Of a DNA stretch of 64,000 nucleotides, positions 1 to 64,000 are shown one piece after another. Each line of letters begins with the position of its first letter. Within the stretch, counting starts at the first letter, position 1. Source of the stretch: Kondoa subrosea (taxonomy: Eukaryota); NCBI GenBank assembly GCA_039545335.1, contig BCIN01000001.1, forward strand, positions 372,001 to 436,000, written 5' to 3'. Made by a program: the position numbers and the translations under genes. The notes beneath the pieces are model-generated. The model saw nothing but the letters and a program-made list of their open reading frames with translations, did no database searches and was not told the origin of the DNA.

Positions 1-930
1 CTCATCTACACCTTGATCGATGTCTCGTTGCATCATAATGGCTATCTAAATCTTACCTATTCTTCAAACCTGCATGGCCTTCCCTAATCAACATCAGGCA
101 GATCTCGCTTCAGCGCAGCTCGTAGAGTCTGGCATAGCTGATATCTACATTTCTTGGCCATCGTCTTCCGTAGCGCCTGCAGTCTCTTTCGAGCCTCACG
201 CAAAAAGCACTGCTTTCAGTTATAAGCTGGATAACATTCCTCACCTCAAATACGTCAGTCTCTGTGCGATATCTCTTCCTCTGAATGTACTGATACCGTA
301 ATCATCAGCTCTCGATAAGTCGTCCAGCCGAGGAAATTAGTCTGCAGGATCTCAAGCAAATGGAAGATAATATGAAACGTCTGCTCAGTCAGCTTGCCGA
401 TCAATTGGGACGTCTGCTCATATCTCTTGGCGGACGCTATGTCTTTCACTTTGTGGATTTGGAGTTATGGCTTGTAAACCGCTTAGCTTTAGATAGGTTC
501 GCATCTCGCTATCCAAGTCACAAAGTAAAAAGTTGATCGTTATTCGTACGTAGGCAATTTGCCAAAGCTGAGTGGCAGATCGCTGGTCAAATCATGCTAT
601 TACACAAACTGGTAGCGATTTTGGAGTCTCTGTTTGGTGAGATTCACTTTTCTACTGCCACAGGCTTGGCTGATGCATTGTATAGTGCAACTGGCTTCAA
701 AAATTGCTCTACGGATAGAAACAGAACAATCTCTGACCTCTTACAAATACAAGCTACTATCCTGGTTTCGTGACAATAGCAATGCAGGAGGTCACGTTGG
801 GGAAAGTCCAGCCAATTTTATCCTCTGGAATGCTTCCAATCAAGCCCTAGAATCGTCACCTCCAATCTCGCCAGAACCCTCATCACACCTTCCACACAAA
901 GAATTTTTCGAGAGCCGAAAAGATCAATAG
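1..930 (+). CDS. Hypothetical protein, 5'-truncated by the window edge, spliced
   Basis: ORF segments 74-253, 309-496, ~554-611 and 664-930 can be joined through GT-AG introns (e.g. GTCAGT...ATCAG at 254-308). No recognisable domain. Confidence 0.4.
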
Positions 931-1219
931 GACTGCTGGACCTTCATTGACATGAAGCTTACAGGACTTCTAATCGGTGGTGGTGAAACACAGTTATTGT
1001 ATTACAATGATTTTGTATGCAATGGAATTCTTGTTATCATTACAAGTCGTTGGATCTCTTGTTCCACCAACCCAGCTTCTTCATCAGCTTTGGCAGTCTG
1101 AACACTCCAGCTCCAGGTACTCGTAATCTCGGACCGTAACATAAGTGCTTGAGATGGCAATGCAGGGGGACGGATAAAAAATGCAGGAATACGCTATGCT
1201 ATATCTTCTACTATGTACA

Positions 1220-2801
1220 TCACTGCCCCGACTCAGCTTTCCCAAAATGGAAACTCTTCTGCCATTTATTCGTATTCACCCTCGCATTCGCTTTCGCAGG
1301 TAAAGCAGAAGGTTTAACAAAACAAACCAGAGAACGAGCATCGAAAATAGATTGCGCTTTCGTTGCAAAAGTATCCACTTGTTTTGGCGATTTATCGTGT
1401 AAAAAGGCAGTGGAGTGAAAGAGTTCTGACCAAGGCATACAGGATGGACCAGGTAGACCGCCTAGCAGTGCTCTAATTCCCATCAATTAGACTTGATACT
1501 AATGAAAAGAAGGCATGACACTCACGTTACTTTGTTCGCTTCTGCTTTGAGTTCCGGTGCATTGGAAACAGCAATACCGAAAGCGAAAGAAGACTGAGCA
1601 GTAGAAGAGCTGATTGTATTGCGTGCCAGATAAGTATTCCTCGCTATCGGTTTAGCACCACTGCCGATGAGAATACCGGCGCTGAAGTATCCTCGCCAAA
1701 CGTGAATCGTATTGTCGCTGTCTTAAGACTCAGCAGGTATCAGGTGTGAAGTGAGACGGGATCTCACCTGATGTACAATCCTTCTTCCGTTGCAGAAGTC
1801 GAGCTATCTGATCCAGCTTCAATCAACATGCCTGCTACGCCAGTGCGGTCTGAAGATATCGAGACAGTATTGTCCAAGACATTGGTACGAGCTGAACCGA
1901 TGACATGAATACCGGAACCAGCGAAGTTCTGTTGGTAACATTTCAGTGCGCGATATCAGAGCGAGAACAAAGCGACTGACTGTAATCATGCTATTGCGTA
2001 TGGTGCTGTATGAATATGATTAGACACAACTTCCATACAGGACGAGAGCCACTATACCTTCTTGGACAATTCTGCAACACAATACCGCTCGAGAAAGAAG
2101 TATCGGATCCATCGAGCCAAGACTCAAGAGTTGAATTAGATGCGAAGACTTCAGCTGTCGGGCTAGATTCGATCCACGCGACCAGATCCACGCCAGCGAC
2201 TTCAGCGTTTGAACAGCTTGAGCCTGAATCATTGACTCAGTCAAGTTAAACTGGACAAGTAAAGAAACCTTTACCTGATATACGGATAGCAGCATCCCCT
2301 CTCGGCTCAAAGATCTCCATGTTGGTGATTTCAGCATATGAACCAGCTTCGATGACAGCTCCTCCTTTTGGTAACCAGCCATAAACACCTCGACCTCCAT
2401 CGATTCTCAAGTTCTTGATCTTGGCTCCTTGACATTTTTCGCATGTAGCATCAATGAGAGTAGCTATACTGCTGGATTCCGAGTCCACTCCATCATAAAG
2501 TTGCAAGACAGCTCGAGAGTCGCCGTCGGCGGAAGTGAAGATTGACTGATCTGATGCGGTGAATCGAATAGGATCGTCAACGTAGATCACAGCATCCGCG
2601 CAGAGTACAATCTGAGCGCCTTCGACACGAATAACGAAATTTAGCTTTGAACCCAATCTTATCATGAAACCGAATACCTTTGCCTCGCCTGAGCAGTGAT
2701 TTGTTGATTGCACTAGCCGTACTATTACCGCCGATGCAGGCTTGTCTCGCGAGGATCGAATGCGTCAAAGCCAGGATTACAGCAATATTCGCCAAAAGCA
2801 T
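1220..2801 (-). CDS. Secreted right-handed beta-helix (pectin-lyase-like) protein
   Basis: N-terminal signal-peptide-like MLLANIAVILALTHSILA; spliced exons with beta-helix-like repeats (AKIKNLRIDGGRG, AEITNMEIFEPRG, NTYLARNTISS); stop after ...AESGQ at 1220. 3' end less certain. Confidence 0.6.
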
Positions 2802-3189
2802 TCTTGGAGTTCGAGGATTGGTCGAGATGCGCCGAGTCGCAGCAAGGACAGATAGCTTCCGCCCGCATCGTTCTGGGCAGCCCGCGGCGAGTACCTGATT
2901 AGGTTGGAAGAGAAGGCAGGAATTATGACTGTTGTCCGGATTTGGCTATCAATATAAAGTTGATGCAGATCTCATATTACCTATTTCGGTTTGGTGCTTC
3001 CCGGCTGCTGTCATTTGCTCTAATGCAAGGTCGCTGGACTTGCTTATTGACGTCTGGCCTTTTTTTTGCTTCCTCCATGTCGAATCAGCTGATAGCAAAT
3101 CCACTTGCTTGATCACCTGCAAGCATCTGCTTCTCTTGCTCTCGTTCATATCTCTGTGCTATCTTTCCAATTATATCTCATCGCAAGCC

Positions 3190-4230
3190 ATGACATCGCA
3201 CTCAAGAACCATCTCTTCAGCCACGTCTCGCTCAACAGCTACAACAAACACTCAGCATTCTCGTACTTCATCAGGTGGATCAGTCTACTCTCTCGCCTCC
3301 CCCTTGGTTCTTTCACCGAGCACAACTTCTCATGCTCACAAATCATCAAAGTCGAGCAACATCTTCGCTAAACTCAAGCACAAAGTATCAAGGGACGACG
3401 ATGATGGCTTTGATTGGAAGTGTAAAGGAGAGGACTTGGAAGATAACTTCAACTGGCCTCCTACTGGTTGGAGTGATACTGTTCGGACATTCACTTTCTA
3501 TCGTTGATATTCTTGCTTACATTGCCAACAGGCCAAAGATATCCAATCTCAACTTGATCAACAGCTAAATCAATCTGTTACTCCACCTCTGGTCCACAGT
3601 CGAAGTTCTTCTGATTCTTCCTCAACTGGTTCAACTTTTTCCACACCATCTACAAGTCGAAGTTCTTCCTCTTCTGCTTCCTTCAAATCAAAGACTCTGC
3701 CAGATCTCCCTTCACCTACAACGCCCATGACAATCTCCGAACGCAAACATACTCGATCGCGTGCTTCACCTCTTTTCATTCCTCTTCCAATCCATGCATT
3801 AAATATCAGTCCCCGTTCAGCAACCTTCTCAATTTCCTCTCCACCTGCAACACCAGATGAAAAACGTCAAGCAGCAGAACAAGCAGCAGTAGACGCCATC
3901 AATGATTATTTCACTACTTTACGCGTAGAAGAACCAAATCAAGCATCAACCAACCGAGCTAAATTGGAAGCAGAATTTGCGATTCGCCGACTTCCACCTT
4001 TACCATCATTAGGTGCTCCAAGACCACTGTCAAACCAATCTTTACCTACTCCTAGATCTGTTTCAGCTGAAAGTCATCTGACTGTACCAAGACCTTTACC
4101 TCGTCGTCCGGATAACAAGACTAGGATGGGGAACAACAGGCCTTCCAGTATCTGCGGTGGAGATTGTTTCTCTGCTCAAGAACTGGGTCAACTGCAGGAA
4201 AGGAGGTCGTCAAAGTATGATTTCCTTTGA
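3190..4230 (+). CDS. Hypothetical Ser/Thr/Pro-rich protein
   Basis: ATG 3190 (MTSHSRTISS), probable single intron near 3470-3530, continues into ORF 3727-4230; low complexity, no domain recognised. Confidence 0.55.
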
Positions 4231-4414
4231 CAAGACATGTACAACAATTGGGCTCGCTTGGGAGGTGTTAGGGAAAGTTTTGTCAAAACAGGAAGAAGTG
4301 TTGGGTTTAGTTGTCATGCTATTTATGCTTATCATTATTTGTACAGTCGCAAAGAAAGGGTAGTACATAGTTTACATCAAATGTATATGAGTGTTCAAAT
4401 ATCTGCTTCCTTCA

Positions 4415-6268
4415 CTACCATCGTGTTTCCTTGAGTTTGGACGCAACAGCTTGTTCTCTTTCTCTTGCAGTTCTCGTCAATAAACTTTTTCCAGCAGGTG
4501 TCAACCCTTCTTGTCTGCTCTTGGGAGTAATAACGCTCTTCTGAGTAGCACCAAAAGGACTATCAACTCTACCAGGAGTCAAGCCCAATCTCTTGCTAGC
4601 CATGGCACCAGATAAAGTAGGTAAATTCACACCATGCCTAGCACTTAAGCTCTTGCTCGCTGTCTTAGCCATCTTCAATGCCAGTTCTTCTCTTCTAGGA
4701 GTAGCAGGGATCTTGAATGGACCTTCTTTGATTTCTTTTGGTGCCTTCGTTGCTGGTTCGTCTGAATTGAGACCACGTAAAGCTATTGGTGTCGCGGAAA
4801 GTGTTCCGTAAGTCATCAGTTGTTTCAGACCAGTTGAACCAAGGTTGGTAGGTAAGAGTGAAGGCATAGCATCAACAAAACCATAACCATTAACTCGAGG
4901 TGTTTCAGCATCTCGGCCTGGATCTGTGAACAAGCGAAGAGCCGTAAGCTCACAAGCGCTAGCCGGCAGTTATCGTCACTCACATGGTGTACCTCCGATA
5001 GCCGCTGCGATATTACTTCTGCTCGGACTCGGGGGAACGAGATCTTGAGAAAGATCAGTTGACGAGCCAGGTAAGCGAGTATTGAGATGGTTGATCCCCT
5101 TTGGCAAGACTAAGTTTTGTTCTGTTGCAGTAAGAGCACGAGGTCGTTGATCTTTTAATGCAACATTGGCGTCTGGCGGGAACATGAACGAATTGCGAGC
5201 CTGCCAGATCAAAACAATGGAAGTCTCAGCCAAAGCTGACTCTTCCACAGCACTACTGACCGTGTACTCCCAAGTCTCAACGCGATCTACATCCTTACCA
5301 TCCAGCGGCACTTGCGAAACATCCGTTGCCTGTTGCGTTGCGTCTCCTTTCCCCTCTTGCTGTTTTGCAACCTCTTTGCCTTTTCCGCTATCACCCTCTT
5401 TTGCTGCTTCAATCATCAAGCTATTGTTAAGAGGAGCGCCAAGTAGCCGCTGCTTCGCTCGCGTTACGCTGTCTCTGTCTCCGATGACGCTCGTTCTTCC
5501 ATGTTCAAGCACCAGTCTTTCACCAGGTCTTCCAGGATCAGCACCCTCTATTAGACTAACAGTACCATCCTCGCTCATTTCCACAGCTCTCTGAACGCAT
5601 TCAATCAACCTTTGCCTATTCTCCCTTGCTCTCATTTCTCTTTCATTAGCTTTCTGTTCAGTTTCAAAAGCCCAAGAATACTGAATTCGACGAGCTTCAT
5701 TATTCCGATCCAAGATCTCCGCGAAAGAAGCATTATCTTCTGAAGTATAAGTAGCGAGGAAGTTGGTCAATGATAGAGATTCATCGTAAGCTTTGACTTC
5801 TTCTTCTGGTTCACGGAGACGAGAAGTGGATGCAGTAGGAGTAACGGGAGTTTCAGAGCCTAGTTCTCTACCAGCAGCAGGTGTAGCTCCTAACATATCC
5901 ATATTAGCTCCTCACTTCATTCTTTCGCCTTAGACAAACATACCTAGATTACGGAATGTTGCAGGCGTGTCACCTATCCTTGAACGAGCTGTCCATCCAC
6001 CTCTTTCAGTAGTAGAAGCATATTCAAAAGCATCCCTAGTTGAGAATCGTTCCTCTTGCTTCCGAATCGCTTCAGCAGCTTTGTCCGCCGCATAGAGATC
6101 TGGAAAGAAGTCCCTCTTGACTATATCACTGATCGCTTGAACGTAATCATCCTCTGAAAGAATACTTTGTCGGTAGATTGACAAGGGTAGCTTGGGACGC
6201 TTGATTGAGGCTAGTTGCTGATCCTCTGAGGGTCGCTTGGCTAACGAACGACTGGAAGGGGTGCTCAT
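4415..6268 (-). CDS. ESS2: Nuclear protein ES2/DGCR14 (ESS-2) family splicing factor
   Basis: Family-typical motifs LSEDDYVQAISDIVKRDFFPDL, YTSEDNASFAEIL, RVNGYGFV, TYGTLSATPIAL, FKIPATPRREELA across four spliced exons. Confidence 0.85.
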
Positions 6269-6895
6269 GACTCTCGATACAGTCTGAGCAGTCAGGTGCT
6301 TCGATGTTTGCGAATGACCTTGGGTTGGAATGAAAGCAATGCCTGTTGAGCTGCAATTGGAGGCAACTGCTCGCTATCCAGATGACACATATATCTGTCT
6401 GTATTGCTATCGCTGCGTCTTCTTCCCATCTTTTGTTGTCGAGGAAATCGCTCGGACTATTATTCCAGTTGCTGGTGTCTCGCTCTTGCGTTTGCGACCT
6501 TGCGCTTGCGATATGTTACCGGCGTGTAGTCAACCGATCCTGGATACCTGCGCTCGTCGGAAGAGGCTGTGTCCTGTATTCCTGGACTCGGATGACGCTG
6601 CCTAGGAAGTTGTGATGCTGAGTTCTCGCTGTGTTTTCATGCTTTCTACTGCTTTACCAATGAAGTAGAGCAATCGACGAGAGATGAACCGTCCACTCCC
6701 TTCTTCCTTTGTTCTCTGGCTCGTCAGCTCGAGTGATTTCTCTCCTCTTTCCCTCGACTGCAAGTGTAGTCGTATCTCTTGTCGTCCTAAACATTAATCT
6801 ACGATGGTAACGAGTATGCTCGATATGAAGGCTCATTCCAACGAACTCATGCTGATAGACATTGTTCGCAATAGCCCAAGAAGTTTCTGATTTCA

Positions 6896-7803
6896 TGGAG
6901 GAAAGAAGAGGCGGCCCAAACAAGAAGGAGGGCCATTATCTTGCATGTCAGCATATCAATCCCGGACATCATGATTACAACGGCGGTGAAGGTCATCTTC
7001 TTCTCAATCATAGCACGGGAAAATCCTATCAAGTCAAGAGCAGAGACCAGTCAAGCAAAGCTGACCCAACTAGACCTCCTGGAGAAATCGTAATCAAGAA
7101 GATCGGCACGGTCGCTTGTACGAAAAACAGATCGAAGCATAGAAACAGTCGCTGATAGCTCTACATCAGGGACCCGCAAGGCTTTGTGGAGCACTCTCCG
7201 ACAGAGCGGCCTACCTATACAGACAGAGCTCAACCGCTCTGTCGCTGATGTCGACACAGCTGCCATGATCTGCGCTTGGTCCGGGTTACCTTCAACTGCA
7301 CATAATGTCGCTCACGACGTCAAAGAAGCTTGCATCCATGTCTGGACTTTCTTGCACAACAGTCTCTTACACAACAGCCGATCTACTATGCTTGAACGAA
7401 CCGTGACCGCAGAGCTGGCTTCAAAAGCCGACGAACTTTTCCGTCAACATGCAAGGGGGGCTATTCTTGAGCAGCAACCTCTTCGACAAGCAGCTAAAAT
7501 CAAGGCTGACGAGCTTTGTCACAACTATAGTGTCAACCCTCAACGATATAGGGTAGAATTGCGATCGGATGGGTGCAAGCGGTTTCTGTTGATCGGTCAT
7601 CCTAAGGATGCTAATAGCAACTATTGTAAGTCCTGTCTCTTTCTCTAATCGGCCTTGCTGAAATGACAGGTTAGATAAAATCGACTTCGTGAACGAACAG
7701 GGATTGGCAATACGCCTACCAAAGCTAGTTCAAGTGCCAAATCTCAAGCTCAATAGTGTGAAAGCACATCAGCAGGCTGCCACGAACTCTATGACGCTGT
7801 AGT
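6896..7803 (+). CDS. Hypothetical protein (exon structure unresolved)
   Basis: ORFs 6862-7155 and 7184-7648 plus GTAAGT...TTAG intron at ~7626-7674 leading to a stop at ~7803; CT-rich promoter-like tract upstream. Frame across the first intron not resolved. Confidence 0.35.
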
Positions 7804-8166
7804 TGAAGCTGCTTGTTGAGTACTTATCTGCCATACGCTATGCCTTCTACTAGACACGAGCGCGATTTGTATTTTCATCTACCCTTGCCGAGCGAGCGTG
7901 ATGCCCGATCTTGATATATTGGGCAGCAGATGTGATGAGACTCAAGCAGATCCCGTTTGAATCCGCGAGCAGTTCTAGTCAAAAGGTAAGACACAGTCAG
8001 TCTCCTTTCCAAGAGAAAGCGTACGAGACTCTGCCAATAGAGCCTTTTTCGACTACGAACGATGCAAACGATGCATCGCATTCTTAAAAGGAAGGAGAAG
8101 AGAGAGACATAGAGAGAGGGAGAAAAGACAGCAAGACAGTGCTCGTGTGCCAATCGCAGAACCGGT

Positions 8167-9780
8167 TTAAGCTTTAATACATGTAGATGCCGCTTTGCTC
8201 GGCACTGTCGGCTCTTCTACTGCAATGCGATCACGAAAGTCTCTCACCACGCCTGACTTCATTCCTGAACAAGTCACTTTATCTGCACGTTAGATAAATC
8301 AGTCAAAGGGTTTGTACTATCGAGGTTAACCAACGAGATCTCTTCCAATGTGCTTTCGCACATGACTGTGAGCAATAAGCTACCAACTGCAACGTAACGG
8401 TCAGTTCCATTCCAGTTTGCGTTCGTGAAGCTTACACCGCAACCACCGCAGAGACGCATCATTTGTTTTGCTTCTTCCTTTGTTCTTGCGTACACAGCAC
8501 ACATCGCACACGCAGTGAATTGAGTACCAACACTGCGAGGCGCGTGGTCTAACCACCTCTTCGGATCTGACGAGTCGAGTGTCGTCATGTTGGTCGCTCT
8601 GGGTGTCATCCGAAGGTAGAGCTCGAGTATGAAGTTGAGCAGATTGCCAAGTTCATCATCATTGTCCCAGATCAGCTTGGCCAAGTTTTGAGCTTCCATG
8701 GCAGTTTGGAAGATTCGGAAAGCTTCAAAAAGGTCGACACTAACGACGTTTGCCGCACAATACTCGCAGCATCCTTTTCCGCCAGCGTAACGGACTGTCT
8801 CGGCGAGCGTGTATCGTACAAGTTTTCTGTAGTGCTTCGGGTGAGCTCTGAAGAATTCAACCTGCACCGAGGACGGGTTGAGTAAGTCACCGCATTGAGA
8901 ACAAGATCATTCTGCCGTTGAGTTTACTCACAATCAAAGCAGCAGTATCTCTGATCTGCCATTGAAGAAAGATGGGTTTCATATCTTTTGTTATGTGTCC
9001 GAAAGAATCCAGTTGTACAATTGCTAGTCGTATCAAAGCGCGAAAATAGATGAAAACCAGGGAATCTGGTAGATGGGTAATCACTGCGATGATGTAGGAG
9101 AAAATTGACTTGCAGTATCGATACAGGAAAACGACAGCTTACTGTTGCTGCTTTTGAGCAGTATCACAAAAGTGGTGCAAGACCAACAGAGAGATACACG
9201 GCTTTCAACATTAAAACGCAGGAGTTCCATATTGGCGGCAGAAGAAGTTGGCGTAGCATTTGTGCAAGCCAGAAATTTCTCCCCGACTAGCAGTGGAGCA
9301 CGAGATAGAACCGTTCGTACTTGTTACGCATGAGCCAAAGGTGCTGTTATGGGCCACCTATGCTTACATTCCGATCCAACTTCAGCAGTGTTGCAGCAGT
9401 CCGGCCTGTCGACGATTTGAGATCAGAAGAAAGCGGTAAAATTAGACATACTGATTGCAATCAGCCTGAACATGGTATGCTAGATCTTCCATCGCGCTGT
9501 CGAGTATCAAATTGCTGTGCGCCGGTCAGAAACTATCCGATGTATCGATTGCTCAATGCGTACTGAAGGAAAGCAGCATCTAGTCCCAAGACAGATTAGC
9601 CCAAACATCAACTTGCGCTCTTGCTGACTGACTGTACTCAATCTTCAGCGAGTGTAGTTCGTCCTCCTCTTGCAAAGTAGACAGCGTGCGACCTTCCCTT
9701 CCAAGCTTAGCCTTAAGCTGAACGGTAGGATCCAAGAGCATAGGCGCATCTGAAGCGTCGACCTTCCGTTTGGGTGTCAT
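8167..9780 (-). CDS. MYND-type zinc finger protein
   Basis: Spliced C-terminus reads CAMC...LCGGC..(Y)CSQSCAKAHWKRSHKVTC, the MYND Cys/His pattern; start MTPKRKVDAS at 9780; stop TAA at 8167-8169. Confidence 0.7.
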
Positions 9781-10037
9781 GTATGCGTTCCAGAGCAGAA
9801 CACCGAAAGCTGCTGCTCAGATTCCAGAAATTTGCTCAATGGAAAACAAAGGCCAGAAGTCAAAATCGGATGCACAAGAAACTGAAGACATGTAAGAGGA
9901 AAGCATAGACGCGTCAAGAGATGGAGATCAGAGGCCAGTGACCGCAATAGACCGAGATATAAGCGACTCGACGAAACTTATAAACAAGCGGCTCTCAACT
10001 TGCAACGGCCAATTGCAAAATACCCAAATGCTGACAG

Positions 10038-13000
10038 ATGCAGCGCTCGAATAGCAGCAAGCTAGATGCCTTTGGTGACTTGATATCCCAGCGAAGGCTG
10101 TCAGGATCGTTTGGGGCGGACCTCACACGTTTGGAGCAAGATTTGCAATTGTCGGCTGAAGTTGGGCAAGCGCTGCTGGAAGAGGTTACAGACTTGAAGG
10201 ATAGATTGAATGCTGCAGATACTGCGAGAGATCAATTGTTGGATAGGCTCGCAGCGAGTTATAGAGCCAATGCAGCTCTCGAGAAAGTGGGTCCAGTCAC
10301 ACGCTGGCCAGCTATGTCCTAGCTGATACATGTACACAGCGCCTGGATAGACAGACTGTGGCTCTAGAGACTGCTGAAGCTTCAAATCGTTCGTTACTGA
10401 ATACGCTCGAGGAAGACCGCAAGACTATTAGTCGACTCGCGGCTGATCAAGCTAGATCTGCTGGTGTTGATGAGAAGATCCGCTCATTGATACGCGAAAG
10501 GGATGATCTGCGGCAGGAATTGGATGCTCAGTCACGCAAGACTTCAGTTGCTGAAGGCAAAGCAAAGCGAGCTTCTGTCAGACTGAGTGCGTCAATTAAT
10601 CTAGATATGCAGTCAAAAGCTAACAGTACTTGAAGCTGAGGTGGAATCTCGCATGATCAATAACTTTGCACCTTCTGGGTCGAACACACCTTTATCCACA
10701 CCTCCTTGTTCACCTTCGGGAGCCAACTCAAGAGCCATTACAACTACACGAACAAGGAAACGCAACCCTTCTGATACTTCATTCATGATCAAAGCTTCTT
10801 CTGTCAATGCCAATACCGCTCCAGTCGAGCTGCTTCGCTTAATAGAATCGCTCGTCGAGCAGAACACAGCAACAAAAGCCGAAGCAGCGGAATTACAGAG
10901 CATGCTCGATGCTGCACGAGAAGAGCAGCATGCAATGCAAAATGAAATTATGAATATGCAACAACCTTGGCTTGTAGAGACATCGAAACAGTCACGTCGA
11001 CGGAGTATGGATTTCAAAGCTACTCAACAACGACAGCAATCTTTCGCTAGCGAGCTCATGCAATCGACTGGTTCTGAACCCATTCCTGCTCAATCACCTA
11101 CTTTAGTTGACGAAATTCAATATCAGAGCTGGACTCCTGTCTTGTCCCAATCTATGCTATATAAACAACAATCGAATCCTTTGGCAAGTTCTACCAGTGA
11201 TACTGGGTCAGACCAGCAAGCTCCTTTGTCATATCATTTGCCAGATGGAACTGTTCGACCTTCTTGGCGATCGCGGCGGAATTCCAGCAAGGGTATTATT
11301 CCCGTAATGAAACCAGCTGGAAGAAGAGCAAAGAGTGTGGACATGTCTACCTTGTACCAGGAATCAGACGTAAGTGCAGCCACGATTAGTCAAACCTTCC
11401 GCTTATACATTTCAAAAACAACAGTTACAGGCCTCAAGAAGCAGTCTTGAACCTATAGCCGACTCTTCGCCGTTAGCAAGTCGGCAAAGCCCTTCCAAAA
11501 ATGCAGCAGAACGCTCAGAACCAGCTTCACCTACAACCTCTCGAGTCGCTCCGAGCTTCCTATCCAAGTCCACTGCAACCTACAACAGTCTTCTGAACAA
11601 CACTGTCGACGCTTCAGCTCAAACAGATCTCACTTCCGATTTCTCGTCATCACATTCCCCTATGCCTTCTTTCCTTCGTTCTTCCACGCGAGATACCTGT
11701 AGTATCGACGATAGCACAACTTCTGATCTAGATCATCAGCTTTCGACTTCACCTGGTGATCTCACTTCTGTAGAATTCAACAGTCCGCAATCAGCTGTTA
11801 ATGACAAGACCGCTGGGCTCATTAATTTGGTCGATCATGCCAACAAGCTTTTGACGAGATTGAAGAATGCTGATGTCGCTAGCTTGGAAGTGAGGCTCAA
11901 AAAACAGAACTTACCGGGCGATGTTAGTCATTTGGCTAAAAGCACTGTAAAGGATATCGTACGTTTACGTTTTGTGTTGCGCTACTACCGAAGCTCAGTA
12001 GCGACTGCTGCGTACAGTTGGGCGAGATTGAAGCGATGAGGGACATCTTCCGTAAACTCTTCGACCAAGAGCGGCATCAGATTCTCGTTGAGGATCAATC
12101 GACAAGTCTCGTTGGCAGAAAAGATTTCTTCACCCTCGTTCGACTACTCAGAGATGTTCTTACTGAACTTGGTCGCTTGAGAAGCATCATCAATCGAGTT
12201 CAACTGGACCCAAGTTTGGCTTCGAGAATAGCGGAATTGGATGCGGGAGAATCTGCGGAAGAAGTGACAGCTCCTACTTCGCGGTCCTTTCTTGCGCCCT
12301 TCTCTCGCTTATTCTCGGGTGGTCCCACGTCCTCTTCTTCTACAACCTCGACGGAAAACACCTCTACCAATAAGCCCTCTGTTACTGGTTTACGTGCTCC
12401 GTCTCGTCCTGTTCCGAAACAAATGGCTTCAAGTGGCATCACTTCTGACACGGTTGTGGTCAAAAGACAAGTTTCGTCTACTCTTCCGTCTCAATCCGGT
12501 GAAGCTCCTTTGGCCTCGTCTTCTACCGCTGAGAGGAAGAGTGGGAAGGAGAGTAATCTATTGAGGAGCATCTTTGCTGGTGGATCAGGATTACCAGGTC
12601 GACCTTCAGCAGATAGTTGGAATTTGGTCGGACGGAATTCCAGCGCTGCTCCAAACGGGCGTCAGATGGCATCAGGACCTCTCACTCAAGCTACAGATGC
12701 TGTTCTGGACTCTTTCTCTCGTACGAATGAGGAGGAATATCGACCCAACCTTCTCGAGCGCCAATTACGACCAAGGGGCTTATCTGACTCCTCCATACGA
12801 TCCACTTTCATCGCTCATGCTATACCAAACACTATCCGACCAGCTAACATCACTTTATCTACACAAGCACATATTCCAGATGAAGATATTCACGCAACTC
12901 TAACGACCAATTCTCTTCGCGCAAGAGATCAACTTTCACGCAAGATAAGCCGACAACATCTCAACTCTTCCGCAGCTGCATCACCTCCTTCTTCTTCCTC

Positions 13001-13211
13001 CAGATCAGCTTCCTTGGCGTCAAGTCCTGTGGCTGTCCCAATCGGCAAATCAAGCCGACCTCAACCAAGTCCAACACTATTCAGCAATTTGCAATCTTGG
13101 GCTACTTCATCTCTAGCACCTCTCAATGCATTCGAACAAAGCCATCTTCAAGCATTAAACGCAGCTTCAGAACGCAAACGACCTCACGCCTCTAATTCAT
13201 CAGTATCGTAA
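10038..13211 (+). CDS. Large coiled-coil protein with Ser-rich disordered regions
   Basis: Consecutive ORFs 10038, 10358, 10641, 11374 and 12018 joined by short introns; N-terminal heptad-rich segment containing EQDLQLSAEVGQALLEE. Confidence 0.7.
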
Positions 13212-13303
13212 TTGATTCTAGTAATTCGCTTGTATAAGTGTCAGGGCATAATGTAATACGGGTGTGTAATTTTCCAGGATGCATTAAGAACTTAGAGCTG
13301 TAT

Positions 13304-15119
13304 TTATGCTTTATGTTTACTCTTCTTCTTTTCACTCTTTGTCGTTTTCATCTTTGGCTTGTCTGAATTTTCACCATTGACTTTCTTTCCGTTCGGTAAA
13401 AGCAGATCGGCGAGATTGATAGCAGCACTTGGTTCTTGAGCTGTAGGTGGTGGCATAGCAGTATCCGGGTTCTTGCTCTTTTTCTTTTTCTCCTTTTTCG
13501 CTACAGGTGGATCATCTACTTCCATATCATTCTCAGCCTGTGCAAGTAGCTGAGTAGTCCTCTTCTTCTTCTTTGGCGGTAGTTTGACTTCTGATGGTGG
13601 GTCAACTTCCATTCCTGCTCCACCTGCTCCTGCTCCTTCGTCCGAGTTCCCCTTTTTCCTTTTCTTCTTCTCCTTTTTATGAGGTACAGCAGGAACGCTC
13701 AATGCGTTGCCCATATTAGCACCAGTAGGTAATTGTTCCGGATCTTGTAAAAGAGAATCATCTTTGTCCGCTTGCATCAAAACATCATCTTCTCCCACTT
13801 CAATTTCCGGTAAGCCAGCTAAAGGTGGTGGTAGTTCGTCTGTTGAATCAGCTCTTTGTTTGCCTTTAGCTTTCTTCGACGACGATGAAGATTTAGCAGA
13901 AGGTGGTAGAAGAGGGACAGCCGGTCGACCGTTTTCTTCATCGTTTAGATCTGAAGCTTCTGAATCTGAGGAAGAGGCCATAGGAATAGCTGGTATATCC
14001 TTTTTGATCTGAGCGTTTGGCGCACGAGCGTGTTGGAGAGTTTTGGTACTTTGAGCTGGCAGAGTAGGAGGGTTGATTGGTTTCGAAAATGGATTGGGAA
14101 GAAGCGATCCATGCACTGATATCGTTGCATTGAGCATCGTCAAACTGTCACGAAAACGCCCGTGAATCAGCCTAAATGCTGAATCTCGAGTGGTAACTCC
14201 ACTGACCCAATGACTTTGAATTGTACATGACCATCTGATCCACCTAGCGGTTCACCAGTAGCTGTATGCACCCAGCAGCCCATATGACCTTCCGCTATCG
14301 TAGAAGCAGCAACAGAATGCGCTCTCTGTTGCTGTTGCTGCTGAGTAGTAGAAGCAGTCTCGTCTATATTGGAAGCGATTTCCAGAGCATCAATCTTGTT
14401 CCTCGCGTCCTCCTCATCAACATTCAACAAATCTCTCGCTTTCTCTTCCTCAGCAGCTTGCTGTTCTTCTTCAAGCAATTTGAAAGCAGCCTCGAAAGCA
14501 TCATTAGGGTAAGCAGGAGCAGCTTGATCTGGTTCGAAATGGTATTGATCTTTAGGAATATGTTCTGAACTGATTTTAGCGTTGAATGCGTTATGAATCA
14601 AGAGGGAAACATGATCTCGAGCATGAGTGACCAAACGAGCTGAAAGTGAAGTTCCGATTCTAGGTCGCCAGCCTATACCTTCAAAGATTGCTGTGACCCC
14701 TGCTATTGCTGTTGGTGTGATGAGATTGGCTGTATCTGCTATTTGTAGCGTTTCGTGATTGACAGTGCACAAGACGACGCCGAGTGAAGCAATATATCTG
14801 TACATAGGCCAGCATTCGTTAAACTGATTTACACAGCATGAAGCAGACCTCCACACCTCGTTACAAAGCTGTCCAATATCTCGCCTACTCCAGCTCGAAT
14901 ATCGGCAGAATGAACAGGTGCCAAAGGTATGACCATTTCATAGCGAACAAGCCTGAATCCCCGACTGTATCGTTCCAATAAGCTATCTTATCACCTTCCT
15001 GGATACTTCCCAGCTCACTCTGAACCTCCTCCTATGACTTGTTCATCTTGCTGCTGTTCTCGTTTGCGCTTCAAAGACTTTGATTTGCTCTTTGATTTAT
15101 GAGTATGGACAGCAGCCAT
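13304..15119 (-). CDS. RPA43: RNA polymerase I subunit RPA43 with long Lys-rich C-terminal tail
   Basis: Spliced N-terminus GFRLVRYEMVIPLAPVH...ILDSFVTRYIASLGVVL, WRPRIGTSLSARL, HVSLLIHNAFNAKIS, VQFKVI...ISVHGSLL; ATG at 15119. Confidence 0.8.
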
Positions 15120-15261
15120 CTACTCCAACTGCGTCTGGTATCCTCCAGAGCCTCTCGAGGGTATCGCGTTGGACGTTCTGAAGCAGGAAAAGGATTTTGA
15201 GTTTTTTCGCGAATTGCTTGCTGCGATCTCTTGAACAGCAACAGCCTATACTCCGTCAAAC
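15120..15261. promoter_or_regulatory. Short bidirectional promoter region RPA43/BUD23
   Basis: Only 142 bp separate the divergent start codons at 15119 (-) and 15262 (+). Confidence 0.6.
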
Positions 15262-16332
15262 ATGTCTAGACCAGAGCATTTTGCTCCTCCAGAAGTGGTC
15301 AGCTCTTGTTCCCTTCAGTGTTGACTGTGGTTTGCTTATATGTTCAAGCACAGTTCTACAATGAGACCGAAGCCTCAAAGTATTCAAACAAGTCAGCTCT
15401 TTCTTGTTTTCTTGCTCTCCCCTTTTCCTCATTTGTTCTGCTTCAAAAGTTCTCGTATTCAAGAAATTCAAGCATCTATGACTGAACGATGTATCGAACT
15501 TTTGAACCTACCTCCTTCCTCTACAGATCCATCCATGCCTAAACCTTGCTATTTACTCGATATTGGTTGCGGATCTGGTTTATCGGGCGAACTCTTGACG
15601 GATGATGGTCATATTTGGTGCGGAGTAGATGTATCCGCATCTATGCTAGGTAAATCATCTTACAGACTATCTCACACGTCTTTATTCATGAAGTTACATC
15701 TTATAGAAGTCGCATTGGAGAGAGAATCAGAAGGAGATCTTTTCTTACAAGATATAGGTCAAGGTTTTGGTTTTCGCGCTGGTTCTTTGGATGGCTGTAT
15801 TTCCGTTTCAGTTTTACAATGGCTCTGCAACGCCGATTCAAAACTTCACAACCCATCACAAAGATGTTCTCGTTTCTTTAATACTTTATTCGCTTCACTT
15901 ACTAGAGGTGCAAGAGCTGTTTTTCAATTTTATCCTGAATCAGATGATCAAGTTAAATTCTTAATGGGTTACGCTACTAAAGCTGGTTTCTCTGGTGGTT
16001 TGGTAGTCGATTATCCTAATTCTAAGAAGGCGAAAAAGTTTTATTTGGTCTTGATGAGCGGAAGCAGTAATGAAGGATCAAAACAAAGTAATGCTTTACC
16101 TGCTGCGAAAGGAGTTGATGGAGAAGAGGAAGAAGGAGATGGTCAGGTTAAATATGAAAGAGCTAGAGAAAGGAGAGCAGCGAGTTCGCGGAAAGGGAAG
16201 AGGAAAGGGATCAAGGACTCAGGTGGTGCGAAAGATTGGATCATCAAGAAGAAAGAGTCAAGGCGGGCAAAGGGGAAAGATACGCCGAAGGATTCAGCTT
16301 ACACTGGAAGGAAGAGGAGGGTGCAATTCTGA
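15262..16332 (+). CDS. BUD23: 18S rRNA (guanine-N7) methyltransferase Bud23/WBSCR22
   Basis: MSRPEHFAPPEV start, SAM motif LLDIGCGSGLSG, ISVSVLQWLCNAD, GFSGGLVVDYPNSKKAKKFYL, C-terminal YTGRKRRVQF. Confidence 0.95.
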
Positions 16333-18946
16333 TTGCGGGCGCTGTAACATGTGTACATGATGTAACAAGATTCACGAGAAGCTACATTATCAACAGAAGC
16401 AAATATCGAGACAGACTCAGTTCAGGTAAGGTCCCATCAGATTGTGTAGACCGGCACACACTGGGACCGGGACGGCGATAATACTTTAGCTGCGATTATT
16501 TGGCAGGCCTCATAGGCTTCAGTAAGGATGCTATAGGACTTCACTAGCGCTTCACTTGCAAGGCTACGAGATGAAGATCACGATATAGATCTACAAGAAG
16601 GCAGGCTTGAAAACTCGAAAGTATCAAAGGGGAACAAAACGAGCACTAAAAAGAATCTGCTTATTGGGGACGAGAGGCAAGTTTGAGTCGTACTTCATCA
16701 AAGACGATGCAAGATGCGCTCTGCTGCTTCCCTCTATTAGCGAAGTATATTCGGAATAAAAGGAACCCGGATAGCATAAAAGTCATCACCTCAAAGCGAT
16801 AGATGCAGATGGCCAAAGGTGATCGTGGCAAACCTTCCGTCGACGCTCATGCGTGCGAAACGTTTCTTCGGCTCTTCAACCATCACCGAGAGTAGAAGTA
16901 TCCAGGGATGCCAGCAACCAACGGACTACGTATGTCTATCGTCGTTTCGCACACCTCAGTGGCTCAAGTACAGACAGAACCACCTTTGAGCGCGAAAGAG
17001 AAAGAGATAGTCAAGTCGTACGGTGATTGGACCAACTTTTGCTTGAGCTACAGTACGGTGGACGGACCGAGCTGATATAAAGGCTGCTCAGGCAGGAAAC
17101 GCAGGTCTGAAACCATTCAACATGGACGAGAACGATGAAGCGAAGAGAATTCTTGAGAGTATGGTCGCTAATGATGAAGCCCAGAAGCAGAAGGGTCAGA
17201 AGTAGCATGGTGTAGCTAGCCTTCTCGATCGAGTTCCATACTAGTTCCATTCGATACAACTTCGCGCGCAGCCCTTGTCCATCTTGTCCATAGCGAGCAC
17301 CTTGTAATTGCCTGCGCACGTTCTGCACTAGCAGACAGAAGGGTTGGGAGCTTCTTGGTGTATCGTCTGTGCCATCTCGCGTTTCCTTTCATCGCTATTC
17401 GTCCGTAAGAGGCTTTCGTACCTTTTACGTTTCGGTCCTGCACTCTTTCTGCTTGTCTGTGTATGATTACGCTTCTTCATGTCTACTGTTTCTACTGTGC
17501 CTCGCTGCGGATTGTCTCCCTTGCGCACCGATGAAGCTCTTGAGCCTTTCTTTGCGCGGTCGAAGGCGTATCAGCTTTCCACTACTCCATTGCACTCCTG
17601 GGATGATATCAAGCAGCATATCAGTATGTCTCATCGTTATTCAGTCATCCGTCTCTCAAACATCAGCCAGTAAAGGGAGAAATAACGAAATTGAAGCGTC
17701 ATCCAGAACCTCAGCATTGCTATGCGAATGACTTTTACCCTCTGATGATTGAGAAGTGAGCCTCCGTTCTCGTCGCAAAGAATGACATTGACTGAGTTTC
17801 GCTTAGACATGGTTCAGCTGCTCAATTCATCGAGTATAGAATTCAGCTACCAAAACTAGAAGGCGAACCGGTACCCTTTACAGCTGATCTGGACTCTGGT
17901 CTCTACCGAGTACACGAAGCGGATTGGCCATACAGTTTCCCTTCAGGCATCTCGTACATTTCTATATTCATGTCAGCTGAAGGTATTGTCCTAATTTTAC
18001 CCCCAGGCATTATATCGTCTGGACTCGTTGTCATCTCCTTCACCCTGCTCTCGTCAACAATGAACCGGAAAAATGGGAAGTACTAAAGAATCAAGGTCTC
18101 TGCGGTTTAACCGGATCGACAAACTCTAAAACAGCAGAAGGGCACTATACTGGTGTTGGAACTGCTCCTGGAGAAGTTGGAGTGAGTTGACAGAGTCCAG
18201 CTTATGGCGATCAGCTGAGATGCGACGTAATAGTATGAGATGCGGAAGTTCGTGCTTGCGAATTGGCCGAAAGAAGAAATAGAGGCTGCTTTGTGAGTCT
18301 TCCAATTCAAAAGCTTTCCGATACTCATCTAGGATCCTCGGCAGCTACGTCAACCCTGTTGCTGCCCAGTCCATAACAGTGAGTTTTTCTGCCTTCCTTC
18401 GGCAATGATCTTTCTTTGAGCCTTTCCTCCAATAGGCTCTTGCGCACTTTCACGTCATCTGTAAGGCCAAGTGATATTAGCAGGATATGACATAACATAT
18501 TCCGACAACTTGAAGGAGAAAGTGGACGCGACGATAAGGCGCAGCGGAACATTTATTTTAAATTGACTCTTTTCCTTTTACGAGCGCAAGCAAATTACAC
18601 GAGACACGCAACCACAGCTGCAACCACAACGGCAGGCTGCTGTCTCAACCTTGTGATTGTTTTCACACCAAAATTGCCAGTCCGGACCAGCTCTGTCGAT
18701 CCTTACCTTTTGATCACTTCCGGTAAACCCAACTAAAACCCTCCTTTGTCTTCGCTCGACCACACAAAGCAATCAAGCATCTACATTTGATGCTTTAGCA
18801 GGCCCAACACACGTCAGTTGTATTCCGTCATAACCATTAATAAACACGACTCTGAAAGAATAGTGCTCACATTCCAGGCTTATCCCCCTTTCGCAACACA
18901 TTTAGAAAGCTCACTCCACCTCAACAACGACCTCACATCCGCAAAG

Positions 18947-20695
18947 ATGGACGAGATAGACAACTGGTGTCCGACGTGCGGAACATTAATAGAAAGCACG
19001 GACTTGGATGAAATAGATATGGACAATCTGCCGCCTGCGATAGCGAATCCTAGGGTTTCTGCAATCTCTCACGCTCCTGCTCATACTAGCAAGCTGCAAA
19101 AAGGCAGACCTGGACACGCTCGAGCGAAAAGTCATCATCTTAAGAAGAATCAAAGTTCAGGCAGGTTAGCCACAAAAGGACTGGTCAGCAAAGCTTTGGC
19201 AGCACCACCTAAATTAGAAGATTTGATCAAGCAAGAAGAGGTTCAAGAGTCATGGAAAGGTTATTATTGCTCGGCGAAATGTATGGAGCAAGATGAACTC
19301 TCGAGCAGATTGGCTCTTTCCAATCTTTCCGACTCTGGAATGGTCTATCCTAGTCCTTCGATACATAATCGCCGACCTTCAAGCACTTCTTCCTATGGGT
19401 ATAGCAGCGAAGACCAGCTTTCTTCTCCTACTTTACTTCCTTCTCGACGCAACAACTCGAGTGATCGCGTCACGGACTACTTCTCAAGTGGTGGCAGTAC
19501 CGCAATCCGCAGAAATGGGCGCCCTTCAGGTCTTTCTGCAGCTTCCTTTTCGAGTCGGAACGATCGTGGATCTTCGGATTCCCTCAATGGTCGAGATTCG
19601 CCTATTGAAGCTCAACCTTTTCCACCAGTACGAAATGCGAGAAGCGGTCTGCGAGCAATGACTCCTATTCACTCTAGCTTCGTACCTATGGAAAGATCAG
19701 CTTCCATTGAATCCCAAAACCGCAATTCCAGTTCAGACGAAGACTCGCGCAGCAAGCATCGCTACGATGCAAGCATAAGTAAAGCGGGTAAAAGTCTTGC
19801 TCGAGCTTCCAAACCACGGTCCTTTTCGGCAACACGGTCCGGTATTTTACCAGGACACGCTTCTGCTACGACCCCTGTTTTGAGTCAAGGGATAGAGGGC
19901 AATGCATTTGGAACGGTGTTTTCAAGATCGCTCAATGCATCGGATCATTATCCAATAACAAGACCGAGAAGTCACAGAAACAACTCCTCTTCAGCCTCGA
20001 TACCACATCTTTCTTGCTCACCTTCTTCTCCGGCGTCTTCTATCTGGTCAACTCGATCGACTCATTCTACGGCATCTAGTAATGCTCCGTCTGATGGGTA
20101 TGGCGTAAAACAAGAAAACTTCAACACGCATCATCGGAATAGATCTTCCCTTTCCGTTCCCCAAATGGCGCGCAATTCCTCGTCTAGCGCTATTCCGTCA
20201 TACCTTTCTCGAAGTCCTCCAGCTAAATTCTCTACATTCGACGAATCGCAAGGCACCATCTCTCGAATCATCCACGAGAAAGTAGTCAAGAAATTCGCTT
20301 CTTCCTCACCTCCTCTGTCATCCCAATACCATCCTCATCCAACTTTCAGTAGCGAAGATGCTTTACCTTATCCGTCTCTGATTACAAATTCGCCAGGCGA
20401 AGCAACCCCAACTCAAAGTGATAATCACCTTAAACGAATAGGCAGCAGCGCTTCCGTCGTTTCTCTTCCTCACTACTTTGCATCGAAGGATTATACACCT
20501 GCCGCTACTTTGGCCCCTGAAAGAGCAGGCATAGCTACAGGTGTATCACCAGGTTCGATGGGTAAAGGATGGAAATGGGATTCTACAATGGCTCAATATC
20601 CTGCTATGAAGAGCAAGAAAGCTGGACCAGAAACGGAGAGGAAGAAACTGTTCATCTTTGATCAACCACAACAGAAGACTGGTTTTAAGGCTTGA
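18947..20695 (+). CDS. ECL1-family (extender of chronological lifespan) Cys-motif protein, intronless
   Basis: MDEIDNWCPTCGTLI ... YYCSAKCMEQD is the split CxxC/CSxxC Ecl1-type motif; long Ser-rich tail ending RKKLFIF; one uninterrupted ORF. Confidence 0.7.
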   Translation: MDEIDNWCPTCGTLIESTDLDEIDMDNLPPAIANPRVSAISHAPAHTSKLQKGRPGHARAKSHHLKKNQSSGRLATKGLVSKALAAPPKLEDLIKQEEVQESWKGYYCSAKCMEQDELSSRLALSNLSDSGMVYPSPSIHNRRPSSTSSYGYSSEDQLSSPTLLPSRRNNSSDRVTDYFSSGGSTAIRRNGRPSGLSAASFSSRNDRGSSDSLNGRDSPIEAQPFPPVRNARSGLRAMTPIHSSFVPMERSASIESQNRNSSSDEDSRSKHRYDASISKAGKSLARASKPRSFSATRSGILPGHASATTPVLSQGIEGNAFGTVFSRSLNASDHYPITRPRSHRNNSSSASIPHLSCSPSSPASSIWSTRSTHSTASSNAPSDGYGVKQENFNTHHRNRSSLSVPQMARNSSSSAIPSYLSRSPPAKFSTFDESQGTISRIIHEKVVKKFASSSPPLSSQYHPHPTFSSEDALPYPSLITNSPGEATPTQSDNHLKRIGSSASVVSLPHYFASKDYTPAATLAPERAGIATGVSPGSMGKGWKWDSTMAQYPAMKSKKAGPETERKKLFIFDQPQQKTGFKA

Positions 20696-21057
20696 TATTC
20701 GTTCTCCTGATCGTCGCATTTCGCATGATGTGAGTTACAATCCTCCTTATTTGAAGAGGAATGAGACTGATGACGGTGTATCGAATAGTACTCCACATAC
20801 TGTATACCGATTGTCATACTACTGCTTCTATACACCCCATTTCGGCATTTTCGCACTTCCTACTCCTCTTCCAAAATCGTTCATATATCAAGCACTGCAA
20901 GAAGACATGGTTGGCTGAGAATGCACTATGGACGCAATTATCTTTATATACATACATTCATAGCTTGTTTATTTCATCATTTCATTTCATTTACGCGCGG
21001 CTCTTTTTTGGACTCGTCCGTTTTACAGATTTCTGCTGAAGTGATACCCAGACGAAG

Positions 21058-24000
21058 ATGGGGGTGAGAGATACTCTGAATAAAGCGAAGGCTAGAGTAG
21101 TTAATGTGAGTGGATCGCCATGACAAAACACAGAAGGTCGAGTCGAGCTGATGTGATTCGCTTTTGTCGGTAGCAAATCGAGTGCGTTGCATTTGCCTTT
21201 AGTCTCTCAGTACTGGTGTAAACCATTGGAGTGCAGCGAATTGCAGACTGATTTCGAACAAGCAAAGATCCAGGTTCGTGCATGCGTTTGTAGTCTGTGT
21301 CTTTTGACACTCAGACAAGCGAATGCAAACAGGTCAAGACTACTATCAATGTACGATTTATCGAGACTCTGTGTGCGTATTGCTGAATTCATTGTGTTCA
21401 GCCCAATCATAGACATGACGAGGGTAAGTTCTGACTCTTTGTTTCATACTCAATGTATAGCTGATCATATCACAGAGCACGAGAAAGAAGCGGATGCGAA
21501 ACTCTCTGCGATTTGTGCAAGGTGCGTAGCATGAAGCATTGGCTGAATTGTCAGCTCAGTACTTCTGTCGACGTACAGTCACCGCTTCAATTCTTTCGCT
21601 CAAGGTAACATTCTGCAATATATACCCATGACTCGAGCTCATTAAGATTGGGCAGAACGACACGGCAACAATGCGACATTCTACATTGACGGCCACGATT
21701 ACTTTGCAGCTTGCGCAGATCTGATAGACTCGGCTCAAGAATTCATTGGGATTGCAGATTGGTGGTGTACATGGCTCTTAGTAGAGTAGATAAGAAGCCT
21801 CACTGAGTAATTGTATAGTATCACCTGAACTTTACATGAAAAGGTTTGTTTTCTGGGTATAAACCTGTAATATTTCACTGAAATTGTTGTAGACCGCCCG
21901 CTGAGAACGAAGAATGGCGTCTTGATCGACTTCTGCTGAAGAAGGCTAATCAAGGAGTCAAGATCTGCGTCATGGTATACAAAGAGGTGATCTATACTTT
22001 ATTCTTGATGATCTGGTTTGGCTCACAGAGGTATAGGTCACTCAATCTATGACCATGTCTAGTGTAAGCTTCTTGATCCGTCACTAACTCGTTCAGCTGA
22101 GTGTCTGGCTGTCTAGGCTGCAACGAAACATACTCTGGAAGAACTCGAAAGTTCCAGCGAGAACATTGCAGTCGTCCGACATCCCGATCATCTTGGAGGC
22201 GAGGTTACACTTCTTTGGTCTCATCGTATGTGCTGCGGTTTACTTTTTCGCTCCTTTTCTGATAATTTGGACAGACGAAAAGATTGTCCTGGTTGACAAT
22301 GCTGCTGCCTGTGTGAGTCAGGAATAATTACAGAAATCCTCTTTAATAATGATCCCGTCAGATCGGAGGTCTTGATCTTTGCTTTGGACGATGGGACACT
22401 CGTATGTGGTGATCGTTTCTTGCTTTCTGAATCTCACATCTATTCAAGACACGGCTCCACTTTGCGATGCTCATCCTCGGAATATCAGAGCTACACTGTT
22501 TCCCGGAGCGGATTTCAACAATGCGAGAATCAGCGATTTCGCACAAGTTGATCATTGGCTCATGCAGCAGCCTAACAGACTTGATAGTGCACGTATGGTA
22601 GGTGTAAAACCTTTACGGAAAATGAATATGCTCATGCTTCTATCAAGCCCTGGCATGATGTACATTCCATGGTGTCAGGTCCAGTCGTTCTGGACATAGC
22701 ACAGCATTTCGTAGAACGTTGGAACTATGTTAGTATAAGACTATCACACAGTATTGATTAACCTGCTGACGGTCAATTTCTTCCGCTGTAGATTAGGATG
22801 CTGAAATATGTCAGTACAACAAACAAGTCGCAAGCTTCGCTAATTCTCTGCCGTATTCTGCAGAAACATGATCATCGATATCCTCTGCTTGCATTCCCTC
22901 ATGTGCTTGATGAGAACGGCGAGCAAACTGGTCAGCAACGCGAGCCTATCGTTGAACGTATGTTAGACATTACATTATTCATCAGTAAAAGCATTATTGA
23001 CTTGAGAAAAAGATCCGCGCTTCCACGACTTCGTAGGATTTGCTCCTATTACAGACTGAATTGAGCTGATGTTTATATTTCAAGATGGAAGGCATCAAAT
23101 TTCATAAAGCTCACGCAGTAAGCCAAAGCTCTGATTCTAAGACAATAGATTAACTTTGCGCAGAATCCTCCTCCAGTTGGACATGATCCACATGGAGGCA
23201 AGACACTCTATCCGCAAGGCAACATGCGAATTCAAGTGCTTCGATCTTCCGCTGATTGGTCGCATGGAATACTGACGGAGCATTCAATACAAAACGCTTA
23301 TCGCCAAATGATTGCAGAAGCGAGCGATTTCATCTATATTGAAAATCAGGTTGGTTTTCTCTTCAGATCATTTAGGTCTGTTCCTCAAAAGCATCCGCCA
23401 GTTCTTTGTGACATCGACAGGGAAAGATACAAATGGGCCTGTTTTGAACGTCGTTGGCGAAGCTATTGCAGAGCGATGTCTATTAGCAGCAAAGGATGGC
23501 AAGAAATTCAAAGTTATGATTGGTCAGTTTGAATCCGCAGGAAGTCAGGCTTTTGCTGAGCAAGCGCTAGTGATACCTGCCATTCCTGGCTTTGCTGGTG
23601 ATTTGAAAGCCAGTGGTGGAACATTAGCTATCATTGCTAGCACAATCAAATCGGTGCGCGCAATATCTTATCTCTTCGTCATTATGCTCAATTCCTTATC
23701 TTAGATCGAAGCCATCTTCAAGCGCATTCGTGATGGCGGTTTCCAGCCTGAAGAATACATTGGTCTGTACAATTTGCGCTCGTATGATAGATTACCAGAT
23801 CCTGCAGTCATCAAGAAACAAGAGCAAGACTCTGGCTATACGCATGATCAAGTACAAGCAGCATTGGGCCGAATCTACATGTGAGCTTCTTTTTCGAGCG
23901 AAGTTCAAGACTAAATGTACCTCAGGGGAGATCATGCGACGAAGCGCGAGAACGATAAGAACCCTTACATAGAAATCCATGACGCAACAACATCTGGTGA

Positions 24001-25501
24001 AAACCTAGCAGATGGAGAGGGCAAGAAAACTGCACCCAAGGACGTCCAGAAGATTTCGATACCTAAGACAGTGGCTGAAGCTCGAAATATCATCGAGGCA
24101 TTCGAGCGAGCTTATCCTTCAGGTTAGAGTCCTGGCTTTTACCTGTGGCCTGACTTATGCGTTGTCTGCAGATGTACCTCTTACGCCTGGGAGCGTAGCT
24201 GGTTGCGCCACTGTCAGTAGATCCTTATTTGATGTACCATGGACTGGTACACCAGAGGATGAGGCTCGCTGTTGGATCACGGAAGAGAAATATGTCAGTC
24301 AATAAGCATAGGAATTCTTCTCCTTCTCACAAGCTTCTTCTTAGATTCACTCAAAGCTCCTGATCTGCGATGATCGGAGAGTACTGATCGGGTATGCCTG
24401 AGATAGCTAATATCTGGCAGATTTCAGCTAAAACCTGCTGTCTATAGTTCAGCGAATCTGAACGATAGATCTCAAATGGGGGACAGAGATTCTGGTCAGT
24501 TCGTCTCCTGATCAAGCTTTTGAAGCTTATCCTCGACACCAGAGATCGCTATTGTGATCGAAGATAATGAAATGGTTGAATCTCGCATGAATGGCAAAAA
24601 ATGTGAGCATCATTCATGCAATCCTTCTACCCGTCAAAGATCTAATTCTTCTGCTTGTAGTCATGGTAATCTTCCAGCTAATAGGCGCAGAAAGCAGTAA
24701 ATTGACCTCGTTGAACAGGCAAACCGTTTCGCCTCACAATTTAGACGCCAATTATTTAAGCTACATTTAGGTCTAGCCGAAGAACAGATTTGCGAGCCAG
24801 GAAACGACCGGCATACTTCTGCCATGACCATGCTAGGCAAAGGTGGACAAGAAATCTTTGATCAAGAACATGATGAGGTGGTTATGGTGAGCCCAATTAC
24901 CTTACAAGCCACCACGCAGGTCAAATTTGCGCCTAGGATCCTTTGAGCGATGAGTTCCAAGAGTTATGGAAAGGTCGCGCCCAGAAGAATACGGAGATAT
25001 TCGAGGTGAGTTCTGCCTACGTTCAGTCTGGCCGTACTAATTCTGTTACAGGATGTCTTCCATGTCGTGCCTACCAATCGAGTCAAGAATTGGACTGAAT
25101 ATCAAGCTTGGAAGCCCAAGGCGCCAACAATGCCAGGTCGGTCACCGTTTTGTATCGATCACTTTGCACATCAGGCTTACCTATAATGCACAGGTCATAT
25201 TGCCGACTACTCAATGGACCCGGCGCATGTGAAGCAGCAGTTGAGCGAAGTGAGTCTCTGAAGTAGAGAGAAAGACTAGCTTGCTGAAAACGCGCACAGA
25301 TTAAAGGAAGTCTGGTCACTATGCCTTTAGAATTCCTCAAGTCGGAAGAACTGATAAGATGGACTGTCGATGTCAATCCGTAAGCTCTGAGGCATCTCGT
25401 GTTGATGTACACTGACCTTGGCTTTAGTGGTACAATGGCTGGTCTGTGCTCCTGTCGACGACATTAACTCGAGCTGATGATCGTTTCTAGTTTATATCTG
25501 A
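21058..25501 (+). CDS. Phospholipase D (two HKD motifs), highly intron-split
   Basis: IADWW.SPELY, WSHHEKIVLVD...[74 protein letters not shown]. Start (MGVRDTLNK) and end are approximate. Confidence 0.9.
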
Positions 25502-25677
25502 TGTAGTTCGGTCGGCGCTGGGCGAAGACTGAGCTTGTAATACACGGAGTACGGAGTACAATAGATGATAGCGAATTTTAGATGATCAAAGTTGAATATT
25601 GAATTCAGTACGCGCGTTTGCGCGACGCTTGACCTCGAACGCATCACGAATATTTTTTCCCTGCTAGATCAGTCGAC

Positions 25678-27051
25678 ATGACTGCGAGCATTGTGAGAAG
25701 ATACAAGCCCTAGTAGGCTATCCCGTTTGTACCAATGACGGCTACTCACAAGAAAATGTCAAATAGCTTCATGCCTGAAGAGATCGATGAAATGCTCAAG
25801 GCTAACTCTAAAGGGGCTTCTCTACACTCTATGGAGATCCTGAGGCAGCAGGCTTGCAATTTCGCTCAAGACGTTGGCGAGAAATTAGGCTTGTGGGTTT
25901 GAGCTGTGTGTCGTTGGAATGCTGCTCAAGGAAGAGCTGCTATAGCCCGAGAAGGACCATAGCAACCGCTCAAGTCCTATATCATCGATTTCATCTCTAT
26001 TTCCCTATCAAAGACTTTGGGTATCAGGTTTGTGCGATTTTTGCAGTTGTCGAAGAGATCCGCTCAGTTCTGTATCAGGATGTGATTGTTGCGGCTATAT
26101 TGGTGGCTTCTAAGCTAGAGGACACCTTGAAGAAGCTTCGCGAAATTCAGAGCGCTGCCCACGCTGTTAAAGCACTTTGGGACGGAACGAATGCAACAGA
26201 ACCGGATGAGCAGGTCAGCAGTCTGTCCAGTATGCTATCCACCTCTTCAATACCCCTTCTAGATGCTCGACTATGACCGATCGAAACTTATTGGCATAGA
26301 ACGCTTGATTCTCGAATCTGTCTCCTTCAATTTCAATCTGCAAGCTACAGACGCCTCAACTGCTGAAACGTCTATCCATGGCATCAGCGGGAGCGGAAGA
26401 ATAGGTAGTGATGTATTCGTCAACATCATTAAACTGGGCAAGCGCTTACAAGGTTCGAAATCTCTTCCATCATGCATACTTGAGCTTAAAATTGTCGCAG
26501 CTTCGAAAGAGTTCTGTCAGCTAGCATTCCGCCTCGGAATTGATGCTCATACGACACTCGCACCTCTTTCCTACACACCTCAATGCATCGCTCTAGCTTG
26601 TCTTTGGCTCGCATCTTGCCTTCAACCCCCTTCAGACGGAATGGAAGCAGTGGAAGGCGTACCTACATTCGCTGAAGGATGGACAACTGAATACTCTTGT
26701 CAAGTATCCGATATAGAACAAATCGCTTATGCTGTGCTCAACGTACTGTCCCAATCTGCGTTGAAAACACAAAGCAAAAGTCTTTCCACTTCTCCGGCCG
26801 ATCGATCTCCAGCAGAAGGTGGCCGTACGACATCTTCAGCGGCAGCAGAAATCACTCAAGCTGCATTGGTCCGACTACAGCATGCTAAAGACAAACGTAA
26901 AGCTCAAGATTCACTACAACGTTCTTCTTCCAACTCTACTACACACAAACGTACTCGCACTGAATCCAAATCGGATACTATACTTACTACCAATACCGCT
27001 AGCGAGAACTCTTTGGGAAGAGATGATTCAACTATCAGGTTTCAGTTTTGA
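25678..27051 (+). CDS. Transcriptional cyclin (Ctk2/cyclin K-like)
   Basis: Cyclin box PRRTIATAQVLYHRFHLYF...VAAILVASKLEDTLKKLREI, LIGIERLILESVSFNF, LSYTPQCIALACLWLA. Confidence 0.85.
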
Positions 27052-27091
27052 ATGCAATTGAAAAGGAATGAATTTACCTTTTGCACCACTC

Positions 27092-27562
27092 TCAAGCCCA
27101 TATCCAAGGCTCTTCGTCCAAACATTCTTGCCAATATTTCCTACTCCTTACAACCGCTTTAGGTGGACTTTGAGGCAAGACTGGCGTAGGAGATTTCAAA
27201 ATTGGTGAAGATTGTGATGGAGCGCTACTTTCGCCTTTTTCTTCTTTCGGTTTCGCTCTCAGAGGAGGGAGAGGGGATGGTAATCTCCAAGTAATGGAAT
27301 CTTCATGAACGCTTTGTGGTTCTGGTGTATAAGGATAAGCGGCTTGACTTGATGGGACGTTCAAGCTTGAAGGACGAAGAGCGGATTGAACTCTAGTGGA
27401 TTGACGTGACCTCTTAGTCGGGGTGGAACATAGCTGTTCGGCTGTTGGTTTTGCAGTCATGGGTTCTTCAGGAAGCTGCTGGATCGGTTGAAGTGAAGGT
27501 AAAGGTGGAAGAGCAATTGATAGAGGTCGTTTTGGCTTCAAGTTGGATTGATCATCTCTCAT
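27092..27562 (-). CDS. Hypothetical Pro/Ser-rich protein
   Basis: 156-aa uninterrupted ORF with ATG start, convergent with the cyclin gene; no domain recognised. Confidence 0.5.
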   Translation of the reverse strand: MRDDQSNLKPKRPLSIALPPLPSLQPIQQLPEEPMTAKPTAEQLCSTPTKRSRQSTRVQSALRPSSLNVPSSQAAYPYTPEPQSVHEDSITWRLPSPLPPLRAKPKEEKGESSAPSQSSPILKSPTPVLPQSPPKAVVRSRKYWQECLDEEPWIWA

Positions 27563-27974
27563 CGTCGATAGCTCAAGAGGAGTTTACATTAGTCTTTGAG
27601 AAAGTATACTCGAGATGAATACTTCCATGGGGGAAAAACACGATTTTGTCTTCTCGAACTACCAAATTGCATCAGTGCGATATAGACATGCACCGCATGT
27701 TACTGTAACGAACAGCTCTAGGGGATTGTCTTGCAATGCTGTGCTCACAGACCCTCGGCGCTGGCAGCCTTGCCGATTCTGACTTCTTACTACTTCTCGT
27801 CACGTTACTTCCTCTCTGTTGTGGCTATCTCCCTCGCTGCTATACGACCGTGTGTAGCATTCGTTTTGGGGGCTGGCGGTCTGGTCTGAGCCTCTTTTTA
27901 TACGAATCTTTGTCATTTGATTCGTCTCTTTGGTCGCGCTTCTCGTTCTTCTCACCTTTGCACTGAACGATAAG

Positions 27975-30470
27975 ATGGCTTCTGCTGATTCAGCTGCTTC
28001 TGCATTCTCTCCCGCCCCTTCTCATCATCATGAACAAGACGAGGGGGGAAGCGGTACTAGAAGATCAAGCAGAGCTAGAAAGCCTCGTCAATTCGACGCC
28101 AACGTGGTCACTACTTTTCCAGACGATGATGAGCCTTTGGAAGTGGAAGAAGATCCAGAGCAAGGCTTAGCTGCAGAGTTTCGGCTTGGTCCCAGTTCAG
28201 TCGTATGTTCAAGGAATCGCCCGCATTACATCATAGACTATGATTACTGATTCACTCACATGATCTGATTCTCCAGGGTCCCGCTATTCGTTCGTAAATT
28301 CTTCAGTATCGTGGCTTTTGTTGATTCCCCTATAAACAGTAAAGAAGCCCCAAAAGATGACTTCAAACGCTCGTCAGTTCGCACAAAGCTTGATCGAAGC
28401 TTATCTAATTGTTCCGCTTGCTCATGTCTAGGAGGTGCTGGATCAGACGACGATTTTCAAGATGATGAGCCACCTAGCGAGGCAGAAAGTCAAGGCAGTG
28501 TCTATGTGCGTGTTGCGGCAGCGTGACTTTACGATAATTGACTCGACCGTATGCGTAGGCTCCATCTCTAGCACCTTCCAGAGCTTCTTCTACAACTGGA
28601 AGTGCACCTCACACAGCTCTTCTTCCGCCTTACAATCATGAAGCTGGAATGTATGCTCCTAACCAGATGTCTATGCATCAACCTCAGTACCATTACGGAC
28701 CTCCTCCGATTCAGCATCCCCAGCAATACCAGATGCAGCATCATCCGATGCCTCAAATGCCTGTACAGTACAATGGTATTGCTCCTCAAGAACTGTACAG
28801 CATGCCTCAACAATCTTCTCAGCAGCCACAACAACAAATTGAAGCAGCGTCTGGGCCCTCGAGAGCACCTCAAGGTCGAGCTCGAGCTAAATCTCATTCG
28901 CGCAAACCGGAACCAGGTCACGTCAAGCGACCTCCTAATGCCTTCATTGTTAGTGCTGGCTCGCTTTACGGTCTTCTGTTCCTGAACTATTGCGTCTGAT
29001 ACTGCCACAGCTGTATCGCTCTTATGCTTGCAGCGCCAACATCATCCCTGCTTCTTTGCGTATCAACGACCACAGGCAAATTTCTCGAATCATCGCAAAC
29101 TTATGGAAAGAGCTACCACCTGCCGAACGTAAAGTGAGTCCTTGTGTCGAATTGCGTTTCCTCTCGTATCTCTCCTTCTGAGACATTTAAATTGCAGATC
29201 TGGGAAGATCGAGCGAAAGAAGCCAAAGAATTGCATGAAAGAGAACATCCTGGTTATCGGTATGTTCCGGCTCACAAGAAGGATTCTACGATTCCCAAAC
29301 CAAAGCGCAAAACCCCGAAGAAGAAGGCTGTGAGTAGCGTTCTTTCCCCGTCTTGACTAGCTTGCCTGTCTGACAATTATTCAATCAGCCCACTGCTATT
29401 ATTGAAACCGATGAGCAGATGAGAGAAAGACGTCGTTGCGAAGCAGTAGCCAAGACTATTATGCAGCACAAGCAAGAAACTGCGGCCATAGGCGAGGAAG
29501 GTGAAGGCGCAGCAGCAGAAGATGGGGAAGAGCTGCAAAAGAAGATTAGTACTGCTATGAAGAACACTGCGAATGAGATTGCAGCTGAAAAGAAACATGA
29601 AGAAGAACTTAGAGCACAAGGCATTGAAATCCCTTCGAAAGTTGTTCCGAAGCCAAAGAAGGGTAAAGCAACTCGTCGAACTTCCAAACGAAAGAACTCG
29701 CCTTCAGACACTCCATCGGACGAGGAGAGTCCTCAATTGAATGACGATTCACCTCCTCAACAGACTTGGTCTGCTACCCAGCCCACTTTTGATCGGAACT
29801 ATCATGTAGGTTTACTCACAATGAGTTTCTATCATTGCTAAAAGCGATATCAGGAGTACCATTCTTTGCCAAGTCGGTCCTTACTTTCGTGCGTCATCAG
29901 GCTTGAGCTGATTTACCGAGGTAGTGGTTCATCCTAGTCTCCCTCATCCTTCTTTACCTTTGTCGGGAACTAGTCAGCACAGTATGCAACATTATCAGCA
30001 GGCCCTTCCCATGCAGCATGATTCTCATTCTCAACATCATGCCCAGCCTATGTCTGCCTATCCGTGAGCATCCTTGCGCTAAACCATACTATTGCTGATT
30101 GTACAATAGAGCACGACGCGACTCAATCTTCTATCGTGAAGATCCTCGAGGCTATGGACCTATGCCAGTTGAAGCTTACCACGGTCCTCCAGGCGTCTCT
30201 TCTCCACCTTACGCAATCAATGGTTACTATGGACAACCGTCGAGTGGCTTACCAGCTGTTCGTCGTGATTCTGGAGAGTACATCGCTTCACCTCCCTTGT
30301 CTTGGAGACCTCCACAACATCCACAGGCCTATGCTGATCAAGGTCCACCTCACTTCGATTCTTATCGCATGCCTTACAATCCTTCCCCTTCCGATCCAAA
30401 TTTCCAACATTCTGCTCAATCTCCCATCTCCGCTGGACCACCAACTGCTTGGTATCCTCAAGAAGAGTAG
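27975..30470 (+). CDS. HMG-box transcription factor (SOX/MATA_HMG type)
   Basis: Spliced HMG box HVKRPPNAFILYRS...HRQISRIIANLWKELPPAERKIWEDRAKEAKELHEREHPGYRYVP; Gln/Pro-rich flanks. Confidence 0.85.
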
Positions 30471-30661
30471 GATGGAGCAAGAGCAGGTACTGCGTATATG
30501 AACTGTACAGGAGCATGACGTTGAGATTTTCTGTACTGGATTGCAAATGCCATTCTGCTTGTCCGATAGAATTGTATTCTATAGCTCCAGCAAGTCTGTA
30601 AATTACATGATCATCGTTTCCTGCGGTGTATACATGCCCCTATTAAATACTATTGCCTGAC

Positions 30662-33600
30662 TTACAGCCTCAACTCCCCTAGAATCCTTTTAGCCAATTG
30701 CTGATAAGACCAAGCCGATCTGAGGGACTATATCAGCTTGAGGTATACACAACCAACGGAAATCAACATACCCTGATCGCCTTCGGAATTGCAGCCCATG
30801 CATAGAAATGAGAGGCATTTTGCAAATTCTAAGCGCATCGGTTTGAGATTGGTCTGCAATCATGGCGAAGCGACTCACATCAAATCAAATGTCACAACTA
30901 GATCATTGGTGATTGCGGCAGTCGCTTCTGTTCGCGCGTCAACGCCAGCCGTTTGACCTAACGTCCCGCTTGATATACCGTTCCGCGGAGAGCCCAGAGC
31001 AGTGAATGAAGAGGAGGATAAGCCGTTCTGCTGATCACCAAGAGAAGCTTCTGATTCGCCGGGCAGATCTTTATCGAGATCTTTGTCTTTACTGAACGGC
31101 GAACGAGTGAGACCACCGAGACGAGAAGGTCTTCGCTTGATAGCTTCGGGCTGGGGACTACCGACTGAGGAAAGGTCAATACTTGGGGCATGAGCGCATT
31201 CAAATCCAGATTTGATAGCTCGATGCTGAACACCTAGGCGATCCAAAACGCGTAAGATATCGTTCCGGATGACAACGGGCGGTTTTGTAGAGGTCGTGGC
31301 TACAGAGAAGAGACCTTTGAGGTAGATTGGCTTTACTTCCTCGCTGGGCGAGAACGAAGGTGATACAGCTCGGCCAGACTCCAGCAGTGATGGCTGCACA
31401 GGTGCTTGATCGATTGTTTCAGACTGTTGCGCTTCTTCAAGCGCTTCTTCGAGTACATGTCCGCTGGAAGCTGTCCGAGAGCGCCTGCGTGAAGTTTGCC
31501 TCAACCGTTCGCTGACTGAATTAGCTCTTCCCATTGTTTGAGATCCAGTAGCGCTACCAATGGATACACCTCTGACGTGAACTGCTGGTCTGAGGGATTC
31601 TGCAGCGGAAGACGATCGTGTCATTGTCGCCGGCTGAGTTTCTCTAGGCGCTGGTCCCAATCCGATAGAATCACCTTCGGTGACTTGGGGAAGTGCTGCA
31701 ACAGGACCTTTAGAGCTTGATTTGTGCGTTGTACCACTGATACTGGCTCTTGTCCGATGTCGCTTGTAATCCGATTCTGCTAATGAAGGAGATCGACCAA
31801 GAAGAGAATTGAAGCGACGAGCAAAGACACCTTGCTGTGCTAGAGGTATATCATCATCGTGATCCGCGGGAAAAGAGCTTTGATGCTGGTACTCCGCATC
31901 ACCAGTGTTTGGAGCTGAAGAAGCCAGTGTGCTCCTCCTTTTCGATGCCGATGAAGCTTCGAGAGGAATCTGCATAGGTTGAGTAGTAGAAGAGAAACCG
32001 CTTTGCATATTAGGTGATGTAGGAGCAGAAACAGGTACGCGAGTATTGCTCTTCCGACCAGCGGTAAAGCTCTTACGTGAGAAATCGTCTTCGGTAGGTA
32101 AAGGTGCTGCACTTGCTGTGGACGGACGCATTGTTTCTTCACCGTTCGTCCTTACTCTTACTCGAGGTGTTGTTGGCGCGAAAGCGATAGCGCCTGAATG
32201 TGTTTGTTGACCCGCTTCTTGCATCGCCGGTAAGGTAGCAGTAGGAGGTAAGGGTACAGCTTGAGTTTGATAAGCTTGAGCAGGTGCTGGAGGAGGTAGA
32301 GGACCGTTGAGGGAAAGAGTAGAGGAAGCGAATACACCTGGACCAAAAACTTTCTCCCTTTCGATCTTTTCTTGCACTAGATGATAAATTGAGACCAGAG
32401 GGTGAAAACCACGTGTCGGGTCTAAGCTACTTGGTTTCGGAGCCGCGACTGAGGTTTGGGTAAGAGCGTCGATGGAGCTGAACTCTTCTGCTTTGGGTGA
32501 AGTCGGCGTAAAAGCAGCTGTCATACCGCCTGTGATCTTCTTGCGGTAAAAGTCGAAACCTGAAAAACGTTTGTTAGGCGACTTTGGACCACTGCCGATG
32601 TTCCTATAATCTGAAGGTTCATACGACTCTTTTCCTATTCCTCGCTTGACGTCATAAGCTTTGACCGTTGCGAGGTATAATTCTGATCTAAGAACTTCTT
32701 CCAGTCGATCTTCTATCTCTTGCACAGTGCCAAATTCGAATCCAGTCATGCCTTTCAATACTTCCTGGTCGAGTTCACCAGCTCTCAGTGGTTCTCGAGC
32801 TGGGAGATGTGGATCCGGAGGACAGTCGAAACCCTTGACTATCCAGGGATGAGATAGAACTTCTTGCATGTTTGCACGATGAGCTGGATTTGTGACCAGC
32901 ATACGAGAAAGAATATGTTTACACTCTGCAAGAAATGTTAGCATGTTTCTACTTCAAAAATCGGAGGGCAGTGACCTGTGCTCAGCCAAGCAGGATACTC
33001 GACTAAACCGCGCTTGATTTTCGCATGCAACGCAGGCATACTCTGATCGTCGAAAGGTACTTTCCCACACACGAGAACATAGAGAACGATACCAAGCGAC
33101 CAGATATCGACTTCTGGTCCAGTGTAAGGTTTAGCATTGAGGAGTTCAGGTGCGGCAAAATAAAGAGAACCGCAGAAAGTTGAAAGATGAGTGACAGGGG
33201 AGAAGAGATTAGAGAGACCGAAGTCGATAATCTTGATGTTACCGGTATTGCTAATGAGGATATTTTCGATTTTTAGATCTGTCAACCCGCGGCTCCACAT
33301 CAAGACCAGCACTTGTCTTCAGACGATCACGACTGACCTCGATGAACTATGTTATTCGCGTGACAGTACTCCAATGCACTGCCCATCTGTCTCGCAAATT
33401 TCCGAGCACTTCTTTCCCTCAGCCGACCATGAGCGATGATATAATCAAGCATTTGACCACCATTCACGTATTCGAAGATCATATAATGGTGGTTCGGGTA
33501 GACAGACATTGATTTCATGCCGCAAATGTAAGGATGATGCAGAAGCAGGACGATACTGGCTTCTCGTATTGTCCGGACTTCTTTCGACAGATCTTTGGCA

Positions 33601-34761
33601 TGAGCCTTCTCCAAGTATTCAGCTGTTGGTTTGGCAGGTGCTGAGGAATCTTCTGGTCCATTGCTTTTACTTTGCGAAGGGGAACCCGGATCAGCATTAG
33701 ATGACCTGCGTGAGCGAGTTGCCTTTTCTGCATGCGAGTGTTGAGCAGCGTATTGAGCTTGCGCAGTTGCTGTCGAAGTAAAGCGTGGAATGATCTTGAC
33801 AGCAACCTGTAGCACAATGGCCCCAGTTCGACTAAGATAGCCTAGGTAAAACTGGTTGACAAGCTACCTTTTCGCCTGTGATGTTGCTGACCGCCAGCTT
33901 CACTTTACCCATACTACCTGCACCAACAGTCTTGCCTAAAGTCCATTCACCCAACTGCCTTCGACTTCCATTGCTCGCAATAGCAGGTGAAGAAGAACCA
34001 GCAGGACTATGACTGCTCTTGTTGGAATCTCTTTCTCTCCTACTACCCATTTCAGAAGATGTCTTAGCTCGATGACTGTCTCTTCGACCACTAGGTAAAC
34101 CGTGAAAAGAAGGGATTTCAGGTATGGCGCTTTTATCCAATTCTTGCGAAGGTTTCCTTGTCGGTCGGTCGCCTAAATCAGAGGAAGCAGAAGCTGATTT
34201 CCTTGGTTGTCTGGTCAGGTCATTCGAAGTAGTAGCGAGTACTTCAGTATCGTCTTCATCAATCGTTTGAGGAGGTCTAGAACTAGAATGTGCTGTTCGA
34301 GGACTGCTAGTTGATGTTGTTGGTGAATAAGAAGTAGAAGCTACAGGTATATCGGCCACTTCTCGAGCTACAGTAGGTGGAAGTGTATCGAAGCCATTGG
34401 CATTTTGATCTGCTTGGAAACCTTGCGCATCTTTAGCAACCATGATCGGCTGACTACTATTACTACCATCTGACTCTTCGTACAGAGGGCCAACAGGAAG
34501 CGAATTGGAACCAGTGGAACTCATGCTAGCATTTTGATCTTCTGCAGGATGATGCTTGGGCGTAGTCGCTACGAGATTTTCCGCCGACTGCGGAGGTGAA
34601 GTAGAGAAGACTTGGCCGGACAAGACATGATTCGGATTCGTCAGAGAAGGTAAAGGCTGAAGTTGTTGGCTGTGATCGTTTTGCAAGGTCATGTCTCGAG
34701 TAGCGGGCAGGTCCAGCATTGGTTGATTCGTGGTCGCAGCATTTTCAGTGAGCTGCTCCAT
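30662..34761 (-). CDS. KIN1: Ser/Thr kinase KIN1/KIN2 (MARK/Par-1 family) with C-terminal KA1 domain
   Basis: [61 protein letters not shown] and KA1 end [29 protein letters not shown]. Confidence 0.92.
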
Positions 34762-35061
34762 CCTTTATGCTCTATGCAACGCGTTGAGTTGGCGAGAGAG
34801 ATTCGGAAAATGCAACGTTGCCCAATGAAAGTTAAATGCAAGATAATCGTCAAGTAGAGGTGTCGTAAAGCCAGACCGAAGGCTGGGATGTATCAGTACT
34901 GTCTGTCCATGAAGCCGCTTTGGTATACTCCTTTCGATACACGCTCAACCAAGGTCAACCATCCCAAATTGCGAAATGCGACGATGCGTGTCCCCAAGCG
35001 GGCCTCAGTATTTCACAGCATTGAAGCTTGCTCAAGTGTTCGCTCATAATCTCTACAATAT

Positions 35062-36163
35062 TTACAAGGTCAAAGGATCTATCATTGATAGCTTTGCATC
35101 GTTCAGACGTTTCCATGTCTTTACTTTCCCTCCTTCTATATTGACTACTCGTACACGTCGAGGCCACCCTTCTTTCCCATATCTGCCATGCGGAAATAAA
35201 GCGTTGTCAGTAAAAGCTGATACAGATACTATCATGCTTACCCCGTAAAGCTACTTCCTCCAGCGAAGATTTGCCAAACATGTGGTTTCTCTTTCGCTTC
35301 TTCTTCATTATCCGGCTCTTTCCTCATGGCAAAATCATTGCAATGATTGTGACCAAAGAAGTTTGCCAGCACTCCCTTCTCTCTCATTGCTGAATAGATT
35401 TCCGTATGTACTCCAGAAGGTGTTGGTGTATATTGACATTGACCGATCATTTCATGTTTGCCTTGTTGTTGGGTAATGATTTCTCTAGGTGGGATATGCA
35501 TCCAAACTAAATGCAGACCACCATCTTTCGCTGGCGATTGTTTCTTGAACCATTCTATTTGATCCTCTTTCATCCAATCGTACTGTTGCGTTTCGTGTCT
35601 TCCTCCACTATCGACCAAAGTGATGAAAGCGAATTCTTCATCGTTTTCATCCTTGATTCGGATGTTGTAGTTTCCCGCTCCTGCTATATTCCGTGGTCCA
35701 ACTTTGCACAAAGAGAATGGATAGTTGGCTGAAGCTTCCATGACTTGCGTTCGATCGTTTCCATATTCATCATCTCTGTTTCCCAAGATGCAAGCGAAAT
35801 GGATTTGTCGACTTATACATAAAGAGAAGATGGAATCCAGAGCGAATTTCAGATCTTTAGATTCAGTGTTATCCCCAGAATATATAACTAGATCAGGTTG
35901 TTCTTTGTCAAGCGCTTGGTTGAGGAAATCCATAGTCGCTTTTGCAGGTGATCGACCAGTAAGATGTGAGGTAGATGGTTCTCTTCCTTCTGTAAGCGCG
36001 TAATCTGGCTTGTGCGGAGCATCCCAACCGCCCCAGTGAAGATCTTCAGCACAACAAACGTCAATTTTCGGGTTTCGGAGGAGTTTCGAGATTTACCTGC
36101 TATTTGCAAGATCTTGCATCGTTTATATGGCAGTTTCAGCACGGATTCTTCTTCGTTGCTCAT
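35062..36163 (-). CDS. Calcineurin-like metallophosphoesterase, DCR2-like
   Basis: KILQIADLH, PDLVIYSGDN, ILGNRDDE, WMHIP, FFGHNHCNDF, GGSSFTGYG; two introns. Confidence 0.8.
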
Positions 36164-36567
36164 ACTTCAGTTGCGAGCGAGTGCGAGAAAGAGGGATGAT
36201 ACGAAAATAGGTCACTTCTGCGAACGCGTGCCTGCGGAATGACGTTTCCCTCCGCTTTCAGTGGGCAGGTGAGCGTATTGCTATGCATGAGAGGTGTCAA
36301 GAGTGATCGTGTATCTAGCGAGGGATCACATTGCAACGTGATCGACTTGAAATGAGTGATTAGTAATGTAGTTTAAATCTCTGCCGATTGCCTCTTACAT
36401 AGGGACGAGACAAGAGGGAAAGCTGAAGCAATGCAATGAAAAGACAAACGCTGCGCAGATAACAAGGAGACAAGGCAGAAGACTAGGCGATTTTGTTGGT
36501 ATCAACAAAGTATGGTCATTAGTAAGCAAGTGCAGTCAGGTTTCCGGAACTCTTGGAACTTCCCTTA

Positions 36568-37494
36568 ATCAGCATACAGTGCTCACCAGACTATCCATTG
36601 TATCGCTTTGCCTCGGCTTCAATATGGTGCATTGTATAGTCAATGATCGAGACACTGCCAAAGTTGCAGCTGTTGTTGAAGGAGAAATAACGCGGCAGAA
36701 GAGGAAAGGAAGGAAGGCGAACGAGGAATGTCACACATATAATGAAAGAAGAAGCAAAAGAATTCCGATGCCCAAAAAATTAACTTTTCCTTTCCCTACC
36801 AAAACGAAAAGCCTTAATCTAGATAGAAGCGATTCTAACTTTTCCTGAGACTTATTGTTCTTCTCCACTGACCTCTTCTACTCCACTGATCTCTTGAAGA
36901 CGCGTATTCAGTTCAGACACAAGATTTCTGAGTTTTCGTCAGGAGTGTCAGAAACATTATTTTCAGTCGAAGCATAAAACGACTAACACTCTTCTTGAGC
37001 TTCTTCTTCGTACTGTTGCTCTCCTTCCTCTTCATCATCAAGCGAGGCATCTTGATACTGAGCACAACAGAAACGTTAGTACACGCACAATGGAGCGAGA
37101 GCATTGAACGGACTTGTTGATATTCAGAAACCAAACTACAGGACAACAAGTCAGCGTTCATCCTTTCAGAGCGTAATGGAGACAAGGCTTACTCTTGCAT
37201 GTTGGATTCAGCTTCTGTGAACTCCATCTGAGGCCAGATAGATCAGTCACACGGTCAGTGTAGGCGGATCAAGTTCTGTACCTCGTCCATTCCCTCGGAA
37301 ATGTACCAACTAATTCAATAAAATCAGGAATTAATCTGTAAGTAGAGGGAAGGAACCATACTGAAGGAAAGCTTTTCTCCTGAACATGGCAGTGAATTGA
37401 TCGGAAACACGCTTGAAGAGTTCTTGAATGTAGGTGCTGTTGCCGATGAACTATGACAGGCGCAATACGTTACTACACATATGCTTACGGCAAA
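36568..37494 (-). repeat. Left arm of ~0.9-kb inverted repeat (copy of the beta-tubulin 3' region 40702-41613)
   Basis: Direct base-by-base reverse-complement match, e.g. 37450 downwards TTCATCGGCAACAGCACCTACATTCAAGAACTC vs 40743 TTCATTGGAAACAGCACCTGCATTCAAGAACTC; outer end CAATGGATAGTCTGGTGAGCACTGTATGCTGAT vs CAATGGCTAGTCTGGTGAGCACCGTATGCTGAT. Confidence 0.97.
36926..37450 (-). pseudogene. Orphan beta-tubulin 3' fragment (last ~81 codons, introns intact); functional status unknown
   Basis: Splices to [81 protein letters not shown] with no stop or frameshift; no tubulin sequence upstream of 37494. Confidence 0.75.
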
Positions 37495-37775
37495 AGTTGA
37501 CGCGTAGGCTATTTGCCCTTCAGGTTTGATGTGCAAGAAGAGCACAAAGAGATCTTCTGGCAGGCGAGATACGTAAGAAAAGGAGGACCCCAGAAGAAGC
37601 GGAATAGCTGAAGTTCTGCCTTCTCGAAAAATGATGCTCATAAGAAAGCAAGGAAAGTAGAACAGGACAAAGCGAAAAAAGGATCCGGCGAACGAGACCA
37701 AACCTTTCTTCTAAGGCAGTAGTATTACATTTTACAAGTGACGTACACGAGGACCCAAAAGATTGAGACGCAAGA

Positions 37776-38513
37776 TTAGTCTGTTATAAGTTCACTGACT
37801 CTGTGATTGAAACGTCACATCAGAAGATCAGTAATGATCAAGAGGCAACAATGTAACCCTCACTTCCAATCTTCGAAAGAGCCATCAGGTAGATACCGCC
37901 GTACCACTAGAGGAATTTTCTTTTGCGCTAGTTCTTTCATTGCAATGTCGAGAGGATCTGATTCATGAGGTTCCAGCGGTACGAGAACAGGTGCGTTCAT
38001 GCTGTCCATGAGAAAAAGCTACATCAACGGCAAGGTTGATGCTACTCCACTCCACTCCCACTGACCTGATCTGCAACGCCCTTGTACCTAATATCCTAGC
38101 CTTTTCATATTTTGTCATGAAAGGTGTAGTGAAGCGTTCCTCGTTTGGCTGAGCGTTATTGGTTCCATCCGTAAAGCCATTAGGAGCACCACCAGAATGC
38201 ACTATCCCATTCGGATCCCCATCTTCATGCATGCCATTTGGTAAACCATCTTCACCTTCGCCTGGTTCTTCACCTGCTGCAGCATCCTCATCGATATCTC
38301 TTTCATTCAATAAATCATCTTCGTCCTATTGATCCATTCCAATGCAAGCATTAAGTGACCAGACCAGCGACTGAAAGAATAACAGAAATTTACAAGTTGC
38401 GGCTCATCATCGAAACTGAAGACAGCAGAGGCCTAAGTAAAGCGATAGGATTGTCAAGAGGATGCTACTTACTCTTCTGGTACACCTCCAAAGTCATCAC
38501 CTGCGTCAGACAT
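37776..38513 (-). CDS. RPB6: RNA polymerase I/II/III shared subunit RPB6 (RPABC2)
   Basis: [32 protein letters not shown]...[31 protein letters not shown]; acidic N-terminus; four introns. Confidence 0.95.
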
Positions 38514-38803
38514 GGTCGTTCTCTAGGGCAAGAATTCATACTTAGCAAAAAATGCCACCTCGACTCACGAACTCGGATGCGCCTTGCCGATTAGTAGCGC
38601 TTGAACCGCGACACTATCCTTTCTAGCTCTACTGCTACGTGTCCTGTAAGGCTCTACACAACCAGAATCACGTAAAGGCTCTGGCTTACTCTCGCCTTGT
38701 GCTCGTTTACGAACTTGTTTAGTTTCTACGACACACCTTCATATTTGGGTTTCGCTTACACTCCTTTTCAACATATATCTACCCCTTTACACAGTAAAAC
38801 AAC
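38514..38803. promoter_or_regulatory. Bidirectional promoter region RPB6/beta-tubulin
   Basis: 290 bp between divergent ATGs at 38513 (-) and 38804 (+). Confidence 0.6.
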
Positions 38804-41267
<2,464 letters not shown>

Positions 41268-42140
41268 ATCTCTCTTCTAGATAGGATGCGCATATCCGAG
41301 AGATCAGTGGAGGCGGAAGAATAAGTCACAGGAAAAGTTAGAATCGCTTCTATCTAGATTAAGGCTTTTCGTTTTGGTAGGGAAAGGAAAAGTTAATTTT
41401 TAGGGCATCGGAATTCTTTTGCTTCTTCTTTCATTATATGTGTGGCTTTCTTCGTTCGCCTTCCTTCCTTCCTTCCCTCCACCGCGTTGTCTCTCCTTCA
41501 ACAACAGCTGCAACTTTGGCAGTGTCTCGGATATTGACTATACAATGCACCATATTGAAGCCGAGGTAAAGCGATACATACAATGGCTAGTCTGGTGAGC
41601 ACCGTATGCTGATCAAAGAATGTATTGGGAGCGATAAAGACCTACTAGGGCTACAAGTGTTGCTTAGTAATGACTGTTTTGTCGTCAAACCATTCGATAC
41701 CCTGATGCTGAACCGACCGATGGCAGCTTGGTACCAATCAAAGCCTGTCATCACGTCTGCTATTCACTCGAATGCTCAAGTATTCTGCACGAAATCCATA
41801 ATCTCGGATTTGCTTGGATTTGCTCGCACGAGATCTCAATCCCGACCTTTCGCTCCTTGCCCGCAATGTTCCTTGCACTGTAGTATTTGCTGCAAGTGGC
41901 TTCCGCTCATAAAACAACCTTTTGCCTTTTCCGTCCGCCAATCCCAATCTTACAGCCATCTGGGCTCATTTATGCTTGCAACATGTGAAGACGACATTAA
42001 GGCACCAAAGAGCTTGCGTCAAGGCTGAAATTGTACTAGCGGGTCTTTCTTGTTCCTATCTTGTCACGACATCCGTTTGCAAGAGTTGAAGCTTGGCTTG
42101 CCTTGATCTGAGCACTACTACTAGATTTCATTCATACTGA

Positions 42141-43761
42141 ATGGCTCAGCACATGTCCTCCTCCTTCTCTGCTGGCAGAGGTGCAGAAATGGTTAGGCAA
42201 CGAACATCATCAAGCATAGATATCAGCCCAAATTCCTCACAACAGCAGACATTGTTCGGCGAGAAGAGGTTATCTGCTACACCCTTGCTACCTACTTCTA
42301 CTGCCACCCTGTCTTGGAGGACTGTTTCTGTCAAGAGAACAAGCAAGACCAAAGTTCTAGTTGGCATATGCTCAGTCTTGACTCTGGCTCTGCTGGCTGT
42401 CAAAGCGCCGCGAAGTTTTCGCAATTCTATCATGTCACCTGAATCGTATGTTGCAAATCACCGTGACTTTCAACTGGCTCATTAAATTCTTAGATGCAAT
42501 CCATTCGCTCAAGCTGGTCTTCTGAGGCTCAATACTTCAGCACAGGCAGTCGATGACAATTTTTGGCTACCACATGACGCAAGCTGTGCTCCGTCAAGGC
42601 TAACATCTGAAGTCGCTGCCAGTATATCTGGTTCTGAGCCTCTAGATTTCCCCTTCCTGCAAAACAAAACTGTCGTACTGATGGGAGATTCGTAAGCATC
42701 AGTGCTTTTGTATCGATATACTTGAAGCTGAATGTGATATGCAGTGTCGATCGGAATCACCTCTCGCACTTCTGTCATCTTACGAATGGGAGAGTGGGCA
42801 TGATCAGTTCGACAGATCCTTTATCCCCTCCACCTTATACCAACGGCAAAGACGAGTTCCTCAAGAAAGGAGGTGCTACACATAACGAATGGCTATCACG
42901 ACCATGTAAGATCATCCGATATTCTCTGTCATTCTGGCTGACACGCTTGACCATGCAGGGACTTGTCACATTGACAAATATAACTTCGTCATGATATCGG
43001 TCTTCCAATACGGTACTATGGAAGCGGACGACTATCCTGCAGAGTGGTATGAAAAGTAAGTCTCATTCCTTTGGAGATATGACAACATGCTGATGAAACG
43101 CTCAGCGATACCCATTATTACGCACCTTTCGCTCTTCAAGACAGATTAGAATATATTGTTCATCCCATCTTGGCAAACTTGGGCCGCACTTCCATCGATA
43201 TATTGGAAATTGGCAGCAGCTTTTGGGAAGTCGCTTGGTTGTCGAAACGTCTCTTCCTCGATGGACTCGATTTCAGCAGTAATTCTGTCCCTCAACATTA
43301 CCTCAAACAAATCGCTACTCGGCTTTCGGTCAAGCTGAGACAACTTTCGAACATCGGTTTGGCCAGAAACACCAAAACGATCCTTTTCCGTACTGCTCAC
43401 CACACTGGCGAATCCTTCAGAAACTACATGCCTTCAGAAATGGTGGAGCAAGTTGATTCTGTCGCTCAAGAAGTAGTAAAAGGCTTGCAAGGCAAATCAG
43501 GGAAACCTTGGTTTGCTGGTTCAGGTTGGACTGCAAGCATGGACGAGGCTAAAGAGCTCAAATTGGATGAGAGGTTGAGATTAGATTACTCTGGAAGGAT
43601 CATGGCGGGTCAAAGCAGGCATTTAGAAGACAATCTTCATCCAGCAATTTTACCCAATGGCAAAATTTTCAGCGATATGTAGGTCCTTTCCTTACCTTGT
43701 TTGCCTTTCGCTTATGTTCTCCTTAAGTATGTTATACGAATTACAACGTCTGTCGTTATAA
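42141..43761 (+). CDS. Type II membrane SGNH/PC-esterase-like protein (CAP64/CAS3-like putative polysaccharide-modifying enzyme)
   Basis: Single N-terminal TM segment VLVGICSVLTLALLAV; FLQNKTVVLMGDSVDRN (GDS motif) and C-terminal EDNLHP (DxxH). Confidence 0.65.
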
Positions 43762-43818
43762 TGGTTCTCGTCAAGGAGTCGTCAAATCGCATTGTAAATA
43801 CGCATATAGCAAGTCAAC

Positions 43819-43949
43819 ATAGAGTGATGATAAATGCATGCAAATCGCTGTAGTCATCTGAAAAGTACAATTGCTCTTCCCTTACAGCGCCTCCGGCTAG
43901 CGGCTCTTTATTAGACTGGAGAGCGGAACTGTAAGGAAGGCTGAATTAT
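43819..43949 (+). ncRNA. Candidate structured RNA element (long hairpin flanked by box C/D-like motifs)
   Basis: GTGATGA at 43824, CTGA at 43858 and 43941; ~24-bp imperfect stem 43876-43940. No family assigned. Confidence 0.2.
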
Positions 43950-44476
43950 ACGAAGACAATTTGCTAATCGAGTTCGCCTGGTCCTTCAAGGGCCCCAACA
44001 TGAAATTCATATAGCTCCGTCGACTGCACACAGAGGATAGAGTTAAGAGTAGAATCAAGGGGTTGTGGGCTGTAAGCCTGTTCGCTAAATAGCGGGTCTC
44101 TGAAACTTTCATCTTGTTAGATGTCCGTGAAAAAAGAAGAAGAGAAGAGACGGATCCCAGGGTTTTGATGTGTGCAAAACCAACACGGCTCGATTCAAAA
44201 AGCAACTAGGAAATTCGAAATCTTCAATAACATTAAGAGACAGCCATTTGATCGCGGAGGCTGGCGGATCAGATACGGGAAAGGCGGCAAGTAGTGTGCA
44301 TAGAGCGTCCGATCGAGCTCAACGAGCAGTGTGTGTATCTATGATTCCCATCTTCACGATTATATATGCTCTGAAAGTGTGCTCTGGCCACGCAATTGAG
44401 TTGCAAGCAATACTGGAGCGAGATAAGCACTCACTAGAGATGATGCAGGGTATTGTGGTATATTGACTGTTCAAAA

Positions 44477-45269
44477 TCAATCATGTCTTCCCTTTTCCTG
44501 TTCTTCAGCATCGGCGATTCGAAGGGTCTTGAGGAAATCGTCGTATCTGAAATCTCCTCTTCGATCCGCAAAAGGAGGAGAAAGGAACGCGTCGATCTCT
44601 TCCTCTGTCATCCTGTCGCCGACATCCCCTAACCACTTCCTAAGTTCTGAAGATTTGATCAAGCCTTTATCCCCATCGTCGAAGCATTCAAACGCTTCTC
44701 TGAGTTCAGCTTCTGGATCCAGTTGCAGCAGATGATCGGCCCTGAGGAAAATGATCAATCGATTCCAGCCTATGTGACCAAAGAATAACTTACATCATAG
44801 TCAAGAATTGGGTGAAATTGATACCGCGCTTGCCATTCTGAATAGAAGCAGATTCCAGAAGACTTGCTAGGTGAGCAGCAGAAGGGGGTTTGCCTAATGT
44901 TTCACCTTGATAATCAGCGCGAACACTGAATACACGCAAGCGGCGCGCACCTAGATTAGTGAGCATAGAGACTAGATCTTCTTCTGATATCAAGCCATCG
45001 GAATTGACATCTATCATCTGCAAGCCAAAGCCAATTGTAAACATAGGAGACTCCGAGCCATAAGATAGATGCGAACAGCAAAGGCTTCCTTGAATTGCCT
45101 GACTTGAGAGTCTTCGAACATAGAGTAGAGACTCTACAGATAGAGGCGACGCGAATGAGCTACATCCAAGCGAAAGGTAAACAGGAGGGCTGACCTCTGA
45201 AGGTTGCCTGCGGCCATGAGAGGATTTCACTTTCAAAGTCGAAGGGCGACCTTGTCCTATAGATGCCAT
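44477..45269 (-). CDS. Myosin regulatory light chain (EF-hand)
   Basis: MFEDSQVRQFKEAF..IDVNSDGLISEEDL, INFTQFLTMM, DPEAELREAFECFD, GDRMTEEEID. Confidence 0.85.
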
Positions 45270-45599
45270 TGCACGATTGCACGGGTAGAGAGCCTCTTGA
45301 AGGTATCTGAAGAGTGCTGTATAGGGAAGAACTGTCCATTTAATTCGGAAACTTACAAATTCTGCTCTTAAACCACCGTCCTGGATCTTAGTGAAGCGAC
45401 CAATCTTTCTGTCCCTGTGTGGCTTCAGACTGTGCCCGCTTGAGTGCAGGCTGCTTCAATAGCCTGGCGGCAAAAAGTCTACGACCTGCTTCCACGGTCT
45501 CTCTGATTTCACGATTACATTCATCTTTCGTCGCTCGCCGCTCTTTGCTGCACTTGGTCAACTTGAACGAACTGCATTCGGTCAATCGGTGTGCGAACA

Positions 45600-48500
45600 A
45601 TGGATGCCGAGAGCGACCTCAATGGCTTCGCAATGGGCAACGTGTTTGCTGGTATGTCAAGAATCTTCAATTTGAGCTGTTATACTGGACTAATAACTTT
45701 CTCTGCTCTCTAGAACTTGGCATAGAAGGAGCTGACAATCTGGCTGCCTTGGGTTTTGGTGGTTCCACTGCTTTGGATGCCAACTCAATCTACAACGACC
45801 GTTATGCAGACGACGATGGAGAAGAGAACTATGCTGGTCAAGGTGAAGACTTTGAAGATGAGATTGATCAGGAGTTAGCGGAAGAAGCTGAGGAAGAAGA
45901 AGCCAGAGCTCCGCCTACTTTACGAGCTAGACCTGCTATGGCCTCTGCTACCAATCAAAGGCTGAGAGGCGAGGATGAGTACGATTTTGATGACGAGGAG
46001 GAAGAGGAAGATCCGTCCGAACCTTCAGAAGACGATAATGACCGAGATCAAGACTTCACCTTATCCGAATCGCCAGATAAGAAAAGACGTAAAGACAAGC
46101 GAGTCCGAGTCCAAGAACAGCCCAAGTCACCTTCTCGAAAAGTCAAGCAAGAAGTAGAACAAAGCTTCAACGAGTTCAATGCTTTCCAGCTTGACAACCA
46201 GGACGAAGCTTTTCTTGCCGAAGACGATGATGAAGATCTCTCAGAAGGAGCGGACCTATTTGGAGACGACGCTGAACCATCGCCTCAACCTGACTATGCT
46301 GCAGAATACGCTACGCCTCTTGCCAATGATTTCGCGCTTGATCCGGAACTCTTGCCTCCCGATCAGCAAGCTGAATTCATCAAACAACAGCAAGAGCAAT
46401 CCAAGGCAAAAAAGGCTGCAGATGCAGCTAAGCACTTCCCGAATTTCAAGCCTGGTGCACCGATTTATTTGACTGATTTCGTTGCTACTAAACCTCGCAA
46501 GAGGCAGAAAGTGAATCAAGGTTCTATCAAGCGTGAGTCATTCATCTTCCCTGTTGTCGTGTGCTGATTGCTTGCAGTTGCACTTCCTCCTTCATCCGAA
46601 CTACCTGAAGCACGTTCCACGCAAGATCTCTTACGTGATGCTTCAGCTCTTCTACCCTCTGATCCAAGATCAGCAGTAAATAGCTGGTTAGGCGAATTCG
46701 CGCCGCCTAAAATCGTAGAAGAAACTCGAGCTCAGCTAGATGCAGATGCAGCTTACAATCTCCTAGTCTTCTCTAATCGTACATCAGGTGGCTTCGATTT
46801 ACCTAATCCAGAAACTGCCATTGCTTTGGATGATTGGGATGAACGAGATTACTCCAATGTGACGAATCTGGAAAGTATCATTATTCCTTCTACTCGCCAT
46901 CGCATCTTGGATCGAAAACCTGGCGAACCTTTACCTGATCGAAACGAACTGGTAGATAAAGGCGATTGGGCTGTTCCGTTTGTCTTTGGCGAAGGGAATG
47001 CAAACTCTTTCAATCGTTTGCAAGTTCATGAAGGCGATGCTAATTTAGTCAAGATCAATCCAGAAGAGGAAGAAGAAAGCGAGAATGAAGAAAATCAAAG
47101 ACCTAGATTGACTTTTACTATTCCTGGTGGGATGTTGACTGGAGGAGGGAAAGGTAAAAAGAGGAAGCGACCTTTACCGAAGAAACTCGTTGGCAACGGA
47201 ATGATGGACCTAGGTCTGGATACGTACAACATGTCCAATGATAAAAAGTATGAGGACTTGAAAGAGAGCAAGAAGAGGGTCAGGCAAACATTTGGTTCAC
47301 TAGAAGTTCAACATTCTTGGCCAGCGCTAAAATTACAATTGCCCTTTGTGAGTTCTATGGCTCCTCAGCAGGCTTGTGCTGAAAGATTCCATCAATCTCA
47401 CAGTACCGCACTTCACTCAACAAATCCGAAGCTCGTTCCTATCATCGACCAGGTCTTCAATTCCCGCTCAACATGCCTATCACCTTCAATAAAGTCCGAA
47501 CTGCAAAGAAGAGGAAAGAGAAGAATGCTACTGCGGGCAATCGAGGTGGTAAAGCTGACAACCCTATCAAGAACACCGATGAGCTTTCGATCCGCGATAC
47601 AAGTCAATTTTTGCTGATGGAATACTCTGTGAGCTGCTTTGTTGTCTTGCTGAATCATCACCCTAAGATAATTGATGCGAACCACAGGAAGAATATCCTC
47701 CGATGATGGCTAATCTTGGTATGGGAAGCATTCTAGTCAACTATTATCGAAAGAAAGATCCAAAAGACGAGCATCCCCCGAAGGTCAGTGTGGTAGTCAT
47801 TCATCAGTTTCGTTGCTGATTAATAGACACCATAATCGACAGGTTGATCTCGGTGAACAATTCCTACTGGACGCTACAGACGAATCGCCCTTTTTGCGTT
47901 TTGGTACTGTAGATCCCGGTCAAATGGTCCAATGTTTGTACAACAACATACAAAGAGCGCCAGTCTTTCGACAGCAACCTAATAAGACTGACTTCTTGGT
48001 TGTGAAGCAAGTGATCTCCTGCTTTGATAATGTATCTGCTAAGTCTTCATTTTTCGCAGAACCACCATCAAAGGCGACACCAAGTATTATATTCGCGATG
48101 TCAAGAACATGTTTGTCGTTGGTCAAACGTATCCAGTCCAAGAAGTTCCAGGTCCTCATTCACGCAAAATCACCACAATCGGCAAAGCTCGTCTGCAAGC
48201 TGTCTCTGCTAAACTTACCGAGAAGAGTGGTCATAACCGAGTGAAAATGGCTAAGCTGTTGAGATTCTTCCCCGAATCGACGGAATTGCAAATGAGGCAA
48301 AAGATCAAGGTCAGACACTGCAGCAAGTCGCTCGATCAGAAGCTGACTCTGTTTCGGTAACTGACAGGACTTCTTGGAGTATACTCGCAAAGGACCTGAT
48401 CAAGGCTATTGGGCACAACGAGCCAATGCTAAGACTTACGAAGAAGTCATGCGCGAACTCAAACCTGAAGATGTCGTTCTTGCTGAAGCTATGTTGGTCG

Positions 48501-49795
48501 GTCAACGACATTTGCTCGATCTTGGTTATGGCAAAGCTGGTGAAGAGGATGTAATTCAAGAAGAAGATGAAAGCAAGATGGACATCGAACAATTGCTGGC
48601 TCCTTGGATCATTACAAAGAACTTCATGCAAGCTAGTCAAAGCAAAGCCATGTTGAAACTGCACGGTGAAGGCGATCCTACTGGTCGAGGGGAAGGATTC
48701 AGCTTCTTGCGCGTCAGTATGAAGGATATTTTCTTGCGTGAAGGTGAAACGATGGAAGAGCGTCAAGGTGAGTAAATTGATATCTCAATACATTTATCCG
48801 TTGAGATAGCGCCTTCTAGCCGAGATCGCTTCCAGACCAAAAAGCGGTCACAAGTACAATGTCCAAGAACAGCAAGTCATCTACCGTGAAGAAGTCGATC
48901 GTATCTGGCGTGCCCAGATGAAGTCCTTGAGTAGCAAGAAAGATGCTGTCATGACGGAAGAAGATGAAAGAAGGTTCAGACAACGCCAACGGAATCCCAA
49001 CCAAGGTCAAACTCCTGGTGGTGAAACACCTGCTCCAGATGGCTATGGAGGAGCCAGTCCAGGTCAAGATCCTAACTTTGGCGGTTCAGAAAGTGGAGAT
49101 AAGCCTGGACCACTCAAGCTTCTCAAGATCAAGCGTGTTGTGAGTATTTTTGCTGAGCCTGCGAAGTACAGCACTGAGAGATCATCGCTAGGACAAATGG
49201 GGCAATGTATCCATTGAGACAGTACGCGATCCAGCTGTAGCCAGCGCCTATGTCAGACAACGCTCGATTATCGAAGAAGAAATGATGAAAGCGGATGAGC
49301 TGATGCCTACAGATGATGCTGAGAAGAACGAGCGTCTCAAGAAGAAGTAGGGTTTCTATTTCCCCAGTGTTAGATGTTTGCTCATCTATGTACAGGTTGG
49401 CCGATCATATTGCCAACTTGAAGCATAATCAAGATCGTCGGATGCAACGCAAGAATATGAAGAATGGTGTCAGACATCAACCAAATGCGGATGGCTCCAT
49501 CACTATCACTAAGCGAGCTTCTCGTGGAGCGAAACAAGAGACTACCCGAAAATGCGGAAACTGTGGACAGATTGGTCATATGAAGACGAATCGTAAATGT
49601 CCTCGTTGGCTCGTGAGTTGATTGTATACAACACTGAGATATTCTACTGACATGCGAAAACAGGAATTCCACGATCCGAACAAGCAACCGCCAAAAGAAC
49701 CAACTCCTCCTCCAGAATCACCCTCCAGCGCTTTACCTCCTTTGCCTTCCACTGTTCCAGGTCAATTCAACATCAGTGCGGATATGGGCTTCTAA
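45600..49795 (+). CDS. TAF1: TFIID subunit TAF1
   Basis: YNMSND, VQHSWPALKLQLPF, LMEYSEEYPP, LYNNIQRAPVF, QLLAPWIITKNF, LHGEGDPTGRGEGFSF, zinc knuckle RKCGNCGQIGHMKTNRKCP. Confidence 0.93.
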
Positions 49796-50150
49796 GGTAC
49801 ATAATTTTTTTGGGCACTGCCAATCGGGAGGTTGGGAAGCCGCGCTCGGATGGACAGTGAAAATGCCATGCGAGCTGTCGCAAAGTATGATCTTTCTGCT
49901 TTCGAAATGTATATACAGTGTATTGAGAGGCGATAGATAAGAGATTGCATTGTTGCATAAGAACACGGACCGACCTTGCCGCTCGAAACGTTGTTTCGGT
50001 TAAATGTCTTCTCTTGTCTGCCTACCGTTGCTGGATCATACCTGAGCTCTAGTCATATCCAAAGAAGCTCTACATATCCCATAGCTACCTGTACTGTACA
50101 GGAGGCCGCTCCAGCCTTATCACGAGTCGCGTCATAACACTCAACGAAAA

Positions 50151-53100
50151 ATGGAAGATATACCCTTGCAAGAGCAACGCAGTCGGTCGGACAGGGATAA
50201 TAGCAGCTTCAACTCTGGAGATGCCTTGAATCCACCGCATGTAGATCTATCAGACTTGCCTGTGGGCCTGCCAGGAGATTCGAACAACTCGAGCGGTAAC
50301 CGAACACCAGCTCATACCAGTGGCCGAGCTGCTGGACGTCGTGTCCAATGGCAACTTGGTGCACAATCCGAGCTAGACCGACATGATCATCAATGTAAGT
50401 AATGATACTGGTACTGCGCATAAATAGCTGGATCAGGAAGTTGATGCTTTCGGTTTTTGATAGCTTCGGATCATCCTCAAGCTCATACCACAGTCCAGAT
50501 GTAAGTCTCATCATGTATATCTCCTGCTTTGTTGGCTTATCGCTCTGTCACAGTTCGCCAGATCATCGACCTTCAACTGAATATTTCGGTCAACGAGACT
50601 ATGCTGGATCAAGCGGCAGTCTTACTCCGGCAGATCAAATGAGCGGTTCAATGACTCCCGACACTTCTAGACCACCTTCTCCCATCCGAGAGTTGGATAT
50701 GGATATTGTGCGGAATTTAGCTCAGTTCACGCTGAAGCTCACTAATACTGCTCTGCTAACAGATGGATGGCGAACGGGATGGTTTACCAGAAAGAAAACC
50801 AAATAAGCGACTTACCAGACAAGCTAATCGAATTATCGCTGCCCACAAGGCAAAAAATGCATTCATGAATGGCGGCAACAGCAGACCCCGTCCTCGTCAG
50901 ACAACGCATCATGGTGTTGATCCGCTTGCTTTGGAAGCTGCTCTACGTGCTCAGGGATTGCAAGAAGACGAGTCAAGACCTGCGACTGCCGCTCAAGCAG
51001 CTGCATCTACCAGTCGCAGAAATGCTCCCGCTCCCGCTCAAGGTATCCTTGGCTCCTTGCTTAGACTCTATGATCGACCTACATCGCCTTCTGCCAACTC
51101 CTCTCAAGCTACTCTTGTCCACCAAGAAGAACCTCCTAGTTCTTCTTCGCGATGGGGTCAAAGACCTTTTATGGAAGCTCAGAAGAGTTTCGACTCAATT
51201 GGTGCTACTATCAAGAAAGGAACCAATGCTGTAATCAAGACTGGAGCTCGCATCCCTGAACAATTGGGTAAGAAATTGGATGAAGCAGATAGACCAGACG
51301 CTGCAAAGAATGCTGGAGGTGTGTTTGGTGCTTTACAAGCAGGCGCCATGGATTTGGCTGGTGTCGCTTCACCTACTGCTTCGACGATCAAGCCTGCTAC
51401 GGAACGAAGTGGCTTCAAGTTGAAGTAAGCATTTAAGCTTTACATTTTGTATCTGTTCTGATCTTCTTGCAGTCGTTATAGCATGGGCGGAGCACCTGAA
51501 GCAAGTCCACCTAAGTCTAGAGACACTTCAGCACCTACAACGCCAGGTGGTTCAGCTAAACCAGGCTTCATCGCACGAGTCGGTAAACCTGGAAACATCA
51601 GCTTGCACAATTTAGGAGAATATTTCGATCCTGCGCAATTGCACTCGGAATCAAGAGCCCTCAAAGCATCCAGATCTCAGCCTGGAACACCTCAGAATGA
51701 GCTGGACGAGAAGAGTAGTGGTTATTTTGGGGATAAGACTGAAAAACCAGGAAGTGCATGGGCAGCTAAAGAAAAGGCTAAAAAGAAGAAGAAGCGACAG
51801 GACGAGATCTTCATTACCAGTACGAAAGACTCTGTTCAGCTTGAAACCTCACTGATGACGGGTGAACAGTGCATGTTGCTGCTATTCTTCAGCGTCAAGA
51901 CTTTATCCTTCGCTTGGCAAGGGCTCATATGATGTTCGGCGGACCGAGTCATCGATTCGAAGCCGAGCTGCAACGTACAGGAAAGGTTCTAGAAATTGAG
52001 GTTCAAGGTAGGATCATTTGCGATTGCCTTGTCTGATGTTGACCTGAATTGGTCTTTGACAGTCATATATCTCATGTCTTTTTGTATCGTCTCCTTTTCT
52101 GACCCGGACACTCAAACTTCGTCAATCAAGATCATCAAGCAGAATGCCGGGCTCAACCTGTACAAGCTTAAAGCTCTCGCTGTACTGCATTGGGAAGTTA
52201 TGCACGATAAGATCGGAGTTCAAGATGCAAGTACGGAGATCAGCAGACTGATGACTGAGAAACCAATTTATGGCCCTTGGCTGTCGATCTTCCTGGGCGG
52301 CATGTGCTCGATAATGATTGGTATCGCTTCCTTCAACGCGTCTTTCATCGATCTCTGCGTCGCTTTCCCACTTGGAGCTGGTCTCATAGCGTTTGTTTTC
52401 AGTGTAGACAGCCTCGATCACAGCTGACTTCAATGCAGTGTGCAAGTCTACGTCGCTAGCAGGAGCGACGTATTGTCAAGCATCTTCGAAATCTTCGTTA
52501 CGGCAGTGGCATCATTCGCCGCTGCCGGACTCTCATCTACCGGCTATTTCTGCTACGCATCTATCATCTCTTCGACCATTGTATTAATTCTTCCTGGTTG
52601 GTTGGTCTGCAATGCTGCTCTGGAACTTCAATCTCGGGCTATCGTAACGGGATCAGTTCGACTGATCTGGAGTATTATATACTCCTTGTTCTTGGGTTTC
52701 GGAATCAGTATCGGTGCTCAAATATGGAACGGTGTAGCTCGTAAGTCTAGTCCTCAATGATTGTTGCCTAGCTCAAGGTTGCTCTTCAGCTGAACGATTA
52801 CAATACATCAATGTCGACAATATCTGCTCTGCAGCTCATACTCGCGCCAACGGCATGACGCCCTGGTGGCAAGTGACAATCAGCAGATGGTTCTTCTTCT
52901 TGGCTGTACCTGGATTCCCCTTCTTCTTGGCCTTGAAGAATCAAGCGAAACTCAAAACAAAGGAGTTCTTAGTCACAGTCCTGATAGCTGGAACAGGCTG
53001 GTGTGCCAATCATTTCGCGGCGAAAGCATTTCCGTTTGTGCAACCCTTTGTTTAGCGGATTCCTCTAACATTGGCGCAGGAATCAATCTAGCGTATCAAG

Positions 53101-53550
53101 TACTCTAGGCGCTTTAGCAGTCGGCTTCTTGGGTAATCTTTGGGGCAAGTATTTCCAAGGTACTGCTTTCATTGTCGCATTGGTGCCAATCATGTAAGTC
53201 AGAAGGATTTGTTTTTGGATCTCTGTTGAAGACTTGACAGGTTCCAACTTCCTTCTGGTCTGGGCAACGGTGGTCTTTTGAGTAAGTTCAGCTCCAACTT
53301 TTGTCTACGAATGTGCTCAAGTAGAGCCTAGACTTTGCTGCGAACAGCGAGGACTCGTCTGCTGCATTTTCGGGTACTTTCAGCATAGCAGAACAGCTTG
53401 TGACCGTCGGCTTGGGTCTAGTCGTCGGTCTGTTCGCTGCGCAAGTTTTGATCTCTCCTATCGGTAGCAACAGAGCCAAAGGTAAGCCAAATCTTGTTGA
53501 TTTTGATGTCACAAGCTAATTTAATGATCTTAGGTCTCATGTCGTTCTAA
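50151..53550 (+). CDS. PRM10: Pheromone-regulated membrane protein 10 / ThrE (DUF1212) family transporter-like protein
   Basis: HVAAILQRQDFILRLARAHMMFGGPSHRFE, ILPGWLVCNAALELQSRAIVTGSVRLIWSIIYSLFLGFGISIG, multiple TM segments, FQLPSGL. Confidence 0.8.
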
Positions 53551-53866
53551 ATCTGTACCCATTTCAGTTCATTCAACTAGACTTGTGCAAATGGTCCCTC
53601 GTTATGTAAATTCGCATCAAAGAAAATTAGACAGCATGGCATCTAGATCAAGGTGCACTGGCCAGCCCAAAATCATCAAGCATAAGAAAAGCAAGCGGAA
53701 GCAAGAGGCGTTGAACTCTCAAAGCTTGAGCGGATGGACAACAACCATGTACACTAGTGTAAGGAGATAGAGCATACATCAATTCAGTTATTCATGCAAG
53801 CAGTCTTTTGTTGTTGTTCTCAACTCAATCTTCATTACAACCATGCATATACTACAAGGCAAACAA

Positions 53867-55314
53867 TTACAGGAAATATTGCATCGATGCGGCTTTAGCA
53901 GGGAAAGCTCTCGAGTCCTGCAAACAAAAGCGATATTAGACCGGATTCAGTTGAAAAGAAAAGTAAATCTCACCTGCGGCGCCGCTTCAAACACTTTGTA
54001 CTCTTGATTCAGATTATCGTCCAATTCCAGCACAGACGCCACGTTCCCACACCTACAAGAAAGGCGTCAGCATCAGCGAAGTAAGTACGGAATGACATAC
54101 CGGTAACAATAATTCGGTGCACTCCATACTGTGACTATTGTATTATCAAACATCTTCTTGTAGCCTTCCATGACCTGTCGTTCAACAAAGCACAATCTAA
54201 GCACAATCAATGTGCAAGTCTGCCCCAGAACAGACCAGTTGATGTGCTCTCGCTATCAGATCGAGCTTGTTGTGCCGCGTAAACTCTTTCGTTACTGATC
54301 CACCAAAGAGATAGCCTGCTCCTCGCGGCGATAAACCCCAGCCTTCGATGTCTGAATGTACAGGTAAGAGGCTTTCAAGATTACTACCGCACGAGATCCA
54401 AGCGATGACATACCGTCTGGATCTGACCACAGAAGATCACACATTGCTCCATCGTGCGGTACTTCTTGTTTCCGATCTATCAGCCGTATCTGTAGACCGC
54501 CAATTACATTCCAATCGCATGGTGATTGATGTACTCAAGTGCCTACCTGATCTATCGACTGTATTGTCGGACTGTGCGCCGATATGTCCGCCTAAGCATT
54601 CACTATGCAAAAGTAGACTCGTAAACCCACCTAAGACCACCATGCACACAAAAGACTCTTCCATCCACTATCGCAGCCAAAGCCAGATAATCGAACACTT
54701 CACAGCAATACCTCCACACGCTAGCGCTTCCGTATTTCCGCTGACATTCATCGTAAAAACCATAAACTTGAGTAATTTGTCTTGATTCATGATTCCCTCT
54801 TATTAAAGTTATTCGATCTGGATATCGAACTTTGAGAGCCAAAAGAAGTAAGAAAGTTTCTACGCTGTAAAAACCTCGATCTACGAAACTACAATAAAGT
54901 AGTGTAGTAGTGTCATCAGCCACTCGAAGCGAAGATACAGAGAGAGCCTTACTCGCCCATGAAGAGATAATTGGTTTCAGGACACATTCCGCCTACTTTG
55001 AACAATTCTAACAAGTCGTAGAATTGACCATGAATATCACCACAGATCTGGCGTTCGTATAAGTAAACGAGCGTAAAAGAAAGCAACAAAGTTGAGAGGT
55101 GACAAACAGTAACTGGTGCATCTATCCATTGTACATTGGCTTCTTCTACCAAGATTTCTCTAGCTTTAAGGCAGAGGTCTTTGACTTGTTGTTCGCTAAT
55201 GATTTCACATTTTTTTAAGGTAGCTATCTGGCTGTTGGTTTCCTCCACAAATCAGTATTCTGATGGAAAATCTGCGTTTGCATAGTGTGAGACGCACTGA
55301 TCTAAGGAGGACAT
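53867..55314 (-). CDS. PPH3: PPP phosphatase catalytic subunit, PP4-like
   Basis: [66 protein letters not shown]-terminal [16 protein letters not shown] and [17 protein letters not shown] favour PP4. Confidence 0.85.
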
Positions 55315-55421
55315 GGTTTGCGAAAGATGTAATATTCGTCTTCCTCTCTTGGGTTGATACCACCGACTTGCGACTGGATTTTACCCTGTCAGACCGTAGC
55401 TGAGAGAGAGCGTAGCTGGTC
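55315..55421. promoter_or_regulatory. Very short bidirectional promoter region PPH3/RSE1
   Basis: 107 bp between divergent ATGs at 55314 (-) and 55422 (+). Confidence 0.55.
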
Positions 55422-58400
55422 ATGCATTGTGAGTCAGACGCGGTGCGGCAATGACAGAAGAAGAGCTGATATCCATGCAACTTACGAAAAGTATACAATC
55501 TCTCCCTGCTGCCTCCTACTTCTATCACAGGTCAGTCATAACCTTCCTGTGTGCCGGTACGATGTACTGATTCATTCGAATGCAGCTGCTATTGTTGGCA
55601 ATTTCTCACCTTTAACAAGAGAACAGCAAATCCTAGTATGCAGAGGTGGAACTCGTTTGGAATTGTTACAAGTCGATCGAAACACTGGAAAACTTTCTTC
55701 CCTTCTCACTCATGAAGTATTTGGTACCGTTCGATCTTTGGCTCCATTCAGGTTAACAGGAGGAACCAAAGACTATGTGATTCTTGGTTCAGATAGTGGA
55801 AGAGTTGTGGTTTTAGAATATGATCCTTCTACAAACACTTTGGTTAAATTGCAACAGGAAACTTATGGGAAATCTGGAAGTAGGAGAACAGTTCCAGGTC
55901 AATATTTAGCTGTGGATCCTAAAGGAAGAAGTATCATGCTTGGCGCTATGGACAAAGCGAAACTGTGCGTCCTAATTTATTATTCATCAGTTCTGGTGTT
56001 CAATATCGGAGATGTACAGAGTCTATATCCTTAATCGAGACGCAGCAGCAAATCTTACTATCTCATCACCTCTCGAAGCGCATAAAGCCAACGCAGTCAT
56101 TCATCATATAGTTGGTTTGGATGTAGGCTTTGAGAACCCTTTGTTCGCGGCATTGGAAGTAGATTACGCCGAAGCGGATCAAGATCCAACTGGCGAAGCT
56201 TTCGAGGCTACTGAGAAGGCATGTCCTTTCAGTCTATATGCTGGTTGCCAGCTTATAGTTGTTTGTGAAATGCAGATGCTTACTTACTACGAATTGGATC
56301 TCGGCTTGAATCATGTTGTCCGAAAATGGAGCGAACCAACAGATGCGAGAGCGAATCATCTGGTAGCCTGTTCGTGTCCTCCTTCCGGTAATCACTTTAT
56401 GAGCTTACTGTTTTGGAATGAAACGAACAGTACCTGGAGGTGTTTCAGCAACTTCAGAAGCTCACGATGGACCATCAGGTGTTCTAGTCTGCACGGAAAA
56501 CTATGTCATTTACAAACATCAAGGCGTCAAAGAACACCGTGTACCGATACCGAGGAGATCTAGTCCTTATTCAGATCCAGAAAGAGGAATCATCATTACT
56601 GCTTCAGTGATGCATCGCTTGAAGGTGCGCATGATCACCTGCTGTAGCCTGATACAGGCTCACGCATTGTACCATGGCACAGGGCGACTTCTTTGTGCTT
56701 CTTCAGTCGGAAGAAGGCGATCTGTTCAAAGTTACTATTGATCGAGCAAACGAAGATGTAGAAGCTATCAAGATTAAATACTTTGATACCGTTCCTGTTG
56801 CTTCGTCTTTATGTATCCTCAAGACTGGTTTCTTGTTTGTTGCAGCCGAAAATGGAAATCAGTGCGTGTATTGCAACTATTAGACGAAAGTCGTCTGATC
56901 GTTCGCCTTACATGCACAGTCAATTATATCAATTCGATAAACTAGGAGAAGATGGCGATGAAGTGTCTTCTACTTCTTATCCTGAAAATGGCGCAACAGC
57001 TCTTGATCTTCCGCCTTCCTTCTTCACCGCTCGACCATTAGAGAATTTGATGCTGGTAGACGAATCCGACTCACTCGCACCTATCATCGATGCGAAAGTA
57101 GCTAACGTTATGCAATCCGATTCACCTCAAATCTTTACCGCTTGTGGATCTCGATCGAAATCCACTTTGAAGATGATGCAACACGGTTTAGAAGTTGAAG
57201 AACTCGTCAGCGCTCCTTTACCTTTTGAACCTAACGGAGTTTGGGCAACGAAACTGACTGCTGGAGATGAATTCGACGCTTACATTGTTTTATCCGCTCC
57301 TACTTCGACTTATGTTTTATCTATTGGTGAATCAATTGATCAAGTTACCGATTCTGGTTTAGTAGAGAATGCAAGAACTCTAGGTGTGCAACAAATGGGA
57401 GAAGATTCTTTTGTTCAAGTTCACACTTCTGGATTCTTAAGAGTGAGAAGTGGTGGCAAGAAAGAACCTTGGCCTGAAGCCAACAGCAGAGTCAATGTTG
57501 CTGCTTGCGCTATGAATCAAAGACAAATCGTTTTGGCTACTAATTATGGTGAACTCATTTACTTTGAAGTTGATAATGAAGGAGAATTGAATGAGTATAT
57601 GGAACGCAAGAGTTTGGGTGTGGCGGTTACTACTTTGAGTATTGCGGATGTGCCTGAGGGCAGACAAAGGACACCTTATTTGGTCAGTATGAGGTTCGGG
57701 TCAAGCATTTGATAGCTTATACTGCAATCTCTTCGGACAGGCTGTTGGCTGTGAAGATCAAACCGTACGTATCGTCTCGCTCAATCCGGACAACTGCATG
57801 GACACCATCTCTATTCAAGCCTTGACTGCTGTACCTTCTTCTATTTGCGTCGCGGAAATTCTGGATCAAGGTATTGATAAGCTTCGACCTACACTTTTCG
57901 TCAATATCGGTTTGGTCAATGGTGTTCTGCTTCGAACCGTCTTGGATGCTACTACCGGTCAACTGACAGATACTCGTACTCGGTGAGTGTTTTCAAAGGA
58001 GTCCTGAGAGTTATTCTCATGCGCATTTGACTACATCTCACAGATTCTTAGGTGCCCGAGCTGTTTCTCTTCGCCGCGCTGTCGTTCAAGGCCAACCTTC
58101 TATTCTCGCTCTATCAAGTCGAACATGGCTCACCTATGTACATCAAGGTTTGCTTCAATTCGACCCGCTCATCTTCGACGCGCTCGACTACTCTTGCGGA
58201 CTTCAAGCGGCAGTCTGTCCTGAAGGTGTCGTGGGTGTTACTGGAGATACTCTCAGGTGTGTCATAGTTACCTGTTGTTGCTCAATCCTTCTTGTTCGAG
58301 ATGTGAAACGGGATTCGGAATAGAGAGCTTCAAAGAAAGCTACTCTTGTCGACACCTCCTTTAAACTTATACCAATTGATCCTACTGAAATTTCTCAATA

Positions 58401-60140
58401 CCTCTCATGCTTTGCTTGTTCGAAGAGTAGAAGCTGATCACCAACGAATTGACAGGATCTTTACCTTACCCAAACTTGGCAGCAAAGTCAAGACTGTCTC
58501 TGTTCCTCTTTCCTATACTCCTCGCAAAATGCTCTTCCATCCTTCCCAGCAAGTTATGTACACCATCGAATCAGATCATCGCACTTTCTCGCCGGCAGAA
58601 CAGCAGTCGAAACTTGGAGCAGCTGTACGTATATATTATCATCAGGAGCTTTCCCCTAATGTGAAACGTATTGTACAGGCTGATCAGACGGGTGGCGATC
58701 TACCAGTTGAGCAGTTTGGTCTGCCTCGGGCTCCAGCTGGTCAATGGGCTTCCTGCATTCGTGTCCTTTTGCCAACACTGCCCGAAGAGGGCCATACACT
58801 GCTCAAGCTTGACCTCGATAACAACGAAGCTGCTTTCTCGATGGCTTTGGTTGCTTTTGGTGCAAGAGAAGGAGCATTGCATTTAGTGGTTGGAACAGCA
58901 AAAGATACTTCACTATCGCCTCGAGCCTGCTCTTCTGGCTACTTGAGAACGTATCTAGTAACCGAAGATGGCAGGAATCTTGAGTTCTTGCATAGCGTTA
59001 GTCGTCCATCTCTATCGAGCGATTTCCGTCGCTGACAGTAGTGGTCGGTTGGTAGACGGAGACAGACGAAGTGCCAGCAGCTCTAATGGCTTTCCAAGGT
59101 CGACTTGTGGCAGGCGTTGGTAGAGCGTTGCGGATATTCGACATCGGAAAGAAGAAGCTTCTACGAAAAACAGAAAACAAGGTGAGACAAATGGTCAGAG
59201 CGTGTCAATGTACATCCACTGACTGTCAAATCCATAGTCCTTCCCTGTGGCCATTACCACTCTGAATACTCAAGGGTCTCGAATCATCGTTGGCGATATG
59301 CAAGATTCAGTATTCTTCGCAGTTTACAAGCCACCGGAGAATCGTCTTCTCGTCTTTGCCGATGATACTCAACCGCGATGGATGACTTGCACAACGATGC
59401 TGGATTACAACACTATCGCAGGAGGAGACAAATTTGGCAACTTCTTTGTCAATCGATTATCACAGCAAGTTACTGATATGGTTGACGCTGATCCGACTGG
59501 AGCCACTATTCTCCACGAGAAGGGCTTCCTTATGGGCGCGCCGAATAAGACTGAAATGCTAACCCATTATAACGTAAGCAGTATTTGATACTCTGCTATG
59601 CATGCTGACCTGCCTTTAGGTTGGCGATATCCTCACATCACTGCAGAAGGTCTCGCTGGTAGCAGGAGGTCGTGAAATTCTGCTATACAGTGGTTTCAGC
59701 GGAACAGTCGGCATCATGATTCCTTTCGTTTCGCGAGAGGACGTCGACTTCTTCCAGGTTCGCAGTGCTCTATCTTGCTCAGAAAACTGATCCTAAATCG
59801 TCGTTTTCGACAGACTCTTGAAATGCATATGCGAGCAGAAGCAAAGTCGATTGTCGGACGAGATCATCTTGCATACCGAGGCTGTGAGCACGGTGATCTA
59901 CTAATCTATTCACGCTGATGTCCATTTGCCAGACTACGCACCAGTCAAAGGTGTAGTGGATGGCAACTTGTGCGAAGAGTTTTCGCATTTGCCAGCGCAG
60001 AAACAAGCTCAGGTATGTCTCTTGCTCCTGTTGCAAGAGCGTCGATTCATGTGATCATGCAGATCGCTGGCGAACTAGATCGTACAGTGCAAGAAGTGTC
60101 AAAGAAACTGTCGCAGATCCGCGAAATTACAGCATTCTGA
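55422..60140 (+). CDS. RSE1: Pre-mRNA splicing factor RSE1/SF3B3 (SAP130)
   Basis: [98 protein letters not shown]. Confidence 0.96.
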
Positions 60141-60354
60141 TCGTGATCAAATTGTATGGGCTTGGATGTACGAAACGAAAAAATGTATTATACGATAGCA
60201 TTGACGGTCTGGCTTGTGACACAGAGTCATCCAAGTAGAAAACTGAAAGGACAGGCTATAACTTCTTGCTAACGCAAAGTTCTCGTCTTTAGATTTCGTT
60301 GTGCATGCATTCCTACTCCATCTACTGAGTGTAGTCCAAAGTTGCTCCTCGCAA

Positions 60355-61769
60355 TTACAAATCGGCACTACAAGAGTATTAGATAGAAGGCAAAATAGAG
60401 TTTCAAATTCTTACTCGTCTTCGTCTGGCAGAGCCATCTGCGCAGCGGAATCCCTGTGAGGTTGAAATGTGGAATCAGCAGGCACACCGCAGATTCAGTC
60501 CTAAACCTACAATTCTTTCTGATATTGAGCCATAGTAGCGGCGTCGACAGTCAATTCAGGAGGTGCCAAAGCTGTGCTCGGCAATATTAGCATACTTGAG
60601 GTGTCTGTTGACAAGCAAACTCGCCTGGTCTGTTCATTCGCAACAATGTTCAGTATCAAGAATACTAGAAAACAAGACGCGGAACGTACGAAGCAACAAA
60701 TTCCAAAGAAGCTGAACCAGTCAACTTGCGCGCCAACCAAAGGAAAGGCTTTTCGAAATTGTAGTTTGATTTGGCCGAGATTTCAAAGTATTGCAAGTTC
60801 TTCTTTCGGTGGAAGGTTATTTGGCCGACCTGTATGCGCGCGCCCTCTATAAGATGAATAACAATAACAAGCGCTGTGCATACCTTGACTTTACGTTCCT
60901 GTATGCAAAACAGATCATGAGCTGCGCTGAAGGGGTTCCCTCATCGTTCACCATACCTTAACATCAACCTTGTTACCGCAAAGAACGATTGGGATGTTTT
61001 CGCAAACACGTTCCAGATCACGGTGCCAGTTGGGAACAGAGCGGTAAGTGATTTTGGCAGTAACATCAAACATGATGATACCGCATTGACCTTGAATGTA
61101 GTACCCATCTCGCAGACCTCCCTGTGAGGCAACCAGCCAGGCTAAGAGATAACCTCTGGACTGCGAAAATGCCACTCACGAATTTCTCTTGTCCTGCGGT
61201 ATCCCAAACATTGAATCGAATGGTACCAAAGTTGGTGAAGAAATCAAGAGGGTGGACTTCGACACCAAGTGTGGCTATTACCGTGCATCAGGTAAAGCTG
61301 CACAAGCAATTGAACCGAGACCGACCAATATACTTCTTTTCGAATTCACCGCTGTGAGTTAAGAAGATATCACAAAATCTCTTCAAGGAGATTCTACAAT
61401 CCATTAACTCACGTCAAATGACGCTTGACGAAGGCTGCATAGGTATGAGCGGTTGTATGAGACGTGTACCTCTGGCTTACTTGTTTTTCCTGTTGATGTG
61501 CCATTCCATCAGCTTGCGCGACAGACTCGTTATAATCAATGCATACCAGTACCACCATCTCCGACTAGAGCATTCAAGGTCAGATTCGCCTATATTTGCA
61601 GCGCAAAAAGCCTACCTAGGACCACTGTTTGAAGAGTTTCCATGTCAGCTGATCAGATCACGCCTGTAGCATGCGGACTTGCATTTGAATGTAGGGACTA
61701 AATGTGACTCTATTGAGTGCTGTATGTAACGCATCCAGCTGTGGACTGACCAGCAGCAGCTTCTGTCAT
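60355..61769 (-). CDS. GSP1: Ran GTPase
   Basis: [73 protein letters not shown], acidic tail LPDEDDADL. Confidence 0.96.
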
Positions 61770-62320
61770 TTTGTATTTCGTAAAAAAGGTGAAAGAGAAG
61801 CTGAGAAAAAGCTCTTTCAGTCTGCTGTATAGTGTTGTTGCAAGCAGGCCGTACGTCTAAGGTCGTGAAAGAGCAAGTGCACCTCGTCGTTAAATCCAAC
61901 ACTTTCAATTTCGAGCCTGACTCTTGTTTCGCCACGCTGCTGCTTCTTAAGGCTACACGATCGAGCGCTGATCTGCTCACGGCGCATGCTACGCCTCTGT
62001 GCCTATCCAGGATCCCGAATGTTACAGATTCAGACGATTCCCTCTTGTTTGGCTTTGTCTCCTTCGAAGCTAAATTCTTGATCTCTAACGACGAGCTGCT
62101 GTCTGCTCTGCTCAGTCGGAGAAGTCTTCACTTTCATTCTGTCTTCTATTCCGCGATTTAGCCTCGTCTCAGCACTGGTTGCGCTGCTGACGCGCTAAGC
62201 TGTTCTGAGCCTCAGACTGCAGGCCAAGCTATTGTCTCGCAAGCTCATCCTTCGAGAGTCTAGCTCTTGATAATGCAACACTGCTCTTCTTTCATCTTTC
62301 GACGCCTTTGCACTTCCAGA

Positions 62321-64000
62321 ATGAGCCGAACTGCCGAACTTCCTTATCCCGCTTCCAAGACTATTATCCTATGCCTCGACGGCACCTCGAACGAGTTCTC
62401 TACTAAGAACACCAATGTCATCAAGATCTTTGATTGTTTAATCAAGGATGATCCAAGACAAAGGGTGCGCTTATGTCTTTGCTTGCTTGCCGTTGGCTTA
62501 TCTCTTGGACTGACCACAGGTCTTTTACAACCGTGGAATAGGAAGTGAGTCCACCCTATCGAGGATACAACTCGAATTAACGAGATATGAATTTTCCAGC
62601 TTACACCTCGCCTAATTTCTTCACGCCTGTTACTCGAAGGATCGCCAAGCTATTCGATCTTGCCTTTGCCTGGTATCTCAGCGTAACTTCAGTTCATACT
62701 TTTGGTGCAGCATGTCCTGAATAGAATGGTTTAGGCACACGTTCAAGCGGCATATACTTTTTTGTAAATCCATGTCAAGCGCAATTCGTCTGTATCTGAC
62801 TTTGTTTACGTCGTGTTCAAGAGTCAACAACTATGAGAATCCAGAAGATCGAATCATTCTTATTGGCTTCTCACGGTATGCCCTTCCATACTCCCTCGAG
62901 CCGAATTTGGCGCTAATTCCTATCACCTCAGCGGCGCCTATACTGCTCGAGCGTTGGCTGGCATGTAGGTCTATCATTGCCTCATCAGATCGAAGCTTAT
63001 CATTCCAAACGCAGGGTGAATAAAGTGGGACTCATTCCGCCTGAGAATGCAGATCTCGTTACCTATGCTTGGCAGCTGGTACATGCTCTTACACTATGAA
63101 TGATAAAAAGACTGATATTAGAGGCAGTACCAATCAAACAATGACACTCTAGCAGCAGGTAATGCGGCGTTAATTTGTCCTTTTGCATTGCTTACAGCGT
63201 TTCTCAGACTTCAAAGCTGTTTCTTCGCGATCTGCCGTGATAAATCAAGTACTTGTCTTCGATACCGTCAATGCAGTGGGCGTCATCAGTATCAAGCACT
63301 TGCCCTTCACCGGTAGCAACCGTTTGTTCTCTCATGGTCCTGTCTCTTCTCCTTTGCTCACTATGAGTTGTAGACGCCATCAAGTATTTCCGTCATGCTA
63401 TATCTTTGGGAGAACGACGAGTCCGATACGCTCAGAATCCGTGGCAGACTGATCCAGCTGGACCTGAAAGAAACACACCAGATGTACCAAGTTCAAGATT
63501 GAACGATTTATTGAAGATGCAAGGTCGACCACCAGTTGACGTTCCGCATATCGATTTGCAGACCGATGTCAAAGAACTGTACTTCTTGTATGCCTTCTTT
63601 TTGAATCTTGTTCCTCCTTTAGCTGACGCTAGTCGCACAGAGGAGATCATTCAGATGTCGGCGGCAGTCATGAATTCGATACGGCCAAATATGATTTGAG
63701 TTCGATTCCGTTACGCTGGTTGATAGAAGAGATGATCAAGAACGCTCCACCTGATACTCTCCTACTCGATCCGATTACTTGTGAAAGTTATGGCATCCCT
63801 TATACAGACAGTAATGAATTGAAAAATCGAACGGAAGAAGGGAATTGGTTTGCTGAACAAGCCACCAAGGCTCCTTTACACGATGCGTTGACCGCTAAAG
63901 GTTTTCGAAAGTACTTGTGGTGGATCTTGGAGATTTGGCCGATGAAGAGGCAATATCAGCTTGCCAAAGTGTGTTTCCCTCTGTCACACAATCATACCTT
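62321..64000 (+). CDS. DUF2235 (Tle1-like alpha/beta hydrolase) protein, 3'-truncated by window edge
   Basis: IILCLDGTSNEF..NTNVIKI, IGFSRGAYTARALAG, VFDTVNAVG, GDHSDVGG (Ser-Asp-His triad motifs present). Confidence 0.85.

Follow-up and report, generated by a model that had tools for sequence, protein, structure and literature searches.

In Ogataea polymorpha and its relatives, the flip/flop mating-type repeats contain part of SLA2 (Krassowski et al. 2019, PMC6692504) and, in another budding yeast dealt with in the portion of that work considered here, a 1.7-kb repeat contains the 3′ end of SLA2 with 97% identity (PMC6692504). The beta-tubulin locus of Kondoa subrosea analysed here resembles these arrangements in that the end of a complete gene is matched by an orphan copy of that end, in that the gene is whole either way round, and in that the arms are ~1-2 kb in length; by contrast, as far as that portion of the source goes, the yeast arms border MAT genes, share 97-100% identity, and their inversion is documented (PMC6692504). 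At the tubulin locus, the arms are 89-91% identical, the interval between them contains only RPB6 and the 5′ part of the tubulin gene, and inversion is a geometric possibility. The near-identity that is a feature of flip/flop arms is absent from the tubulin arms, in which 814 of 912 columns (89%) are identical in an alignment of the whole arms.

Young or recently disabled fragments of duplicate genes can still have a low dN/dS, having diverged mainly during their functional period. Like unprocessed pseudogenes, the orphan is a partial copy that has kept its introns and contains very few replacements, and the first radical replacement is found on the orphan; unlike such pseudogenes, neither a complete second gene nor a trace of its lost part was found in the adjacent spacer, and of the four introns nearby, three are less diverged than the synonymous sites. 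A gene that straddles a border of the plastid inverted repeat is present as a partial copy in the opposite arm, and this repeat supports flip-flop isomers; however, copy correction maintains the identity of plastid arms, whereas the tubulin locus is nuclear and intron-rich and has diverged arms. Finally, the silent cassettes of the vls system in Lyme-disease Borrelia are ~90% identical to the expressed gene (PMC11499132). Judged by the portion of this source considered here, the orphan is similar to these cassettes in being a partial copy ~90% identical to part of an expressed gene, and copying into the gene could keep it open; by contrast, vls consists of bacterial many-cassette arrays in which surface-antigen variation is selected, whereas the orphan is a single copy from a highly conserved housekeeping gene and offers no amino-acid variety.

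Within the parts of the literature covered, nothing on this locus was found for inverted partial duplication of tubulin genes in basidiomycetes or for selection acting on inverted-repeat arms as donors of conversion. In total, the orphan is a partial, unprocessed duplicate that makes up an inverted repeat together with the housekeeping gene from which it derives; structures of this kind are known, and the instance is new.

Structure of the beta-tubulin inverted repeat

A repeat search of the window, i.e. the whole 64-kb stretch of DNA that was analysed, identified an inverted repeat consisting of a left arm, here referred to as the orphan arm, and a right arm that includes the 3′ end of an intact beta-tubulin gene (Table 1). 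The arms align in four collinear blocks with 87-95% identity, i.e. 36881-37464 and 40729-41312 (584 nt, 91%), 36701-36860 and 41316-41475 (160 nt, 95%), 36599-36695 and 41482-41578 (97 nt, 94%), and 36558-36603 and 41578-41623 (46 nt, 87%). This is the sole repeat of at least 60 nt in the window; the three inverted pairs detected are all part of it, and the number of direct families is zero. The repeat begins within intron 14, 14 nt ahead of the exon 15 acceptor, and the right arm continues ~413 nt beyond the tubulin stop codon. A local alignment hinted at a ~28-nt extension of the homology further across intron 14, but this was not significant, with 27 of 300 shuffles scoring equally. The initial annotation had placed the fragment at 36926-37450, an interval that covers the exons and 57 nt of the 3′ UTR but falls short of the repeat itself, which extends to 36558.

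The orphan arm lies 3.3 kb from its counterpart, and the interval between the arms (37465-40728) contains RPB6 and exons 1-14 of the tubulin gene. In this geometry, a truncated copy of the gene serves as one arm, and the tubulin gene is complete in either orientation of the 3.3-kb interval. Moreover, the arms share seven identical runs of 42-73 nt. No Rfam match was obtained around the locus at E values up to 1, or in the whole window at the gathering score.

Table 1. Coordinates of features at the beta-tubulin locus in the window
Feature	Coordinates	Strand	Description
Left (orphan) arm	36558-37464	-	Copy of exons 15-19 with introns 15-18, preceded by the last 14 nt of intron 14 and followed by ~425 nt of 3′ flank
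Orphan 3′ UTR and downstream flank	36558-36982	-	34 mismatches in 405 aligned nt; 10 gap events
Orphan exon 19 and stop codon	36983-37057	-	Corresponds to 41136-41210; 3 synonymous differences; acidic tail unchanged in amino-acid sequence
Orphan exon 18	37114-37135	-	Corresponds to 41058-41079; 2 synonymous differences
Orphan exon 17	37193-37227	-	Corresponds to 40966-41000; no difference
Orphan exon 16	37282-37309	-	Corresponds to 40884-40911; 1 synonymous difference
Orphan exon 15	37362-37450	-	Corresponds to 40743-40831; 29 codons and 2 nt; 4 synonymous differences and the sole replacement
Unique spacer, RPB6 stop codon to orphan arm	37465-37859	-	395 nt
Candidate upstream ORF	37489-37641	-	51 codons from ATG; phase-0 GTAAGC donor at 37488
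RPB6 (RNA polymerase subunit)	37860-38513	-	4 exons, 154 codons; between the arms, on the strand of the orphan
Intergenic region common to divergent RPB6 and tubulin	38514-38803		290 nt; starts at 38513 (-) and 38804 (+)
Intact beta-tubulin gene	38804-41210	+	449 codons and stop codon in 19 exons; 18 introns (52-74 nt, all GT-AG)
Right arm	40729-41623	+	3′ end of intact beta-tubulin gene and 413 nt of flank

The exon model of the intact gene was drawn by eye and then verified, having a single terminal stop and GT..AG at the ends of every intron. The Pfam family Tubulin (PF00091) was detected on exon 7 (E 3e-10, 41.1 bits with a cut-off of 33) as well as on exon 9 (E 7.4e-11, 43.1 bits), and exon 9 shares 98% identity with several basidiomycete beta-tubulins, the best matches being below 100%. 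We conclude that this region is an intact beta-tubulin gene with a GTPase domain and a full-length ORF.

The four exons of RPB6 are located at 38513-38473, 38415-38394, 38325-38066 and 38001-37860 on the minus strand. The Pfam family RNA_pol_Rpb6 was detected on two of these exons with E values of 3.3e-4 and 2.4e-3, both of which, with each exon scored singly, are under the curated cut-off. When metagenomes were scanned with RPB6 exon 3, 80 loci were recovered, the best of which reached 49% identity over residues 1-86 and 54% over residues 31-86; a tubulin match (E ≤1e-5) was present beside none of these 80 RPB6-like loci, which thus provide no usable outgroup, and conservation of the gene order was not seen among them.

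Contigs from two sequencing runs, X1 and X2, were available from one sample of one study, and this sample is possibly the assembly's own source. The contigs at 34000-36640 and 37401-40792 match both borders of the orphan arm without differences; given this possible origin, they do not count as independent support. A contig specific to the orphan (36818-37043) had a depth of 140.1 in X1 and 51.3 in X2, compared to 142 and 53.2, respectively, in the unique flank. Because the orphan contig is at the depth of the unique flank, the orphan is a second genomic copy. Thus, the idea that the fragment is the allele of the alternative haplotype, which the initial annotation had considered, is ruled out by the full depth in both runs as regards an allele assembled in the wrong place. 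No polymorphism was listed in X1 or X2 except from arm contigs aligned to the opposite arm. The contigs contain no joints and no flipped form, but they break within the arms, the contig at 37401-40792 entering each of them by 64 nt, and in an exchange further out the inner arm parts would travel along with the interval.

Coding and non-coding divergence between the arms

The orphan arm is predicted from its sequence to encode, at 36983-37450, the C-terminal region of beta-tubulin. Its exons give an open translation of 82 residues, 81 of which are the same as at the end of the intact gene, and in exon 15, 25 of 29 residues are identical to residues 367-395 of the beta-tubulin of Mrakia frigida (P0088; E 2e-16). 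All four introns are present with unchanged lengths of 52, 54, 57 and 56 nt, which rules out a processed, i.e. retro-copied, pseudogene. Moreover, the splice signals are kept, including 4/4 GT donors, 5/5 AG acceptors and all CTRAY branch-like motifs. A stop codon is present in frame immediately upstream of the first orphan exon; the orphan lacks the 367 upstream codons, and a tubulin would not be makeable from it alone.

Between the arms, 11 of 249 coding positions (82 codons and the stop codon) differ, and these differences comprise ten that are synonymous and one replacement. The replacement, TGC (Cys) in the intact gene and TAC (Tyr) in the orphan, affects codon 7 of exon 15 and is located at 40761-40763 in the right arm and at 37432-37430 in the orphan arm. 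The 12 gap events are all non-coding, two of them in intron 18 (the fourth arm intron) and ten in the 3′ flank; under uniform placement, the absence of coding indels has a P of 0.02. These results agree with the initial annotation, in which the same ten codon pairs and the TGC/TAC difference were reported, indels were said to be confined to non-coding parts, and the GT donors, AG acceptors and branch-like motifs were said to be retained.

The dN/dS between the arms was 0.017 by the Nei-Gojobori method (dS = 0.284, dN = 0.0049; S = 42.3, N = 203.7). When 11 random substitutions were made with transition shares of 0.63, 0.67 and 0.9, at most one replacement was obtained in 5e-6, 0 and 3.5e-5 of 200,000 trials, respectively. 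Our main null combined a constrained gene with an orphan evolving neutrally from the split onwards, the two branches being equal; because non-coding divergence is very uneven, the outcome is given for all yardsticks. Calibrated on the synonymous sites of the arm exons, this null predicts 14.2 replacements (P(≤1) = 1e-5), and calibrated on all aligned non-coding sites it predicts 7.0 (P(≤1) = 0.0073). With clustered non-coding differences merged into events, 4.7 replacements are expected (P(≤1) = 0.053) and, on introns 15-17 together with 14 nt of intron 14 alone, 3.45 (P(≤1) = 0.14). We judged the synonymous yardstick to be the proper one because, under this null, no fewer than half of the synonymous changes in the arm exons would have to fall on the neutral orphan. 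Depending on the yardstick, the neutral part of the orphan branch has a 95% upper bound of 0.33 to 1.0.

Differences at codon positions 1 and 2 were found at 1/164 sites compared to 48/637 aligned non-coding sites (Fisher p = 0.0002). Similarly, 3/72 positions differ in exon 19 compared to ~27/155 in the flanking intron and UTR (p = 0.006). In total, these observations support, under standard assumptions and in a yardstick-sensitive manner, that the orphan exons carry protein constraint of tubulin grade. The purifying selection proposed in the initial annotation is therefore upheld under these assumptions, while its strength varies with the yardstick, with P values of up to 0.14.

The 48 non-coding differences are made up of 32 transitions and 16 transversions. 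Introns 15-17 differ at 5/163 positions and intron 18 at 8/55 positions, with the two indels in addition; over its first ~100 nt, the 3′ UTR is far more diverged than the flank beyond, in which the distal part is ~5-6% diverged, and a 73-nt block of the orphan 3′ flank is identical to 41329-41401 in the right arm. Third codon positions differ at 10/82 sites compared to 6/177 in introns 15-17 with the 14 nt of intron 14 (p = 0.011), and the ten synonymous differences compare to 4.5 predicted from non-coding rates (P = 0.018). The density of mutational events is near equal in exons (10/246 nt) and non-coding parts (32/637 nt). Compact yeast genomes often show lower divergence in non-coding DNA than at synonymous sites, and a yeast-like low non-coding divergence may account in part for the synonymous excess over introns; the excess over introns 15-17 is fully accounted for by none of the models considered. 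Repeat-induced point mutation was rejected, there being no one-way C-to-T pattern: transitions make up 10/11 of the coding and 32/48 of the non-coding differences and, in the direction from the intact arm to the orphan, five coding changes are towards G/C and six towards A/T.

Among 107 GNST-x-IQ(E) motifs from 120 proteins, position x was Ala in 84, Ser in 22, Cys in one (Mrakia frigida) and Tyr in none. Because Tyr is absent from these homologue motifs, the Tyr of the orphan is the derived and unusual state, and at the level of sequence the single replacement looks like decay on the orphan arm. In the HWY-xx-EG motif, both arms have Ile-Ser, whereas 115/115 homologue motifs have Thr followed by Gly, Gln, Ala or Cys. 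Since Ile-Ser is common to both arms and present in none of these homologues, the arms are mutually closest within this lineage and, taken together with the identical acidic tail, this argues that the source was a close sister sequence of the same lineage and not a foreign gene. With codon usage in exons 1-14 as a reference, the commoner codon at the synonymous sites is found in the intact arm in four cases and in the orphan in three, with three near ties. This distribution, which is a weak substitute for outgroup DNA, gives no sign that all synonymous changes occurred on one arm.

Possible origins of the constraint signal in the orphan exons

The place of the upstream exons is occupied by RPB6, and for this reason a complete gene could never have ended in the orphan with the surroundings that it has now. 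Therefore, the signal of protein-level constraint has to be explained by a relic of earlier function, by recombination between the arms, by expression of the orphan in place, or by the orphan having been under no constraint; the probability left over beyond these four readings belongs to causes not thought of. From the considerations below, we infer a past constraint and not a present one, as well as the route by which the orphan arose.

The reading that we tentatively favour, with a confidence somewhat short of even, is that the orphan is the leftover of a once-complete or late-copied functional tubulin sequence; as a historical relic, it is probably explained most economically. For most of the time since the split, the left-arm exons would have been within a complete, translated beta-tubulin gene. 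This gene could have been a second, inverted paralogue downstream of RPB6, the 5′ 2 kb of which were later deleted; alternatively, the piece could have been copied late from another functional copy or allele. At present, the orphan would be an untranslated relic in which decay has just begun, with Tyr replacing the Ala, Ser or Cys of homologues.

Such a history needs no unusual mechanism, and the bounds leave room for a neutral phase covering at most 33-68% of the orphan branch. An orphan that was always neutral would be expected to carry many more replacements than the one observed when calibrated on either synonymous or all non-coding sites. Moreover, coding indels are absent, exon 19 is less diverged than the intron and UTR that flank it, and the sole replacement is on the orphan and introduces a residue that is in none of the homologue motifs, as expected after a lapse of constraint. 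The Ile-Ser and the acidic tail shared by the arms, as well as a codon usage without sign of all synonymous changes having occurred on one arm, are also consistent with a relic. Present translation, by comparison, is unsupported, the sole in-phase upstream ORF being null-like in codon usage and needing a 38-nt intron. Three observations count against a relic. Upstream tubulin exons and promoter remnants were not found in the 395-nt spacer (best match 10 nt, E 0.84), and a former complete paralogue is not directly shown; the route by way of a paralogue requires two events, duplication and then deletion; and introns 15-17 are too alike for a long separate history of two functional genes by itself.

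We regard it as rather unlikely that the orphan was under no constraint. In this case, a recent duplication, with a neutral divergence of ~3-5% like that of introns 15-17 and the distal flank, would have been followed by free drift with only one replacement by luck, and most synonymous differences would lie on the branch of the intact gene or would have been imported into one of the arms from a third tubulin sequence. The low number of replacements expected from the nearest introns or after merging of clusters is compatible with this scenario, as are the similar event densities in exons and non-coding parts and the fact that the sole replacement is radical and on the orphan. However, the ten synonymous differences compare to only 1.4-4.5 expected (P = 2.8e-6 to 0.018), an excess that this scenario does not account for, and at least half of the synonymous changes would be due on the branch of a neutral orphan, from which ~14 replacements are predicted. 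Also, polarisation by codon usage points to changes on both arms, and no coding indels are present.

That the orphan exons are in use today, either in a chimeric protein with the upstream ORF or RPB6 or as an alternate 3′ end upon a flip of the interval, is unlikely overall, although it merits consideration; on either view, selection acting today and not past history would be what keeps 81 of 82 codons unchanged. In the first form, which is improbable when taken singly, the orphan exons would be spliced and translated at present, their 82 residues, with the surface helices and the acidic tail, forming the C-terminus of a small chimeric protein. This protein would start in the 51-codon ORF (37641-37489) or arise by alternative splicing out of RPB6. 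The orphan is on the strand of RPB6 and 395 nt downstream of it, the last RPB6 exon contains two in-phase GT sites, and all splice signals of the orphan are intact. A dN/dS for the orphan itself of up to ~0.33 would be compatible with the one replacement. The candidate ORF starts with ATG and runs to a consensus-like donor, which it reaches in phase 0; in 20,000 shuffles, such an in-phase ORF had a chance of 0.026-0.036. However, several routes were scanned, so that a chance of 0.03 is weak evidence. Moreover, the codon-usage score of the candidate ORF was 0.001 per codon, compared to 0.41 for the tubulin arm exons and approximately 0.21 for RPB6, and 53% of 162 null ORFs scored as high. The putative intron from its donor to the first acceptor of the orphan would be 38 nt and thus below all 21 introns of tubulin and RPB6 (52-74 nt). 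The candidate ORF matched no Pfam family, and a search of 5.8 billion proteins (91-2000 residues, 27 candidates) gave no protein match. Finally, a new stand-alone function should bring some amino-acid change and not near-perfect identity.

In the second form, to which we assign a distinctly low probability, crossing-over between the arms would invert the 3.3-kb interval, or conversion would proceed from the orphan to the gene, such that the orphan would be an intermittently working 3′ end and damaging changes in it would be purged once exposed in the essential tubulin gene. The repeat starts in intron 14, leaving the gene complete either way round, and the seven identical runs could support homologous exchange. 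The sole replacement lies 20 nt inside the inner repeat edge and would be exposed solely by exchanges in the first 34 nt. Flip/flop inversions between repeats with truncated gene copies are documented in budding yeasts, but the arms in the species covered by the portion of that source considered here are 97-100% identical (PMC6692504), well above the identity of the tubulin arms. Moreover, by reasoning and not by computation, exchange at a rate visible to selection (more than ~1/Ne) would far exceed the per-site mutation rate and should homogenise the arms, and the higher divergence of synonymous sites compared to introns 15-17 would be left unaccounted for. Gene conversion with a neutral orphan was rejected by reasoning, as replacements would then be the longest-lived differences and the opposite is seen.

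Implications of a possibly constrained gene fragment

If the constraint is historical, as the relic reading holds, the orphan would be an ordinary, well-preserved relic, and it would caution that a low dN/dS in a fragment is not equivalent to present function. If the constraint is current, the locus would represent a rare nuclear case of one of two kinds: either the 3′ end of an essential housekeeping gene would exist as two interchangeable cassettes within an invertible segment, or the motor- and MAP-binding face of tubulin would have given rise to a new small protein. The higher divergence of synonymous sites than of the adjacent short introns bears on how useful such introns are as a neutral yardstick in intron-rich fungi.

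Divergence at silent sites and in introns

Between the right arm, which holds exons 15-19 and the 3' flank of the intact beta-tubulin gene, and its inverted copy, the orphan left arm, synonymous sites have diverged more than the short introns 15-17 that separate those exons: 10 of 82 third codon positions are different, compared with 6 of 177 positions in introns 15-17 taken together with a 14-nt piece of intron 14 (p = 0.011). In intron 18, as in the proximal part of the 3' UTR, the divergence between the arms is several times that of introns 15-17. The excess of synonymous over intron divergence and the uneven divergence of non-coding sequence are accounted for by none of the models considered.

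In the 3' UTR, multi-base differences are clustered in a hypervariable patch together with indels of 12, 2 and 3 nt, all within ~55 nt; this patch may reflect one or two complex events instead of many point changes. The longest identical run between the arms, 73 nt of the tubulin 3' flank, is bordered by far more diverged sequence, and an Rfam search gave no match at this run.

Features of the tubulin arms and their neighbourhood (window coordinates)
Feature	Right arm or locus	Left arm	Strand	Domain
Cys codon in GNST-x-IQ	40761-40763		plus	
Ile-Ser in HWY-xx-EG	40884-40911		plus	
Exons compared	40743-41079		plus	
Introns 15-17	40832-41057		plus	
Intron 16 acceptor	40961-40965	37228-37232	plus / minus	
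Hypervariable patch	41272-41328	near 36870-36925	plus / minus	
Identical run	41329-41401	36775-36847	plus / minus	
Intergenic region	38514-38803			
Metallophosphoesterase-domain ORF	35241-36092		minus	Pfam PF00149, E 1e-7

Rare residues and a splice acceptor of the intact gene

The Ile-Ser pair of the intact tubulin occurs in none of 115 homologue motifs, and its Cys occurs in 1 of 107; both are rare. At intron 16, the working gene has the acceptor AAG while the orphan has CAG, which is the more usual of the two.

Neighbouring genes

RPB6 and beta-tubulin share an intergenic region of 290 nt and are transcribed from it in divergent directions; among the 80 metagenome loci retrieved with RPB6, this adjacency was found in none. 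In a search of 5.8 billion proteins, covering those of 156-497 residues, the metallophosphoesterase ORF has a single relative, at 83% identity. The lineage seems to be poorly sampled.
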